From: an uncultured Gammaproteobacteria bacterium
GTDB lineage: Bacteria; Patescibacteriota; Microgenomatia; UBA1406; HO2-37-13b
NCBI GenBank assembly: GCA_964612595.1
Contig: CAZTFB010000002.1
Span: forward strand, 252,933 to 316,932
Direction of reading: 5' to 3'
DNA: 64,000 nt
A model generated the notes under the pieces. The model was not told the origin of the DNA. It searched no databases and saw only the letters and a list, made by a program, of their open reading frames with translations. Positions 1-64,000 of the stretch are shown piece by piece. The stretch's first letter is position 1, and every line of letters begins with the position of its first letter. The translations under genes were made by a program, and so were the position numbers.

Positions 1-620
1 ATTACTTTTGGCAAGGCGCTTTCGAGTTTAATGGCGCTGTGGGGGTCCATTTTTGTTCTGAACATGATCATAAATCCACTGACAATCATAACGAGCGCTA
101 TGAGTAGAAAAGCCAAGTCGCGAAGTTTCTTCCAGATTTGCATAAATGGCGCTAGACCGGCAAAACCCAGTCCTTCTGCTGCGTACGAATCGGGGATGAG
201 ATCAGCCTCGTCTAGAGTATGTATAACATAGTAGGTGCCAAGGGCAGGAGGGTTTGTAAAGGGCGTTGCAATAAGACTCCCTATTTTTCCTACCGTACTT
301 TTGTCAAAATTTTCTGTAGAGATGGATTCGAAATTATCATCACATGCTAACCCAAACACCCCACAATATACGTGTCGTGAGGTTTCAAGAAAATCCTTTT
401 CCATCTTCCCTTCTGGTTTGGCGTTGAGATATACATCTTTAAGATTTTTTTGATGTTCCAGCAGTTTTTTCTCTGGGGCTTGGACATTAACATCGTAAGG
501 TGAGGTCAACTGTGCAAACAATGCAAAAGCACCAAAAATAACAAGCCCCATAAAGACTGATCTATGGAGGTTTTTATTAAACGCAGCAATACGCGCAAAT
601 ATCTTTTGCATCACCTTCAT
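1..620 (-). CDS. membrane protein, N-terminal part (gene runs off the left edge; absent from supplied ORF track)
   Basis: The reverse complement of 1-620 is one open frame from the ATG at 620-618 with no stop before the edge. It reads MKVMQKIFARIAAFNKNLHRSVFMGLVIFGAFALFAQL...GLGFAGLAPFMQIWKKLRDLAFLLIALVMIVSGFMIMFRTKMDPHSAIKLESALPKV and has hydrophobic helices near both ends. It is on the same strand as, and 30 nt downstream of, 651..1118. Confidence 0.5.
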   Translation of the reverse strand, partial: MKVMQKIFARIAAFNKNLHRSVFMGLVIFGAFALFAQLTSPYDVNVQAPEKKLLEHQKNLKDVYLNAKPEGKMEKDFLETSRHVYCGVFGLACDDNFESISTENFDKSTVGKIGSLIATPFTNPPALGTYYVIHTLDEADLIPDSYAAEGLGFAGLAPFMQIWKKLRDLAFLLIALVMIVSGFMIMFRTKMDPHSAIKLESALPKV

Positions 621-650
621 TCTAAAGAAACGCGTGGAGCTCTGCAAGCA

Positions 651-1118
651 TTAGCGATATTCAATAAGGAGTGAAGTAACTTGGTCTGGATTAAGGCCAA
701 GTTCAGTAAGCCATTCTCTCAGCTTTCCTTCTGCCAAGGCTCTATCTTGACCCTTTGTTGTTACTATGAATGAAAAGTCAGGGTTACCTTCGGCCCTTCC
801 GACGCCTTCAATGCGAAAATATTGGTTTTCAAATGGGACTTTGTTATATATAAAAATATCCGGATTATTGCGTTTTTGGTCTTCAAGTGCATCTTCAATG
901 TAATCTGCGGGGCCACTTTCCTCATTCTCAACAATGTTTGAAGGTTTTTTTGCACTATTTACTCCCTCTATTGTACGATCAATTTCCCCCTGTGTATCAA
1001 GTCCAGTATCCGTATTTTGTGAGGAACGCATAAATGAAATAAGGAATGCACCGATAAACATTAATAGGATAATGCCGGAAATGAGTAAGATGGTGACAGT
1101 TAGTCGTGTATTTTGCAT
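651..1118 (-). CDS. hypothetical membrane-anchored protein
   Basis: 155-aa ORF with one N-terminal TM helix (LTVTILLISGIILLMFIGAFLISF) followed by a soluble domain. It is tightly packed between same-strand genes. I recognised no family motif. Confidence 0.4.
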   Translation of the reverse strand: MQNTRLTVTILLISGIILLMFIGAFLISFMRSSQNTDTGLDTQGEIDRTIEGVNSAKKPSNIVENEESGPADYIEDALEDQKRNNPDIFIYNKVPFENQYFRIEGVGRAEGNPDFSFIVTTKGQDRALAEGKLREWLTELGLNPDQVTSLLIEYR

Positions 1119-1128
1119 ATTTTATATA

Positions 1129-2667
1129 TTAATTCCTTCGTAAAAATCCAGCAAGATTATGGTTTGCAATTTCGGATCCAAGTGTATAAGTAAATCTTCG
1201 TACACAGCCAACACAACTATTGTTTGCTTCAACTACGGTAAAACTCCCAGGGGTTGACGATACGACGTAGGCTACGTGTCCGAATGGTCCCCATGAGCTT
1301 ACTTCCCATACAGCCAGGTCGTTTGGTCTTGGAGTTTCCTGTGAAACTCTAGAAAAATTATTTCCTACCCTCACACAAGTATAGTTGCCTGCATTTCGGC
1401 AGCGAGCTTGAGCGTTACCCGTAGGGCCATTATAGTCTCTGCCTGATGCTGCTGCAACAGCGCCCTCAACGAATCCGACGCATTGTAAATGGTTGTAGCC
1501 GATAGTCGTACCATTGCGCCTTTGACCTGCTCCAATATTACGGGCGCTATAGTCAACTTCAGCTTTTGCTTGGGCATCATTATTGGTGCCTATTGATCCA
1601 ATGAGACATTTGCCAACATTGTACTGTGTGATCATTCCTGGTACTTTTGAACCCGCAACCGTGAACATACACTCTTTATTACTATAAAGAAAGTCGCCAA
1701 GCGCAACTGCCTTTTGGGCGTCTGCATCAGCAGGAATTGGCATGGGTTCTGGATCTCCGCCACCCGGCGGGTTTCCTGGATCCCCTGGAGGCCCTTCGGG
1801 GGGCTTTATTGGGGGGACCGGGTCGCTCACAGGTCTTCCTGGTTCACAGCGTTCACAAACCGATCCGGGGCCCCAGCTGCACTGAACACCACTTCCTGGT
1901 CCCGAACAAACACCATACTTATGACATACACGTGAGCCAGCTTGGTCTCCTTCTCCACAAGCCTCACGATACACCTCATTACATTCAACTTGACCCGGTC
2001 TGCAGACTTGATCGGGAGGGATACCTCCGGGATCTCCTGGAGTACCTGGATTTTCAACGACAGGACTATCACCATCATTGCTTTCATCCTCATCCCACAT
2101 ACCGAGCAACATGTTTAATATTTGATTTATAAGAAGTGCGAAATCTGCTGGTGTTTCTGCATAAGCACCAACGCTTTCGCTTAAATTTTTTGTACATTCC
2201 GTTGAGGTTGAATGGCTGCTACGTGAGATGGCCTGCCCATCGCGGAAAATTTCAAGGTCAACCCTCCCACAATTAACACTTTGGTGTGAAATCTTAGCAG
2301 CAGTATCTTTAGCATTGATAGTTACAGTTCCGGTACCAATCTGGTAGAAAAAATCTTGCGATACATCTTTTATACAAGGATCAGTCGATTTATGATTTAG
2401 ACACCAATCGGCAGTATATGTTAATAGTATGGGTGAATTTGGAGCTCGATCTGTTTGTCCTACTAATTTCCATTCCCATATATCGTTTGTGGATAGAGGG
2501 TTTTTTACATTTACTGCTGTTACATTTAGCGCCTCATCGCCTGCTTTAGCGTCAGAAAGATTTTTTTGGATATATGTGTATACCGCAATCGCAACACTAA
2601 TAAAGAAGATAATGATAAATGGAAGCGCAATACGAAGTATATTTTTATTATTCATACCCACGTTCAT
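1129..2667 (-). CDS. membrane-anchored CHAP-domain peptidoglycan hydrolase with Cys-rich and Pro/Gly-rich linker
   Basis: N-terminal TM helix (ILRIALPFIIIFFISVAIAVYTYI). The C-terminal ~130 aa carry a CHAP-type Cys/His pair (NHLQCVGFVEG ... GPFGHVAYVVS ... VEANN). The central segment has 8 Cys in about 50 aa, followed by PVPPIKPPEGPPGDPGNPPGGGDPEPMPIP. Confidence 0.7.
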   Translation of the reverse strand: MNVGMNNKNILRIALPFIIIFFISVAIAVYTYIQKNLSDAKAGDEALNVTAVNVKNPLSTNDIWEWKLVGQTDRAPNSPILLTYTADWCLNHKSTDPCIKDVSQDFFYQIGTGTVTINAKDTAAKISHQSVNCGRVDLEIFRDGQAISRSSHSTSTECTKNLSESVGAYAETPADFALLINQILNMLLGMWDEDESNDGDSPVVENPGTPGDPGGIPPDQVCRPGQVECNEVYREACGEGDQAGSRVCHKYGVCSGPGSGVQCSWGPGSVCERCEPGRPVSDPVPPIKPPEGPPGDPGNPPGGGDPEPMPIPADADAQKAVALGDFLYSNKECMFTVAGSKVPGMITQYNVGKCLIGSIGTNNDAQAKAEVDYSARNIGAGQRRNGTTIGYNHLQCVGFVEGAVAAASGRDYNGPTGNAQARCRNAGNYTCVRVGNNFSRVSQETPRPNDLAVWEVSSWGPFGHVAYVVSSTPGSFTVVEANNSCVGCVRRFTYTLGSEIANHNLAGFLRRN

Positions 2668-2673
2668 TATACG

Positions 2674-3393
2674 TTACCTTGCCTTCTTTGCCCAATAGGA
2701 GTTTGCATCATACAAGCTTTCAAAGGTTCCCGCATCGATCCAAAAACCCAATTCGGCCCATCGCAACTGGCCTTTTTTGATATAGAAATTGTTTACATCA
2801 GTAATTTCAAGCTCACCTCGCTTAGATGGTTCACATTGACGGATAAAATCAAACACCTGATTATCGTAAATATATAACCCTGTTACCGCATAGTCGGAGG
2901 GTGGGTTCTCCGGCTTTTCAATAATCTCAGCAATTTTAGAAGTATCAGCCTCATCAAAACGCGGTACGCCGAATCGCTCAGGATTTTTTACTTTATGAAG
3001 GAAGATCATCGCACCTTCCTTGAATGATGCAACAGAAGATGAGATATTTTCATCGGTGGTATTATCACCAAGAATAACGGCAAGTGGTTCACCATCAGCA
3101 AAATCTTCGGCAAGCGCCAATGCATCTGCGATACCACCCTTTGGATTCTCCTGATATGCATATTCAAGATGATTCAGACCGACTTCTTTACCGTTCTTAA
3201 GTACCCCTATGAAGTGTCCCGCATGTGGTCCTGAGGTAATAATTAATACATCTTTTACACCTGCATTGACGAGGGTTTGAATGGGATAAAAAATCATTGG
3301 TTTATCATAGACAGGAAGAAGATGTTTGTTAGTTGCATAGGTTAATGGATATAAGCGAGTTGCGAGCCCTCCAGCAAGTATAACGCCTTTCAT
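2674..3393 (-). CDS. rmlA: sugar-1-phosphate nucleotidyltransferase, short-form glucose-1-phosphate thymidylyltransferase-like
   Basis: N-terminal MKGVILAGGLATRLYPLTYATNKHLLPVYDKPMIFYP matches the RmlA/RfbA G-x-G-T-R-L and LLPVYDKPMI signature. Length is 239 aa. Confidence 0.8.
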   Translation of the reverse strand: MKGVILAGGLATRLYPLTYATNKHLLPVYDKPMIFYPIQTLVNAGVKDVLIITSGPHAGHFIGVLKNGKEVGLNHLEYAYQENPKGGIADALALAEDFADGEPLAVILGDNTTDENISSSVASFKEGAMIFLHKVKNPERFGVPRFDEADTSKIAEIIEKPENPPSDYAVTGLYIYDNQVFDFIRQCEPSKRGELEITDVNNFYIKKGQLRWAELGFWIDAGTFESLYDANSYWAKKAR

Positions 3394-3402
3394 ATGGTTT
3401 AT

Positions 3403-3687
3403 TTATATTAATAACGATCGGAGCAAAAGCAATGCTAAAGCTCCAATTAGTATGTATTCTAACACAACTTTGAGGTGGAGTGACTGATCTCGTGCGTGAT
3501 GGATTATCCCCCACAGGATGTAATATGAGATGAATACAATGCTTACAATAAACTGTTTCTCATGGTGACCTTTAAAAAGTGAAAAAAAGAATAAGAAACA
3601 AATTCCTGACAGCAATAGAAGAAAGTATTCGAACATGTGGTGCAAGATATCTCCCTCAAGTTTTTTCAACATAGACCAACGTTTCAT
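3403..3687 (-). CDS. small integral membrane protein (3 predicted helices)
   Basis: 94-aa ORF, very hydrophobic, packed in the operon between rmlA-like and the CAP-domain gene. No family recognised. Confidence 0.35.
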   Translation of the reverse strand: MKRWSMLKKLEGDILHHMFEYFLLLLSGICFLFFFSLFKGHHEKQFIVSIVFISYYILWGIIHHARDQSLHLKVVLEYILIGALALLLLRSLLI

Positions 3688-3689
3688 AG

Positions 3690-4607
3690 TTATAAAATTA
3701 CACCAGCACGCACAATAAGTAATGCAAGAGCGATTGAGCCTAGAAATAGCCAGTGAGCAAGATTTTTTCCTCCCACACGTACAACCTTTAGGCGCATGGC
3801 GAAGAAAAGATCAATCGCGAGTATAAGAAGCAGAAGACCAATCACGACAAACGATGAACTCAATGAAAATGTAGCGAGACTAACAGGACTCTCCTTTTTT
3901 ATGACAGGAGCTGCTTGTTGAGCTTCTACTTTTTGTGCGGTGGATTCCGCTCGAGGTTTTTGTTCAAGAATTTTTTCTAAATCCTTTTCAGGAACTGCAG
4001 CTTGTTCTTCGGCTGCTTGAGCCTGTGCAACAAGCGTTGTTTCTGATGGTTTGCCAAACATTTGTACAACAAGTGTTGTTTCTTCGTTCTGCAATACCCC
4101 ATTCATAACGCAAAAGCCCACATCGTCGTATTCTGGTCTTAAGATGTTTGCCCGATGGGTTGGTGAATTCATCCATCCATCAACCACTGCGTCGCTGAAA
4201 AGAAATCCTTGTGCAAGGTTTTCCCCAGCATATTCATATGCGTATCCCGCCTGTTTTATGAAATGCCATGGTGCTGTACCATCACCTGGTCTATAGTGCG
4301 CCCAATAATTATAAGTAAACATATCCTGTCCTTTGTTGCACGCTGCCCCCGCAAGCTTATCATTATACTGGAGTGGGGGCAGGCCATTACTTGTTCGCTC
4401 TTGATTAGTTCTCGAAATAAGTTTCTCTATGGTGATGTCTGTCGCGAATCCGAGGAGCTTTCCTGGCCATAAATACCCGATAGTATTTAACGTGATACCA
4501 ATCATAACGAAGAACAAAAGCATGTCTAGGTGTAGTCCTTTTGCTCTAAAGTTATTACGATGTGAAGGGACAAAAAAATGATGTAGCGTTTTTCCTATAT
4601 GTAACAT
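3690..4607 (-). CDS. CAP/SCP (YkwD-like) domain protein with N- and C-terminal TM segments
   Basis: The segment RTNQERTSNGLPPLQYNDKLAGAACNKGQDMF...YWAHY...GENLAQGF...DGWMNSPTHRANIL fits the SCP/CAP family pattern. TM helices flank it. Confidence 0.7.
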   Translation of the reverse strand: MLHIGKTLHHFFVPSHRNNFRAKGLHLDMLLFFVMIGITLNTIGYLWPGKLLGFATDITIEKLISRTNQERTSNGLPPLQYNDKLAGAACNKGQDMFTYNYWAHYRPGDGTAPWHFIKQAGYAYEYAGENLAQGFLFSDAVVDGWMNSPTHRANILRPEYDDVGFCVMNGVLQNEETTLVVQMFGKPSETTLVAQAQAAEEQAAVPEKDLEKILEQKPRAESTAQKVEAQQAAPVIKKESPVSLATFSLSSSFVVIGLLLLILAIDLFFAMRLKVVRVGGKNLAHWLFLGSIALALLIVRAGVIL

Positions 4608-4635
4608 GTTTCTATATATTCTTACTATATCACAA

Positions 4636-5022
4636 TCACTTTCTTGACTTTGGCTTTTGGAACGTTTTGAAGATAACGTAAAGAACTATGAGTATGCCAA
4701 CCGTATCAATCAAAACATCTCGTACAGTACCGCTTCGCGTCGGCACATACATCTGATGAAGCTCGTCAGATGCTGCGTATGTAATCGATATAATTCCAGC
4801 AAGTCTTATAGCACTCATCACATGATGTGTAAAAGTATTATACAAAGCATTAAAAAGAAGCCCAGCTAACAATCCATACTCACACATATGTAGTATTTTG
4901 AAGATGAGAAAGTCCTCAAGTGGTTCACCGGTTGCGGTAAAACGAGGCTGTGAAGAAAGATAAAAGATAATCGCCATCCAAGCCAACGGTGGTAACCAAT
5001 ACAACATCTTTTTATTACTCAT
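4636..5022 (-). CDS. VanZ-like family membrane protein
   Basis: Four hydrophobic helices and a C-terminal ASDELHQMYVPTRSGTVRDVLIDTVG motif typical of VanZ-like proteins. I took the start at the Met of MSNKKMLYW; the maximal ORF extends to 5046. Confidence 0.6.
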   Translation of the reverse strand: MSNKKMLYWLPPLAWMAIIFYLSSQPRFTATGEPLEDFLIFKILHMCEYGLLAGLLFNALYNTFTHHVMSAIRLAGIISITYAASDELHQMYVPTRSGTVRDVLIDTVGILIVLYVIFKTFQKPKSRK

Positions 5023-5719
5023 TTTGATTTTGCGTAAAAGGCACATCCATTCGGATGCGCTTAATGATTAGGTATACCAAAAAAATGCACTGAATTAAAG
5101 AAACCATGCCTATAGTGAGCAGCTGTAGTGGGTAAGATGATGTTGGAAAATCTTTATTTTGTTGTGACACATTGATCGATGGTACAAGTGCAGATGAGGT
5201 TGCTTTTGGGATGTTATTACCGTGTTTAGCATTGAAATCAATGGGTTTAAGCGCTTTAGATGGATGTGTGCGTGCCACAACAAGAGCTGTCGGCTCTTTT
5301 TGTGGCACGCTTGGACTAAGAGTAGGCGGTACTACAATAAGAGTAGTAGGTATAATGACGCTCTCATCACAACCATTACTAAGTCCGTAGGTGGGGAGCA
5401 CATCTTTAATCCAGATAGCATCACATCGTGAGTAGCTTCTTCCTGTTGCAATAGCGCCATACGTCAGCGACTCTATGATTACACCATCTTGTTCTAAAAT
5501 TACAGTATCACCTCCGTTGTTTAATATCGATGATGATGTCGCGATAACATACGATTTCGGCTCAAATAATATTGTACTGAACTTAAGATTCTTGCTCGTT
5601 TGATCATATAAATTGACGCGCGATGTTGAAATAACCTCGTTTGTATTATTATATAGCTCAACCCATTCAAAACCATCGGTTGGATTTGGATGTATTTCAT
5701 TTATGAATATGTCTGTCAC
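5015..5719 (-). CDS. lamin-tail-domain (LTD) protein with C-terminal TM anchor
   Basis: N-terminal INEIHPNPTDGFEWVELYNNT...GGDTVIL is the LTD signature. A single C-terminal helix (LQLLTIGMVSLIQCIFLVYLII) is followed by KRIR. GTG start, with an in-frame TAG four codons upstream of the start. Confidence 0.6.
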   Translation of the reverse strand: MTDIFINEIHPNPTDGFEWVELYNNTNEVISTSRVNLYDQTSKNLKFSTILFEPKSYVIATSSSILNNGGDTVILEQDGVIIESLTYGAIATGRSYSRCDAIWIKDVLPTYGLSNGCDESVIIPTTLIVVPPTLSPSVPQKEPTALVVARTHPSKALKPIDFNAKHGNNIPKATSSALVPSINVSQQNKDFPTSSYPLQLLTIGMVSLIQCIFLVYLIIKRIRMDVPFTQNQNE

Positions 5720-5763
5720 CCAGCTACTCTATCAGAAGAAAATTAAGTAATTCTTACCGTGTC

Positions 5764-6660
5764 TTACTTAATATATTTTGAAGTTGCGAGATAGTTGCCC
5801 ACAAAGCCAATAGCAGCACCAAAGAAGATTATAAGACCATACGAGAGAATGATGTACTCTAAACTTGGGGGGAATACAAAGATATTATACTGATCTAAAT
5901 TTGCAATGCTCAGCTTTGGGATTCCAGCAAGATAGCCTGTAATGGCTGATTGAAAAGAAAAGAAAATACCATAAAAGGTAACAAATGCAATGGTGCCACT
6001 GATAATGCCAAACAACATGCCTTCGTTCAAAAATGGTCTGCGGATATATTTTTTCGAAGCACCTATGAGCTGCAGCACCTCGATCTCCTCACGCTTAACC
6101 GATATTTTAAACGCAGTCGTTGTAATAAGTACGGTTACCGTAATGGTTAAGAGCAATATGAGTAGAGCAATCGAAACTTGACGCAGAATGTTTGTAAGTG
6201 CTACAAGTCGATCAACAATACTCTTCTGGTAGTTGACTTCGTCAACAATAGGTTGGCTTTGAATAAACTCTGCTAATTCCGAGAGATATACAGGTTTTGT
6301 AGCAAAAACCTCAAGTGATGCAGGTAAAATATTCTCCGAAACCATCTCAAGGAGCAAAGGGTTGTCTTTGTTGAGATCCTTATATATATTTAACGCTTCT
6401 GACTGTGACACATATGTTACTGCAGAAGTTTTTCCTGTTTTTTCAATTTGATTCTTGAGTGAAATAATATCCGCTTCTTTAGCTTCAACATTAAAATATG
6501 CGATTACTTGTGGGCGCGTCTCTACATATGAGAGCATACCGTGGAAGAAGGAAATGAGATTAAAGAAAAAGAGCGCGAGAAAAAGTGTAAAAAAAAGAAT
6601 GAGAAATGATCCTAAGGATTGATATGGTGTGCGCTTTACTGATGTAAAAAAATCGTTCAT
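5764..6660 (-). CDS. ftsX: cell-division ABC transporter permease FtsX
   Basis: FtsX topology: TM1, a large extracytoplasmic loop, then three C-terminal TMs. It overlaps the ftsE stop by 4 nt (ATGA). Confidence 0.85.
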   Translation of the reverse strand: MNDFFTSVKRTPYQSLGSFLILFFTLFLALFFFNLISFFHGMLSYVETRPQVIAYFNVEAKEADIISLKNQIEKTGKTSAVTYVSQSEALNIYKDLNKDNPLLLEMVSENILPASLEVFATKPVYLSELAEFIQSQPIVDEVNYQKSIVDRLVALTNILRQVSIALLILLLTITVTVLITTTAFKISVKREEIEVLQLIGASKKYIRRPFLNEGMLFGIISGTIAFVTFYGIFFSFQSAITGYLAGIPKLSIANLDQYNIFVFPPSLEYIILSYGLIIFFGAAIGFVGNYLATSKYIK

Positions 6661-7340
6661 AGTTCGTATTTCCCTTCGCGTTTATCCTTGGTAATTTTTC
6701 CATCATTAAGGGTGATAACACGTTTTTTAAAGCTATTAACTATGTCAACATTGTGCGTCGCTATTAGAATGGTCTTATTACCTTCAAGCTTCTTAAAAAT
6801 TTTCATTATTTCCCACGTAGTTTTCGGATCAAGATTACCAGTTGGTTCATCAGCAAGAATAATATTTCTATCGCCAATAATGGCTCGTGCTATTGCAACT
6901 CGCTGTAACTCTCCCGCTGACAGCTGGACAGGGAACATGAATTTTTTACTAGACAATCCGACTAAATCAAGTGCCTCTTCAACTTCAGATTTTATTCGAT
7001 CACGAGGCGCACCCGTTACCTTTAATGCGATCGCAATGTTCTCAATGATATTTTTATCAAAAAGAAGTTTGAAATCCTGGAAAACAACGCCGATCGACTG
7101 TCGCAGTTTAAGTTTTTCTGCTTCGTTAAATTTTTTCTGAGTGAGGTCAAGATTATTGACGAGTATCGTACCACTTGACGGAATTATTTGACGGAGAATC
7201 ATCTTTAAAATGGTAGTTTTGCCAGCTCCAGAAGGTCCCACGAGGAAAATAAAATCATTATCCTCTACCTGAAAAGTGGCATTGTTTAGTGCTATAGTGC
7301 CTGTAGAATATGTTTTTGTAACGTCGTTGAAAACGATCAT
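6657..7340 (-). CDS. ftsE: cell-division ATP-binding protein FtsE
   Basis: Walker A GPSGAGKTT, ABC signature LSAGELQR, Walker B ILADEPTGNLD. 227 aa, immediately upstream of ftsX. Confidence 0.9.
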   Translation of the reverse strand: MIVFNDVTKTYSTGTIALNNATFQVEDNDFIFLVGPSGAGKTTILKMILRQIIPSSGTILVNNLDLTQKKFNEAEKLKLRQSIGVVFQDFKLLFDKNIIENIAIALKVTGAPRDRIKSEVEEALDLVGLSSKKFMFPVQLSAGELQRVAIARAIIGDRNIILADEPTGNLDPKTTWEIMKIFKKLEGNKTILIATHNVDIVNSFKKRVITLNDGKITKDKREGKYEL

Positions 7341-7345
7341 GGTGT

Positions 7346-7858
7346 TTATTTTAGAACTTCGACATAACCAACATCCATGAGCCAGCCGACGTTCTGTGAG
7401 GAGAATGTTTCGCCATATACGCGCACTTTCTTACCTACGTATTCTGAAAGATCGACGGTGCTGGATGTGAGGTAGGCAGTTTGGTCTTCGCCACCTGGAC
7501 GAATTAATTTAAAACTACCCTCGCCACTTTTATCGCCACCTTCTTCGAGTTCACCTTCAGCTGAATCTTTAAATGTTTTTTTGTCGACAATCCCGGCAGA
7601 TTCTTTAACATCGCCTTTATTCTCTGTGCCTGTCGTCGTGCTGCCATCTGAAGATGTAGAGTTGCGCGCTTTTTCTATATAGCTCAGCCCAAAACCTGAA
7701 ACTACACCAAGCACAATGACTAGTCCAAGAATTGAAAAGGTTTTACCAAGTGACATATCTTCTGAATGAGTTTCAACTGATAGTGTATGAATTATGTTCT
7801 CAGAATCAGGCCGCGCCGGTTGTGCTTGAGCCGTATTCTCAACAGGTTTCATATTCAA
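7346..7858 (-). CDS. hypothetical membrane-anchored protein
   Basis: 170-aa ORF with one TM helix (FSILGLVIVLGVVSGFGLSYI), a Ser/Thr/Gly-rich linker and a small C-terminal domain. Sits 5 nt upstream of ftsE. Confidence 0.35.
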   Translation of the reverse strand: MNMKPVENTAQAQPARPDSENIIHTLSVETHSEDMSLGKTFSILGLVIVLGVVSGFGLSYIEKARNSTSSDGSTTTGTENKGDVKESAGIVDKKTFKDSAEGELEEGGDKSGEGSFKLIRPGGEDQTAYLTSSTVDLSEYVGKKVRVYGETFSSQNVGWLMDVGYVEVLK

Positions 7859-7892
7859 AGAATACCAGAATGCGCATTAAAATTAAATGGGT

Positions 7893-8906
7893 TTATGCCG
7901 AGCGGAGCGAGGCTTCAATAAATTCATCCAAGTAGCCATCAAGTACCATATCAGGATTCTTATCTTCATGGTTTGTACGCAAGTCCTTGATTTGTTTATA
8001 GGGGTGTAATACGTATGAACGAATTTGTAGCCCCCATGAAGCTTGCTTTGGACCCTTGAAAGAGTCAATCTTTTTATCGCGTGCTTCCTGTTCAACTTGC
8101 CACAGCTTTCCTCGCAACATTTCCAGCGCAATTTCTCTATTCTGCTCCTGCTTGCGCTCTTTCTGACAGGTTACCATAATGCCTGATGGTCTATGTATGA
8201 GGCGGACAGCTGTTGAGACTTTATTAACGTTCTGTCCGCCATGTCCACCAGAGCGAAAAAATTGCCATTCAAGGTCCTCGTCATTAATATGAATCTCCTT
8301 GTCTTCAATAACAGGAATAACCTCGACGAGTGCAAACGACGTTTGGCGTAAGCCATTCGCATTAAACGGTGATTGTCGTACCAATCGATGGACACCTGCC
8401 TCATTCTTCATATAGCCAAACACAAAACTACCCTTAACTTTCATGATCACCGTTTTAATTCCTGCCTCTTCACCTTCAACCATATCGAGCACCTCATATG
8501 TATAGCCTTTTCGTTCAAAATAGCGTGTATACATACGATAAAGCATTGATGTCCAATCCATAGCTTCAGTACCACCTTGACCTGCATGAATACCTATCAC
8601 AGCGTTTTTCTTATCGAATGGGCCGGAGAGGAAAAGACGTATCTCGTATTCTCGTATAATCTTCTTTAGCTCGTCGTGGTGACCCTCCTCAAACAAAAGC
8701 TGCATCATTTCAGCATCATCAATATCCTTCTTTAGATTCGAAATTTCTTGTGAAACTTCATTGGCTTCTTCATAATTTGCCCAAAACGCATCATCATACG
8801 TCTTTGCCAAAAGTTCCTTTAAGTTAGTTTTAAGTTTCTCAATCGAGATTTTCTCAAGCAGTGCATCGAGTCGAATTTTGAGATCTTCAATGTCGCGTTC
8901 TTCCAT
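7893..8906 (-). CDS. prfB: peptide chain release factor 2
   Basis: GGQ motif (SGGHGGQNVNKV) and the RF2-specific SPF tripeptide (RQSPFNANG). The N-terminal helical domain is in the same frame, so no +1 frameshift site is present. Confidence 0.9.
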   Translation of the reverse strand: MEERDIEDLKIRLDALLEKISIEKLKTNLKELLAKTYDDAFWANYEEANEVSQEISNLKKDIDDAEMMQLLFEEGHHDELKKIIREYEIRLFLSGPFDKKNAVIGIHAGQGGTEAMDWTSMLYRMYTRYFERKGYTYEVLDMVEGEEAGIKTVIMKVKGSFVFGYMKNEAGVHRLVRQSPFNANGLRQTSFALVEVIPVIEDKEIHINDEDLEWQFFRSGGHGGQNVNKVSTAVRLIHRPSGIMVTCQKERKQEQNREIALEMLRGKLWQVEQEARDKKIDSFKGPKQASWGLQIRSYVLHPYKQIKDLRTNHEDKNPDMVLDGYLDEFIEASLRSA

Positions 8907-8912
8907 ATAGCT

Positions 8913-8953
8913 CTATATTATACTATAGGGAAAAGCCCTATAGTATAATATAG
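8913..8953. repeat. perfect 18-bp inverted repeat (CTATATTATACTATAGGG / CCCTATAGTATAATATAG) with 5-nt spacer
   Basis: Read directly from the sequence: arms at 8913-8930 and 8936-8953. It fills the gap between the stop of 8958..10427 and the prfB start. Each arm contains TATAAT on one strand. Confidence 0.7.
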
Positions 8954-8957
8954 GGCT

Positions 8958-10427
8958 TTACTGAATATCAGCGCCGATAATGAATACCGCGTCGGCTGTA
9001 TCCTCTTCATCGAGCGTGGCAGCCTCTTTAAGAGTGGCAAAATCTTCAAGGTCATCTTTAAGCAAAACAAATGCGTCTTTTTTATCCTCTTTTACCTGAA
9101 TCTCAGATGTTGCATAATCAAAGTTATCTGCATTCCCCGTTATAACATCAGTATAGCCAGCATCCTGAAGTGCCTCTTTAATTTCTGAAGCTTTGCCTTT
9201 TACTCCTGAGCCATTAAGTATTTTTACCTTGATGTCCTCTCTTTTGACCGAAGGCGTAGGTTCTGGGGCTTCTGTTGGCTCAGGAGTTGGAGATGCTTCG
9301 GCTTGTTTACTATTGTCTGTCTTTTGAAAAGGAAGTTGGAATTTAAGACTGGATATATTCATATTCGAAAATCCAAAGATAAGGCCGAACGAAAGCCCAA
9401 ATGAAACGAGGAACATGCCAATTGTTTTCATATTGAATATACCCGCTAAAAAGGACATGTTAACCGAAGATGTGCCTACTCTATTCATGCTAACAGGTGT
9501 AAGGTTTGCTTTGGTAAGTGTAAAGTCCTTGTTTTCTTGTGAAAAGATAAAAGCACCGAAACATGCATCGTATTCGAGCACGGGGAAAATTGTCGTGGTG
9601 TTTGCGATGATGAGTTTTAAATAGTCCTGATAAAAATTATCGATAATTTTTTCGAGAGGATTTGTCCATGCACCAACATCTTTTGTAAAAAGGTCCTGTC
9701 TAACTTTTTTTGATTCTGTTCCAGAGAGAATAAGTCGATTTACTTTTGCATCTTCTTTGTTAAGCTCATCAATCTTCTTTTTAATCGCAGGTTTAATATC
9801 ATCATCGAATATAAATCGTTCACCTGAAATAAGACCGAGAGAGTCAAAAAGATAGCCAAATGAATGTTCTTCTCTATATACTCCGTAAATAATTTTTTCT
9901 TTTTTGTCTTTACGAAGCGTTTTCTCAAAAAGTTTGTAGTAGGCAAGTGTTTCTGGGATGATTTTAATCAATTTGAGTTGCAATAAGCGACAAACCTGTT
10001 GATACTCTAAAAAGACCTCTTTTTTCAGCGCATAAAAAAGTACCACACTTTCTTGCTCCTGGTGTGCTATGATAAAGTCCGCTTGTTCAGAATCGATAGA
10101 GATTTGCAGTTCAGCACGAACCTTATCTTTAATAAATGGCATTATGGCAGTCTCTGAGATGTCGGCAGGTATATTAAAGCGACCGTATGTAAAGACTTCT
10201 TGGGGGAGGATGAGTGTAACGTCCTTTTCATTAACAACCTGAGGTTGTGCATTAGTCAATCCCTCCTTAATCGCACTGGCTACCAGATCGATACTCGATA
10301 TGGCTCCGTCATGAATAAGGTCAGAGCTGTGCGTTTTGGAGAAAAGCGTAGGATTAAACTGACCTAATATAGTTTTCGATAGGCTAAGCAGCTTGATAGA
10401 ACGCTTCCCTATATACAAATAGATCAT
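8958..10427 (-). CDS. membrane protein with C-terminal LytR_C (cell-envelope-related attenuator C-terminal) domain
   Basis: The C-terminal IKVKILNGSGVKGKASEIKEALQDAGYTDVITGNADNFDYATSEIQV fits the LytR_C pattern. There is a TM helix near residue 335. The N-terminal ~320 aa cytoplasmic domain may be PilM/actin-like (weak). Confidence 0.5.
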   Translation of the reverse strand: MIYLYIGKRSIKLLSLSKTILGQFNPTLFSKTHSSDLIHDGAISSIDLVASAIKEGLTNAQPQVVNEKDVTLILPQEVFTYGRFNIPADISETAIMPFIKDKVRAELQISIDSEQADFIIAHQEQESVVLFYALKKEVFLEYQQVCRLLQLKLIKIIPETLAYYKLFEKTLRKDKKEKIIYGVYREEHSFGYLFDSLGLISGERFIFDDDIKPAIKKKIDELNKEDAKVNRLILSGTESKKVRQDLFTKDVGAWTNPLEKIIDNFYQDYLKLIIANTTTIFPVLEYDACFGAFIFSQENKDFTLTKANLTPVSMNRVGTSSVNMSFLAGIFNMKTIGMFLVSFGLSFGLIFGFSNMNISSLKFQLPFQKTDNSKQAEASPTPEPTEAPEPTPSVKREDIKVKILNGSGVKGKASEIKEALQDAGYTDVITGNADNFDYATSEIQVKEDKKDAFVLLKDDLEDFATLKEAATLDEEDTADAVFIIGADIQ

Positions 10428-10482
10428 ATAATTACATCTTACGAACTACCGGAACAAAATACAAGCCGTATTTAACTAAACT

Positions 10483-11232
10483 TTACACGCGGAAAAACGT
10501 CCCAACAAGATAAGCTACTCCTGCAGAAATACTGCCAATCATAACTGTTTCGCCAACAGAACGCAGGAAACTTTGATTGGTAACCTTCCAGCGAAGCAGA
10601 CCAAGCGTTAAAAGCGCTGCAAAGGTGAAGGTAAGCGACAAGACAAACTCATTTCCAAGAGCTCCTCGGAAAAGGACATAAGGAACAAGTGGAATAAGTC
10701 CAAAGATCATAAATGATGTAGCGGTGACGATACCGGTTAGCAGTGGATTTTCACTGAGTGGGTTAGTCATTTCGAGTTCTTCTTTCATCATAAATTCAGT
10801 CCAATACTCATTATTTGTTGCGTACAGTTCTGTTATTTGATCGGCTTGCTCTTTAGTAAAGCCTTTTGCGACAAGCATATGTCGTGTCTCTGCTTTTTCA
10901 AATGCAGTATTGTGTTCAATTTCATGTCGTTCTTTTTTTTGCTCTTTTTTATACACATCCTGATCAGCTCGTACCGAAAGAAAGTTGCCAAGCCCCATAG
11001 AACTTGCGTCACCGAACAGATTAGCAAAGCCAAAAAGTAGCACGGTGACGATAGGAATAGAAGCATCAACGCCACCAGCTTGAGCTCCAGAGAATCCTGC
11101 AACAACAGCGAATGTGGTAACAATGCCATCGATGCCGCCGTAGACGATTTCTTTTAGATAGGTCGAAAATGGTGAAATTTCGTGTTCGTGTTGGAGATGT
11201 ACACTAAATTCTTCAGAGGTTAGTTTTTTCAT
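10483..11232 (-). CDS. VIT1/CCC1-family iron/manganese transporter
   Basis: YLKEIVYGGIDGIVTTFAVVAGFSGA motif, a central cytoplasmic helical segment rich in Glu/Lys, and three C-terminal TM helices. Confidence 0.8.
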   Translation of the reverse strand: MKKLTSEEFSVHLQHEHEISPFSTYLKEIVYGGIDGIVTTFAVVAGFSGAQAGGVDASIPIVTVLLFGFANLFGDASSMGLGNFLSVRADQDVYKKEQKKERHEIEHNTAFEKAETRHMLVAKGFTKEQADQITELYATNNEYWTEFMMKEELEMTNPLSENPLLTGIVTATSFMIFGLIPLVPYVLFRGALGNEFVLSLTFTFAALLTLGLLRWKVTNQSFLRSVGETVMIGSISAGVAYLVGTFFRV

Positions 11233-11240
11233 GTAAAAAT

Positions 11241-11429
11241 CTATCGTGAAAACTTATCAGTACAGACATAATAGATAACCAGTAGCATCATTGGCATTGT
11301 TGTGGCAAGGGTAATGTATTCATTCATCACATCACCCTCACTGTGAACAATGTTGTTGAGTGCGTTCCAATTCAACAATAATATGCCGACAGTGAGTACG
11401 GCTATGAGAGTAACTTTAATGTACCCCAT
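11241..11429 (-). CDS. small hypothetical membrane protein
   Basis: 62-aa ORF with two hydrophobic helices, 8 nt upstream of the VIT gene. No other support. Confidence 0.25.
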   Translation of the reverse strand: MGYIKVTLIAVLTVGILLLNWNALNNIVHSEGDVMNEYITLATTMPMMLLVIYYVCTDKFSR

Positions 11430-11559
11430 ACCTTATATTGTAACGCACAATGACGTGAGGCGTGTGACTTGAAAAACGGTACTTGTATTTTTGTAGAAAT
11501 CGCGCACAATAAATATATAGTCGTTATCTACGACTCGGAGCGAAAGGGGGTGAAAACGT

Positions 11560-11769
11560 ATGAAGAACATGCACACCATCACGTTCCTGCTCATGGCTGT
11601 CGGAGCATTAAACTGGGGTCTTGTTGGCCTTTTTGATTTTAACCTCGTGAATACAGTTTTGGGTTCAATGCCAATGGTTGAAAAATTAGTCTATATTCTT
11701 GTTGGACTTTCAGCGGCAAACGAACTTGTCCTGCATAAACAGATTTGCAAGCTTTGTGGAGGTAAATAA
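11560..11769 (+). CDS. DUF378-family small membrane protein
   Basis: ITFLLMAVGALNWGLVGLFDFNLV is the DUF378 hallmark. The SD-like AAGGGGGTGA ends 6 nt upstream of the ATG. Confidence 0.7.
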   Translation: MKNMHTITFLLMAVGALNWGLVGLFDFNLVNTVLGSMPMVEKLVYILVGLSAANELVLHKQICKLCGGK

Positions 11770-11795
11770 GGAGTTTATGAGAGAAATGTATTGAG

Positions 11796-11830
11796 AAGGT
11801 GCTGGGCGTAAACTCAGCATCTTTTCTTGT
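11796..11830 (+). terminator. hairpin plus T-run after the DUF378 gene (convergent junction)
   Basis: AAGGTGCTG (11796-11804) pairs with CAGCATCTT (11815-11823) with one G-U pair and a 10-nt loop, followed by TTTTCTTGTT. Confidence 0.5.
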
Positions 11831-11832
11831 TG

Positions 11833-12267
11833 CTAGTCAGAGGTAAGTCGTTTCACCATCACAACATGCGGGATGCCGACTTCCTCAAACTCATCACCTA
11901 TTTGAGTATACCCAAGCTTTTCGTAAAAGTTTTTGACGTGCGATTGCGCATCCAAATATATTTCTGAAACGCCGAGTTCTCGTAGGTGTTCATCGATTTT
12001 CATCATAATATCTTTCCCCACGCCTTTTCCTCTGTATTTAGGAATGACAGACACCCGCTCTATTTTTGCGCGGTTCGCATCGTCTGGAAACCGAACTCTG
12101 GCTGCCCCAACAGGCCCCTCATCGTACGCAACAAAGTGAAGAGCATGGTCGTCATTGTCATCGAAGTCTAAAGCTTCATCGATACACTGTTCAATTTGAA
12201 AGACAAGTTTGCGCACAAGTTTTGCATCCTCGACTTCTTGGGGTGTTGAAGCGTGCTTAACATGCAT
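11833..12267 (-). CDS. GNAT-family N-acetyltransferase
   Basis: Acetyl-CoA binding motif A (YRGKGVGKDIMMKI) in a 144-aa ORF of typical GNAT size. Confidence 0.85.
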   Translation of the reverse strand: MHVKHASTPQEVEDAKLVRKLVFQIEQCIDEALDFDDNDDHALHFVAYDEGPVGAARVRFPDDANRAKIERVSVIPKYRGKGVGKDIMMKIDEHLRELGVSEIYLDAQSHVKNFYEKLGYTQIGDEFEEVGIPHVVMVKRLTSD

Positions 12268-12271
12268 AGAA

Positions 12272-12733
12272 TTATTGAGAAGAATTTTCGCAGATTTCCT
12301 TGAGTTTTACGAGTGCCTTTTCCCACATGTCGGAAAACATTTGCAAGTATTCATCTTCAACATCCATATCGATAGTAAGTTCTGTGCCGCCGTCTTTTTC
12401 GGTAAACGTATAGTTTTCAAATGCTGGCGACCATTTTCTTGCTTCTTCGCTTGTTGTATCTTCAATACCGTTTTTTATGATGCCACGATGTTCGATAGAC
12501 ATAAATGTGTACTCTCTGTTTTCAGCAACACGGCTTACCATACCGCCTTCTTCACCAGTCTCTGGATCTGGTCCCAAAAAAAGCATCTTTGAGCCTTGGC
12601 TCCAGTCACCTTTATAGTATGAGCCGGGGTTAAATGCGGCTGTCCAATCTTTATATGAGTCGAGATCAAGCATCTTGTGCCAGACTGTTTCCTTCGGAGC
12701 GTTTATTTGTGTAGAAAGATGCATCTTTTGCAT
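12272..12733 (-). CDS. SRPBCC/AHSA1-like (START-fold) protein
   Basis: 153 aa. INAPKETVWHKMLDLDSYKDWTAAFNPGS...WSQGSKMLF fits the pattern of Aha1/polyketide-cyclase-like SRPBCC proteins. Confidence 0.6.
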   Translation of the reverse strand: MQKMHLSTQINAPKETVWHKMLDLDSYKDWTAAFNPGSYYKGDWSQGSKMLFLGPDPETGEEGGMVSRVAENREYTFMSIEHRGIIKNGIEDTTSEEARKWSPAFENYTFTEKDGGTELTIDMDVEDEYLQMFSDMWEKALVKLKEICENSSQ

Positions 12734-12737
12734 AAAA

Positions 12738-12926
12738 TTATCCTCTAATCCCTAAAAATGAGCCTAAAAGAATAAGTAAAGATACAATTATAAAGATAAG
12801 TATGCTAATGAAAGCCTGTCCAAAAAGGTTGTATCCGACAACAGCTAATGCCCGCTTCCATAGCTTGTCTGATACGAGCCAACCTTTGTATGAAAATGTA
12901 TCCATCGTTATGGTAAATGATATCAA
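12738..12926 (-). CDS. small hypothetical membrane protein
   Basis: 62-aa ORF with a C-terminal TM helix (FISILIFIIVSLLILLGSFLG), 4 nt upstream of the SRPBCC gene. Confidence 0.25.
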   Translation of the reverse strand: MISFTITMDTFSYKGWLVSDKLWKRALAVVGYNLFGQAFISILIFIIVSLLILLGSFLGIRG

Positions 12927-12965
12927 ATTAGTTAACGAACATTATACTGCGATATAATAGGTGAG

Positions 12966-13331
12966 ATGAAAGAGTTATTTGATGAAATTATTGAGGAAGC
13001 AGCGGATTTTTTTGAGGATCTTTGGGAACATCTTGCGCATAAGCCACTACATAAGCCATCAAAGCAAAAGCACATTGTCAAGGATGGGGTAATGATGACG
13101 GTACGACCTGCATATGCATTTGCAGAGCGCGTCGACAATCTTTTAAAGTTGGTTTTTGGTGTGTCTATTGTTATTTCTGCTATCACAGCAACCTACCTTG
13201 GTTTTGCCTCAGTTACTGATCTACTAAAGATTCTCATATTCTCAATCCCAGGGAGGATATTATTAGGGGTAATTGGAGTGAGCTATATGACGCTTGCCTT
13301 ATGGAAGCTGCTTCATATTGAGAAGGTATGA
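12966..13331 (+). CDS. hypothetical membrane protein
   Basis: 121-aa ORF with two C-terminal hydrophobic helices. No family recognised. Confidence 0.3.
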   Translation: MKELFDEIIEEAADFFEDLWEHLAHKPLHKPSKQKHIVKDGVMMTVRPAYAFAERVDNLLKLVFGVSIVISAITATYLGFASVTDLLKILIFSIPGRILLGVIGVSYMTLALWKLLHIEKV

Positions 13332-13335
13332 AGTT

Positions 13336-13566
13336 CTAGCGTCTTCCCAAGCTACTTTCAAACTCCGCCTTTGTCATACTGGCTTGGCGAAGAATGCTTC
13401 TAAGTGTGCCTTTAGCTATTATTTTATGGTTGGGTACTATAACGGTATATATCTTACCTTCAAAGATGCCTCGTAGCTTTATATGACTACCTTTCTGAGA
13501 GACTCTTTCAAATCCGACTTTCTTGAGAGCTTTTAAAACGGTTCTTGCGGAGTACAGGTCAGACAT
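13336..13566 (-). CDS. hicA: type II toxin HicA (mRNA interferase)
   Basis: 76 aa. ARTVLKALKKVGFERVSQKGSHIKLR is the HicA/YcfA signature, including the catalytic-region His. Confidence 0.8.
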   Translation of the reverse strand: MSDLYSARTVLKALKKVGFERVSQKGSHIKLRGIFEGKIYTVIVPNHKIIAKGTLRSILRQASMTKAEFESSLGRR

Positions 13567-13801
13567 ATCGAATATCTAATTTTTCCAAAGATATGTCCTG
13601 ATATGCTTCGTTATTATTTGTCGTTGAGTTGTCTTCAAAATAGAGCTCTAATGCTTCTTTTAAGTTATTGAGTGCATCTATTTTTGTTGTGCCCTGACTA
13701 GCAACTTCAACTTCAACAGCTTGTGCAATATACATATCATTCTCTTTCCACGTAAGAGCAGATATTTTTCGAAACAAATTATTTACTTTTGTCATGAACA
13801 T
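13559..13801 (-). CDS. hicB: HicB-like antitoxin (small, UPF0150-type, no DNA-binding tail)
   Basis: ISALTWKENDMYIAQAVEVEVASQGTTKIDALNNLKEALELYFED fits the HicB N-terminal fold. It overlaps hicA by 8 nt. I placed the start at the Met of MFMTKV because the longer tracked ORF (to 13927) runs into the tRNA gene. Confidence 0.7.
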   Translation of the reverse strand: MFMTKVNNLFRKISALTWKENDMYIAQAVEVEVASQGTTKIDALNNLKEALELYFEDNSTTNNNEAYQDISLEKLDIRYV

Positions 13802-13894
13802 ATTATACCTGTTAATGTACAGGTTGAAAATTAAGAAAGTATTAAGTGGTTGAGCGTAACGGCTTTTTGTTTTGATTTTTGAGTAATGACTGTG

Positions 13895-13977
13895 TCCAGG
13901 GGGAAGGATTCGAACCTTCGTAGGCAATTGCCAGCAGATTTACAGTCTGCCCTCGTTGGCCGCTTGAGTACCCCTGG
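13895..13977 (-). tRNA. tRNA-Tyr (anticodon GTA), type II with long variable arm, no encoded CCA
   Basis: I folded the minus strand by hand. Acceptor CCAGGGG/CCCCTGG; 3-bp D stem CTC/GAG; anticodon stem GCAGA/TCTGC with loop CTGTAAA; variable arm GGCA..TGCC; T arm GAAGG-TTCGAAT-CCTTC; discriminator A. Total 83 nt. Confidence 0.9.
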
Positions 13978-14025
13978 TATTGCTGTTTATTGCAAAGCAG
14001 CAAGCAAAATTATAGCATAAGAAGT

Positions 14026-15024
14026 ATGAATATTGGCTTCTTTGAAGTAGATGAATGGGAAATTCCAATTATTAAGCGACACTTTCCCCATGCATTAATC
14101 TCCTCAGAGAAGCTCTTGCCCGAAAATGCGAAGAAATATGTGCATTTAGAGGCCATTTCAACGTTTATTTATTCGCAACTACCGTCTTCGACCTTGGTAC
14201 AATTTCCAAAACTTCAATGTATTGCCACAAGGTCGACAGGATATGATCATATTGACGTAAAGTATTGTGCGCGGAACGAAATTGCCGTTTATAACGTACC
14301 CCGTTATGGCGATCGAACAGTCGCTGAGTTTACGTTTGCCTTGCTTTTATCGCTTACGCGTCGGATGTATGAATCCGTCGCTATGACTAAATTGGGCAGC
14401 TTTGATCACAATGCCCTCACAGGTGTTGATGTGCATAAGAAAACCATAGGCATTATTGGATTTGGAAAAATTGGTCAAGAGGTCGCTAAAATTGCTCGTG
14501 GATTCGACATGAAGATCCTCGTCTATAACCGAAGCCATGATCAAGCGCTTGAAAAGGAGCTTGGTTTTAAATATGTTGAGCTCAATTTTCTTCTTGAGCA
14601 CGCCGATATCGTCACACTCCATCTCCCACTTCTTCCAGAAACAAAGCACTTTATTAATAAAAAAAACATCCTCAAAATGAAAAAGGGATCATTTCTTATT
14701 AATACGGCGCGTGGAGGTCTTGTTGAAACAGAAGCCATCATTATCGGACTTGAAAAAAACATACTGGCTGGTGTAGGACTTGATGTGCTCGAGGAAGAAG
14801 CAGCTCTCGGTGAGGAGGCCGAGCTTATGTCGCCAGAATTTAGAAAAAAAGTCGATCTTCAAACGCTCGTTATGGATCACGTGCTTGTTAGGCACCCTAA
14901 AGTTATTGTGACACCCCATAACGCTTTTAATACGAAGGAAGCCATACACACTATACTCACTACGACTCTACATAACATTTCTGCACATATCCATGGAACT
15001 CCCGAGAACACCGTTTCAGTTTAA
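14026..15024 (+). CDS. D-isomer-specific 2-hydroxyacid dehydrogenase (D-lactate dehydrogenase-like)
   Basis: NAD-binding GIIGFGKIGQEVAKIA, catalytic-region NTARGGLV and TPHNAFNT. The N-terminus MNIGFFEVDEWE is typical of the family, so the ATG at 14026 is preferred over the tracked TTG at 13990. Confidence 0.85.
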   Translation: MNIGFFEVDEWEIPIIKRHFPHALISSEKLLPENAKKYVHLEAISTFIYSQLPSSTLVQFPKLQCIATRSTGYDHIDVKYCARNEIAVYNVPRYGDRTVAEFTFALLLSLTRRMYESVAMTKLGSFDHNALTGVDVHKKTIGIIGFGKIGQEVAKIARGFDMKILVYNRSHDQALEKELGFKYVELNFLLEHADIVTLHLPLLPETKHFINKKNILKMKKGSFLINTARGGLVETEAIIIGLEKNILAGVGLDVLEEEAALGEEAELMSPEFRKKVDLQTLVMDHVLVRHPKVIVTPHNAFNTKEAIHTILTTTLHNISAHIHGTPENTVSV

Positions 15025-15057
15025 TTTTTCTCTACTCTATGCTACAATTGCCATACT

Positions 15058-16194
15058 ATGACAGTTGTAAAGAGCGAATTTTTTCTCGCATTAAACCAGG
15101 TTGCAACAGAAAGAGGAATATCCCCTCAAGACGTTGTTGATTCAATAAAAGCTGCAGTATTAGCCGCCTATCTTAAGGATTATGGTAAAAAACACAATGT
15201 TGAAGAAGAAGGTGCAGAAACTTCAGAGGAAGAAACAGAAGACGCAGCAAGCAATCTTGAGGTAAAAATAAACCAAGACTCAGGTGAAATGCACATAATT
15301 GAAGATGAGAAAGATATTACTCCTCCAGGATTTGGCCGCATAGCAGCTCAAACTGCGCGTCAGGTTATTCTCCAACAGATACGTGAAGCTGAAAAACGTC
15401 ATATAGTTCAACACTACACGGGCCAGGTAGGCACAATAATTCGAGGCAGAGTTATTCGCTTTGAAGGAAGATTTGTGTCTTTCGATATTGGTAAGGCTGA
15501 AGGAGTGCTTCCTGTTGAGGAGCAGATTCGCAACGAACAGTATCGCCTTAACGATACGCTTACTGTCTATATCAAGGAAATTAAAGAAGATCATTTCGGC
15601 AATTCACGCATTATTCTTTCACGTGCACATCCGAACCTTGTAAATGAGCTTTTTGCTAAAGAGGTGCCTGAAATTGCAAGCGGGACCGTAAAAATCTACC
15701 GAGTTGTGCGTGAACCAGGTGATCGTACAAAAATCGCCGTACATTCTGATCAACAGGGAGTTGATCCAGTGGGTGCGTGTGTTGGCCAAAAGGGTATACG
15801 CGTTAAGTCTGTAACTGATGAGCTGGGAGGAAATGAAAAAATCGATATTATTCAGTACAGTGAGGATGACGAGACATTTATTCGTGAGGCGCTTTCACCT
15901 GCAACAGTTGAAGCTATTAATCTTGATAAACAAAATAAAAGGGCTGAAGTTACCGTCACCGAAGAACAAGCTCCTCTCGCAATAGGGCGAGGCGGAGTAA
16001 ATGTTAATTTAGCTTCAAAACTTGTTGATTACGAGCTTGATATTGTCCAAATCCAAGGAGACAAAAAAATTGAGGTAACACCGGATATTGTTGAAGAAGT
16101 CGAAGCTCCTACCGAAGAACCCGCAGTTGACGAAGAAGAAGCTGCTCCTACCCAAACAGATATCGAACCAGCGTCAGAAAAAGAGTCGGCGTAA
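15058..16194 (+). CDS. nusA: transcription termination/antitermination factor NusA
   Basis: N-terminal domain, S1 domain (GRVIRFEGRFVSFDIGKAEGVLP) and two KH motifs (GACVGQKGIRVKSV, AIGRGGVNVNLASKL). There is an acidic insertion and an acidic tail. Confidence 0.9.
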   Translation: MTVVKSEFFLALNQVATERGISPQDVVDSIKAAVLAAYLKDYGKKHNVEEEGAETSEEETEDAASNLEVKINQDSGEMHIIEDEKDITPPGFGRIAAQTARQVILQQIREAEKRHIVQHYTGQVGTIIRGRVIRFEGRFVSFDIGKAEGVLPVEEQIRNEQYRLNDTLTVYIKEIKEDHFGNSRIILSRAHPNLVNELFAKEVPEIASGTVKIYRVVREPGDRTKIAVHSDQQGVDPVGACVGQKGIRVKSVTDELGGNEKIDIIQYSEDDETFIREALSPATVEAINLDKQNKRAEVTVTEEQAPLAIGRGGVNVNLASKLVDYELDIVQIQGDKKIEVTPDIVEEVEAPTEEPAVDEEEAAPTQTDIEPASEKESA

Positions 16195-16213
16195 TTAATT
16201 GTCGATACAGACT

Positions 16214-17659
16214 ATGTCACAAAAATATAGACCACCGGTTGTTGTTGTATTAGGCCATGTAGATCATGGAAAGACGACATTGCTTGATTATATTCGTAAG
16301 ACGACGGTTACCGCACGTGAAGCGGGTGGTATTACCCAGTCCATCGGTGCCTACGAAGCAGAAACAGCCATTGATGGCTACCATACAAAAAACATTACCT
16401 TTATTGATACTCCTGGACATGAGGCCTTTACAAAACTTCGTATGCGTGGAGCACAAGCAGCAGATATAGCTATTTTGATTGTTGATGCGACATCAACCGT
16501 TATGCCTCAGACTATTGAGTCCATTACCCATATTAACGAGGCAAAAATACCGTTCATCGTTGCAATGAATAAAACAGACCTTCAAACCGCAAATACTTCG
16601 CGCGTAAAACAGGATTTAGCTAAAAACGGCGTCCAGGTTGAGGGATTTGGGGGAACAACGCCTGTTGTAGAGATTTCGGCTAAAACAGGACATGGCGTCA
16701 ATGATTTGCTTGAGGGAGTACTCTATATTGCCTCAGAAAAGAATCTGATGTACGATGAGCATGCTGATCTTGAAGCTTTCGTTATCGAGACGCAGCAGGA
16801 AAAGTCGGGTATTACTGTTTCATGTATCATAAAAAACGGTTTGCTTCGTGTTGGTGAAACAGTCTATGCAGGTTCAAAAGAGGCTAAAATAAAGGCACTA
16901 ATTAATGATCGAGGCGTTCAGGTAAAAGAAGTGCATCCATCAATGCCATTTTTGCTTTTAGGCCTCAGCGAAATTCCAGAAGTAGGTATTCTGCTTTCAA
17001 AAACACCTCCAGAGCATATTGATAAGCCAAAAGCAGCATTTGTACCTCACGATTTTACAGGATTCTTTGATGAGGAAGGTAAAAAACTACGACTTGTTAT
17101 TAAGGCTGAATCACAAGGCTCACTTGATGCCCTCTTGCCTAATCTGCTAAAAAGCGAGTCAATAGAAATAGTTTTATCAGGCATAGGCGAAATCGCTAAT
17201 TCAGATATATTTCTGGCAAAAGTCGCAAAAGCAGTTGTTATTGGTTTTAACGTAAAGCCAAATAAGCAGATTGAATATGTTGCAAAGCAGGAGAAGGTTG
17301 TCATAAAGACCTATAATATTATCTATAAACTGCTTGAGGAGCTTCATGAGGTGGGTGATTTACTAAAAGAGCGCGAAGATAAAGAAAAAAGCTTCAAAGG
17401 TGAGGCTAAAGTGGTCACTATGTTTACTATTGATGGTAGTAAAATTGCAGGTGTTAAAGTTCTAAAAGGACGTCTCGACGTACATGATCGAGTTGAAGTC
17501 TTCCGAGAGGGTCGCTCCCAAGGTGAATCTCTACTTTCATCTATTAAACAGCGCGCCAAAACAGTCAAAGAGGTCAAAAAAGACGATGAAGCAGGATTGC
17601 TTTTTGACCCCCAACTTGACATACTCCAGGGTGATGTGATAAAATCTTATAGTATATGA
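16214..17659 (+). CDS. infB: translation initiation factor IF-2, minimal form starting at the G domain
   Basis: G1 GHVDHGKTTLLD, G3 DTPGHEAF and G4 NKTD begin within 15 residues of the N-terminus. It lies downstream of nusA. The tracked ORF starts at a TTG at 16199; the first ATG is at 16214. Confidence 0.9.
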   Translation: MSQKYRPPVVVVLGHVDHGKTTLLDYIRKTTVTAREAGGITQSIGAYEAETAIDGYHTKNITFIDTPGHEAFTKLRMRGAQAADIAILIVDATSTVMPQTIESITHINEAKIPFIVAMNKTDLQTANTSRVKQDLAKNGVQVEGFGGTTPVVEISAKTGHGVNDLLEGVLYIASEKNLMYDEHADLEAFVIETQQEKSGITVSCIIKNGLLRVGETVYAGSKEAKIKALINDRGVQVKEVHPSMPFLLLGLSEIPEVGILLSKTPPEHIDKPKAAFVPHDFTGFFDEEGKKLRLVIKAESQGSLDALLPNLLKSESIEIVLSGIGEIANSDIFLAKVAKAVVIGFNVKPNKQIEYVAKQEKVVIKTYNIIYKLLEELHEVGDLLKEREDKEKSFKGEAKVVTMFTIDGSKIAGVKVLKGRLDVHDRVEVFREGRSQGESLLSSIKQRAKTVKEVKKDDEAGLLFDPQLDILQGDVIKSYSI

Positions 17660-18612
17660 CCAAAAGCAATGAATCTACGCGCATAGCGCAGATTCTTAAT
17701 GAGAAGCAGTCAATATCTATCTGTCTTCCACAAAACCCAAATCTTGATGCAGTCGCGTCTGCGACGGCTCTTTATTTAACGTTGCTCCATATGGGTAAGC
17801 AGGTTGGTATTGCCGCGCCAGAAGAGGTAAATCCCCAGTTCGCACTTATAGGTCAGGATAAAATTCAAACGCAACTTTCGTCTGAAGGAAACACACTTGT
17901 GGTTTCATTTCCTTATACAGAAGGTGCGGTTGATAAAGTTACCTACAACATAGAAGGGGATCGTTTTAATCTTCTTATTTCGCCTAAGGAAGGCATGCAT
18001 AAGCTCGACCACACAAAAGTTAAGTATTTATATAGCGGTGGTCGACCAGACGTCATTATCACTATCTATACGCCCACCCTAAATGCACTTGGAAGCCTCT
18101 ATAATAGTCAAAAGGATAAGTTTACAGGTGTCGAGATTATTAATATTGACCGTCATTTTACGAATAATAACTACGGGACGGTCAATCTTGTTGATAAAAA
18201 AGCAGCGTCAATGTCGGAGATTATGGCTGACTTAATGCGCTCTTTGAATGTAAAGATGGATAAAGATGCTGCTACTAATCTATATGCGGGCATCATCTCA
18301 GCCACTAATAATTTTACGGCGCATGCAGTCTCGGGACAAACATTTGAAGCGAGTGCGTTTTTGTTGAATAACGGGGCGGTGAGAAAAGCTATGCCGGCCA
18401 CACAACCTATGATGCAGCCTATGGCACAACCTATGACACAATCAGTGCCAGCTCCGCAACAGCCTGTTATGGCGCCAGTGCAGCAAGCTGAACCCACTCA
18501 TCCTGAAGATAATGAAGATATCATCCAGCCTGGAACTTCTGAGAAAAAAGAAGGAGCAACACCGCAAAGTTGGCTAAAACCAAAAATCTTTGAGGGCTCC
18601 AACTTAATCTAA
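17656..18612 (+). CDS. DHH/NrnA-like protein with substituted catalytic motifs and a Q/P/M-rich tail
   Basis: Collinear with NrnA-type DHH phosphoesterases, but the motifs read PQNPNLDAVAS (expected H-x-x-P-D-G-D), IINIDRHF (expected DHH) and GIISATNNF (expected GI-x-x-DTG-x-F). ATGA overlap with the infB stop. Confidence 0.55.
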   Translation: MTKSNESTRIAQILNEKQSISICLPQNPNLDAVASATALYLTLLHMGKQVGIAAPEEVNPQFALIGQDKIQTQLSSEGNTLVVSFPYTEGAVDKVTYNIEGDRFNLLISPKEGMHKLDHTKVKYLYSGGRPDVIITIYTPTLNALGSLYNSQKDKFTGVEIINIDRHFTNNNYGTVNLVDKKAASMSEIMADLMRSLNVKMDKDAATNLYAGIISATNNFTAHAVSGQTFEASAFLLNNGAVRKAMPATQPMMQPMAQPMTQSVPAPQQPVMAPVQQAEPTHPEDNEDIIQPGTSEKKEGATPQSWLKPKIFEGSNLI

Positions 18613-18644
18613 AATTAATCTCCTTCTGCTATACTAATAGCGCT

Positions 18645-19757
18645 ATGACCATTGAACTCTTATTAGGCATTGCTATTGGCGCTGTTGCTGCATTCATTAT
18701 ATTTCAGCTTCTGTTGAGACGAAAAAAGGATGATGGTATTTCTGAAGCGCTTGAACAGCGATTGACCGAAATGTTCCCCAAAGTACTGCAAAACGCGAGC
18801 GAACAGCTCATTTCATTGGCGAATGAAAAATTGGGCGCTGAAAAGAAAGAAATTAAGACGGATCTTGATAATAAGCGATTGATGATCGAAAAGCTTGTTG
18901 AGGGAATTCAGCGCGATATGCAAGAGCGCGAAAGGACAGCCCAATCGACTTTGCAACAGATAAAAGACCACGAAAAAATTACAAAAGAACTCCAAATAAC
19001 GACTGATAGTCTCCGCAAAGTTCTTACAAACAATCAGCTTCGTGGTCAGTTTGGTGAGCAAGTGGCCGAAGACTTACTAAAAATGGCTGGATTTGTAAAA
19101 GGAGTTGATTTTGAATACAACAAATCACAATCGTCAACGTCCACACGTCCAGATTTTGCCATCTTTCTTCCTGATAAGACCCGTATTAATGTTGATGTAA
19201 AATTCCCTTACGCAAATCTCCAAAAAGCTGCAGAGACGGATGATCGCATGGCAAAAGACCAGCTTTACAAGGAATTTGCCAAGGATGTGCGTAATAAAAT
19301 AACTCAGGTAAGCACACGGGACTATATAAATCCTGAGGATCGGACGGTTGATTTCGTCATACTCTTTGTCCCAAACGAGATGATTTTTTCCTACATTTAC
19401 GAGAAAATGTCTGATATTTGGACCGATGCTATGGCAAAAAAGGTTGTTCTGGCGGGCCCATTTAGCTTTACAGCGATTTTACGTATGATCCGCCAGGCAC
19501 ATGATAATTTCGTTTATCAAAAAAACATCCACAAAATTGTTGGCCATATTAAAGAATTTGAAAAACAGTTTGAGATGTATAGCGAGGAATTTGGTTCAAT
19601 GGGGAGACAAATTCAGACGCTCTCCAATACCTACCAAAAAGTTGATACGACGCGTACGCGTCAGCTCAATCGAGTGGTTGAGAAAATTAAAATTGAAAGT
19701 AACGTCGACGATAAACCTTTGCTCGAAACACCAATCGACACATCGACTATACATTAA
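18645..19757 (+). CDS. rmuC: DNA recombination protein RmuC
   Basis: N-terminal TM helix, a long coiled coil, and a C-terminal RmuC region (RPDFAIFLPDKTRINVDVKFP ... DFVILFVPNEMIF). Confidence 0.85.
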   Translation: MTIELLLGIAIGAVAAFIIFQLLLRRKKDDGISEALEQRLTEMFPKVLQNASEQLISLANEKLGAEKKEIKTDLDNKRLMIEKLVEGIQRDMQERERTAQSTLQQIKDHEKITKELQITTDSLRKVLTNNQLRGQFGEQVAEDLLKMAGFVKGVDFEYNKSQSSTSTRPDFAIFLPDKTRINVDVKFPYANLQKAAETDDRMAKDQLYKEFAKDVRNKITQVSTRDYINPEDRTVDFVILFVPNEMIFSYIYEKMSDIWTDAMAKKVVLAGPFSFTAILRMIRQAHDNFVYQKNIHKIVGHIKEFEKQFEMYSEEFGSMGRQIQTLSNTYQKVDTTRTRQLNRVVEKIKIESNVDDKPLLETPIDTSTIH

Positions 19758-19786
19758 CAATGTTCGAGGGTATACTATATGCAAAT

Positions 19787-20338
19787 ATGAGAAAACTTAC
19801 GATCAGCGACATAATCCAAGATTATCAGGACAAGGTTTCAAAGCAATCATACTCAATAAAAGAATCTATTGATGGCGTCAAAGTTATAGATAAAGCAATC
19901 TATCCAACACAAGATGGTATGTTTGAGGAACTTGTCCGACTTGGCGAAGACGGTACGTTTCCCGATGTTCCCGACTTTAAACCTCTCCAAGTAAACCGCT
20001 CAGTATTGTTGCCCGGCAGTATTAAGGCATGGCACCTCCATTACAATCAGGAGGATATTTGGTACGTCCCACCACAGCATTATCTACTCCTCGGCCTGTG
20101 GGACGTGAGAAAAGATTCCCCAACGTCAGGTAAGTCGCAAAAAATCGCTATGGGTGCGGGCAGATCTCGTTTGGTATACATTCCACGAGGGGTTGCCCAT
20201 GGAGGAGCAAATTTTTCTTCCGAACCGTCGACTGTTTTTTACTTTGTGAATCAACACTTTAATCCCGAGATGCCCGACGAAGAACGACTTGAATGGAATC
20301 TTCTTGGCGACGACTTCTGGGTACCTGAAAAGGGCTAA
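19787..20338 (+). CDS. RmlC-like cupin (dTDP-4-dehydrorhamnose 3,5-epimerase family)
   Basis: QVNRSVLLPGSIKAWHLHYNQEDIWYV...DVRKDSPTSGKS...VYIPRGVAHGG follows the RmlC pattern (Q-N-S ... H-x-H ... D-x-R-x-x-SPT-x-G ... IP-x-G-x-AHG). Start taken at the ATG at 19787; the maximal ORF starts at 19760. Confidence 0.6.
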   Translation: MRKLTISDIIQDYQDKVSKQSYSIKESIDGVKVIDKAIYPTQDGMFEELVRLGEDGTFPDVPDFKPLQVNRSVLLPGSIKAWHLHYNQEDIWYVPPQHYLLLGLWDVRKDSPTSGKSQKIAMGAGRSRLVYIPRGVAHGGANFSSEPSTVFYFVNQHFNPEMPDEERLEWNLLGDDFWVPEKG

Positions 20339-20345
20339 TAAAAAG

Positions 20346-20681
20346 TTACTTCACAATCCAAATCAACACTGAGTTTACGAGAGAAAGAACGAGAGCAAAG
20401 AGCATTGCATGCCAAAAATTCGGTACCGTAAATCCGTCGACGATATTGCTTGCAATAAGAACAAAGATACCATTGATGACAAAGGTAAATAATCCTAGCG
20501 TTACTATGTTGATGGGCAGAGTAAGTATGACGACGATAGGTTTAATAAACATATTAATGATTGAGAGCACAATAGCGACCATGAGAGCTGTTTTTAGATC
20601 AGCAACGTGTACTCCAGGAAGTATCTGTGCGGTGAGAAATATAGCAAGCGCGTTAACGAAAAGTTTGATTATGAGCATCAT
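20346..20681 (-). CDS. DUF360 / phage-holin-superfamily-IV-like membrane protein
   Basis: 111 aa with four helices. ALAIFLTAQILPGVHV...MFIKPIVVILTLPINIVTLGLFTFVING is the pattern of the YvlD/DUF360 family. Confidence 0.6.
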   Translation of the reverse strand: MMLIIKLFVNALAIFLTAQILPGVHVADLKTALMVAIVLSIINMFIKPIVVILTLPINIVTLGLFTFVINGIFVLIASNIVDGFTVPNFWHAMLFALVLSLVNSVLIWIVK

Positions 20682-20728
20682 GCTAGCTTACATGGTACAG
20701 AATATGATATGATATTTCAAGAAAATCT

Positions 20729-21352
20729 ATGAAAAATCTCTCAAAATTAGAGTTTCCTATAGCTGCGGTTTTGGTTCTCCTTGGTCTTTTTATGATGTTA
20801 ACGGGGTATCAAAAGGTTTCCCAAGAAATGGTAACTGGGAAAAACCAGCCTTTCGTCACCAACTTTAAACACGCCGATAAAATTATTGCGGCAAAAATTA
20901 TCACGGCAAAGCCAACCATCGACAAGCTCTCAGTTCCTGTTGATCAACCTGTGTTTGAGAAGGTGTATGTAACCAACTTCGATTATATTTCGGAGCTTTC
21001 TGATATTACGATTGGCAAAGATATGGATGGACATATTACAGAGGGCAAAACGAGAGCTGTGGTCAAAGCTCATTATGATACAGACCAAAAACTTTTTAAG
21101 TTGTATGGGACATTCGCACAGATGCCAAAGCTCAGAGAGGGATTTTATTATGAGGGTTGGCTTGTACGCCGTGAGCCATTCAGTATGATAAGCACAGGTA
21201 AGGTTGTTATGATTGATGAAGAGTTAACGAACGTTTATGTGTCTGAGGCAGATCTGCGTGACTACGACTTCTTTGTTTTGACACTTGAACATAATGATGG
21301 CGATCTAGATCCTGAAGTAGAAATACTCGAAGGTCAATTCAAGAAAATATGA
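20729..21352 (+). CDS. membrane-anchored protein with RskA-C-terminal-like extracytoplasmic domain (no anti-sigma N-domain)
   Basis: N-terminal TM helix. The C-terminal GFYYEGWLVRREPFSMISTGKVV...FFVLTLEHNDGDLDPEVEILEG resembles the RskA C-domain pattern (Y-x-x-W-L ... s-x-G ... v-T-x-E-p-x-g-G ... P ... il-x-G). By-eye match only. Confidence 0.4.
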   Translation: MKNLSKLEFPIAAVLVLLGLFMMLTGYQKVSQEMVTGKNQPFVTNFKHADKIIAAKIITAKPTIDKLSVPVDQPVFEKVYVTNFDYISELSDITIGKDMDGHITEGKTRAVVKAHYDTDQKLFKLYGTFAQMPKLREGFYYEGWLVRREPFSMISTGKVVMIDEELTNVYVSEADLRDYDFFVLTLEHNDGDLDPEVEILEGQFKKI

Positions 21353-23010
21353 TCTTATTCGTTTTCGCGTTTCTAGCCGGCATTGTTACCATACTTTCTC
21401 CATGCATACTCCCTATTCTACCAATTGTACTTTCTGGTTCGTTTTTAAGTGGAACACATAGACCTCTTGGTGTGATTATCGGATTTATTACAAGTTTCAC
21501 TTTTTTTGCCGTATTCTCTTTTTCATTAGCGCGGGCTCTTGGCCTATCAACAGAAGTGCTTCGAAACCTTGCGGTTGTGTTGCTTATTCTATTTGGGTTA
21601 ACTACTTTTGTACCGCGTCTCCAGCTCTATCTCGAACTACTAACATCTCGATTTAGCTCAATAGGACAAGGTAAAACAAGAACTGGATTTACGGGGGGAT
21701 TTATAATGGGAATCACGCTTGGCCTTATCTGGACACCATGCGTTGGTCCGATACTTGCTTCTGTATTAACTTTAGCAGCTACCAGTCAGATAACACTCCA
21801 ACTTATATTGATTACGTTTTCTTACTCACTAGGAACCGCACTGCCTCTTTTTTTCATCGCGTATGGAGGAAAAAGAGCGCTCTCAACATTGCCCGTACTT
21901 AAAAGAAACGCAGAAAAAATCCAGAAAATATTTGGTGTATTGATTATCATAACCGCATTGCTCATATACTTTAATCTTGATAGAAAATTCCAATCATACA
22001 TTCTTGATGTTTTTCCTCAGTATGGTCAAGGACTTACTACGTTTGAAAACAACGAGCGCGTCAATACTGCGCTTGATAGATTAAAAAATGATGAAGAAGT
22101 GACTCTGAGCGTAGCTCCAAACAAAAATTTTGATGGCGCAACGCGTTGGCTTCAGTCTGAACCACTCACACTGGATAGCCTCAAAGGTAAGGTTGTTTTG
22201 GTTGATTTCTGGACTTATACATGCATTAACTGTATTCGCACCTTTCCCTATCTTACCTCTTGGTATGAGAAGTATAAGGATGATGGGTTTACCATTATTG
22301 GCGTCCATACGCCTGAGTTTGAGTTTGAAAAGAACGAAAATAACGTGCGCGAAGCATTGGAAGAATACGGCATAACCTATCCTGTTGTTCAGGATAACGA
22401 GTATAAGATTTGGAATAGCTACAAAAATCGCTACTGGCCGGCACATTACTTGATCGACAAAGACGGTAATATACGCTATACGCACTTTGGCGAGGGTGAA
22501 TACGAGAAGACAGAAAAAACGATACAGATGCTTTTAAGCGAAATGGGCAAGGAGGTTGATAAGGATCTTGTTACTATCGATGAATCGGGTCCTACATCGC
22601 GCGTAACACCAGAGACATACTTAGGTTATGATCGCATGGAGCGCTTTGCGTCGAAGGAAAAAATCCAACCAGATGTTCAGACAAAATATTCGATTCCTTC
22701 ATATATTGAAGACGATTTTTTCGCATTTGGAGGTAATTGGACGATAATGCCAGAATATTCAGAATCGACCAAGGGCGCAAAAATCGAGCTCGCCTTTCAG
22801 GCAAAAAATGTATTTCTTGTTATGAGACCAAAAGATGTACAAAAGCCTGGAAAAGCAAGTGTCTATTTAGATGGAAAACTGGTCGCGACAATCACCGTTG
22901 ATAAGGATCGACTGTACGATATTTTGAAACTAAATGAAAAAACATCAGGACGTGTTACAATTCAGTTCGACGATGAACACATCCAGGTATTTGCATTCAC
23001 CTTTGGTTAA
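21349..23010 (+). CDS. DipZ-like fusion: CcdA/DsbD-type membrane thiol-disulfide transporter, thioredoxin-fold domain and C-terminal beta-rich domain
   Basis: TM-embedded Cys motifs ILSPCILPILP and IWTPCVGPIL, then a redoxin domain with WTYTCINCIRTFP, then a further ~150-aa C-terminal domain. ATGA overlap with the upstream gene. Confidence 0.8.
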   Translation: MILFVFAFLAGIVTILSPCILPILPIVLSGSFLSGTHRPLGVIIGFITSFTFFAVFSFSLARALGLSTEVLRNLAVVLLILFGLTTFVPRLQLYLELLTSRFSSIGQGKTRTGFTGGFIMGITLGLIWTPCVGPILASVLTLAATSQITLQLILITFSYSLGTALPLFFIAYGGKRALSTLPVLKRNAEKIQKIFGVLIIITALLIYFNLDRKFQSYILDVFPQYGQGLTTFENNERVNTALDRLKNDEEVTLSVAPNKNFDGATRWLQSEPLTLDSLKGKVVLVDFWTYTCINCIRTFPYLTSWYEKYKDDGFTIIGVHTPEFEFEKNENNVREALEEYGITYPVVQDNEYKIWNSYKNRYWPAHYLIDKDGNIRYTHFGEGEYEKTEKTIQMLLSEMGKEVDKDLVTIDESGPTSRVTPETYLGYDRMERFASKEKIQPDVQTKYSIPSYIEDDFFAFGGNWTIMPEYSESTKGAKIELAFQAKNVFLVMRPKDVQKPGKASVYLDGKLVATITVDKDRLYDILKLNEKTSGRVTIQFDDEHIQVFAFTFG

Positions 23011-23755
23011 ATCCATCTATAAAAGGGCTGGCATAACGCCGCTCCAAGCCATTCAGGAATATAAGTCTACGTATCCGGAACTTCAAGATGAAAAAGTAAG
23101 CTATGCTGGGCGGCTCGATCCTATGGCAGATGGGGTGTTGATTCTGCTTATTGGCGATGCAAATAAGGTGCGAAATGAATTCTTGCATCTTGAGAAAGAA
23201 TATCGGGTGGAGATATTGTTTGGCTTTGCGACGGATAGTTTTGACGTTATGGGAATGCCAAAAGACGTTTCGACAAATCATATTGATGAGCATGAGCTGA
23301 ATACATGCATGAAGACTTTCAAAGGAAAGATATTGCAGAAGTTTCCTCCGTATTCATCAAAGCCTGTACAAGGAAAACCGCTTTATTATTGGGCGCGTCA
23401 TAATATGCTGAATGCGATAGAAATTCCTGTGAAGGAAAGGGAAATATATACTATTAAAGTAGATTCTTTCCGTAGTGAGACAGGTGCATCTATTATCACT
23501 GATATATTGACGCGCGTTAGAATGGTGCAAGGGGATTTTCGCCAAGACGAGATTATACATGCGTGGACTGATCTGTTGCAAAGGTATGCGACTGAAAAGT
23601 TTGACATTGCTACGATTAGCGTATCTGGCTCGTCAGGATTATATATGCGCCAGCTGTGTGTGGATATAGGAGAAAAAATGGAGATACCTGCCCTTGCGTA
23701 CAGCATTACACGCACACGTGTGGGCGACTTTACAATAGGCGAAAGACTGCCGTAA
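23003..23755 (+). CDS. truB: tRNA pseudouridine(55) synthase TruB (short form)
   Basis: Catalytic-Asp motif YAGRLDPMADGVLILLIG. The start is uncertain: TTG at 23003 (8-nt overlap with the dipZ-like stop) or upstream ATGs at 22973 or 22934. Confidence 0.8.
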   Translation: MVKSIYKRAGITPLQAIQEYKSTYPELQDEKVSYAGRLDPMADGVLILLIGDANKVRNEFLHLEKEYRVEILFGFATDSFDVMGMPKDVSTNHIDEHELNTCMKTFKGKILQKFPPYSSKPVQGKPLYYWARHNMLNAIEIPVKEREIYTIKVDSFRSETGASIITDILTRVRMVQGDFRQDEIIHAWTDLLQRYATEKFDIATISVSGSSGLYMRQLCVDIGEKMEIPALAYSITRTRVGDFTIGERLP

Positions 23756-23768
23756 AGCAGTCTTTCGC
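23739..23768. terminator. perfect 12-bp stem hairpin at convergent junction truB / TasA-like gene
   Basis: GCGAAAGACTGC (23739-23750), loop CGTAAA containing the truB stop codon, GCAGTCTTTCGC (23757-23768). No U-tract on either side. Confidence 0.5.
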
Positions 23769-23783
23769 AGCATAATAATATAT

Positions 23784-24488
23784 CTACAGCTGAGAAGCAT
23801 CCTGATCAAGCGTAAATGCTATCGTGACGTTTATAGATTCGTTTTGTAGCGTGAGTGAATCTTCGACACGTGCATTGAGCCATAACACAGCTTCGGTTCC
23901 AGCTGAGATACCACCAAATTCTTCTCCTGGTTCAAATCGTATCTTATCGACTATAGCTAGTTCAGACAGCGAAATCTTATTATCTCGTGGTGTGCCATCC
24001 GCACCATCAACTGTGTTGATCGAGAATGGACTTCCCGAAATGCCTTGGAAAATTCTGTAGTCAACATCGGTACTGCCAAAAAGTGTCGTAAGTAGATTTA
24101 TTGAGGTAGTATCGCCTGAGCCACTGCCAAATCGGAAGCCATTGTTCACCCCATTAAAAACGATTTTCTTTGCAAGTTCCTGACTTCCGGTATAGCTAAA
24201 TTTTACGTCGAGATGGTGTGCGTTCGCGACACCGTTATTACGAATTTTTATGGTCGATTCGGGAAGTTGGGCGCCTGGCAGTAAGCCAGAAGCAGTCCAG
24301 CTATTTGATATTGTGACAATCTTTGTTTCGTTCGCATCGGTTAATACAGCATCAATACCACCCGTTGAGATAATGTTGTCTTTTGATGTCGCTGTGCTGC
24401 TGAAGAATGCTCCTGAAAAGCCAATAAGACCGGCTATAAAAAGCATTATGAGCAAGATCGTGTTTTTCATGTATTTCATATGTTTCAC
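23784..24488 (-). CDS. secreted TasA/CalY/camelysin-like protein with SipW-type signal peptide
   Basis: The N-terminus MKNTILLIMLFIAGLIGFSGAFFSSTATSKDNIISTGGIDAVL matches the SipW-dependent signal pattern (hydrophobic core then A-y-F-s-d-t-x-t-s-x-x-N-x-f-x-t-G-x-x-d). The rest is predicted beta-rich. It lies directly downstream of a SipW-like peptidase. Confidence 0.6.
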   Translation of the reverse strand: MKHMKYMKNTILLIMLFIAGLIGFSGAFFSSTATSKDNIISTGGIDAVLTDANETKIVTISNSWTASGLLPGAQLPESTIKIRNNGVANAHHLDVKFSYTGSQELAKKIVFNGVNNGFRFGSGSGDTTSINLLTTLFGSTDVDYRIFQGISGSPFSINTVDGADGTPRDNKISLSELAIVDKIRFEPGEEFGGISAGTEAVLWLNARVEDSLTLQNESINVTIAFTLDQDASQL

Positions 24489-24531
24489 CTCCTTTCTAAC
24501 CGCATTGTAAAAAACTAACCTTAAATTCTTA

Positions 24532-24885
24532 TTAACGAATACGACCTTTTGAAAAGAAAATTGATGTGTGCAAAATGCTTATGACGACTCCATCTATTTG
24601 TTCCCTAAATACAATAAAGCTGTCCGCTTGTTTATTGCTATCTCCCTTCGTTATATGTGAAGAACCGCTTTGTTGTATAACTCTGTGTGTTATGTGTTGT
24701 GAATTTTGTGAATGGAATGTAATTATGTCGCCAACTCTATACGAATGTCTGCGTGTTGTCACCACTATATCTCCTGCAGATATGGTTGGGTACATAGAAT
24801 CGGAAGTAATGATAAAAACGCCAATATATTTTCTTATCACGAGGAATCCTACAATCACCACAAGCATTAATACAAATTCTTTCAT
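24532..24885 (-). CDS. sipW: signal peptidase I, ER/archaeal (S26B, SipW-like) type
   Basis: N-terminal TM helix, Ser motif TSDSMYPTISAGD, His motif HITHRV and a conserved TKGDSNKQAD box. At 117 aa it is short for the family. Confidence 0.75.
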   Translation of the reverse strand: MKEFVLMLVVIVGFLVIRKYIGVFIITSDSMYPTISAGDIVVTTRRHSYRVGDIITFHSQNSQHITHRVIQQSGSSHITKGDSNKQADSFIVFREQIDGVVISILHTSIFFSKGRIR

Positions 24886-24956
24886 AGCGATAGGTTACTT
24901 TGAAGATATTAAATAATTCTGTACAATGAAGCTGTTACTCATTTTTATTTACCTAT

Positions 24957-25136
24957 ATGGATAATTCAGACATGGATATAGATGCACCAATGACACATCA
25001 AGAAGCTCATTGTGATTGCGGAGACGAGTGTAGTTGTGGAGAAGATTGCACCTGCAAATCAGGCGGTTGTAGATGTCAGGATGCTGCAGAAGCCTGCTGC
25101 AAAGAAGGCGGATGTGTGTGTCACGTTGCGATGTAA
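24957..25136 (+). CDS. 59-aa Cys-rich metallothionein-like protein (below the ORF-track cutoff)
   Basis: From the ATG at 24957 to the TAA at 25134-25136 it translates as MDNSDMDIDAPMTHQEAHCDCGDECSCGEDCTCKSGGCRCQDAAEACCKEGGCVCHVAM. It has 12 Cys, five C-x-C pairs and one CC. A TTGAAG-N16-TACAAT promoter-like pair lies at 24900-24927. Confidence 0.55.
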   Translation: MDNSDMDIDAPMTHQEAHCDCGDECSCGEDCTCKSGGCRCQDAAEACCKEGGCVCHVAM

Positions 25137-25137
25137 G

Positions 25138-26190
25138 TTATTTTTTCTGCATTGCTGCTATACCAGTCGTTATCGGTACGGCGAGCATGAGTCCTATGCT
25201 TGCTACTAAGGTCCTCACGATTTCTTCAGAGATCATCTCATAGTTAATCGCCGTGCTTAATGTCTGTTCATTCACAATAAACATAAGAAGAAATGGGAGC
25301 GCCGCACCTGTATACACAAGGATCAACGTATTAACGACAGAACCTATATGATCCTTCCCGATATCCATTGCCTGCTTATACAACTCTTGAAAAGATAAAT
25401 GGGGAGCATTTTCTTTTAGTTTGAATACGATTGCGGCCTGAGAAACCGTTACATCATCAAGAATCCCCAGAAGCCCCACAATAATACCAGCGAGCAACAA
25501 GCCCTTCATATTTAAACTTCCCTCAACCATGGCAGTAAGAAACGTAGCGTCTTCTGTTGCGAAGCCTGTCAGATGGGCAAAATCGATTGCACAATAGGCG
25601 AGAATGCCGGTAATTGCGAGAGAAATGATCGTGCCAAGCGCTGCTGAATGTGTTTTTCTATTAAAACCATGTGATGCATAGTAGGTCACGGGGACAGTCA
25701 TAACACCCGTCATCAATGCAGCCATAATAGGGTTTTGTCCACTTAATATTTGAGGTAAAAGATATTTAAAAATGACGAAGAAGGTAAACATCATACTTAG
25801 TAGCGCCGCAATACCCCGTTTTCGTGCTATGAGGATTGTGCAGACAATAAAAAGCAGCCCGAGCATCATCAATGCCTCACGCCGTACATAGTCGACGACA
25901 AAGTATTGTGACTCGCCGAGCCCATTATCAACCTTTGCAACGATGACTTTATCACCGACCTTATAGTTCCTTCCTTGGGTGATTTGCGAGGCATAAGGGA
26001 ACGTGGTTGAGCGATTTTTATCTGGCCCAGTTAAAAACTTAACCGTCACCGTATCTGAAAGCTGTTCGATTATAGCTTCCTGTTGCTCCGGCATTTTAGG
26101 TTGAACGTAATCTGCCTCTTGAGCTTGAGAGGCAATAGGCGAGAGGAGCACGGTAAGCATTAAAATGAACCCAACAAGAAATCTTCTCAT
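25138..26190 (-). CDS. YibE/F-family membrane protein
   Basis: Signal/TM, a small extracytoplasmic domain, then about 7 TM helices with segments (PVTYYASHGFNRKT, DDVTVSQAAIVF, GKDHIGSVVNTLILVYTG) typical of YibE/F. Confidence 0.7.
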   Translation of the reverse strand: MRRFLVGFILMLTVLLSPIASQAQEADYVQPKMPEQQEAIIEQLSDTVTVKFLTGPDKNRSTTFPYASQITQGRNYKVGDKVIVAKVDNGLGESQYFVVDYVRREALMMLGLLFIVCTILIARKRGIAALLSMMFTFFVIFKYLLPQILSGQNPIMAALMTGVMTVPVTYYASHGFNRKTHSAALGTIISLAITGILAYCAIDFAHLTGFATEDATFLTAMVEGSLNMKGLLLAGIIVGLLGILDDVTVSQAAIVFKLKENAPHLSFQELYKQAMDIGKDHIGSVVNTLILVYTGAALPFLLMFIVNEQTLSTAINYEMISEEIVRTLVASIGLMLAVPITTGIAAMQKK

Positions 26191-26284
26191 AGTATTATGA
26201 TACTACATTCATCACTTGACAAAGCCTCAAAAATGTACTTAAATGAGTTAGCTTGAGTTCAATTGAAAGGAGGTGCAACAAAAC

Positions 26285-26488
26285 ATGGATATCGAATTTT
26301 ACGACGTAAAAAATAGAAAGAAAGTAAAGGTTCCTGCAAGTCAGGTCCAAAAAGTTAAGTACGAAAGAACCACCAAATCTGGTTCCCACCAAGTGAGATA
26401 CGCTGTTAAGGCTATGCTCGATGGTGTGAAATTGACAAAGTTTGTCAGTAAGGATATGTGGGACGGTCTTGATGCCCCAATGGCATAA
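26285..26488 (+). CDS. small basic protein, unknown family
   Basis: 67 aa from the ATG at 26285: MDIEFYDVKNRKKVKVPASQVQKVKYERTTKSGSHQVRYAVKAMLDGVKLTKFVSKDMWDGLDAPMA. The strong SD GGAGGTG ends 9 nt upstream. The tracked start at 26273 is a GTG inside the SD. Confidence 0.45.
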   Translation: MDIEFYDVKNRKKVKVPASQVQKVKYERTTKSGSHQVRYAVKAMLDGVKLTKFVSKDMWDGLDAPMA

Positions 26489-26512
26489 GATCTAGTGATC
26501 ATTAAATCTTAC

Positions 26513-26540
26513 CAGCAATAGAGCGTAAGCTCTATTGCTG
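26513..26540. terminator. perfect 12-bp stem / GTAA tetraloop hairpin at convergent junction
   Basis: CAGCAATAGAGC-GTAA-GCTCTATTGCTG, read directly. It lies between the 67-aa gene (+) and the ZIP gene (-). No adjacent U-tract. Confidence 0.5.
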
Positions 26541-26618
26541 TCGTATATGCGTATCATATTTTCTTCATGAGGTTCTAAAAATGGCAGTTGTGGACAGAAT
26601 CCTAGGTTATAATCCAGA

Positions 26619-27368
26619 TTAGTCGGCGTGTACGAATGTCTGTGAGAGGAGAATGATGAGGGCTATACCGAGGAGAAAGGGTAGAATATGTGGCGCAATA
26701 TTTTTGTTTTTCTGCTCTCTATGGAGCTCTGGAATAAGATCGGCGGCGGCGATATAGATAAAGATGCCGCCGGCAACTGCAAGAATATTATGGGTGAAAC
26801 TTTCAGTTTGAGAAAGAAAATAGTAGCCTGTAATACCTCCTGCAACGGAAGTAAGGCCTGAAAGAAAATTAAGCATCAAAGCTTTCTTTCTCTGTATGCC
26901 TACATGAAGCAATACTGAAAAATCTGCGATCTCCTGAGGAATTTCATGTGCGATGATAGCGATTGTTGTAGTGATACCGAGGGCGGGGCTTGCAATAAAG
27001 CTTGCGGCGATGGCGAGTCCGTCTACAAAGTTATGGAGCGCATCGCCGAAGAGCACAAGATACGTGGTGGGGTTGGTTCCATGGGTATCGTTGTGATGGT
27101 GATGGTGCCATAAAAATTTCTCAAGAATGAACGCTCCTATGATGCTCCAAAAAACGAATTGGAGTGCGGTAGAGGGCTCTAAATGCTCGAAAGCTTCGGG
27201 GAGTATGGTAAAAAATGCGGCGGTGAGCATGACGCCTGCGGCGAAGCTGACGAAGAGATTGGTGTTTTTTTGGGTGAGGAATGTTTTTTTAAAGAAAACA
27301 GCGAGTCCAGCGAAGCTGATGAGGCTTACTAGTATGTTGGCAACTACGATCTGAAATAGCATATCCAC
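26619..27368 (-). CDS. zupT: ZIP-family divalent metal transporter (ZupT-like)
   Basis: HNFVDGLAIA and HEIPQEIADFSVL signature helices, with a His-rich loop WHHHHHNDTHG. Confidence 0.85.
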   Translation of the reverse strand: MDMLFQIVVANILVSLISFAGLAVFFKKTFLTQKNTNLFVSFAAGVMLTAAFFTILPEAFEHLEPSTALQFVFWSIIGAFILEKFLWHHHHHNDTHGTNPTTYLVLFGDALHNFVDGLAIAASFIASPALGITTTIAIIAHEIPQEIADFSVLLHVGIQRKKALMLNFLSGLTSVAGGITGYYFLSQTESFTHNILAVAGGIFIYIAAADLIPELHREQKNKNIAPHILPFLLGIALIILLSQTFVHAD

Positions 27369-27437
27369 AAGTGTATATTAACCTAGGATCAGAGGAAATG
27401 CAAGGAAAGTAATTTCTACTGTTATAATATGTTGGAA

Positions 27438-27803
27438 TTAAGACAAAACTCGATGAAGTGTAGACTCTAACTCGCAATAAGAACTTAAAGTGTGGAGAAT
27501 GCCAATTTTCCCACCCCAAGTTGTACCAGGAATATGGTTTATCTTATTGGTAAAATTGAGAACAAAGATAACAGGGATTAATTGTTTGGCTGACAAATTT
27601 CTAATTGTTTCAAGCATTGCTACGCTTTTGTTTAGCGAATAGCTTGAACTAATAAAAACAATGTCAGGTGAGTATTTTTGAAGAATTAAATGTGCGGCTT
27701 CAATAGTATTAGCCATTTCAATTTGCCACACCGATGGAATCATCTGATATATTTGTAGGTACGAATTTGGATCTACAATTAATGCTTTATGATTATTACT
27801 CAT
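27438..27803 (-). CDS. stand-alone receiver-like domain lacking the phospho-acceptor Asp (pseudo-receiver)
   Basis: 121 aa with REC-like beta-alpha periodicity: ALIVDPN (expected DD), PDIVFISSSY (acceptor Asp position is Ser), IPVIFVLN. Confidence 0.45.
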   Translation of the reverse strand: MSNNHKALIVDPNSYLQIYQMIPSVWQIEMANTIEAAHLILQKYSPDIVFISSSYSLNKSVAMLETIRNLSAKQLIPVIFVLNFTNKINHIPGTTWGGKIGILHTLSSYCELESTLHRVLS

Positions 27804-27810
27804 AATTACT

Positions 27811-27836
27811 CTATTAATAGTAGATATTATTCTACT
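27811..27836. promoter_or_regulatory. overlapping palindromes in the divergent pseudo-receiver / XRE intergenic region (candidate operator)
   Basis: CTATTAATAG (27811-27820) is a perfect 10-bp palindrome. AGTAGA-TATTAT-TCTACT spans 27819-27836. Both lie 16-41 nt upstream of the XRE ATG at 27852. Confidence 0.35.
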
Positions 27837-27851
27837 TTATAAAGAATATTA

Positions 27852-28175
27852 ATGTCAACACAACCAGGTACTAACAAAATGAAAATTGGTCAGATAATAA
27901 AAAACGCTAGAAAAGAGGCCGGTTTATCTCAAAGAGAGTTTGCAAAAGCGCTACACGTATCCGATAAGACGGTTAGTTCCTATGAGGTGGGGAGAATAAC
28001 ACCAAAATTTGAGACTATCAAACAAATGAGTAGAGTGGTTGATAAGCCAATTACGTATTTTGATAATGATAGTGGACACACAATGGATGAGTCTGAGCTT
28101 GAATCAAATCTAAAAAAGATAGAAATGGAACTAATCGAGATTAAGAAAATTCTTCAAAAGAGAAAAAAGAGATAA
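27852..28175 (+). CDS. XRE-family helix-turn-helix transcriptional regulator
   Basis: IGQIIKNARKEAGLSQREFAKALHVSDKTVSSYEVGRITP is a canonical HTH_3 motif. The C-terminal helix is a likely coiled coil. Confidence 0.8.
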   Translation: MSTQPGTNKMKIGQIIKNARKEAGLSQREFAKALHVSDKTVSSYEVGRITPKFETIKQMSRVVDKPITYFDNDSGHTMDESELESNLKKIEMELIEIKKILQKRKKR

Positions 28176-28189
28176 TTTCACTATAGAAC

Positions 28190-29548
28190 TTAAGCCTTAT
28201 TCTGTGTGGGAATATTAATTGTAAATGTTGTCCCATGATTATATCTAGATTTTACAGAGATTATACCATCGAACGTATTTTCAACTATATCCTTTACTAA
28301 CGAAAGGCCTATTCCTGTACCCCCCTCTTCTTTAGTGGTATAGAAGGGTTTAAAAATGCTGTTTAGTTCTTTTTGAGCTATTCCCTTAGCATTATCTTCA
28401 ACTTGAATAATGATTCTTTTATTGAATGACTTGAGTGTAATTATCAATTCCTTGTTTTCTCTCTCAACCTGTTTTAGTGCATCGAGAGAATTTGAAATTA
28501 AGTTATTAACCACTTGATGAAATTTAACTAAATTGCCAGAAATTACAACTTCATTTTCAATATGTGTTAGAATACGGACTTTTTCAGTTTTTGATCTATA
28601 AGTAAAAAGTTTTATACAATCATTGATTGATTTTGAAATTGAGAAAGACTTGATAATATCTTGCCGTTGTATTTGTTTCCTTGTTGCTTGGACATAATCT
28701 TCCATTTCCTTTGTAGCAGATACCGCACGACTTAATGCCATTCTTATCTGTCTTTTATTTATGCTACTTATTTGTGTACTGTTTAATTGCTCAAGATTTA
28801 TAGTCACACTTGAGAGAGGATTGACTAGCTCATGGATTAAACCAGCTGATATTTTTCCAAGTTCAGCCAATTTATACATTTGATTTAATTTTTCAACACG
28901 TGCTTTCTCAAGCTGTCTAGTCCTTTTCTGAACTTTTTTTTCTAGATTATCTCTTTCGGTCAAGAGCGCCCTTTCATATTTTTGAGCATTTCGAAATGAC
29001 TTCTGAATTTCTTTGTTATAAAGCCATGAAACAAGTGAAACAACTGATAAGATGAGGCCGAAAGTTATGCCATCAATCAAGTCAAGTTGTCTGTTGACCC
29101 ATGAATAATCATATGTCACCCTATTAGTTGATTGCAGCTGAATAATGATAAGCATTCCAATGACTATAAATATGTTGGTAAATACTGCATATGTTCCATT
29201 CATAACTATCCCAGCTACTACTATTGACAAAGAGTAGATTAGGTATGCAAAAGGTATGTCAGCGCCCCATTTTATCGAAGCATAGAACCCAATTCCAATA
29301 TATGTTGAAACAAAGGCTATCGCAGGAAATTTTTGATTGCCTTTTTTCAGGATTAGGTATAGCAATTGAAAAAGAATTACAAATAGAAGTATGTTCAATG
29401 GACTATCACCATAATATTCATACTTTGAATTTGCTATTGATCTAATGTAGTAAATCAAACTTATTGCGAATGCAACTATTCCAAGGAGTATGGATCCCTT
29501 TAAAAGTATTCGCAATATTTCCGCTTGAGGATTTTTTAATTCCATCAA
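28190..29548 (-). CDS. sensor histidine kinase (multi-TM sensor, HisKA, HATPase_c)
   Basis: About 6 N-terminal TM helices, coiled coil, H box ISAGLIHELVNPLSS, N box NNLISNSLDAL, G boxes VEDNAKGI and GGTGIGLSLV. Confidence 0.85.
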   Translation of the reverse strand: MMELKNPQAEILRILLKGSILLGIVAFAISLIYYIRSIANSKYEYYGDSPLNILLFVILFQLLYLILKKGNQKFPAIAFVSTYIGIGFYASIKWGADIPFAYLIYSLSIVVAGIVMNGTYAVFTNIFIVIGMLIIIQLQSTNRVTYDYSWVNRQLDLIDGITFGLILSVVSLVSWLYNKEIQKSFRNAQKYERALLTERDNLEKKVQKRTRQLEKARVEKLNQMYKLAELGKISAGLIHELVNPLSSVTINLEQLNSTQISSINKRQIRMALSRAVSATKEMEDYVQATRKQIQRQDIIKSFSISKSINDCIKLFTYRSKTEKVRILTHIENEVVISGNLVKFHQVVNNLISNSLDALKQVERENKELIITLKSFNKRIIIQVEDNAKGIAQKELNSIFKPFYTTKEEGGTGIGLSLVKDIVENTFDGIISVKSRYNHGTTFTINIPTQNKA

Positions 29549-29564
29549 TTAGATTAGATAATCT

Positions 29565-30242
29565 TTATTCTTGAATGTTTTCCAATTTGTAACCTAATCC
29601 ATGAATAGTTTTGATGAGTTTTTTATTAAAGGGCCTATCGATCTTATCACGAAGGTATTTTATGTGGACATCAACTGTATTGCTAAGCTCCTCAATACCG
29701 CCTTCCCAAACATGTTCAAGAATCATATTTCTTGTAAGTACTCTATTTTGATTTCTTATCATGTATTCAAGTAAATTGAACTCTTTTTTTCTCAAATAAA
29801 TATCCTTATCATCTCTTTTAACGGTTCTCTCAGTTACGTCAACAGTTAAATCCTTTATTTTTAACGAGGAATCACTATACACATTCGAGCTTCTCCTCAT
29901 TAATGCACGGATTCGTGCAGATAACTCCTTAATACTAAGTGGCTTAACAATATAATCATCAGCACCAGCATCGAGTGCTGTTACTTTATCTTTTATGCCA
30001 TTGCGTACTGTAATGAATAGGATTGGTACAAGAATATTTGCTTTTCTTAAGTTATGACATAGATCTATACCATTTATATCTGGTAGTAGGTAATCCAAAA
30101 CGATTAAATCATATTCGTTAATGAAAGCTAGATATTCGCCGTCGCGACCTGTATATGCGACATCAATAATCATCTTATCTCCTAGCTGTTCCTTGATTGA
30201 ATCGGCAAAGTTTTTCTCATCATCTACCAACAATACCCTCAT
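29565..30242 (-). CDS. OmpR/PhoB-family response regulator
   Basis: MRVLLVDDEKN, acceptor context DLIVLDYLLPDING, KPLSIKEL, and a C-terminal winged helix (LLEYMIRNQNRVLTRNMILEHVW...IHGLGYKL). Sits 16 nt upstream of the kinase. Confidence 0.9.
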   Translation of the reverse strand: MRVLLVDDEKNFADSIKEQLGDKMIIDVAYTGRDGEYLAFINEYDLIVLDYLLPDINGIDLCHNLRKANILVPILFITVRNGIKDKVTALDAGADDYIVKPLSIKELSARIRALMRRSSNVYSDSSLKIKDLTVDVTERTVKRDDKDIYLRKKEFNLLEYMIRNQNRVLTRNMILEHVWEGGIEELSNTVDVHIKYLRDKIDRPFNKKLIKTIHGLGYKLENIQE

Positions 30243-30342
30243 ACCAAACTTTATACTACACAATTATTAAAAAATTCTGAACCCCCACACTTAACCCCAT
30301 ATTGCATTTACACCCCCAAAATGATACTTTTAAATATACCCC

Positions 30343-30828
30343 ATGGACACCCAGGACCCCGTAAAAAGACGAAATATTGAGCTTGCGTATAACTTTTTAA
30401 GTACGCAGATGATTGCACATGTCGCAACCGTATCAACTTCCAATTTACCCCATCTCGCATCCGTTTACTATATGGTTGATCCAGCGCTCAATATATTCTT
30501 CGTCACCCAAATGAACACCCTCAAGTTTAAGAATCTTAAGTTCAACCCCATTATTTCCGTCGAAGTCACCGACGAACAAAGCCTTCGCACAGTCCAGGCA
30601 AGAGGAAAGGCATCGGTATGCACCGATCAAAAAGAATCCATCAGCGTCATAAATCAGATTTCACAAATTGTCCGCTACAACGTTCTTTGGACTCCACCAA
30701 CCATCATGCATAATTTCAACTCCTCAGCAACCGTCATAAAATTCAAACCAGAATGGCTTCGACTCGCAGATTTTCGTGAGCTCACACCAAAAAGACTCGA
30801 GGAGATTTTTATCCCAATCCTTCCGTAG
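30343..30828 (+). CDS. pyridoxamine 5'-phosphate oxidase-like (FMN-binding split-barrel) protein
   Basis: 161 aa. MIAHVATVSTSNLPHLASVYYMVD...FFVTQMNTLKFKNL resembles general-stress/PNPOx-family proteins. By-eye match only. Confidence 0.45.
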   Translation: MDTQDPVKRRNIELAYNFLSTQMIAHVATVSTSNLPHLASVYYMVDPALNIFFVTQMNTLKFKNLKFNPIISVEVTDEQSLRTVQARGKASVCTDQKESISVINQISQIVRYNVLWTPPTIMHNFNSSATVIKFKPEWLRLADFRELTPKRLEEIFIPILP

Positions 30829-30829
30829 G

Positions 30830-32248
30830 TTATCGCTTCCTCTCCCACACATCATAATAATCAACCCGCTCCACAAACGCATATTCATTCGCAACGTATT
30901 CATCCAATGCATCATAAGGATCTGCATTGCTATCGATAACGATCAGATCCGTTTTAGCATTACGCAAACTATCCATAAACTCGCCAGGCGCAATAAAAGT
31001 TCGGTGGTATCCTGCAACAATTTTTGTTGGCGGCACAATCTCAAGGACATCATATATCCATGGATTGTTTGTATATATAAATATGTTCCTGGTTTGATAT
31101 TTCGCAAGCGCATTATCAACATTCCTCAACGTCTCGTCAGTAGGATACAAAAAATATGACTGTTGTCCCGATGCAAAGCGATAAAAATCTATGTAGTATG
31201 ATGGGCTTTGTAGAACTGCCTTTCCCTCTCCATAGAAAAACAGTTTTAAAAAACCCGTTACTAGTGCAAGAAATACAACTAGATACATCGCTTGCGATTT
31301 CAAGCGTGTTATCGACATTTTTTGCATGACAACAGATGACAAAAGCACAAATCCAGGCACAACCTGGATCATGTAATGCAAATACTGCCTTCCTCCAAAT
31401 AGCACGCCATATGCCTCAAAAAGTACCATGAAACCAATGAGAAGTTGATTAATTGATATCTTCTTACGGAGGTAAAGCGCAATCAGAGGAATGAGGAGGA
31501 ATACCAACAGCAATGTTTTAAACGACAGCGATCGAACGCCAAAACTAAATGATTGCGTATAGCCATAATTATTAAGAAAGATGGTTTGCAGAGCCGGTAT
31601 AAGATTTCCATTGAAGTAAAGATAGAGGTATTGCAACATATTAGGAAGAATGAAGAAGGCAATCGTCACAGCGATATGTTTAAACTTATGGCGTGTCACG
31701 AGCAGATATAAAAGCACTGCTGCAAAATCAAATACCGGGTGAAATTTTAGAAGAAAACCCACACCGAAAAGTAGTCCTGAAAGTGCATAGAGCGGTTTTT
31801 TTTGGAGAATTGCATAGTAGCCAAAAATAGTAAGTGGAATGAACAGATTTTCGGCATTAGTAATATTGCCTTCGATAAGGGGTGAACCAATAAGAAAAAC
31901 GAGTGCAGCTAGACTTAGCGCATGAATTTTCTTATGTACCTTGAGATGATTGAGCATAAGATGAATACCGACAATACTTATCACGCCGGCACAAAGATTG
32001 AGAAGGCGAATAAACAATAAGCGATTTGTTGCATCGCCTAGACCGTATAGCCAATAGATAAGTAGCGGTTTGTTATCCCACAGATTTACGTATAACTGCT
32101 TTCCATGTTCAAGACCATAGGTTATGGCCGCATAAATACCTTCATCTGCATACCAATGTGGCTCAAAGAGCGACGGAATGCGTAGTATAATAAAGGCGGC
32201 GAGTGCTGATACAAGTAACTTTAAATGTGTAATGCTAAGAAAATTCAT
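30830..32248 (-). CDS. GT-C-fold membrane glycosyltransferase (family 39/83, ArnT/PMT-like)
   Basis: About 11 TM helices. The first-loop motif FEPHWYADEGIYAAITYGL...LYVNLWDNKPLLIYWLY is typical of ArnT/PMT-like enzymes. Start taken at the Met of MNFLSITH; the maximal ORF extends to 32314. Confidence 0.5.
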   Translation of the reverse strand: MNFLSITHLKLLVSALAAFIILRIPSLFEPHWYADEGIYAAITYGLEHGKQLYVNLWDNKPLLIYWLYGLGDATNRLLFIRLLNLCAGVISIVGIHLMLNHLKVHKKIHALSLAALVFLIGSPLIEGNITNAENLFIPLTIFGYYAILQKKPLYALSGLLFGVGFLLKFHPVFDFAAVLLYLLVTRHKFKHIAVTIAFFILPNMLQYLYLYFNGNLIPALQTIFLNNYGYTQSFSFGVRSLSFKTLLLVFLLIPLIALYLRKKISINQLLIGFMVLFEAYGVLFGGRQYLHYMIQVVPGFVLLSSVVMQKMSITRLKSQAMYLVVFLALVTGFLKLFFYGEGKAVLQSPSYYIDFYRFASGQQSYFLYPTDETLRNVDNALAKYQTRNIFIYTNNPWIYDVLEIVPPTKIVAGYHRTFIAPGEFMDSLRNAKTDLIVIDSNADPYDALDEYVANEYAFVERVDYYDVWERKR

Positions 32249-33647
32249 CACATCAATTATACCTGGAAAGATTGAAGTACTGCTGATTGCGATTGTTTTA
32301 GTCGCAACACTCACGTTTGTCTCAAGAAGTATCGCGCGTTATGACAAACTTCAATCCTATTACTTTGATCTTGGGATTATGCATCAGGTTGTGGCAAATA
32401 CCGCACATGGGCATTTTCTCGAACTCACTGACCCAAACTTTTATATGCAAGGAAACAGATTAGGCTACCACTTTGATTTTATCCTTGCATTCTTCGCGCC
32501 CTTTTACTTATTTTTTAACGACGCTCGGGTCTTGCTTGCGGGGCAGTCAATCATTATTGCTCTCGGCGCAATTCCATTGTATCTTTTAGCAAAAGATCAT
32601 CTGAAAAATATTGGTTTTGGATTACTCGTCGCCATACTCTATCTTTTGTACTATCCCGTGCATGCGACGATTATCGCTGACTTTCATTCGGTAACGCTCG
32701 CGACAACATTCATTCTTTGGGCATGGTATGGATTGGAGAAAAAAAAGTATATATTGACGACATGCATGGTGCTTCTTGCGTGGTTTACGAAAGAAAATGT
32801 ACCTCTGGTGACTGCAGGTATGGGTTTTTACTTTTTTCTAAAAGGTGATAGAAAATATGGGGGAGCACTTTTTATTATAAGCGGCTTATGGTTTTTAACT
32901 GTGTACAAAGTAATCATGCCGTATTTTCGCGGAGGGGTACATTTTGCAGAAAGCTACTATTCAAGCGATGTAGTCGTCAATCTCCAACGGCTGTTTAGTG
33001 AGGGAAGTTTCAGATATATTTTTGCACTTTTGTATCCTCTGCTTTTTATACCGCTTCTTGCACCACAATTTTTACTGCTCATTGTGCCAGAATGGATGAT
33101 TATATTACTCTCTTCGAATACAAACATGCGCGCATTACAATATCATTACACGGCGTTGCTAACTCCTTTTATATTTCTTGCGCTTATATACGGTCTCAAA
33201 AAGATTAAAAACAAACGCGTACTTCTAGCATTGTTTTGTGCACTCATATATATCCAGGTGACTTTATTGTTTACTAGAAGCACACTCATGACGCATTATC
33301 CGCCAGACCCTGATGGTTTGCGCGTCGTAATGGACTGGCGGGAAAAATTAAAGGATCCGTCAATTCCTGTTTCTACCTCAGGACATCTTGCACCACATTT
33401 TTCCGGAAGGCGCTACTTCTATAACTTTTTTTATGATTATGGGTTCTGGAACCAAGGGATTACAGAGCAACAGATTGCAGACTTGGTTTCTCATTATGAA
33501 AAAGCAGAGTATGTCTTAATAAAAAAGTCAGAGATTGATCCTACCGATGAAAGAGTATTGCGTTACTACTTTCATCTTAAAAGAAATCCTCGTTATACTA
33601 TGATTTTCGAAGAAGCGGGTATTGAAGTCTATAAAAAGTTATACTAA
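32232..33647 (+). CDS. DUF2079-family polytopic membrane protein (putative GT-C glycosyltransferase)
   Basis: YDKLQSYYFDLGIMHQVVANTAHGHFLELTDP...NRLGYHFDFILAFFAPFY is the DUF2079 N-terminal signature. About 11 TM helices plus a C-terminal soluble domain. Start at the ATG at 32232; the tracked start is 32178. Confidence 0.55.
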   Translation: MLRKFITSIIPGKIEVLLIAIVLVATLTFVSRSIARYDKLQSYYFDLGIMHQVVANTAHGHFLELTDPNFYMQGNRLGYHFDFILAFFAPFYLFFNDARVLLAGQSIIIALGAIPLYLLAKDHLKNIGFGLLVAILYLLYYPVHATIIADFHSVTLATTFILWAWYGLEKKKYILTTCMVLLAWFTKENVPLVTAGMGFYFFLKGDRKYGGALFIISGLWFLTVYKVIMPYFRGGVHFAESYYSSDVVVNLQRLFSEGSFRYIFALLYPLLFIPLLAPQFLLLIVPEWMIILLSSNTNMRALQYHYTALLTPFIFLALIYGLKKIKNKRVLLALFCALIYIQVTLLFTRSTLMTHYPPDPDGLRVVMDWREKLKDPSIPVSTSGHLAPHFSGRRYFYNFFYDYGFWNQGITEQQIADLVSHYEKAEYVLIKKSEIDPTDERVLRYYFHLKRNPRYTMIFEEAGIEVYKKLY

Positions 33648-33651
33648 TACA

Positions 33652-34092
33652 ATGAAAGATCACGATGAACATATTAAAGATTATCTTGCCGCGGTTCCCG
33701 AACCAACAGCAAAGAATATTAATAAAAAATTTGAGGAACAATTGACATTAGGTGATAGGTTGGCGGATAGAATGACGAGTTTTGCCGGGAGCTGGCCATT
33801 TATCATACTATGTCTCTCGTTCTTATGTATCTGGATGTTGATAAACATGTATCTCCTGTCCCGTCCGTTTGATCCATTCCCTTTTATTCTGTTAAATCTT
33901 ATGTTGTCGACGATTGCTGCGCTTCAGGCGCCGATCATTATGATGAGTCAAAACAGACAGGCGCTCAAAGATCGCTTACGAGCAGAACATGATTATATGG
34001 TAAATCTAAAGGCTGAAGCAGAAATCGCAGCATTGCATAAGAAGATAGATGCTATAGATCAGAGACTGAAGACTTTCGATGGGCGTCGATAA
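33652..34092 (+). CDS. DUF1003-family membrane protein
   Basis: LGDRLADRMTSFAGSWPFIILCL...FDPFPFILLNLMLSTIAALQAPIIMMSQNRQ...RAEHDYMVNLKAE is the DUF1003 pattern. Confidence 0.7.
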   Translation: MKDHDEHIKDYLAAVPEPTAKNINKKFEEQLTLGDRLADRMTSFAGSWPFIILCLSFLCIWMLINMYLLSRPFDPFPFILLNLMLSTIAALQAPIIMMSQNRQALKDRLRAEHDYMVNLKAEAEIAALHKKIDAIDQRLKTFDGRR

Positions 34093-34639
34093 TAATCTTA
34101 AAACGTGCTCTTTCTTCATCAGACGGTTTTTCAACAGGATCACCGATTTTCCAATATTTTTTTCGGTTATACAAAAGGGGATCATTCGACGTTCCTTCTT
34201 CAGCAGCGATAACCTCACCTAAAAACATCGTATGATCGCCCATCGGCTCAATCTTCACAAGCTTACATTCCGCGAGAAACACAGCATCTTTAGATAAGAG
34301 CACCTGCGTCGCTTCACCACGTTCAAACGTATAACCAAGCTCAGCTAATGCCGCAATCTTATCAATCTCATGTCCAGTGTTATTACCGATGATGCTTGTT
34401 ACAACATTCTGATGTATGCCAGCCAAGCTCACGCCAAAAACACCCGTTTCTTTAATGTTTTCTGCGGTAGCCTTCGTTCTTCGATGTCCAATATGCACCG
34501 TAATCATTGCTGGATTATAAGAAACGAGGTACGTCCATTCAGCTGCCATAAGATTGTCACCGAGTGAGCCACGACTACTAACAATACCAACCGTTGTGGT
34601 GAAGCCTTTTGCGAGTTCAGAATCAGGTTTTATCTCCAT
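34052..34639 (-). CDS. flavin reductase-like FMN-binding domain protein
   Basis: The FTTTVGIVSSRG...NLMAAEWTYLVSYNPAMITVHIG...ENIKETGVFGVSL...GDHTMFLGEVI pattern fits the Flavin_Reduct family. Its 3' end overlaps the convergent DUF1003 gene by 41 nt. Confidence 0.7.
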   Translation of the reverse strand: MEIKPDSELAKGFTTTVGIVSSRGSLGDNLMAAEWTYLVSYNPAMITVHIGHRRTKATAENIKETGVFGVSLAGIHQNVVTSIIGNNTGHEIDKIAALAELGYTFERGEATQVLLSKDAVFLAECKLVKIEPMGDHTMFLGEVIAAEEGTSNDPLLYNRKKYWKIGDPVEKPSDEERARFKIIIDAHRKSSVSDL

Positions 34640-34715
34640 AGAGGGTCGCGTCTATTGTAACAGATACAGAACACGTTTATAATGAAGCTATCCACTACAT
34701 TGGTGCATATTTTAT

Positions 34716-36578
34716 ATGAGTTTATTATCTAAATGGTTTGGCACACATGAGGTTGCAACTAAAAAAAGTAGTAGTGTATCTCGTGTTCGAGCAATTGGCG
34801 TAACCGCACTGCGAGGTTCAATTCAACTTTACTATCGATCAGGAGAGAAGGGTGACATTGTGTGTGCAGAGAGCCGTAATGGACTCACCTTTGGTAATCC
34901 TGAGCCTGTCATTATTTTTCCAAAAGAGCATCAGGATCTTATAGAACACATCCGCTTTTACTCGCATGAGCGTATTTCTCACGCACAATATAAGCTTCCC
35001 GCGCAAGATCCGTGGTATCCCTCAACAACCAAAGATATGCTCGAGTTTCATATTGCTGTCGATAATTCTGCGCTTGAACCTCTTGTTGAATTGCACGATC
35101 CCGAAGGTGATGAGCGTGTGCGTTATAGCGGAGATCATAATATTTTTGCCTATGCCGTTTCGAAGGATGGTAAGTTATGGAAAGAAGAAAAACTAGTTTT
35201 AACGGGGCGCCGAGGATTCTTTGATGATGGATCGTTAAGGCCCGAGGCGTGTTTTAAAGTGGAGGATGGTATTATGCTTATCTACTCCTCTCGAAAGAAG
35301 CATCAGACCGATCAAAACTTTACTGTTGGTGCAGCATTGTTTGATCATGACGAGCCCACAAGAATGTTATGGCGATCTGAGAAACCTTTATGGGAGCAGC
35401 ATAAACAATGGAAAGGGCTTGTTGTTAATCCGGTTGGCGTTGTATTGTATGATCAACATCTGTATATGTATGTGCAAGTGCAAAATATGGGCATGCACGT
35501 CATATTATTGCCTTCAGCTGCGATACTTGCGCATATCCGTCACCATGCAGTCTCGCCGAAATTGCACCGCCATCATAAAAATCCGCTGATCGCACCATCA
35601 CAGCATAACTCATGGGAGGCATTTACAACATTTAATGCTGCTGCGCTCTATGCAGATGAAAAATTTCACATTGTATATAGAGCGCAGGGGTACGATTACA
35701 TATCGGTGTTAGGCTATGCGTCAAGCAAGGACGGTTTTAGTATTGACGAAAAACTTAACGAGCCGATATATCACCCAAGGGAGCATTTTGAGTTTGTTGG
35801 TGAAGATGTCGATCCTTCGACCATCGCAACCAAATTTATGTCAGGCGGTGGCTATGGCGGTTGCGAAGATCCGCGGCTTACGCTTATCGACGACAAAGTA
35901 TATATGACATATGTTGCTTTTGACGGTTATAACCCGCCGCGTGTCGCTCTTACCTCTATAGATCTTGAAAACTTCCTCTCAAAGAACTGGCAATGGGAGC
36001 GACCCGTACTTATCTCACCGCCAGATGTTGTTGATAAAAATGCTGTCATTTTTCCTGAAAAAATTAACGGAAAGTATGTCATTATGCATCGTATCTTTCC
36101 CGACATTCTTATTGATTTTGTCGATTCCCTTAACTTTGATGGGACATCATGGCTCGAAGGTCGCCATAAAATTATGCCCCGCCCCGATAAATGGGACAGC
36201 AGAAAAATTGGCGCGGGCCCTCCACCACTTAAAACAAAAGACGGTTGGCTCCTTATCTACCAATCTGTCGGCAATCAAGATCCTGGAAAATATAAGATCG
36301 GTGCTATGTTGCTTGATCTTAACGACCCAACAAAAGTTTTATATCGCCCAAACAAACCTATTCTTGAGCCAGACGCATGGTACGAAAATGAGGGTTTCAA
36401 ATCTGGTGTTGTGTACCCATGTGGCGCCGTCATAAAAGATAACATTCTCTTTGTCTATTACGGAGGAGCTGATTCTCATGTTTGTGTCGCGACGGCATAC
36501 CTTGATGAATTTCTCGAGCATATGAAGCGCCAAGAAGAAATTAGTTTGCAGCCAGCAATTTTGCCATTGGAAATGTAA
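34716..36578 (+). CDS. two-module GH130-family (PH1107-type glycosidase/phosphorylase-like) protein: degenerate N-module and canonical C-module
   Basis: The C-terminal half has KNPLIAP, GGCEDPRLTLIDDKVYMTYVAFDG, PPRVALTS, DKNAVIFPEKINGKYVIMHR, KIGAGPPPLKTKDGWLLIY, YKIGAMLLD and VYYGGADSHVCVA. The N-terminal ~290 aa keep only weak echoes of these motifs. Confidence 0.7.
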   Translation: MSLLSKWFGTHEVATKKSSSVSRVRAIGVTALRGSIQLYYRSGEKGDIVCAESRNGLTFGNPEPVIIFPKEHQDLIEHIRFYSHERISHAQYKLPAQDPWYPSTTKDMLEFHIAVDNSALEPLVELHDPEGDERVRYSGDHNIFAYAVSKDGKLWKEEKLVLTGRRGFFDDGSLRPEACFKVEDGIMLIYSSRKKHQTDQNFTVGAALFDHDEPTRMLWRSEKPLWEQHKQWKGLVVNPVGVVLYDQHLYMYVQVQNMGMHVILLPSAAILAHIRHHAVSPKLHRHHKNPLIAPSQHNSWEAFTTFNAAALYADEKFHIVYRAQGYDYISVLGYASSKDGFSIDEKLNEPIYHPREHFEFVGEDVDPSTIATKFMSGGGYGGCEDPRLTLIDDKVYMTYVAFDGYNPPRVALTSIDLENFLSKNWQWERPVLISPPDVVDKNAVIFPEKINGKYVIMHRIFPDILIDFVDSLNFDGTSWLEGRHKIMPRPDKWDSRKIGAGPPPLKTKDGWLLIYQSVGNQDPGKYKIGAMLLDLNDPTKVLYRPNKPILEPDAWYENEGFKSGVVYPCGAVIKDNILFVYYGGADSHVCVATAYLDEFLEHMKRQEEISLQPAILPLEM

Positions 36579-36591
36579 GATGTATTGAGCT

Positions 36592-38514
36592 ATGTTAAAA
36601 CTACAGCGTGATCGACACAACCCGCTTATCTCACCAAATCCATTAGTCGATTGGGAATCGTATGCAACTTTCAATGGGTCAGTTGTAAAAAGTGATGACG
36701 GCTATCATATGGTGTATCGAGCCGTTTCAAACAACAAAAAAGTCGGAACAACAACGCTTCAGCTCTCGACTGTAGGCTATGCTAAAAGTAAGGATGGCGT
36801 TATATTTGATGAGCATGCACAGCTTATTGCTCCTGTCGAAAAGTGGGAAACATACGGATGTGAGGACCCCCGTATGACTAAAATTGATGATACGTATGTC
36901 ATTTTTTATACTGCGCTCTCTTCGTTTCCCTTTGGGCCAGATAATATTAAGATTGCTGTCGCGCTCTCGAAAGATCTAAAAAAAATCGATGAACGTCATC
37001 TTGTCACCCCATTTAACGCGAAAGCGATGACGATGTTTCCGCGTAAAATCAACGATAAATATGTTGTCATATTTACCTATCATACCGATCAACACCCTTC
37101 GTATATTGTAAAAGCAGAATGTACAAACATAAGCGATTTATGGGATGAGCAGTTCTGGGTAACATGGGAGGCTCATTGGGAAGACCACATCATTCCGCTT
37201 AAACGATTAAACAGAGATTTTATTGAGGTCGGCGCACCGCCTATCGAAACGGATAAAGGTTGGGTCTTTTTTTACTCATATGTACGCAATTATTACGTAG
37301 GCGACCCACGCGAATTTACGATTGAGGCTGTATTGCTCGATAAAGATCAACCCGGAAAGATTATCGGGCGTATAAACGACCCGCTTATGCTCCCACTTGA
37401 GGATTACGAAAAAGAAGGTATGGTTCAAAATATTGTGTTTCCTTCGGGTGCAATAATAGATGACAATGCTTTTCATGTGTACTACGGAGGTGCCGATACA
37501 GTAGTATGTCGCGCAACAATCCACAAAGATGCGTTGCTCCAACAGTTCTCCGATAAACCCTCACTCACGCCAAGATTGAAACGCTATGATCGAAATCCTA
37601 TCCTTGAACCGCGCAAGGAGCATACGTGGGAATCATTGGCAGTATTTAACCCTGCTGCGCTTAATATTAACAATAGAATTCATATTATCTATCGCTCCAT
37701 GTCGCTCGACAATACCTCTACGATGGGATACGCTGCATCAGATGACGGTTTTAATATTGTATCGCGCTCGATTCAGCCGGTATTTATGCCGCGGTTTGAT
37801 TTTGAAGATAAAAAGATTCCCGGTGGAAATTCGGGTTGTGAGGATCCTCGTCTTACTATTATTGATGATACGATTTATGTAACGTACACAGCATACGATG
37901 GCATACATGTGCCGCGTGTTGCGCTCAGCTCTATAAAAGTCGACGATTTTGTTGCTGAGCGCTGGAATTGGACTGAGTCCAAACTTATTTCGCCGCCAGG
38001 TGTTGATGATAAAGATGCGTGTATTTTCCCTGAAAAAGTTCAAGGTAAATATGTTGTCTTTCATCGCATTGACGGGATTATAGTAATAGATTATGTTGAC
38101 TCACTCGAGTTTAGTGAGAATTCATGGCTGCGAACACTTGAATACATAAATATAACCGAAGAGGTCTGGCACGGATTAAAGATTGGTATATCTACACCGC
38201 CTATAAAAACAGATGAAGGATGGTTGCTCCTCTATCATGCAATAAGTTCTGTTGATAAGAATTATCGACTTGGCGCCATGTTGCTTGAGCATGATAAGCC
38301 TTCTGTGATTAAAGCGTTACTGCCATATCCAATTCTTGAGCCAGAGAGAAAATATGAGACAGATGGTATTGTTAATAACGTTGTTTTTCCATGTGGGGCT
38401 GTAGTAAAGGATAACCAACTATTTGTATATTACGGAGGTGCTGATCTTGTTGTTGGTGTCGCGACACTACCAATGGAAGAAATTTTGCATGCATTGATGC
38501 TCTATCGACGATAA
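36592..38514 (+). CDS. tandem-duplicated GH130-family protein (two canonical modules)
   Basis: Module 1 has HNPLISP, GCEDPRMTKIDDTYVIFY and VYYGGADTVVCRA. Module 2, from about nt 37564, has RNPILEP, GCEDPRLTIIDDTIYVTY, VPRVALSS, DKDACIFPEKVQGKYVVFHR, YRLGAMLLE and VYYGGADLVVGVA. Confidence 0.75.
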   Translation: MLKLQRDRHNPLISPNPLVDWESYATFNGSVVKSDDGYHMVYRAVSNNKKVGTTTLQLSTVGYAKSKDGVIFDEHAQLIAPVEKWETYGCEDPRMTKIDDTYVIFYTALSSFPFGPDNIKIAVALSKDLKKIDERHLVTPFNAKAMTMFPRKINDKYVVIFTYHTDQHPSYIVKAECTNISDLWDEQFWVTWEAHWEDHIIPLKRLNRDFIEVGAPPIETDKGWVFFYSYVRNYYVGDPREFTIEAVLLDKDQPGKIIGRINDPLMLPLEDYEKEGMVQNIVFPSGAIIDDNAFHVYYGGADTVVCRATIHKDALLQQFSDKPSLTPRLKRYDRNPILEPRKEHTWESLAVFNPAALNINNRIHIIYRSMSLDNTSTMGYAASDDGFNIVSRSIQPVFMPRFDFEDKKIPGGNSGCEDPRLTIIDDTIYVTYTAYDGIHVPRVALSSIKVDDFVAERWNWTESKLISPPGVDDKDACIFPEKVQGKYVVFHRIDGIIVIDYVDSLEFSENSWLRTLEYINITEEVWHGLKIGISTPPIKTDEGWLLLYHAISSVDKNYRLGAMLLEHDKPSVIKALLPYPILEPERKYETDGIVNNVVFPCGAVVKDNQLFVYYGGADLVVGVATLPMEEILHALMLYRR

Positions 38515-38515
38515 T

Positions 38516-40063
38516 TTATCGAAAATAAATGCCCTGAATCAAGTTTGGATTTGCCGGAATTGCGAGTTCTTCTTCGGTTAAGGTATGTTTCTCAATAATA
38601 TAGTCGCCTACACGCTTTATTTCTGCACCTGATGTTGCGATAAAGATTTCATTGGCTTTCCACCAGTCAACATCTTTTTCTATACCGTTTTCACGCGGGG
38701 GAATAATAATTAGATATGTTGTTTTTTTCTTTTCAAATGGAAATGCCTTGTGAGTAAATTCTTTTTGTGTATAGTCCATCGCATAGCGTGGGGAATAGCC
38801 AAACAATTCGGGAGAAAAAATAAAATAGCCAAAATCTTCTTTTGTAGAAGCATAGACTGTTTGTGCCATTTCATGGCTTGTTATCCATGAGGAACCATCC
38901 ACATATATGGATGCCGATAATTTCTTTGCGTCAATAACACCAAGGGTAAGGTGCCAACCCAACATCGAACATATGAGAAACATCCATACTTTTTTATTCA
39001 TAATTTTCAACTTCGATCCGAAAATAAGATAGGTAAATGTCACAAATGGCCAGGAATAATAACTTTGTATACTTCCCCTAAATAGTAATGCAACTACCCA
39101 AAAACCAATGTATAGAAAAAAGATAGTAGAATACACATCGCGAGCAGGAAGTTTTTTTATCTTATTTTCTTGATAAAGCCACAGTCCCGAAAGCCATATG
39201 AGTGGTGCAGAGAGGAACATCATCGGTTTTTTAAGAATTACTACGCCATTGAATATGGCCAGAAGATACTCCCATGCCTGTTGTGCAAAGGTAAGATCGG
39301 TTGATTTAGGATGCTGTAAGAATGCAATGATCGATCGTGTTTGGAGAAAATCATTTCGTACTTCGAATAAGATGTGGGTGCTAAGTGGAAGAAGAATGAC
39401 AAAATAGAAAAGAATATGCGCATATCGTTTGTGTCTAAAAATACTATACGAAGTAATAAATAGCGACAAGAGCAACATAGGTACGCCGAATGCCATTTGG
39501 AATTGGATAAGTAGTCCGATGAAGAAATACGTCCATAAGACATAACGTATCTTTTGTGTGTGCGTATACTTTATAAGACTATAGAGAAAGAGGGGGGCAA
39601 TCATAACAGCGCCAAACGGATTATACAATCCTCGTGTCACATCGAAGAGTGATGCAGAGAATAATGCCATTGCTGCAAGTCCTTCAGTCCTGCCAAAAAG
39701 CTTTTTTCCTACCCATCCAATTGTTCCTACAGCTATCACACTCAATAAAACCCAAAACCAACCAATAACGGCAGGATTGCCATGTCCGATAAAATATATT
39801 GGGGCATGTAGATACATCCATAGCGGGCCGTGGAAAAGGCCTTGGATACCGCCGGCCCGCGGTCCAATCAGACTAACATCGCCCTTATCAACAAGATCTT
39901 GGAGTAAAAGAAAGTCGCGTGCAATATCGGTATGAAATGCAATATTACCGTTAAGAACGGACCATGCGCTTATGCATATACCTACACATGTGACAATAAT
40001 AAAGAAGTACTCAAGGATTGATAATGGTGGAGTTTTTTTCACACGCATGATCCGATTATACAA
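38516..40063 (-). CDS. polytopic membrane protein, GT-C glycosyltransferase-like
   Basis: About 12 TM helices with an early-loop acidic motif (FHTDIARDFLLLQDLVDKGDVSLIGPRAGG) and a C-terminal soluble domain. The architecture resembles ArnT/PMT-like enzymes, but the family is not certain. Confidence 0.4.
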   Translation of the reverse strand: MYNRIMRVKKTPPLSILEYFFIIVTCVGICISAWSVLNGNIAFHTDIARDFLLLQDLVDKGDVSLIGPRAGGIQGLFHGPLWMYLHAPIYFIGHGNPAVIGWFWVLLSVIAVGTIGWVGKKLFGRTEGLAAMALFSASLFDVTRGLYNPFGAVMIAPLFLYSLIKYTHTQKIRYVLWTYFFIGLLIQFQMAFGVPMLLLSLFITSYSIFRHKRYAHILFYFVILLPLSTHILFEVRNDFLQTRSIIAFLQHPKSTDLTFAQQAWEYLLAIFNGVVILKKPMMFLSAPLIWLSGLWLYQENKIKKLPARDVYSTIFFLYIGFWVVALLFRGSIQSYYSWPFVTFTYLIFGSKLKIMNKKVWMFLICSMLGWHLTLGVIDAKKLSASIYVDGSSWITSHEMAQTVYASTKEDFGYFIFSPELFGYSPRYAMDYTQKEFTHKAFPFEKKKTTYLIIIPPRENGIEKDVDWWKANEIFIATSGAEIKRVGDYIIEKHTLTEEELAIPANPNLIQGIYFR

Positions 40064-40745
40064 TACAGCGTATGGTATATGATTCGGTACGTGTCTCGCC
40101 AGGTGTCATGATCGGTCCATCGCCCACGCTGGCCCACCACGGTTCAATACAGATATGATCATCCTTATTCTCAGTCCATACGACAGTTTCAAGAGGTACG
40201 GGATCTGCAGTAATAAGAAATTTTTTGTTTTCAAGCGTCATATATATTTCTGGCATACCAAGAAGGTGATAGCTTTTTCCGTTCTCAACAGGAAACACAT
40301 GGATACTATCAAATAGTGCGTGTGGAGAAAAATACGTATGTAATCCCGTACCAACAGGAATGAGAATATCTCCAGTATATGATGTAGCTCTAGTGAGTGA
40401 AAAAGTCTTTTCATCTTCCAATGAAATTTCAATGGTCGCATCACCGATAAGAGGATGATCGATGCCGTCATATGTGCGGCGAAGTGTAATGGAAGTATCC
40501 TGTTGAGATATTATGTCCCACATCGTAATACGATCTGTACCATGCTGCGGCATTGAAGGTGCTACTTCTTGCCAGACGCCTACGTTTGCATCGACAAGAG
40601 GACCGAGTATGGGGATGCCACTGCGTTTCGGATTTGTGCCGTCATCCTCTCGAAGTATAGATACACCAGAAAGTTTCAATACTGTAACGCGTGCACCTAA
40701 AGGGTCTATGCGCATCGAGCTTGTACCGTTTACGATATCAATCAT
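40056..40745 (-). CDS. aldose 1-epimerase-family (glucose-6-phosphate 1-epimerase-like) protein
   Basis: SMRIDPLGARVTVLKLSG..., SGIPILGP..., MPQHGTDRITMWDI and a C-terminal ICIEPW follow the mutarotase-fold pattern. Confidence 0.6.
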   Translation of the reverse strand: MIDIVNGTSSMRIDPLGARVTVLKLSGVSILREDDGTNPKRSGIPILGPLVDANVGVWQEVAPSMPQHGTDRITMWDIISQQDTSITLRRTYDGIDHPLIGDATIEISLEDEKTFSLTRATSYTGDILIPVGTGLHTYFSPHALFDSIHVFPVENGKSYHLLGMPEIYMTLENKKFLITADPVPLETVVWTENKDDHICIEPWWASVGDGPIMTPGETRTESYTIRCIV

Positions 40746-40760
40746 ATTATTAATTATGGA

Positions 40761-42530
40761 CTAATTTTGAGATTGCGTTTTGTACAGCTTTGAAAAGACG
40801 CTTGTTGCATTCATATGTAATTTATTAAACGATCCTGCTTCGACAATGCTTCCATTTTCGCATACATATATTATATCGACATTTTTAAGAGTACTAACAC
40901 GGTGGGCAATAAATATCAGAGTTTTTTTTGTTAATTCCTTTTCTAATCCATCTTGTATTTTCCCTTCTGTGCGTGAATCAAGCGAAGAAGTTGCCTCATC
41001 AAAAATAATGATTTCAGGATCTCTACAAATTGCGCGTGCAATACCAACGCGCTGTCGTTCACCGCCAGAAAGATGATACCCCTTTTCTCCAATTGGTGTC
41101 TTTAAACCATCCGGTAGTTTTTCAATGACGTCATCAAGTTGTGAAACTTTTAATGCTTTTTTGAGTAGATCAGGATCGACTTTGCGCATCAATGTAATGT
41201 TTTCTTCAAGCGTCATATTGAACATCTCTGAGTCCTGTAGGACAATAGCTATATGTTGGCTCACTTCGTCATGTGAAACATCATAAAAACTTGTTGAGCC
41301 AATCTTATATTCCCCTTGACTTAGCGGGTATAGTCCCACAAGTATTTTGCTCAATGTCGATTTACCACTTCCTGTTTTCCCTACGATTCCTACCTTTTGA
41401 AATTTCGGTATAGAAATATTTATATCTTTTAGAGCTGAAGGCGCATCCTTTTCGATATGATCATACGAAAAGGATGCGTTATAAAGACTGATAAACTGCC
41501 ACTTTTTTGGAAACAATGAAGTTCCCCTATTTACATTGTCTTTAGCCCAAAAAATAGTCATCATCCTGCCGATACTAGATTTTGATTCAAGCATTTTCTC
41601 GTAATTGGATAATATATCTGAGGTTCGATTGGTCAGCTGGATCATATAACTATTTATGATGACAATCGACCCAGCAGAAAGTAATCCACGCGCAACATCA
41701 ATACCTGAAACAAGAAGAAAGACACCCATAATGACAGCGTTATAGACTTGATATACCTGCCACTGCATAATTGAAACGCGGCGAATCTCATATTCAAATG
41801 TTTTTTTCAGTTGTTCGCGCTTTGCTACATGTTCACCAAATTTCTTTTGTGCACCTGACGATTTTATTGTTAAGATGTTTCCAATTCCTTCAACATGGGC
41901 GCCGCTTGCATCTTCCATAGACTTATTTAGCTTTTCGTTAAGATCTTGAATACGATCATAAAAATAGCGAAGAATCATCCAGAATCCAAGCCCATACAAT
42001 AGACACAGTACGATATATGGTGGTCTTAGGACAATGAGTAATCCAACTGTATAGATGAGATTAATGACAGTCGGGTACATCGTATTACTGAAAAAATAGC
42101 TGATAGTCCATAAATCGCTGATACCCTTCTGCAATCGTTGATATTTATTGCCAGTAAGTTCTTTATCGTGCCATGCAAGTGATAGATCAAGCAGTCGATC
42201 AAATCCTTTGACGCGGATATCATATGAAACCTCGCTTTGGATATCTCCCATTGATTGCTTAATTCGCAGACGTAGATAGGCGGCTATTGATGTTAAGACG
42301 GATCCAATTAAGACAAGTAAATAAAATGGTTGTAGAGGATCCCCTTTTGTATAAGAGGTAAAGTAATCTACAACCATACCCATTATTAATGGTGGTATTG
42401 CACCAAAACCAAGGATAAGAATCAGGATGAAGGAAAAGAAAAGGTATGCTTTTTTTCTTTTACCCAATAGGTAGAGTACTGCCTTCCCAAAATTCATCCA
42501 CGTAAATGTCGCATTATCTTTTTCTGACAT
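40761..42530 (-). CDS. ABC exporter, fused permease/ATPase (MsbA-like)
   Basis: Six N-terminal TM helices, Walker A GKTGSGKST, signature LSGGERQR, Walker B IIIFDEATSSLD, H-loop IAHR. Confidence 0.9.
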   Translation of the reverse strand: MSEKDNATFTWMNFGKAVLYLLGKRKKAYLFFSFILILILGFGAIPPLIMGMVVDYFTSYTKGDPLQPFYLLVLIGSVLTSIAAYLRLRIKQSMGDIQSEVSYDIRVKGFDRLLDLSLAWHDKELTGNKYQRLQKGISDLWTISYFFSNTMYPTVINLIYTVGLLIVLRPPYIVLCLLYGLGFWMILRYFYDRIQDLNEKLNKSMEDASGAHVEGIGNILTIKSSGAQKKFGEHVAKREQLKKTFEYEIRRVSIMQWQVYQVYNAVIMGVFLLVSGIDVARGLLSAGSIVIINSYMIQLTNRTSDILSNYEKMLESKSSIGRMMTIFWAKDNVNRGTSLFPKKWQFISLYNASFSYDHIEKDAPSALKDINISIPKFQKVGIVGKTGSGKSTLSKILVGLYPLSQGEYKIGSTSFYDVSHDEVSQHIAIVLQDSEMFNMTLEENITLMRKVDPDLLKKALKVSQLDDVIEKLPDGLKTPIGEKGYHLSGGERQRVGIARAICRDPEIIIFDEATSSLDSRTEGKIQDGLEKELTKKTLIFIAHRVSTLKNVDIIYVCENGSIVEAGSFNKLHMNATSVFSKLYKTQSQN

Positions 42531-42601
42531 AATATATTTTACCTCTTTTATTTTTCATTCCTATTTCATATAACAAATGTATAATAGCTAGATCAGCATA
42601 T

Positions 42602-44269
42602 ATGAAGCATAGGTTTATAAACGCACTTACAAAAGCCACTCAGTTATCGAGAAAAGATCTTACAGCAGCAATCACCGTATCATTTGTCGCTATTCCACAG
42701 GCTCTTGCATACGCTGCTATGGCAGGACTTCCTGCATATGTAGGTTTGTATGCGACGTCAATGCCAACATTCATTGCTGCATTTTTTGGGACGTCGCGCA
42801 TATTATCAACGGGGCCAATAGCAATCATTTCTTTGTTGACCGCAACATCGCTGGCTTCATATGGGCCTGATCCAGCCCAGCTCATTATTGCCGCTGTTGT
42901 GTTGTCACTTCTTGTTGGGTGCATACAGATTGTGCTCGGCATACTCCATGTGGGATCCTTGATTAACTTTATTGCATATCCCGTGCTAAGTGGGTTTACC
43001 ACAGCAGCTGCATTTATCATCTGGTTTTCACAAGTTCCCAAACTTTTTGGTGTGGCAGTCTCTGAACAGCCGCATTTCTATCAGGTTTTTCTAGAGACTT
43101 TAAGCAAACTATCCACCTTTCATATGCCAACAATGATAATTGGGCTTGGCTCGGTGCTTACCTTACTCATGTTAAAAAAATATGCACCACGATTACCCGC
43201 TGCACTCATTGTGGTGATAGCTGGAACCATAATGAGTATGGGCATGCAGTATGATGGCAATATCATTGGCAATGTTCCACAAGGATTTTATTTGTTCGAC
43301 ATGCGTAGCATCATTGGATTCGATCCATCTGGTTTATTAACAAATGCTTTCATTATTGCTGTAGTCGGATTCGTCAGTGGCATATCAATTATCAAACAGC
43401 TTGCTGTACAAACACGTGATAAAGTAAACCCTAATAGAGAAATGATTGCGCAAGGTATCGCAAACGTGTCGTCAGGACTTATTGGTTCGTATCCTGTCGC
43501 AGGATCAGTCTCAAGAACGGCAATCAATATGAATGCAGGTGCGCAATCAAGATTATCGTCAATGCTTCTTGGCATGATAAGTCTTATTGTCATGATATTT
43601 TTAGCTCCTCTACTTTTTCATCTTACCTACGCTTCGCTTGCAGCGATTATTATGGTGGCGGTGGGAGAGCTTATTGACATTAAAGAAATTAAACGACTTT
43701 TGCTCACACAATATAGAGATGGTATAGTGGCACTGTTAACATTTGCCTCAACACTTTTTTTTGCCCCACATCTAGATCTTGGTATTCTTGTGGGAATAGT
43801 TGCATCAGTTTTTGCACATATGCATCGTGTTGCAAAGCCACATATTGAAATATTTTTTTGTCACGATATCGACTACTTACACTCACATCATTACCATATT
43901 CATACATATCCATCTAATGATCTGGTTATGGGAGTATCGGTCGAATTAAGTCTTTCATTTGCAAACGCAACGTATGTACAAGAAAAAATTATTGAAAACA
44001 TCGAAGCCCAGAAGAAAAAACCAAAGTATGTCTTACTTATAGCGAGTTATATTGCTGGTATTGACGCATCTGCTGAACAAGTGTTACTTCACCTACATGC
44101 TCAGTTGCGCGAAAGAAACATAAGACTTTTAATTGCGGGTCTCAAACCTCGTGTTGAGGCATCACTTAAAGATACTGAATTGTACGATTTTATAGGAGGA
44201 AAAAATATTTATCCCGAAATTAATCTTGCGCTTAAGGCTATTCACGATCGCGAAGGAAACGGAAAGTAA
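42602..44269 (+). CDS. SulP-family anion permease with C-terminal STAS domain
   Basis: The N-terminal DLTAAITVSFVAIPQALAYAAMAGLPAYVGLYATSMPTFIAAFFGTSRILSTGP is the SulP signature. It has a polytopic core and a STAS-like C-terminus. Confidence 0.9.
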   Translation: MKHRFINALTKATQLSRKDLTAAITVSFVAIPQALAYAAMAGLPAYVGLYATSMPTFIAAFFGTSRILSTGPIAIISLLTATSLASYGPDPAQLIIAAVVLSLLVGCIQIVLGILHVGSLINFIAYPVLSGFTTAAAFIIWFSQVPKLFGVAVSEQPHFYQVFLETLSKLSTFHMPTMIIGLGSVLTLLMLKKYAPRLPAALIVVIAGTIMSMGMQYDGNIIGNVPQGFYLFDMRSIIGFDPSGLLTNAFIIAVVGFVSGISIIKQLAVQTRDKVNPNREMIAQGIANVSSGLIGSYPVAGSVSRTAINMNAGAQSRLSSMLLGMISLIVMIFLAPLLFHLTYASLAAIIMVAVGELIDIKEIKRLLLTQYRDGIVALLTFASTLFFAPHLDLGILVGIVASVFAHMHRVAKPHIEIFFCHDIDYLHSHHYHIHTYPSNDLVMGVSVELSLSFANATYVQEKIIENIEAQKKKPKYVLLIASYIAGIDASAEQVLLHLHAQLRERNIRLLIAGLKPRVEASLKDTELYDFIGGKNIYPEINLALKAIHDREGNGK

Positions 44270-44274
44270 TCGTA

Positions 44275-44706
44275 TTACTCCCAGCCAAATTCAGAGAAGA
44301 ATATGTTGTTTTGGGAATTTTCAATCGCGGTTTTAATATAAGGTATCGTATTTTCTGGTAATGCATCAAAAGGAAACCAATCCATATTATCACACTTATC
44401 TGGTTCAGAATTTACTGGTTCATCGTTCCACTGATCAACAATATAGAAAAAATCCATACGTATATCATTGCTTTTTCTATGCATAACATGCGCGAGCTTT
44501 ATATCGCTAGGGGCAAGCTCCACTCCTGTTTCTTCGCGAATCTCGCGCAACGTTCCTTTTGTGACGGTCTCATTTTCCTCTATATGTCCTGCGGGGAGGC
44601 CATAATAACCGTCCATGTAGCCAGTATTACAGCGCCTTAAAAGAAGAATCTTACCGTCTCGAATGAATAAACCATATCCTGAAGCAATCATTTTAAATCT
44701 ATTCAT
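44275..44706 (-). CDS. NUDIX hydrolase
   Basis: Nudix box GLPAGHIEENETVTKGTLREIREETGV. Confidence 0.85.
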   Translation of the reverse strand: MNRFKMIASGYGLFIRDGKILLLRRCNTGYMDGYYGLPAGHIEENETVTKGTLREIREETGVELAPSDIKLAHVMHRKSNDIRMDFFYIVDQWNDEPVNSEPDKCDNMDWFPFDALPENTIPYIKTAIENSQNNIFFSEFGWE

Positions 44707-44773
44707 AAAAAGAAGTATAACAATAGAGCTTCATAATTGTGATGTTTATGTAAAACCTATATAATGGTGCAAC

Positions 44774-45502
44774 ATGGCAAATGTTGATGGAAAAATTCCG
44801 TACGATAAGAGCATCATTATCTCCACAGAAACTTCTTTAGAAACACTTATAGAACTTGTCGAAGCAACAAAAGATGTAAAAGGCATTGGCGGTTATAAAG
44901 TCGGCATGCAGCTCGGACTAACAGAATCGTTAGCAAAAACGGTAGCTACGATTAAGGAACGTACCGAGCTACCTGTTATCTTTGACTATCAGAAGGCCGG
45001 GAATGACATTCCCGATATGGGAAAGGTTTTTGCGCAAATCTGTAAAGATGCCCATGTTGATTCTGCGATATTATTTCCATTCACCGGCGGTATGACCACA
45101 CGCGAATGGATAAAGGCGCTACAAGAAAATGGTACAAATGTTATGGTCGGCGCGCATATGACACATCCCGAGTTTTTATGGGATGAAGGCGGCGTCATAC
45201 ATTCAGACGGTCCGGCACGGATTTTTGAGATCGCCGCTAAAGTTGGCGTTAAAGATTTTGTCGTGCCGGGGAATAAATTAGACTTTGTTGCAATATATAA
45301 AAAACTCCTCGATACAGTTGTAGGAGCAGGCGCATATTCGTTGTACGCACCAGGATTTGTCGCTCAAGGTGGCAGTATTGCCGCTATGGATAAGGTCGCT
45401 GGTGATAACTGGCATGCCATTGTCGGCAGAGGGATATATGAAGCATCAGATATGCATATAGCAGCGGTTGAACTAACCGCAACATTAGGATTTACCCAAT
45501 AA
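44774..45502 (+). CDS. pyrF: orotidine-5'-phosphate decarboxylase-suprafamily protein (PyrF-like, atypical motif spacing)
   Basis: IFDYQKAGNDIPDMG corresponds to the D-x-K-x-x-D-I-P active-site motif, with one extra residue in each gap. The C-terminal IVGRGIYEASD matches the phosphate-gripper region. Adjacent to a PRTase gene. Confidence 0.5.
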   Translation: MANVDGKIPYDKSIIISTETSLETLIELVEATKDVKGIGGYKVGMQLGLTESLAKTVATIKERTELPVIFDYQKAGNDIPDMGKVFAQICKDAHVDSAILFPFTGGMTTREWIKALQENGTNVMVGAHMTHPEFLWDEGGVIHSDGPARIFEIAAKVGVKDFVVPGNKLDFVAIYKKLLDTVVGAGAYSLYAPGFVAQGGSIAAMDKVAGDNWHAIVGRGIYEASDMHIAAVELTATLGFTQ

Positions 45503-45505
45503 TAT

Positions 45506-46225
45506 ATGTCAGACCATCCTGAAGGACTAACAGAAGCACAAGAAAAATTAGCTGATCTTTTGTTCACAACAAAAACGCGTGCAAAAGTTCGTCGTCGCAG
45601 TGGGACACCAGGCAACTGGACCTTTTCACAGATAGAAAGAGATACAAGTCCTGTCGATTTTGCTCAAGAAGGCGAATTTGTCTTAAAACTGCACGAAACA
45701 AACCCCGACGCACCTCTGTCACCAATTTACTTTAATCTGCGCAATCTTCCTCGAGAAATTCTCGATCAAATGGCGCTTGCTATGGCAGATATTCCCGATA
45801 CCGTTACGCCAGCATTTTGTGTTGGTATTCCCCAAGCAGGCGAGCCCATTGGTCTAGCATATGCGGCTGCCACAGGAATGCCACATATTCAGATTCTTGT
45901 GAAGGAAGAAACTCCAGAAGGTAGAAAAATTATCGCATCACCGGAACATAAAGATGTAAAGGGCCCCGTGCGCATTATTGATGATTTAGTAACACAGGGT
46001 CATACAAAAATTGAAACGATCAATGCCATACGGAGTATGGGTATTGAGATAGCCGATTTGACCGTTCTTATAGATAGAGAACAGGGTGCGCGCGCAGATC
46101 TTGCAGCTGCAAATGTCGACTTGCGCGCAGTATTTACTATGCAACAGCTTCTTGACTATTATCTTCGTGTAGGCCATATTGACCAAGCTCGCTACGATGA
46201 GGTTACTGCCTATACAAAGTCATAA
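45506..46225 (+). CDS. pyrE: phosphoribosyltransferase, orotate PRTase-like
   Basis: PRPP-binding motif VRIIDDLVTQGHTKIET and an N-terminal FVLKLHETNPDAPLSPIYFNLRNL reminiscent of PyrE. 3 nt downstream of the pyrF-like gene. Confidence 0.55.
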   Translation: MSDHPEGLTEAQEKLADLLFTTKTRAKVRRRSGTPGNWTFSQIERDTSPVDFAQEGEFVLKLHETNPDAPLSPIYFNLRNLPREILDQMALAMADIPDTVTPAFCVGIPQAGEPIGLAYAAATGMPHIQILVKEETPEGRKIIASPEHKDVKGPVRIIDDLVTQGHTKIETINAIRSMGIEIADLTVLIDREQGARADLAAANVDLRAVFTMQQLLDYYLRVGHIDQARYDEVTAYTKS

Positions 46226-46346
46226 TCTGAGGCAAACATTGCTTATTTATCGATAGTACGATATAATATGAACTATTAACAGAGATACATTCATGTGCAT
46301 CTAAACCTGCCTTTGTCTGTCTCTCACCTATTTATTTTTTATACAT

Positions 46347-47564
46347 ATGTACAATTCCAGACCCTCTAGTGGGCGAAATAACCAGAATCGTAGTTACTAT
46401 CGTGGTGGCGGTGATAGCCGTGGTTTTAATAGACCTCGACGCCCTAACGTTACACGACAACAAAAGAGCTTTCAGCCTTCAATGTTTATAAAGAGTGCCG
46501 AAATGAAAGAAGAGGAAGCATATCAAGCCACCCACGTATGGGCAGATTTTGCTATTTCTGATCAGATAAAACGCAATATTACTTCTCGTGGATATACCAC
46601 TCCAACCCCAATCCAGGATCAGATCATTCCGCATTTACTCGAAGGTAAAGATGTCATCGGGCTTGCACATACGGGTACGGGGAAAACTGCAGCATTTCTT
46701 ATCCCGCTTATTGATAAAATTAGCCGCGATAATAGAGAAAAAGTTCTTATTATTGCGCCCACACGCGAATTAGCCGTACAAATCCAAGAAGAACATAGGC
46801 AGTTTGCTTCAGGCATGAATCAAACATCGGTTTTATGTATTGGCGGTGTAAATATTAAAGCACAGGTCGACAGAGTAAGAAGAGTACACCATTTTGTTAT
46901 TGGTACGCCGGGCCGTCTTATTGACCTTGAAAAACGTGGCGTGCTTCGCCTCGGTGATTATCATTCCGTTGTTTTGGATGAAGTTGATCAGATGTTTGAT
47001 ATGGGGTTTATTCATGCAATGAAATACATTATTGCGAAGTTGCCTCAACAGCGTCATTCGCTCTTTTTCTCAGCAACCCTCCCTGAGAGCGTGCGAGAAA
47101 TTACTAGTAGTTTCTTAAAAGATCCGGTGACTGTTTCGCTTAAAACATCAAATTCTACATCTGCAAATGTACATCAAGATGTCATAAAACTTAATGGTCG
47201 CAATAAAATTGATGTGCTGCACGATCTACTCATAAAAGAGGATTTCAAAAAAGTCTTACTTTTTGGGCGTACTAAGCATGGCATGAACAAGCTTGAGAAA
47301 ATTCTTTTAGATAGAGGATTTAAAGCTGCTGCTATTCATGGCAATAAATCTCAGGCGCAGCGTCAAAAAGCATTAGATATGTTCAAGCACAACAAAGTCC
47401 AAATCCTTCTTGCAACGGATGTTGCCTCACGAGGGCTTGATATTGATAATGTGTCACACGTCATTAATTATGATCTTCCTCAAACATATGAGGACTATAT
47501 TCACAGGATTGGAAGAACTGGACGTGCAAATAAGACAGGTTTTGCCTTGACGTTCATGGACTAA
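46347..47564 (+). CDS. DEAD-box ATP-dependent RNA helicase with N-terminal Arg/Gly-rich extension
   Basis: Q motif (TPTPIQ), motif I AHTGTGKTAAF, Ia PTRELA, II DEVD, III SAT, VI HRIGRTGRA. The N-terminus is SSGRNNQNRSYYRGGGDSRGFNRPRRP. Confidence 0.9.
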   Translation: MYNSRPSSGRNNQNRSYYRGGGDSRGFNRPRRPNVTRQQKSFQPSMFIKSAEMKEEEAYQATHVWADFAISDQIKRNITSRGYTTPTPIQDQIIPHLLEGKDVIGLAHTGTGKTAAFLIPLIDKISRDNREKVLIIAPTRELAVQIQEEHRQFASGMNQTSVLCIGGVNIKAQVDRVRRVHHFVIGTPGRLIDLEKRGVLRLGDYHSVVLDEVDQMFDMGFIHAMKYIIAKLPQQRHSLFFSATLPESVREITSSFLKDPVTVSLKTSNSTSANVHQDVIKLNGRNKIDVLHDLLIKEDFKKVLLFGRTKHGMNKLEKILLDRGFKAAAIHGNKSQAQRQKALDMFKHNKVQILLATDVASRGLDIDNVSHVINYDLPQTYEDYIHRIGRTGRANKTGFALTFMD

Positions 47565-48348
47565 GCACAGCACTGATTCTTTGAGCAAGTTCTTGCGGCT
47601 TTTCTAAGGGTAGAATATGATAGGCATCCTTAATGACATATAGGCTGCTGTTTGGAAGATGGGATGTTACTTCTTTTGCCATAGATGCAGTAGCAAATCC
47701 ATCGAATTCGCCATATATAAAAGCCACTGGAAGTGCATGCGGATGCAGCGATGTAGTGCGAAACAGCGTGGATGCCCATCTAAATATATATGACAGACGT
47801 GTGTCTATTGCGAACAATCTCATACATTCATTCATTGCCTGAGGCTTAGTTATACTTGCAAGGCCACCTATCATAAATATTGCCTGTTTTATGGGAAATC
47901 TTTTAACTAGAAAACATACAGCTGAGGTAAGGAATGCATACGTTCCAATGAGTGAAAAAAGTGGCCGTATGAGATTATGACTGGAAGTAAATATGGGCGT
48001 AGCTATTAAGAGAATTTTCTTTACTGGAACAAGATAGTTTTCCAACATATGAATGACTATAAGACCACTCATTGAGTAGCCGACAACATACTCGATAGCA
48101 CCTCTTTCTTCAATAAATTCACGAACAAATGCAGTAATACTTTCTATGTCTGGCGAAATTTCTATATTTTTATTGAGGCCATATCCAGGAAGATCTAGCA
48201 GTAGTACAGTATATTTTTTTGATAGTACATCAATACAGTGGTCCCAAATCTCTGATCCGACACCAAACCCATGAAGTAGTAAAAGAACTGGTCCATCTCC
48301 TATTTCTCTGAAAGAAACAAGCTTATCATTAACTCGTATTTTCTTCAT
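47554..48348 (-). CDS. alpha/beta-fold hydrolase
   Basis: Oxyanion region LLLLHGFG, nucleophile elbow GYSMSG, C-terminal DAYHILPLEKP (His). Confidence 0.75.
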   Translation of the reverse strand: MKKIRVNDKLVSFREIGDGPVLLLLHGFGVGSEIWDHCIDVLSKKYTVLLLDLPGYGLNKNIEISPDIESITAFVREFIEERGAIEYVVGYSMSGLIVIHMLENYLVPVKKILLIATPIFTSSHNLIRPLFSLIGTYAFLTSAVCFLVKRFPIKQAIFMIGGLASITKPQAMNECMRLFAIDTRLSYIFRWASTLFRTTSLHPHALPVAFIYGEFDGFATASMAKEVTSHLPNSSLYVIKDAYHILPLEKPQELAQRISAVLSP

Positions 48349-49042
48349 GGCGTCTAGACTGGGTATATGAATGATAAATGAATGTCGTTATCCATCGAAT
48401 GAGATATTCAATGGCATTTAATGGGTTTCTCTTAAATCTTCGAGAGGATATATAGGCAATGAGTGTTGGGTCATATATTATTTCTCCATAAGGATGAAGG
48501 TGCATTGCAATGTCCATATCCTCATGAACGATGCTGTTGTCCATACATGTTGCGTTGCTAATTTTTTCCCATGCTTCTTTTTGTATAGCCATGTTTGAAC
48601 CAAAAAGCGTGTTGTAACCTTGTATTTGTTTCGTGAAGAAAAAGTACAGAAGGGATTGTAATCTGGGTTTATTATTGATAATAACTAAGTGATCATAAAC
48701 CGCCCCAGGACCGCTCACTCCAACTAGTTTTGAGTTCGTCGCGAAGTGTTTTTTAATCTTTTCAATCCAGTCTTCAGGTAAGCGAGAGTCGCCATCGCAA
48801 CGCGCAATGATGTCAAACTGTGCTGCATTAAAACCTGTATTGCGCGCCCAAGAAATTCCTTGCTGTTTTTCATGCAGTACATGTACACCTGCCGCAGTTG
48901 CAATACTGACCGTATTGTCAGTTGAATTGTTATCAACAACGATGATTTCATCTGCTTGCACTGTTTGAGACTGTAGAGTTCTTATGCATTCTTCAATGTA
49001 CGCACCCTCATTGTAAGTTGGGATAACGACGGAGACCTTCAT
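48329..49042 (-). CDS. family 2 glycosyltransferase
   Basis: MKVSVVIPTYNEGAYIEECIRTL...IIVVDNNSTDNT... and a DGD motif (ARCDGDSRL). Confidence 0.85.
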   Translation of the reverse strand: MKVSVVIPTYNEGAYIEECIRTLQSQTVQADEIIVVDNNSTDNTVSIATAAGVHVLHEKQQGISWARNTGFNAAQFDIIARCDGDSRLPEDWIEKIKKHFATNSKLVGVSGPGAVYDHLVIINNKPRLQSLLYFFFTKQIQGYNTLFGSNMAIQKEAWEKISNATCMDNSIVHEDMDIAMHLHPYGEIIYDPTLIAYISSRRFKRNPLNAIEYLIRWITTFIYHSYTQSRRHEENTS

Positions 49043-49103
49043 GGTTTAATAAAACGTAATTTCAAGCTACTCATAGTGTAGCATATTGATAGTAATAAGG
49101 GAC

Positions 49104-49152
49104 TTGACAGATGTGATTGCTCTTTGGTACTATATCCCCATAGGGGGGATAT
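49104..49152 (+). promoter_or_regulatory. sigma70-type promoter (TTGACA-N18-TACTAT) overlapped by a CsoR-type GC-core palindromic operator
   Basis: TTGACA at 49104-49109 and TACTAT at 49128-49133. The inverted repeat ATATCCCC-ATAG-GGGGATAT spans 49132-49151, with the csoR ATG at 49153 two nt beyond it. Confidence 0.6.
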
Positions 49153-49425
49153 ATGGCATACAAACCAACAACAGAAAAAGAGCGCATACTACACCGGCTT
49201 AAAATTGCCCAAGGGCATCTTCATAAGATTATTTCTATGGTTGATGATGATCAATATTGTATCGATGTACTGCATCAATCCGACGCAGTCCAAAAGGCAT
49301 TACAGAATGTTGATAGTATTATTCTTGAAAATCACTTAAAAACGTGTACTGCAAATGCGATCAGCGAGGGGAGAACCGAAGAGGCGATCGCAGAGGTAAT
49401 GAATGTTTTTAAAAACAAACGGTAA
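49153..49425 (+). CDS. csoR: CsoR-family copper-sensing transcriptional repressor
   Basis: 90 aa. [36 protein letters not shown]...LKTC has the C-H-C metal-ligand pattern of the CsoR/DUF156 family. Confidence 0.85.
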
Positions 49426-49426
49426 T

Positions 49427-51673
49427 ATGACAAAGAAAACTTTTGATGTAAAAGGAATGCATTGCGCGTCATGCGTATATGTTGTTGAGAAAGCTTTGAA
49501 AGGCGTCCCTGGTGTGCAGGGAGCCGTTGTAAATTTAGCTACAAACAAGGCTACCGTCGAATGCGCAACTAATGTAGAAGAAAAAATACTCACCGATGCA
49601 GTGGCCAAAACTGGCTATGCGCTTGCTCCTATTGAACATAAAAGTTCAGAGAGGACGATGCCCGCTGGTCACGATCATATGGCGATGATGGAAGCGGACA
49701 ATCTAAAAGAACACGTTGTTACTTCTATAGTGTTTGTCGCCATTAGTGTCCTGATTATGGTCATTGATCTTTTTATGATGCCAAGTCATACCGTTAAGGA
49801 ATTTTTACATCATCTTATGCCTATTATGGCAACATATATGATGTTTACAGTTGGACGACAATATATTGCTGGTGTTGGAAGATTTATTCGCTATAAACGA
49901 GCAGATATGGATGCGCTTGTTGGGATCGGAACGCTTGTTGCGTTTATATATAGCTTTGTATTAACTGCGTTTGAAGAACCTTTGAGCGCATATGTTGATG
50001 TTGAACATACGTATTATGAAATTGTTATTGTTGTTATCGGACTCATTACTCTGGGAAAATTTTTAGAAGCGCGTGCAAAGTCACACACATCAGGGGCCAT
50101 TCAAAAACTAATTGGGCTTCAAGCAAAAACAGCACGGGTCTTACGCGATGGAAAAGAACTAGATATTGCGATTGGCGAAGTTGTTGTTGGCGATCTAGTG
50201 CGTGTACGCCCTGGTGAGAAAATTCCGGTAGATGGCATTATAACTGAAGGAGCATCGACTATTGATGAATCGATGGTAACGGGGGAGAGTATGCCCATCG
50301 ATAAAACGGTGGGAGCACAGGTTATTGGTGCAACGATGAATACATCCGGGACCTTTATTATGAAGGCGACAAAGGTTGGTGCCGACTCGATGCTTGCACA
50401 GATAATAAAACTGGTCGAAGACGCGCAAGGATCTAAAGCACCCATTCAAAGACTTGCTGATGTTATTTCCTCTTATTTTGTCCCTGCTGTCCTCATTATT
50501 GGAGCGATGACGTTCTTTGGCTGGGTGCTTTTAGGCGGCCCACAGGGTTGGGTTTTTGGTCTATACAGCATGATTTCTGTGCTTATTATCGCATGTCCTT
50601 GTGCAATGGGTTTGGCTACGCCAACAGCAATAATGGTTGGTACGGGAAAAGGCGCTGAAATGGGAGTTCTAATTAAGGACGCAGAAAGTCTAGAGATTGC
50701 ACATAAAATTCAAACGGTTGTTTTTGATAAAACTGGCACACTAACAACAGGGAAGCCAGAAGTTACCGATGTTATTGCCTTAGGGAAAGATCATACGGAA
50801 CATGATATTGTACAACTTGCCGCATCTCTTGAAAAAGGATCAGAACACCCGCTTGCGGAGGCAATAATAAAAAAAGCTGCATCACAAAATCTCCCGCTCA
50901 AAAAAATAGATGGTTTTTCTGCTCGCGCTGGTCGTGGAATCGAAGGATCAATTGGAGACAACCAACTTTTCTTTGGCAACAGAAGACTTATGGATGAAGA
51001 AAACATAAGCATCTCCTCATCGATTGAATTGATCGAAAAACTTGAAGGACAAGGGAAAACAGTTATGATGCTTGGGAGAAAAGGAAAGCTTGTCGGAATA
51101 TTGGCTGTTGCAGACGTAATAAAGCCTTCTGCAAAAGAAGCTATAGAGATGCTTAATGCAAAGCATATTGAGACCATTTTGCTCACTGGAGATAATAAGA
51201 AAACCGCAAATGCTATTGCACAACAAATTGGTATTGAACGTGTGCTTGCTGAAGTTTTACCAGGTGAGAAAGAGGCACAGATTAGAAAACTACAAAGAGA
51301 AGGTCGCATTGTAGCAATGGTTGGCGATGGCATCAATGATGCCCCTGCACTCGCCGCCGCAGATATCGGTATAGCAATGGGCGGCGGGACCGATGTCGCC
51401 ATTGAGGCAGCTGATATTACACTTGTTAACAAAGATGTTCGTTCTGTAGTGCGCGCTATCGAACTTTCAAAAAAAACGATGCGCACCATAAAAATGAATT
51501 TGTTCTGGGCTTTCGGGTATAATGTAGTACTGATTCCAGTTGCGATGGGTGTTCTGTATCCATTTACAGGCTACATGTTGAATCCCATCTTGGCATCAGT
51601 CGCAATGAGTTTATCATCGATTTCAGTAGTTACGAATTCGCTCTTATTAAAAGGATCAAGATTTAAGAGTTGA
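49427..51673 (+). CDS. copA: copper-translocating P1B-type ATPase
   Basis: HMA domain GMHCASC, TGES, CPC ([13 protein letters not shown]), [26 protein letters not shown] at 49427 is 1 nt after the csoR stop; the tracked start is 49403. Confidence 0.95.
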
Positions 51674-51683
51674 TCAAACATCT

Positions 51684-52670
51684 ATGGATTTGTGGACAGT
51701 TTTCATAACAGGATTACTTACCGGAGGCTTGTCGTGTCTTGCGGTGCAGGGTGGCCTTCTTGCTGCTTCATTAGCACAGAGTGATGAGTATATAGGCGAG
51801 AGAAAGCTACAAAAATCGCATCATATACTCCCTATCCTATCTTTCCTTGTCGCAAAACTTATTGCCTATACTGCATTTGGATTTCTCCTAGGGTGGTTGG
51901 GTTCATTTTTCCAGCTTTCCTTAGGTATGCAAATATTTATGCAATTGTTTGTTGTTATTTTTATGTTTGGGACAGCGATGAGCATTCTCGACGTGCACCC
52001 CATATTTCGCTACTTTGTTATTCAGCCACCTCGATTCTTAACAAAGCTTGTGCGCCAACAATCGAAAAGTAAAAGTATGTTCGGTCCAGCTATATTGGGA
52101 GCGTTTACCGTTTTTATACCTTGTGGTACCACACAAGCTATGATGGCCCTTGCTATTGCATCAGGAAGCCCGATACTTGGTGCAACAATACTATTTGTGT
52201 TTGTTTTGGGTACATCTCCGTTATTTTTTACTCTTGGTTATCTTGCAAAAAGACTTGGTGCAACAACAAACAAGCGACTGATGCGTATTACCGCAGCAGC
52301 ACTTGTGTTACTTGCACTTATAAATCTAAATAATGTGCTTGCGCTTTCTGGTAGTGATCTTGCCGTATCTTTTAGTAAAACTGACAAACCTCAAGGCCCT
52401 TCAGTATCAGAAGCGGTGATCGAGTTTAATGAAACAACCTATTCACCCGACAACATTACGGTTAAGGCAGGTTCAGAAGTTACTCTGAAGCTAAAAAATA
52501 CCGCCGGATCTGGTTGTATTCAGGCGTTTACCATTCCAAAGCTTAATATTCAAACAATAGTGCCTGTAGGCTCAGAAGAGGACATAACATTTACTGCACC
52601 AAGTACTCCAGGCAAGATTGCCTTTATGTGTAGTATGGGTATGTACCGAGGTGTTATAAACGTATTGTAA
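51684..52670 (+). CDS. DsbD_2/TauE-like membrane protein fused to a C-terminal cupredoxin-like domain
   Basis: N-terminal GLLTGGLSCLAVQGGLL and FIPCGTTQAMM within about 6 TM helices. The C-terminal TYSPDNITVKAGSEVTLKLKN...GCIQAF...KIAFMCSMGMYRGVINV has the cupredoxin-like Cys/Met pattern. Sits between copA and copZ. Confidence 0.55.
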   Translation: MDLWTVFITGLLTGGLSCLAVQGGLLAASLAQSDEYIGERKLQKSHHILPILSFLVAKLIAYTAFGFLLGWLGSFFQLSLGMQIFMQLFVVIFMFGTAMSILDVHPIFRYFVIQPPRFLTKLVRQQSKSKSMFGPAILGAFTVFIPCGTTQAMMALAIASGSPILGATILFVFVLGTSPLFFTLGYLAKRLGATTNKRLMRITAAALVLLALINLNNVLALSGSDLAVSFSKTDKPQGPSVSEAVIEFNETTYSPDNITVKAGSEVTLKLKNTAGSGCIQAFTIPKLNIQTIVPVGSEEDITFTAPSTPGKIAFMCSMGMYRGVINVL

Positions 52671-52671
52671 T

Positions 52672-52887
52672 ATGAAAAAAATTACCTTAAAAATAGATGG
52701 AATGCACTGCGCAAGTTGTCCCATTATGATCGATGGAAAACTTGAGGATGAGGTAGATGGTGTGGTGAGGGCGGAAACGCACTATGCACAACAGCTTTGT
52801 GAGGTTGAGTACGATGAAAACAAGACGCACGAAAAGGCGATCTTAAACGCTATTCAGAATATAGGCTACGCTGCTGAAATTATTTAG
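52672..52887 (+). CDS. copZ: copper chaperone CopZ (HMA domain)
   Basis: 71 aa with GMHCASC in a beta-alpha-beta-beta-alpha-beta-size protein. 1 nt after the preceding stop. Confidence 0.85.
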   Translation: MKKITLKIDGMHCASCPIMIDGKLEDEVDGVVRAETHYAQQLCEVEYDENKTHEKAILNAIQNIGYAAEII

Positions 52888-53242
52888 TGTCTTCCCAAGG
52901 CGACATGAGCTGAAAGTAGTTGCCATCAGGATCGGCAAATGTCGCAATCCACATCCCACCCATTTCGTAAGGTTCTTTCACGACCTCAGCGCCTAACTCT
53001 TTAATGCGCTCGAATTCTTCTTTAACCTCTGTTGTTTCGAAATTTATTATGATGCGTGCAGGATTTTCTGATTTTCCTACGGCTTCTGAATGTTCGCCGA
53101 CAGAAAGAAAGCTGTTTCCGACTTGCCAGCCAGACCAGTTTCCTTCGGTCATATCTGCAGGCTTGCCGAAGACCTTTTCATAAAATTCGGCCATAACTTT
53201 GGGTTGCATGGATCCTACCATGATTGAGTTTAGATTAAGCAT
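52880..53242 (-). CDS. VOC/glyoxalase-fold family protein
   Basis: 120 aa with paired beta-alpha-beta-beta-beta-like halves (VGEHSEAVGK...RIIINFE...GGMWIATFADPDGNYFQL), typical of the glyoxalase/bleomycin-resistance fold. Confidence 0.55.
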   Translation of the reverse strand: MLNLNSIMVGSMQPKVMAEFYEKVFGKPADMTEGNWSGWQVGNSFLSVGEHSEAVGKSENPARIIINFETTEVKEEFERIKELGAEVVKEPYEMGGMWIATFADPDGNYFQLMSPWEDTK

Positions 53243-53344
53243 ATCTATTCATTATAGCGAAATATCTGAAGAATAGTGAATCAATGCAGCATTCACCCGA
53301 AATGTATCCGAACTCATGCTGCACGACTCCACAGTTAACGAATA

Positions 53345-53656
53345 TTAATAATTTCTTCGGTTTCCACCAAATCGATTATTTTCTCCTCGAAAATTGTCTT
53401 TATTTTCTCTTGGTTTAGCAAGGTTGACCATTATGTTTCTACCTTCGACTTCTCTACCATCCATTTCTAATGCCTTTTGAGCATCTTCTTCGTTGGTGAA
53501 TGTGACGAATCCGAAACCTTTTGAACGTCCTGTATCTCTATCAGTAATGATAATAGCTTCAGTTATTTCACCGTATTGAGCGAAAAGTTCTTTAAGTGCT
53601 TCACTGGTTAATGACCAAGGAATGCCTCCTATAAAAAGTTTATTTTTTGTATCCAT
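53345..53656 (-). CDS. RRM-type RNA-binding protein with Arg/Gly/Asn-rich tail
   Basis: RNP2 KLFIGGI and RNP1 SKGFGFVTF. The C-terminus is FRGENNRFGGNRRNY. Confidence 0.85.
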   Translation of the reverse strand: MDTKNKLFIGGIPWSLTSEALKELFAQYGEITEAIIITDRDTGRSKGFGFVTFTNEEDAQKALEMDGREVEGRNIMVNLAKPRENKDNFRGENNRFGGNRRNY

Positions 53657-53759
53657 GTATATTCACCTACTTTCTGTATGGGTAATGAGTAACCTCTCTG
53701 TGAGCTTTATATGTGTTTATGTAGATATAAAGGTAAGATAATAATATGTATATTATACA

Positions 53760-54545
53760 CTATTCTGCCCAAGTTACGAATGTAAATGCTTTATTGCCAT
53801 TTCCGAAGTCACGTTCAAAAACGGAGTGACGTTTGTTCTCAGAAGTGCGGAGTTCCCTTCCCCATGTTTTTCTATCTTCGTGGTCAATATGTTGCCCTGT
53901 AGTCGCAAGAGCCTGAGATATGGTGGCGAGACCATCGAGGTGTCCATAAAGTATCTCAAGCATTTCATAATCGTGATCGTTTGGATGTTGATTTAGTAGT
54001 GGATCATTCGAGTAATCCATACACGTTCCCATAGGTGTATTACCAAAGTCTTCATCTTGGTGATCAAGTCCGAAAATGTGACCTATCTCTTGGCACATAA
54101 CTAGATTTCTCCATGCTGGTGTGTTGTATGTACCTGTATTAAAGTAGGTATCATTCAGTTTTACAGTGCCTTGGGTAATATGCATGCCACTTACCCAGAC
54201 AGATGCGATTCCAAGCCATCCGGTGCCGCCGTATTTTGCATTACAGATTTCGCCTCTCCCTAAGGTTGGCGTACAGGTCTTTGGTGTATTTCTACCTTTT
54301 GTATTGTTGGTTCCTCCATCCACAATGTCTGTATTGAGCACATCTGAAACAGTCCAATCGAAATCAGCAGATACAAGATGTGGGTCCCACTTACTATTAA
54401 CATTATCGCCAAGCTTAATAGTGAAAGGATTGGTAGTCCTTGCCCAGTGGTAGCCGCCCCATGAGTGGTCGGCTTGTGCTTTTATTGGGGAAAAAACAAA
54501 GAAAATTGCGCTCAAGACGACTAACTTCAGAATAAATCTTTGCAT
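53760..54545 (-). CDS. secreted metzincin-like protein with QExxHxxGxxH in place of HExxHxxGxxH
   Basis: Signal peptide ending IKAQA. Motif MCQEIGHIFGLDHQDE (nt 54060-54092) followed by GTCMDYS (Met-turn-like). The first zinc-ligand position is Gln (codon CAA). Confidence 0.55.
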   Translation of the reverse strand: MQRFILKLVVLSAIFFVFSPIKAQADHSWGGYHWARTTNPFTIKLGDNVNSKWDPHLVSADFDWTVSDVLNTDIVDGGTNNTKGRNTPKTCTPTLGRGEICNAKYGGTGWLGIASVWVSGMHITQGTVKLNDTYFNTGTYNTPAWRNLVMCQEIGHIFGLDHQDEDFGNTPMGTCMDYSNDPLLNQHPNDHDYEMLEILYGHLDGLATISQALATTGQHIDHEDRKTWGRELRTSENKRHSVFERDFGNGNKAFTFVTWAE

Positions 54546-54645
54546 ACCGCAATACTATTTGAATCTGATACAAAAGTCAAGATCTTTAATCTTGCGAATT
54601 TTTAAGGAAATATGTACCATATATGGAGGAAGGAGTTGTACATAT

Positions 54646-55035
54646 ATGAACTATACAAAAAAACTCTTAGCATATTTCGCAGTTACTACCTTAGTCCTTT
54701 GGGCATTCAATTCCTTTTTTCCAGATCTTTTTGTATTCGGAAGGGGACAAATAGGGTATTGGCAAGCTGTTTTGACGACTGCATTCGGTCTTACCTTGGC
54801 AGTGATGGTCTTAGATATACTTGTCTTTGACTTTAAAATTAAACTGATGCCACAGCAATATTTGGCCTTAGAAGGATTAGTGAACATCGGATCGCTGTAT
54901 CTACTAGCTCATACTTTGCTCCAAAATTCAGTTGGGGTAGGTATAAAAGCATTTTGGGTAGCTATTCTTGTTGGGCTTGGTGTCAGCGCAGCACAATATG
55001 TGGTAAAGCAGTTTGTTGATCACAGACTAAAGTAA
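54646..55035 (+). CDS. hypothetical membrane protein (4 helices)
   Basis: ATG at 54646 preceded by GGAGGAAGGAG (54625-54635). 129 aa, very hydrophobic. The tracked upstream extension (from 54559) lacks an SD. Confidence 0.4.
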   Translation: MNYTKKLLAYFAVTTLVLWAFNSFFPDLFVFGRGQIGYWQAVLTTAFGLTLAVMVLDILVFDFKIKLMPQQYLALEGLVNIGSLYLLAHTLLQNSVGVGIKAFWVAILVGLGVSAAQYVVKQFVDHRLK

Positions 55036-55048
55036 GCTGCTTGGATAG

Positions 55049-55180
55049 TTACTTTTTTGTACGCTTGCTTGGCTTGAGTGCCTTTTGTGCGAGCATTTCT
55101 CGTTTAATTTCGAGTCTTTTTTTGGTTTTGTGTGAATGGGTTTTCTTCATTTTGCCGACTCCTGTGTCTCTTTTTGCCAT
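55049..55180 (-). CDS. 43-aa lysine-rich basic ORF (below ORF-track cutoff)
   Basis: ATG at 55180-55178 to the TAA at 55051-55049: MAKRDTGVGKMKKTHSHKTKKRLEIKREMLAQKALKPSKRTKK. Same strand as, and 43 nt downstream of, 55224..55580. Composition resembles small ribosome-associated proteins. No family assigned. Confidence 0.35.
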   Translation of the reverse strand: MAKRDTGVGKMKKTHSHKTKKRLEIKREMLAQKALKPSKRTKK

Positions 55181-55223
55181 ATACCTAATGATACACTATT
55201 AATGTGCAGAACATTAGGTGAAT

Positions 55224-55580
55224 TTAGGGTTTCTCTAAAGATCTGAGATATGTGGTCAATGCTTCTTGTTTTTCTTGAGGAAGCGTGGGGAAAACAGCAT
55301 CAATATAGCTACTGAGCTGTGTTTGTGTGAGCACTGTTAAAAGTTTATCAAACTCTTCTTTAGGAACATACTTTAGAATAATATCTCTTTGTGATTCTTC
55401 GTCATCAGCGTGTTCAAGTGCATCAGCGAGTTTTATCTGAACATCTTTACTCAAACTTGTCCCAATTTCTGCTATTGCTTCGGTATAAATGTACGCAAAG
55501 AATGTGGTGATAAATTGTAGCTTGCTGTCTTTGTAGCCAACTATGGTCAAGATCTTGTGTAGTACTTCTCTTTCATCCAT
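55224..55580 (-). CDS. hypothetical helical protein
   Basis: 118-aa ORF, 1 nt downstream of the preceding gene's stop. No motif recognised. Confidence 0.35.
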   Translation of the reverse strand: MDEREVLHKILTIVGYKDSKLQFITTFFAYIYTEAIAEIGTSLSKDVQIKLADALEHADDEESQRDIILKYVPKEEFDKLLTVLTQTQLSSYIDAVFPTLPQEKQEALTTYLRSLEKP

Positions 55581-55581
55581 A

Positions 55582-56085
55582 TTATTGTCTGTGAGCCATG
55601 GCTCTCGCTCCCATACCTACGCCGGCAAGATACATGCCTGTTGCAACGGGTAAATATGCGGGAGCGCTTAATACTGATAATGCGGTGAGTGCGCCTGTAC
55701 CGACTGTCTGACCAACTTTTGAAATGAGAAATGCATTTTTTTCAGTTTCAGATTCAGCATTTTTCATGCTTTGCCATTCGGCGGCGACACCTGCTCCAGC
55801 TAACACGCTGCCGCCGGCAGACAACATGAGAGGTACTGGATTGCCGGTGAGGACCGAACCAACCACACCGAACATAGCAAGCCCAGTGCCCCAGTTAATC
55901 GCAAGTTCGGAACCAACAAATCGCACGCCATGTCCAATCCATCGTTTTAATTTGCTTCCTGCTTTTGCAAGCCACTCGTTGGAAGCTTGTGTTGCTGCTT
56001 CATTTTCGTATGGCTTCTCTGGAACAGTTGATTCTGGCGATTCTGTTGGAGCTAGTATTGGTGCTACTGGTGTTTTCTCAGTCAT
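55582..56085 (-). CDS. Gly/Ala-rich membrane protein
   Basis: Start at the Met of MTEKTPVAP, which forms an ATGA overlap with the YfhO-like stop (56082-56085). The C-terminal half consists of Gly-rich helices (GTGLAMFGVVGSVLTG, GGSVLAGAGVAAEW). Confidence 0.35.
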   Translation of the reverse strand: MTEKTPVAPILAPTESPESTVPEKPYENEAATQASNEWLAKAGSKLKRWIGHGVRFVGSELAINWGTGLAMFGVVGSVLTGNPVPLMLSAGGSVLAGAGVAAEWQSMKNAESETEKNAFLISKVGQTVGTGALTALSVLSAPAYLPVATGMYLAGVGMGARAMAHRQ

Positions 56086-58574
56086 AAGTTTTTGCGACGT
56101 AGATATAAGCCGTACCCAATAAGTATACCAAGCGACGTCAGTGAAACCAATGCACCGCATTTTATGGTATGCGAATCATACACAAACGCAACGTCAGATG
56201 TACCCTCGGGAACATTGATACCACGGAACGCCCAATTAGTTCTCAAAATCTCAACTTCTTCGCCATTAATCAAAGCTTTCCATCCAGGATAAAATGTGTC
56301 GGTCAAGACGAATAAGCCAGGCTTGTCTGTAGTTACGGTGAATGCCAATTCCTGGGCTGCAATTTTTTTGTTTATAACGCTTGCCGTACCTACGCTCTCC
56401 GAATTCTCTCCTGCAAATGATATAAACGCCGATTGTGTCGCCTGAAATTCATTAGATGTGAGATTTTTAAAAATGGTTTCTTTATCGTCTTCCCGTTTTA
56501 TGGAATGTGCGACATATGCTCTTGGTAACGCATTTTTATTTTTATAAATCTGATAAAGATTTTCTTCCCAGACAAGATCAAATTCTTCATCAAACAATGC
56601 TTGTTCACCACCGTTTTTATTTACCCAGCTATTGCGAAAATTATTTTCACGATCAGGATAGTAAGCGGCAGAAAACAAATTTAGAATCTTCTGTTTGTTT
56701 GGGCCATCTGGAAATTGCATTGATCCACGGTCTGTTGGTTTTGCATAGAGTACGTTACCCTGCATTGCTAATTCGCCCGCATACTGGTTATAGAGTGGAT
56801 CGTTTCCACCCGACGAGGGAATCTGAAATACTGCGTTTGCATTCGTCGGTAGATAATCGTAATAACGAAGCCCATCGTTTTTTGTCAGCGTGTGCAATTT
56901 CTCAATAACAGGGTGTTCAGGATAGAAAAATTCTTTAGGTGAGAACGGGGTATATTTATTGCCAAAACGTATAAGCTCGATGCTTGTCAAAAGTAGGACT
57001 GCCAGTCCTAAAAGTAGTTGGAGGTTATATTTCTTTTGGCGTGATGTTTTGTATGCAGCCATGCCAACCGCGATCGTTATCAGTAAGCCCACAATAAACC
57101 CAGAAGGGAGTATGCTGTTGCGGAGAATACTGGCTATGTGTTCTCTAAATATTGCTGGCATGGTTTTTGAAATAAGAAGTAACCAGTAGACAACAAGCAA
57201 AACTGCAAGTCCGCCAAAAAAACGGGTGACGCGCGCAGTGTTCTGTTTGCGAATATCTTGCAACAATTGTGCGAAACCAAAACAGCTCAAGATCAGCGCG
57301 CCGAATATATAGATTGATGAAAATCGTGCGAAGGTACTTGATGATATGATAGGTATTTTGAGGGTAAAAAGCGTGTATGAAACGATGTTTTCAAGTGAAA
57401 GCACAAGTCCTACAAGCATAATGATGAACGCAGCTATAAATACACGTTGTTTTTTTTGAATATGAAATCCACTCAAACTATACAAAAATAATAGGAATGG
57501 AATAGTACCAAAGTAAATAGCTGACTCCGCATAATTAATCTTTCCCCACCAATTACGTGTTACTGGATGTCCAAAGAAATCGGGGATTATGGCCTGAATA
57601 TATGATGTCAGTGCGAGCGATTCAGATCTAAAGAATGTTTCTGATGTAATGAATCCTCGCACGCTTTGTGTATAAGTTTCAATAGCGGGAATGAGCACAA
57701 TTGCTGAGAGTCCAGTACTGATGAGGATTGTTAAAAAATATGTGCCGAGAAGTCTGGGTTTGCGCATAGTAATCCATGTACACATAACCCAGATGGTAAA
57801 CACCATATAGACAAACAAAGCTGTCTGTATGTGGCCGGCAAATAAAGAAAACGTTAATCCGGCAACCATGCCAATAAAATATCGCGCGCGCTTTGAGTCG
57901 ATATACGCCTCAAAGCACCATAGAACACACGGTATCCAGAGATAGGCATGACCAATGGTACCAAGCGTCAGCCATACCATAATATATGCGGAGAAGCTAA
58001 AACTCAGTGCTCCAAAGGTTGCAATAAGACGACGAAAGCCAACTTTATGCAAGAACTTATACATAAAGATATAGGCAAGCATTATTTGAGCAAGCACATA
58101 CATCGTGTAGGCAATTGGATATGACGCGATAAAGTATAGAACGTTCAGCGGATACATAACGGCTGCCTGAATATTGCCGATAAGCGATGTACCATTTAAT
58201 ATGTACGGATTCCACAGCGGCAGCACACCCTGTTTTATTGCATCAATGAAATACAATTTTATAGGTAGAATGACGCCGACACTATCAGAGACTAAATAAT
58301 TCTTATAGTGCCTTGCTGCATTTGCCAAATCTTGTGTTGACCATATCGTATCTTTCCATGGATAAAGAAAACCGACTTCGAAATCAAACCCTCCAAGAAT
58401 GTATCCCTTTGTAAACATCTCACGGCAAAAAATTAGCAGGATAGTTATTAAGAAGAGATAGGGAACATAGACATTAATGAATGAAAGAAATCGCTTTTTT
58501 TGTGCGAACATAGGATGTAGTATAGACCAATCTGCTATATTATTCTGCAGCATGGACGAGTTCATCTCTAACAT
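56082..58574 (-). CDS. YfhO-family polytopic membrane protein (putative glycosyltransferase)
   Basis: N-terminal FTKGYILGGFDFEVGFLYPW and GVLPLWNPYILNGTSLIGNIQAAVMYPLN match the YfhO pattern. About 14 TM helices plus a large C-terminal extracytoplasmic domain and a terminal TM. Start uncertain: candidate Mets at 58574, 58565 and 58508; the maximal ORF extends to 58628. Confidence 0.6.
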   Translation of the reverse strand: MLEMNSSMLQNNIADWSILHPMFAQKKRFLSFINVYVPYLFLITILLIFCREMFTKGYILGGFDFEVGFLYPWKDTIWSTQDLANAARHYKNYLVSDSVGVILPIKLYFIDAIKQGVLPLWNPYILNGTSLIGNIQAAVMYPLNVLYFIASYPIAYTMYVLAQIMLAYIFMYKFLHKVGFRRLIATFGALSFSFSAYIMVWLTLGTIGHAYLWIPCVLWCFEAYIDSKRARYFIGMVAGLTFSLFAGHIQTALFVYMVFTIWVMCTWITMRKPRLLGTYFLTILISTGLSAIVLIPAIETYTQSVRGFITSETFFRSESLALTSYIQAIIPDFFGHPVTRNWWGKINYAESAIYFGTIPFLLFLYSLSGFHIQKKQRVFIAAFIIMLVGLVLSLENIVSYTLFTLKIPIISSSTFARFSSIYIFGALILSCFGFAQLLQDIRKQNTARVTRFFGGLAVLLVVYWLLLISKTMPAIFREHIASILRNSILPSGFIVGLLITIAVGMAAYKTSRQKKYNLQLLLGLAVLLLTSIELIRFGNKYTPFSPKEFFYPEHPVIEKLHTLTKNDGLRYYDYLPTNANAVFQIPSSGGNDPLYNQYAGELAMQGNVLYAKPTDRGSMQFPDGPNKQKILNLFSAAYYPDRENNFRNSWVNKNGGEQALFDEEFDLVWEENLYQIYKNKNALPRAYVAHSIKREDDKETIFKNLTSNEFQATQSAFISFAGENSESVGTASVINKKIAAQELAFTVTTDKPGLFVLTDTFYPGWKALINGEEVEILRTNWAFRGINVPEGTSDVAFVYDSHTIKCGALVSLTSLGILIGYGLYLRRKNL

Positions 58575-58603
58575 AGCAGATGATTTCAGTATAATTTCAC
58601 TGC

Positions 58604-59269
58604 ATGAGCGATATAAAAATCGAAGCAAGCTGGAAAAATGTCCTTGCTTCAGAATTTAAAAAACCATACTGGCGAGAATTAACGAACACCATTCGCAAAG
58701 AGTATCTTTCTTCTACTGTATACCCTCCTGCACCACAGGTCTTTCGTGCCTTCGACCTTTGTCCTTTCGATAAAGTGAAAGTTGTTATTGTCGGTCAGGA
58801 TCCCTACCACGGAAAGGGACAGGCAAATGGCTTGTCTTTTTCTGTTAGTTATGGCGTTACGCTTCCTCCATCGCTGAAAAACATCTATAAAGAAATCCAT
58901 AGTGATCTTGGCGTAACACCGCTTGTGTCGGGCGACTTAACACGATGGGCGAAACAAGGAGTGCTTATGCTGAATAGTGTCTTAACAGTTTTAGCAGGTA
59001 AACCCGCATCGCATGCGGGGAACGGATGGGAGTTATTTACGGATGCAGTAATCGCACGGTTGAATGAAGAAAGGGAACACATCGTCTTTATGTTATGGGG
59101 AAAGTACGCGCAGTCAAAGGGAATGGTTGTTGATAGAACTAAACATCTCGTCCTTACATCGGCACACCCATCACCATACTCCGCCACAATGTTTTTCGGT
59201 AATCATCATTTTAGCCAGTGTAACGGATATCTGAAAAAAAACGGCATAGATCCTATTGATTGGAGATAG
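58604..59269 (+). CDS. ung: uracil-DNA glycosylase, family 1
   Basis: Motif A VVIVGQDPYHGKGQANGLSFSV, motif B AHPSPYSA, and an N-terminal W..L..EF.KPYW pattern. Confidence 0.9.
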   Translation: MSDIKIEASWKNVLASEFKKPYWRELTNTIRKEYLSSTVYPPAPQVFRAFDLCPFDKVKVVIVGQDPYHGKGQANGLSFSVSYGVTLPPSLKNIYKEIHSDLGVTPLVSGDLTRWAKQGVLMLNSVLTVLAGKPASHAGNGWELFTDAVIARLNEEREHIVFMLWGKYAQSKGMVVDRTKHLVLTSAHPSPYSATMFFGNHHFSQCNGYLKKNGIDPIDWR

Positions 59270-59270
59270 C

Positions 59271-60152
59271 CTATTTCTTAGTACTTCTCAGATCAGTAAT
59301 ATGTGGAAGTGCTGCAGCAGCAAACACAAGCATGGCACCGAGAGTAGATCGTAAGGTAGGTCCTTCGTTGAAGATAAGCATTCCGAATAGAATACTAAAC
59401 ACAATTTCTAAAAGCCCTAACAAACCACCGATACTCGCTTCGACATACTTTAGTCCTTCTATTATTGCCCAGAAAGCAATCATGCCAGCGGCGACATATC
59501 CTATTTGGTATATCCAGACAAGTGAAAACGATGGAAGATGTTGTGTTTCGCCTAATATCAACGAAATAGGTAGATTGGTAATAAGGATTATCAGCCAACT
59601 AAGCCAGGTAAGATACAGTGCTGAATAGTTTCCAGATAGTTTTTTAGAAAACGAAACTTCTCCGCCGCTCGCGATGCCATTAAGAACCGCCATACTCGCG
59701 GCAAGTAGTGAAAATGCTTGGAGTGAAAATGAGAATGAAATGGCTAGTCCAATGATTGCCATAAGGAAGGCGACAATTTTAACCTTTGTCAGTTTTTCTC
59801 CTAAGTAGCCGAAACCGACAGAGTACATGGTCAAGAGCATGGTGCCAAAGAAAAGAACGGTAACAGTACCAATATCCATATGGTTAAATGCGTAATAAAT
59901 GGGTGCTTGGGTAAGCGAAGTGAATACGAGGAATACGCCAAGCCACTTTCGATCCTCTTTTTTAAATGGAATAATTTCTTTGTTCTTTAGTAATAGTGGG
60001 AGAAGTAGGAGACAGATGATGAGTGATCGTGACCAACCTTGGAAAAATGGTCCGAAAGAATCGCCCATGAGTCGCGACCAAACACCATAACTACCAAAAC
60101 AAATGGTGGATAGTAATATGAGCTGTATTCCTTTTGTGGGTTTGTTATTCAT
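59271..60152 (-). CDS. EamA/DMT-superfamily transporter
   Basis: Ten TM helices arranged as two 5-helix repeats. Start at the Met of MNNKPTKG; the maximal ORF extends to 60191. Confidence 0.75.
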   Translation of the reverse strand: MNNKPTKGIQLILLSTICFGSYGVWSRLMGDSFGPFFQGWSRSLIICLLLLPLLLKNKEIIPFKKEDRKWLGVFLVFTSLTQAPIYYAFNHMDIGTVTVLFFGTMLLTMYSVGFGYLGEKLTKVKIVAFLMAIIGLAISFSFSLQAFSLLAASMAVLNGIASGGEVSFSKKLSGNYSALYLTWLSWLIILITNLPISLILGETQHLPSFSLVWIYQIGYVAAGMIAFWAIIEGLKYVEASIGGLLGLLEIVFSILFGMLIFNEGPTLRSTLGAMLVFAAAALPHITDLRSTKK

Positions 60153-60162
60153 GTGTAGGATG

Positions 60163-60603
60163 CTATGCAAGCTGAGGTATGTTGTCAGCATACATCTTTT
60201 TCATTGCAAGATAAGCATCCTCTATGAGTATTTTAAGAACCGATGTATCAACATCTGACAGCCGCTTAATATACAGGCAACCTACGCTTGTTTTACAAGG
60301 CCCCAATTTTTTTATCACATCTTGGTTATCCTTGAATCCAGACATAATATAGAAAGTAATATTCTGTTTTCTCGGCGAGAAACCGATGAGAGGCCAGTCA
60401 CCTTCTTGTGAACTTCGTTCAGATTTATAGTGGTACTTCCCAAATCCCACAATGCTTGTTCCCCACATAACTGCCTTCTCACCCGTTATCTTTTCCATCA
60501 TAGAAAGGATCTCAAAGCTATCACGTCTTTTTTCTTCCGGCTCGATAGTGTTAAGATAATCAGTTACTCTCTGGTTGGTAGGTTTTGTTTTCAGCTCAGC
60601 CAT
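60163..60603 (-). CDS. DUF1801 (YdhG-like) domain protein
   Basis: VTDYLNTIEPEEKRRDSFEILSMMEKITGEKAVMWGTSIVGFGKYHYK...FSPRKQNITFYI follows the DUF1801 pattern. Confidence 0.6.
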   Translation of the reverse strand: MAELKTKPTNQRVTDYLNTIEPEEKRRDSFEILSMMEKITGEKAVMWGTSIVGFGKYHYKSERSSQEGDWPLIGFSPRKQNITFYIMSGFKDNQDVIKKLGPCKTSVGCLYIKRLSDVDTSVLKILIEDAYLAMKKMYADNIPQLA

Positions 60604-60654
60604 AGGTGAATGATACCAAGGTTTTCAGAGATTATCATCTGCTACAATCAAAGT

Positions 60655-61113
60655 ATGAATAAATATATAGTGATAGTGCTCCTTTTACTTTTAGGAGCTA
60701 TAACCGTCATCTACACATCCGGCAATAAAGTAACACAGGATACGATGATTGAGGAACCGATCACTGATACTGTATCCGAAGGTACAAAATCCAATCAGTA
60801 TGTGCCATATACGTCTGGGATCTTTGAGAGTGTGGAACAACCACGCCGTGTTCTGTTCTTTTACGCAAGTTGGTGCCCAACATGCCGACCTGTTGATAAA
60901 AGCCTCCAAGAGCAAGCAACTACGCTTCCTTCCGACGTCGTTGTGATTCGTGTGAATTATAATGATCCAGATACTGACCAAGAAGAAAAGGATCTTGCAA
61001 AGAAATACGAAGTTGGCTATCAACATACGTTTGTACAGATAGATGAACAAGGCAACAAAATAAAGCTGTGGAATGGCGGTGGCGTTGAGGAATTACTTCA
61101 AAATCTAAAGTAA
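60655..61113 (+). CDS. membrane-anchored thioredoxin-fold protein (CPTC active site)
   Basis: N-terminal TM helix (IVIVLLLLLGAITVIY) and VLFFYASWCPTCRPV. The stop TAA overlaps the next ATG (TAATG). Confidence 0.7.
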   Translation: MNKYIVIVLLLLLGAITVIYTSGNKVTQDTMIEEPITDTVSEGTKSNQYVPYTSGIFESVEQPRRVLFFYASWCPTCRPVDKSLQEQATTLPSDVVVIRVNYNDPDTDQEEKDLAKKYEVGYQHTFVQIDEQGNKIKLWNGGGVEELLQNLK

Positions 61114-61712
61114 TGTCGATCTCAGGAATCATAAAGAATCCAATACTCGTTATTATCGGACTTTCTATTTTTGTGATTCTATATCTCTCCGCTCAAAAAG
61201 AAACGCTCACAACGCAACAAGCTGAGATAAAGAAGTCTTGCACCCCGACGTTTGTAGATGGCGGCGGGCCCTACTATAAACCAAACGCACCATTCAGAAA
61301 TAACATAGCTCCAGAACTTCACAATGGTGAAACACTTATTGTCGAAGGGAGACTTGTGAAAAGCGATTGTACAACGCCGATTACCGACGCAGAACTCGAT
61401 GTCTGGCAAGCAAATGAAACAGGAAATTACGAAGACGAATGGTATAGAGGGCGCCTGCGCACAGGAAAAAATGGTGAATATTCGTTTCAAACCGTTGTGC
61501 CAAAAGGATACGGCGAAGGGACAGGCTACAGACCACCCCACATTCATTTCAAAGTTCGGTCGGGGGGCGAAGAAATAATTACCTCACAAATGTTCTTTCC
61601 AGAAGTAAAAGGACGAGCTGGATTTGATGATGCGTACATTATGAAAGTCGAAACAGAACAGAAAAATGGCAAACCGCTTCACCGAGGATATCATGATATT
61701 GTGCTTCCTTAA
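61113..61712 (+). CDS. secreted/anchored intradiol ring-cleavage dioxygenase-core protein
   Basis: GETLIVEGRLVKSDCTTPITDAELDVWQANETGNY...YRGRLRTGKNGEYSFQTVVPKGY...RPPHIHFKV matches the dioxygenase_C core. It has an N-terminal hydrophobic helix. Confidence 0.7.
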   Translation: MSISGIIKNPILVIIGLSIFVILYLSAQKETLTTQQAEIKKSCTPTFVDGGGPYYKPNAPFRNNIAPELHNGETLIVEGRLVKSDCTTPITDAELDVWQANETGNYEDEWYRGRLRTGKNGEYSFQTVVPKGYGEGTGYRPPHIHFKVRSGGEEIITSQMFFPEVKGRAGFDDAYIMKVETEQKNGKPLHRGYHDIVLP

Positions 61713-62965
61713 CGACTGTGTGTCCAATCTGTGCAACAAATTCCCTTACCTGCAACTGCTGGATCAGTAGGATAGGTTGTGCCGAGATAATAATTTGCTA
61801 ACCAAGGCAACCATGTGTCGTCGCTGGCTGCTTTATTGACATAGGTAGGACTATTTTGAGAAGCTTCACCGTTGCCGTAGAGCATATCAAATGCGCGCTT
61901 CAATGGATTTCCTCCTACAGAAAATGACACTAATCCTGCGCGCGCTAGTAAAATTGTTTCTACTGCAAATCCTTGCATACCTTCCCACATATAACCAGAT
62001 GTGTCTGGCGGCCACTTAAATTCTGCCGCTCTTCGCCAATCTTCAGGGATTACGCCAGACACGTTTTTTCCCTGAATAGTGGAACCTGTACGATTAATTC
62101 CAGCCTTATTTGATGTATCTGCATGCCAATTGGTACCTGTATAGTTTATTTCACTGTGTTTCAGGCCAATAATATCTTCATGTGCTGCTACTAATCGCTG
62201 CAATAATTGTTGATCGTTTAGATAAAGTGCTCCAGCAATTGCAGAGGCACGTGCGTGCATTCCCCAATTATTTGCACTTTTGACGGCTGTGCCAATAACA
62301 CCAGAGCCACCACTGTGGCCACTTACTCCTTTGTTTAAGAGATAACGTAGATTATCTTCAAATTCAGGGGTTCTATAGCCAATAATATCTGCTGCAATAA
62401 TGTACGACTGCAAACCTCGAGACAATTCAAGCGCTCTTGAGGTTGTTGCGTTTCGATTAATTGCCTCATTAAGTGCGGTGATGACTTTTGTCTTCATAGC
62501 TGTATCACCAGTTCGTTCGGCAACCAATGCGCCGGCCATTGTTTTCACATCATGTTCGCAGTCATTATTATCAAGACAAGGTGATCCCCAACCCGATTGA
62601 GCCATATTTAACGTAGCTTGCCAGGCCGATCCATTTGTGGGGAGCGACATGAGGCGAGATTTTTCTATCCATAGCCCTTGAGATTGACCTAAAGGAACTT
62701 GAGTAGGAGTTGGGATCGACGAAGTCGGCAAGACTGAACATACCCCATACTGTGCATGTACAAGATTCCAGTCAATAAGATTAACGAAGCTATCTCCATT
62801 AAGATCTCCAACGGTAGTTTGACGTCCATAGTTAGCATGAACAGCATTATATTCAACTAAATTACAGCATCCATCGTTATTCATATCACAAAGAAGTGGA
62901 GCTGCAGATACAGGTCGTATACTCAATACGGCGAAGATAATAACAACTAATGCTGATTGACGCAT
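61709..62965 (-). CDS. secreted protein with N-terminal dockerin-like Ca-binding repeat pair and a large helical domain of uncertain family
   Basis: Signal peptide ending PVSAA. Repeats DMNNDGCCNLVEYNAVHANYG and DLNGDSFVNLIDWNLVHAQYG (D-x-N-x-D-x-x-x-N-x-x-D/E ... G). The remaining ~330 aa may be polysaccharide-lyase-like (weak). Confidence 0.4.
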   Translation of the reverse strand: MRQSALVVIIFAVLSIRPVSAAPLLCDMNNDGCCNLVEYNAVHANYGRQTTVGDLNGDSFVNLIDWNLVHAQYGVCSVLPTSSIPTPTQVPLGQSQGLWIEKSRLMSLPTNGSAWQATLNMAQSGWGSPCLDNNDCEHDVKTMAGALVAERTGDTAMKTKVITALNEAINRNATTSRALELSRGLQSYIIAADIIGYRTPEFEDNLRYLLNKGVSGHSGGSGVIGTAVKSANNWGMHARASAIAGALYLNDQQLLQRLVAAHEDIIGLKHSEINYTGTNWHADTSNKAGINRTGSTIQGKNVSGVIPEDWRRAAEFKWPPDTSGYMWEGMQGFAVETILLARAGLVSFSVGGNPLKRAFDMLYGNGEASQNSPTYVNKAASDDTWLPWLANYYLGTTYPTDPAVAGKGICCTDWTHSR

Positions 62966-63054
62966 ATCTTACATATTACATCTTGCTTGAGTGATTTACA
63001 TCTACTCTCTATTTAAGTATGATGAACAGGTACTTCATTCAATAAACGAAACGT

Positions 63055-63894
63055 GTGAAAAAATTCATAACTCTTTTTTTAACTGGTTGTGGTGTAGGTA
63101 TAACGACACTTATTCCCGGCTTGTCTGGCGGGGCAGTAATATTAGTGGTTGGAGTATATGAAGAGCTACTGACTACCATAAAAAAAATTACTGGTGATGT
63201 AGTTAGACTTTTACTTCATGGAAAAGTTAATGAAGCATGGCGCGCAATACCTTTTTATTTCGTTGTGCCGTTTGCGTTTGGCATACTTTGCTCTATTTTT
63301 GGTTTAGCAAACATACTTTCTTATCTTCTCACAACCTATTCAATATATATGTGGGCGCTAATTTTTGGCCTGGTATTCGCCTCTGCGTTGGTCATACTGC
63401 AACGCATTCCAACATGGAATGTGAGAAAAGTCGGCGCATTCGCTATTGCAACAGTCGTATCCTATGTTGCTGTGGGCTCGATTCCATTTGAGACGCCACA
63501 CACCTTGTTCTTTATTTTTTTGAGCGGTGTTCTCGCGATATGTGCATTGCTTATGCCAGGGATTTCTGGTTCGTTTGTTTTGGTACTTCTCGGAAAATAT
63601 CAGTATCTATTAGCCGCAGTTATTGATCGTAACATCCAAACATTAGCGATTTTTATGGCTGGATGTATACTCGGTGTCGCACTTTTTTCGAGAGTGCTTT
63701 CATGGCTATTCAAGAAACATCACGATATATCTGTTGCTGTTATTGCGGGATGTATGTTCGGATCTCTAAGAAAAATCTGGCCTTGGAGAGAATCTAATTT
63801 GCAGTTTGATACGGTATTTCTCACCGCGGTTTTTCTCTGCGTCATCGGTATGTCGCTAGTTTTTTATATAGAAGGGAGAAAACGAAGTGTGTGA
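63055..63894 (+). CDS. DUF368-family membrane protein (polyprenyl-phosphate transporter family)
   Basis: Two copies of the family motif: LIPGLSGGAVILVVGVYE and LMPGISGSFVLVLLGKYQ. About 8 TM helices. Confidence 0.8.
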   Translation: MKKFITLFLTGCGVGITTLIPGLSGGAVILVVGVYEELLTTIKKITGDVVRLLLHGKVNEAWRAIPFYFVVPFAFGILCSIFGLANILSYLLTTYSIYMWALIFGLVFASALVILQRIPTWNVRKVGAFAIATVVSYVAVGSIPFETPHTLFFIFLSGVLAICALLMPGISGSFVLVLLGKYQYLLAAVIDRNIQTLAIFMAGCILGVALFSRVLSWLFKKHHDISVAVIAGCMFGSLRKIWPWRESNLQFDTVFLTAVFLCVIGMSLVFYIEGRKRSV

Positions 63895-64000
63895 GGAGGT
63901 TGTTTTTATAACGCGTCACGAATGCTTTGGAGTTGTCCTTTAAGATCCTGATCGTATGGATTCTACACTTTGACCAAATATGAAAAAAACAGTGGTGAGT

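Follow-up and report, generated by a model that had tools for sequence, protein, structure and literature searches.

A conserved small gene of Patescibacteria predicted to encode a cysteine-rich, metallothionein-like peptide

The cysteine-rich reading frame and its locus

The DNA analysed here is one stretch of 64 kb from a Microgenomates/Woesebacteria-type member of the ultra-small Patescibacteria, referred to throughout as the window. On its plus strand, at 24957..25136, a reading frame runs from an ATG at 24957 to a TAA at 25134-25136 and encodes the 59-aa product MDNSDMDIDAPMTHQEAHCDCGDECSCGEDCTCKSGGCRCQDAAEACCKEGGCVCHVAM, identical in its coordinates and in all 59 residues to the open reading frame put forward in the original prediction. 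The frame is missing from the ORF track of the window; we list it as the coding sequence of a Cys-rich peptide on the basis of the sequence, the orthologues and the selection tests described below, with its length counted from the most upstream ATG. The 12 cysteines are arranged as C19xC21, C25xC27, C31xC33, C38xC40, C47C48 and C53xC55, histidines stand at positions 14, 18 and 56, and the residues F, W, Y and L are absent. The five C-x-C pairs, the single CC and the flanking histidines were thus all found as described, and our search of the peptide for a signal peptide, which had been said to be lacking, or for a hydrophobic stretch found neither. The 59-aa form weighs 6.2 kDa, its pI is 4.15, and Asp, Glu and His abound in the N-terminal extensions; an acidic N-terminus had been noted earlier. 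Across the peptide forms the product is a single small polypeptide of 48 to 59 aa (<10 kDa), of which cysteine makes up 20 to 23 % of residues; aromaticity was 0.00 in the three variants for which it was computed, and F, W and Y are absent from all 7 variants of the protein alignment (A4).

To put the cysteine content into perspective, we generated 100 Markov-1 random sequences of 64 kb and recorded the richest 45-aa stop-free stretch of each. The frame holds 12 cysteines in such a stretch, against a maximum of 9 and a mean of 7.2 in the random sequences, and it is the top Cys outlier of the 64-kb window. Its cysteine density exceeds what is expected by chance from composition.

No in-frame ATG, GTG or TTG was found upstream of 24957, and two further start codons lie downstream on the same strand. 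Initiation at the ATG at 24972 would give 54 aa beginning MDID; this methionine, part of an MD(I/M)D motif, is common to the closest relatives, L032 and L017. The ATG at 24990 would give 48 aa, and the 52-aa forms of the orthologues begin three residues ahead of H14. The true start codon is ambiguous among 24957, 24972 and 24990, which leaves the conserved core from H14 to H56 (24996..25124, plus strand; alignment A4 with 7 distinct protein variants) unaffected. The core follows the pattern H-x4-CxC-x3-CxC-x3-CxC-x4-CxC-x6-CC-x4-CxC-H, and its predicted metal ligands are the 12 invariant cysteines and the 2 invariant histidines. An AF2 model of the peptide reached a pLDDT of 52, with no confident fold and no predicted helices; such a low value is consistent with a peptide that would fold around metals, but is equally uninformative.

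A promoter-like element TTGAAG-N16-TACAAT was located at 24900..24927 on the plus strand, upstream of the gene as had been pointed out. The promoter consensus taken alone is within chance (9 sites found versus 7.4 expected), and the -35 hexamer TTGAAG with its 16-nt spacing is confined to the window, L017 and L032. The block ATATTAAAT-N5-TGTACAAT at 24906..24927 is kept in all eight orthologous loci, and its exact sequence is unique within the window; it is the conservation of this block across loci, and not the hexamer match, that makes the promoter credible. A Shine-Dalgarno site was not found at the peptide gene, which is unremarkable because such sites are rare among the genes of the window, about 5/49 of which are preceded by GGAG, GAGG or AGGA. 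In many window genes a TATAAT-like box stands 6 to 12 nt ahead of the ATG, which suggests that the mRNAs of the organism are predominantly leaderless or short-leader. No terminator-like site was found at the end of the peptide gene, a scan of the entire window with Rfam returned one tRNA only, and an operator common to the promoters of the peptide gene, the ZIP gene, the YibE/F gene and the cop operon was sought and not found.

Divergent from the peptide gene lies a gene for a SipW/archaeal-type signal peptidase I-like protein of 117 aa (24532..24885, minus strand; TIGR02228, 2.7e-20), which is conserved in synteny beside the peptide gene and for which we propose no functional link. Convergent with the peptide gene is a gene for a YibE/F-family membrane protein (25138..26190, minus strand; PF07907, 4e-74), whose stop codon lies 1 nt from that of the peptide gene in the window; the tail-to-tail gap is 0 to 1 nt across loci. 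A ZIP/ZupT-like metal importer with the His-rich loop HHHHHNDTH is encoded at 26619..27368 on the minus strand (PF02535, 9e-42), about 1.5 kb from the peptide gene. In the conserved gene order, TruB, a protein of ~231 aa and the SipW-like peptidase precede the peptide gene, which is followed by YibE/F, a 67-aa protein and ZIP. The window proteins that were scanned include no Fur, ArsR or MerR protein; the regulators closest to the peptide gene are an XRE-type HTH protein (at 27852) and a two-component system.

The SipW-like peptidase gene is followed, within 23784..24885 on the minus strand, by a gene for a secreted protein of 234 aa that has no family match. This pair is conserved in all relatives and is reminiscent of SipW and its cognate substrates of the TasA/camelysin type.

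Conservation of the gene and selection on its frame

At least eight distinct orthologues occupy the equivalent position in Woesebacteria/Microgenomates genomes and metagenome contigs (loci L001, L002; L014 to L016; L017, L018; L019, L020; L032; L038). The original prediction had named interruption or loss of the frame in close relatives as evidence against it; among the matches listed, the homologue is intact and syntenic in each close relative that spans the position. The set comprises eight nucleotide versions and seven protein variants, plus near-identical ones, and the variants are 50 to 63 % identical to the window peptide. L032 is Microgenomates bacterium OLB23 (GCA_001567245.1, LMZU01000022.1), in which the peptide gene lies at 4673..4846 and has a 57-aa product. 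L038 is the closed 0.94 Mb chromosome OZ246401.1, which is collinear with the window over a 16-kb stretch, so that the gene is retained in a relative with a genome of this size. The YibE/F protein of the window is 74 % identical to a protein of a Candidatus Woesebacteria MAG, and the peptide gene is lacking in distant relatives (L003; L034 to L037).

Across the variants all 12 cysteines as well as H14 and H56 are invariant, and so are D20, G28, D30, K34, G36, E45, G51 and V54 (alignment A4). The codon alignment revealed switching between TGT and TGC in 9/12 Cys columns, with Cys always encoded. Variable alignment columns at codon positions 1, 2 and 3 number 12, 15 and 32, respectively. The pooled pN/pS over 15 pairs was 0.25 in the Cys frame, which is stop-free, and the synonymous excess was significant in each of four pairs tested separately (Fisher p 1e-5 to 1e-9). 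In the other frames pN/pS was 1.57 (+1), 1.05 (+2) and 1.41 and 2.12 (two antisense frames). The antisense -1 frame gave 0.34; it contains stop codons, and its wobble positions coincide with those of the coding frame. Conservation of the frame under purifying selection had been proposed as a check, and with this pN/pS and the variation concentrated in third positions the codon alignment places the Cys frame under purifying selection. We are all but certain that 24957..25136 is a real, conserved gene.

The ORF track of the window had instead suggested a different frame, 25012..25209, which as described earlier exists and runs into the convergent YibE/F gene: it has a GTG start, encodes 65 aa and lies in the +1 frame, antisense into YibE/F. 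This +1 frame is open throughout the region in all relatives, and in LMZU01000022 it was the frame picked by the gene caller; together with the absence of both a Shine-Dalgarno site and a terminator at the peptide gene, these observations could be read to mean that the Cys frame is a chance ORF, that the +1 frame is the real product or that the region is a conserved non-coding element. We consider any of these barely credible. The pN/pS of the +1 frame is 1.6 to 2.2, so that the possibility raised beforehand of 25012..25209 being the conserved frame is not borne out, and its products cannot be aligned as a conserved protein; in the window the +1 ORF extends antisense into YibE/F, and the Rfam scan gave no match in the region. 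The Cys frame itself has the low pN/pS, the third-position variation and the synonymous Cys codon switches given above, and the selection tests led us to reject the reading that there is no gene. The +1 frame stays open because of codon composition only, its product not being conserved. A Cys-sensing attenuator leader peptide was likewise rejected, as no further gene follows the peptide gene on its strand; it is further opposed by cysteines that do not stand in a run and by selection on residues other than Cys.

Existing annotation of the family shows how easily such a gene is passed over. In the OLB23 record the call is a 46-aa product at 4698..4838 in the +1 frame, and the 57-aa Cys-rich product is uncalled. 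Database entries of 62 and 67 aa start at an ATG within the peptide gene's own -10 box; this upstream ATG is not conserved in L001, and the N-terminal extension of these entries is false. The locus thus exemplifies an annotation blind spot, in which a gene below the usual length cut-offs is met by wrong-frame or over-extended calls. In the OLB23 record the YibE/F gene also appears split (237 + 76 aa), by a frameshift or an assembly error.

The family is small. When 1.84 billion representatives were searched exhaustively with phmmer, only two clusters came back, both of them unnamed members of the peptide family, and the named family entries in the databases read 'hypothetical protein'. A word-index homologue search that used just the window peptide as query gave no match, whereas the alignment query did match. 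Relatives were found neither on plasmids (tblastn) nor on viral contigs (scan), hence there is no sign of mobility.

Comparison with known metallothioneins and other cysteine-rich peptides

The characterised bacterial metallothioneins are essentially of the SmtA/BmtA type plus MymT, and what marks the group is that its members are small, rich in Cys and form metal-thiolate clusters (PMC7558416, PMC7387436, PMC13578184). The peptide has every sequence-level feature of this operational class, for which a Cys share of about 15 to 30 % in CxC, CC or CxxC motifs is usual. We performed Pfam and NCBIfam scans with the peptide and 5 family members, at E values up to 10, and obtained no match, the metallothionein models of Pfam included. 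PDB sequence searches, both with the single sequence and with a profile, found no metallothionein chain and nothing significant; the best match, which is not significant, was the pre-SET Zn3Cys9 region of EHMT2 (E = 0.03). In Smith-Waterman comparisons with six known metallothioneins, run against 500 composition-preserving shuffles and serving as a lead rather than a database test, the peptide showed no similarity beyond composition to SmtA, MymT, Cup1, Neurospora CuMT and wheat Ec-1 (z = 0 to 1.8) and a marginal one to the beta-domain of human MT2A (z = 2.9; 6/500 shuffles as good). Members of the family reached z = 14 to 22 in the shuffle test.

The SmtA/BmtA family (PF02069; Synechococcus SmtA, Pseudomonas PmtA, Anabaena NmtA) is alike in that its members are small (~55 aa) and cytosolic and have Cys and His as ligands, which in the peptide are predicted ones, and SmtA resembles the peptide in its presumed role, Zn buffering or detoxification, and in a presumed multinuclear Zn cluster, which in SmtA is Zn4Cys9His2. 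The peptide differs in having 12 cysteines in regular CxC pairs, whereas SmtA has a different pattern of 9 cysteines, aromatic residues and a zinc-finger-like core, the latter two of which the peptide lacks. The loci differ as well, since the cyanobacterial smt locus has a divergent SmtB/ArsR repressor and the peptide locus a divergent SipW-like signal peptidase, and so do the hosts, the phylum of the peptide being Patescibacteria. We rejected membership in SmtA/BmtA, as hmmscan returned 0 families at E up to 10 and no match to 1JJD was obtained; the statement of the original prediction that the arrangement does not match this family is thus upheld by the Pfam, NCBIfam and PDB searches and by the Smith-Waterman comparison (z = 0.9).

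MymT, the Cu(I) metallothionein of Mycobacterium tuberculosis, is alike in being tiny, Cys-rich, lineage-restricted and encoded by an ORF that annotation had missed, and it too has CxC motifs. It is copper-induced, whereas the peptide promoter is without a CsoR-type operator, and the neighbour genes of the peptide suggest Zn, in contrast to Cu for MymT. Membership was rejected on a z of 1.8 with 36/500 shuffles as good and on a CsoR operator found solely at the cop operon. Csp copper storage proteins, which are Cys-lined four-helix bundles of ~120 aa, were rejected as well, since the peptide is 59 aa long, is without predicted helices and was matched by nothing in PDB or Pfam.

The animal beta-domains (human MT2A), Neurospora CuMT and yeast Cup1 share with the peptide CxC pairs spaced 3 to 6 residues apart, spacer residues that are small or charged and the absence of aromatics, and the stretch CSCGEDCTCKSGGCRC resembles CSCAAGDSCTCAGSCKC. 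An invariant terminal His, by contrast, is a feature of the peptide and not of animal beta-domains or fungal Cu-thioneins. The comparison suggests that the CxC likeness is a matter of convergence rather than homology. Considered as a whole, the peptide likely belongs to a third bacterial metallothionein lineage, of a CxC-pair type that appears unrelated in sequence to SmtA/BmtA and MymT. If this is true, the lineage would have evolved independently and would be the first of its kind from the Candidate Phyla Radiation; our text search of the literature found no functional link between metallothioneins and Patescibacteria.

Small, Cys-rich and variable in the length of its N-terminus, the product might also be taken for the precursor of a modified or secreted peptide, be it a RiPP (SCIFF/ranthipeptide or lanthipeptide), a bacteriocin or a disulfide-rich effector, and the divergent neighbour is indeed a signal peptidase gene. 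This is very improbable. The precursor families in NCBIfam and Pfam gave no match, and the conserved neighbourhood, as seen at 8 loci, holds no radical-SAM, LanM, YcaO or transporter gene. The peptide is devoid of a signal peptide and a hydrophobic stretch, the 52-aa forms have ~9 residues ahead of the first Cys, too short for a leader, and the signal peptidase pairs with the adjacent secreted protein of 234 aa.

A local motif, CxC-G-x-D-CxC, is common to the peptide, to pre-SET Zn3Cys9 modules and to CxCGxDCxC tails. Those modules and tails belong to larger proteins, whereas the peptide is encoded by a free-standing gene with its own promoter, and the matches are not significant. Eleven metagenome loci among the matches listed (L021 to L031) were rejected as family members, since they encode unrelated proteins with CxC-rich tails.

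Among these metagenome proteins, CxCG(D/E)(D/N)CxC repeats are appended to otherwise unrelated sequences (L021/L022, L023, L029, L031, L024/L025/L027). The repeats occur at the C-terminus of an HxlR-like regulator and of a HisRS-like protein and at the N-terminus of a GrpE-like protein. Further CxC repeats lie between NrdD-like and glutaredoxin-like domains and in loops of high-GC membrane proteins. From their sequences, these appended repeats may be modular metal-binding Cys clusters.

Candidate metals, partners and functions

The small size, the Cys content, the CxC and CC motifs, the absence of aromatics, the conservation of the cysteines and a cytosolic product with flanking histidines commit us to a metal-thiolate peptide, and we regard it as probable that the peptide forms such clusters. 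The suggestion of a small metal-buffering protein made beforehand gains support from the invariant Cys and His residues and from the composition, from which the binding of metal would follow. Overall, a translated gene for a cytosolic metallothionein-like peptide, likely buffering Zn(II) delivered by the ZIP importer, is the account that we favour by a modest measure. According to this account, transcription would proceed from the conserved ATATTAAAT-N5-TGTACAAT block and translation would initiate without a Shine-Dalgarno sequence, as is normal for this genome. The 12 cysteines and two histidines would then enclose several metal ions in a single metal-thiolate cluster or in two; if Zn4Cys11 and Zn4Cys9His2 clusters are a guide, the 14 ligands might bind about 4 divalent ions (Zn or Cd). 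In this way the peptide would buffer or store Zn(II) imported by the neighbouring ZIP. What we infer here comprises the metal binding, its stoichiometry, the preference for Zn and the link to ZIP.

Zn(II) is favoured because of the invariant His residues, the Asp/Glu/His-rich N-termini and the conserved ZIP with its HHHHHNDTH loop, and the N-terminal extension of the OLB23 peptide carries THDTHETH. That Zn is the main physiological metal nevertheless remains a tentative assignment, with a chance slightly short of even. ZIP is present in every peptide-gene locus long enough to show it and is a putative functional partner of the peptide. Among the loci listed, this linkage is confined to one narrow syntenic clade and is not phylogenetically independent. 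In L003 a ZIP of 37 % identity adjoins YibE/F and the peptide gene is absent, and L034 to L037 have YibE/F and the 67-aa gene without ZIP and without the peptide gene. YibE/F in turn is absent from the L017/L018/L038 lineage, where the peptide gene, the 67-aa gene and ZIP are retained. A phylogenetic test of co-evolution with metal genes is weak because the family is so tiny, with 2 clusters among the 1.84 billion representatives. Thus of the genomic context that had been invoked in favour of metal buffering, the presence of YibE/F and ZIP nearby is confirmed, but it lends less support than had been stated, with YibE/F dispensable in one lineage and ZIP linked in one narrow clade.

The main rival to Zn(II) is Cu(I). 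The peptide could be a Cu(I)-thionein analogous to MymT that binds ~6 to 8 Cu(I) by its 12 thiolates and acts alongside CopA and CopZ, or else a thionein for the detoxification of Cd or other heavy metals; we judge this rather unlikely. Fungal and mycobacterial Cu-thioneins are typically short, single-domain Cys peptides rich in CxC (PMC7558416), and the genome has a complete csoR-copA-copZ operon. The cop operon, encoding CsoR, CopA, a DsbD-cupredoxin protein and CopZ, is located in the window at 49153..52887, as had been claimed; as context for the peptide it counts for less than had been stated, for it lies 24 kb from the peptide gene and its operator is absent there. This CsoR operator, ATATCCCCATAGGGGGGATAT at 49132..49152, occurs nowhere else in the window, and nothing like it was found at the peptide promoter, either in the window or in the orthologues. 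Copper is further disfavoured by the invariant His, by the Asp/Glu/His-rich N-terminus and by the ZIP neighbour, all of which favour Zn, and by a similarity to MymT that is compositional (z = 1.8).

The operator of the cop operon is a near-perfect CsoR-type operator, ATATCCCC-ATA-GGGGGGATAT, placed between the -10 box and the start of the operon. The fusion of DsbD_2 with cupredoxin within a cop operon is unusual.

The invariant non-ligand residues D20, G28, D30, K34, G36, E45, G51 and V54 suggest a defined surface or fold, and this raises a reading in which the cysteines serve something other than a metal store, for instance as a structural Zn module for a partner such as YibE/F, ZIP or some regulator, as a metallochaperone, in metal sensing or in thiol redox buffering. 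The non-significant match to the pre-SET Zn3Cys9 region (E = 0.03) and the tail-to-tail packing on YibE/F, with its gap of 0 to 1 nt, point in the same direction. Against a partner module, the peptide gene is unchanged in the lineage that lost YibE/F, and in no homologue is a partner domain fused to it; the invariant Gly, Asp and Lys between the Cys pairs are usual in true metallothioneins too, which commonly have such residues there. A function of this kind appears doubtful. We would rate equally low a more specific variant of the Zn account, in which the peptide is a dedicated metallochaperone or gate that exchanges metal directly with ZIP (and with YibE/F where present). Should that variant be true, it would open a first way into the function of the uncharacterised YibE/F family, and a minimal three-gene module would manage scarce metal in the genome-reduced, host-dependent Patescibacteria. 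If, on the other hand, the peptide buffers metal as we propose, even genomes of ~0.9 Mb would retain a dedicated intracellular metal buffer. The peptide offers a compact 12-Cys/2-His scaffold for metal-binding studies.

Several further observations concern the surroundings of the peptide gene. Upstream of ZIP, ~35 nt before its start, a perfect inverted repeat TGCAATT-N7-AATTGCA is present in L001, L002, L014 and L019; it overlaps the ZIP promoter in these relatives with 52-aa forms of the peptide, and neither the window nor L017 has it. This repeat may be a candidate operator for some metal-responsive repressor. Elsewhere in the window, a VIT1-family (Fe/Mn) transporter is encoded at 10483..11232 on the minus strand, and a DsbD-TM/thioredoxin/Thioredoxin_10 fusion at 21349..23010 on the plus strand, upstream of TruB.

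Finally, the region 26191..26488 beside YibE/F encodes a small basic protein of 67 to 71 aa (26273/26285..26488, plus strand). It is 62 to 96 % identical across Microgenomates, with 78 database matches that are unnamed or 'hypothetical', and searches of Pfam and PDB gave no match. Upstream of its gene stands TTGACA-N17-TTAAAT, followed by a leader that ends in AAGGAGGTG, and this upstream region is near-invariant even though the flanking proteins of relatives are only 74 % identical. The gene has one of the very few strong Shine-Dalgarno sites in the genome, and its start is probably the ATG at 26285 rather than the GTG at 26273. The protein is likely to be very highly expressed and nucleoid- or ribosome-associated.
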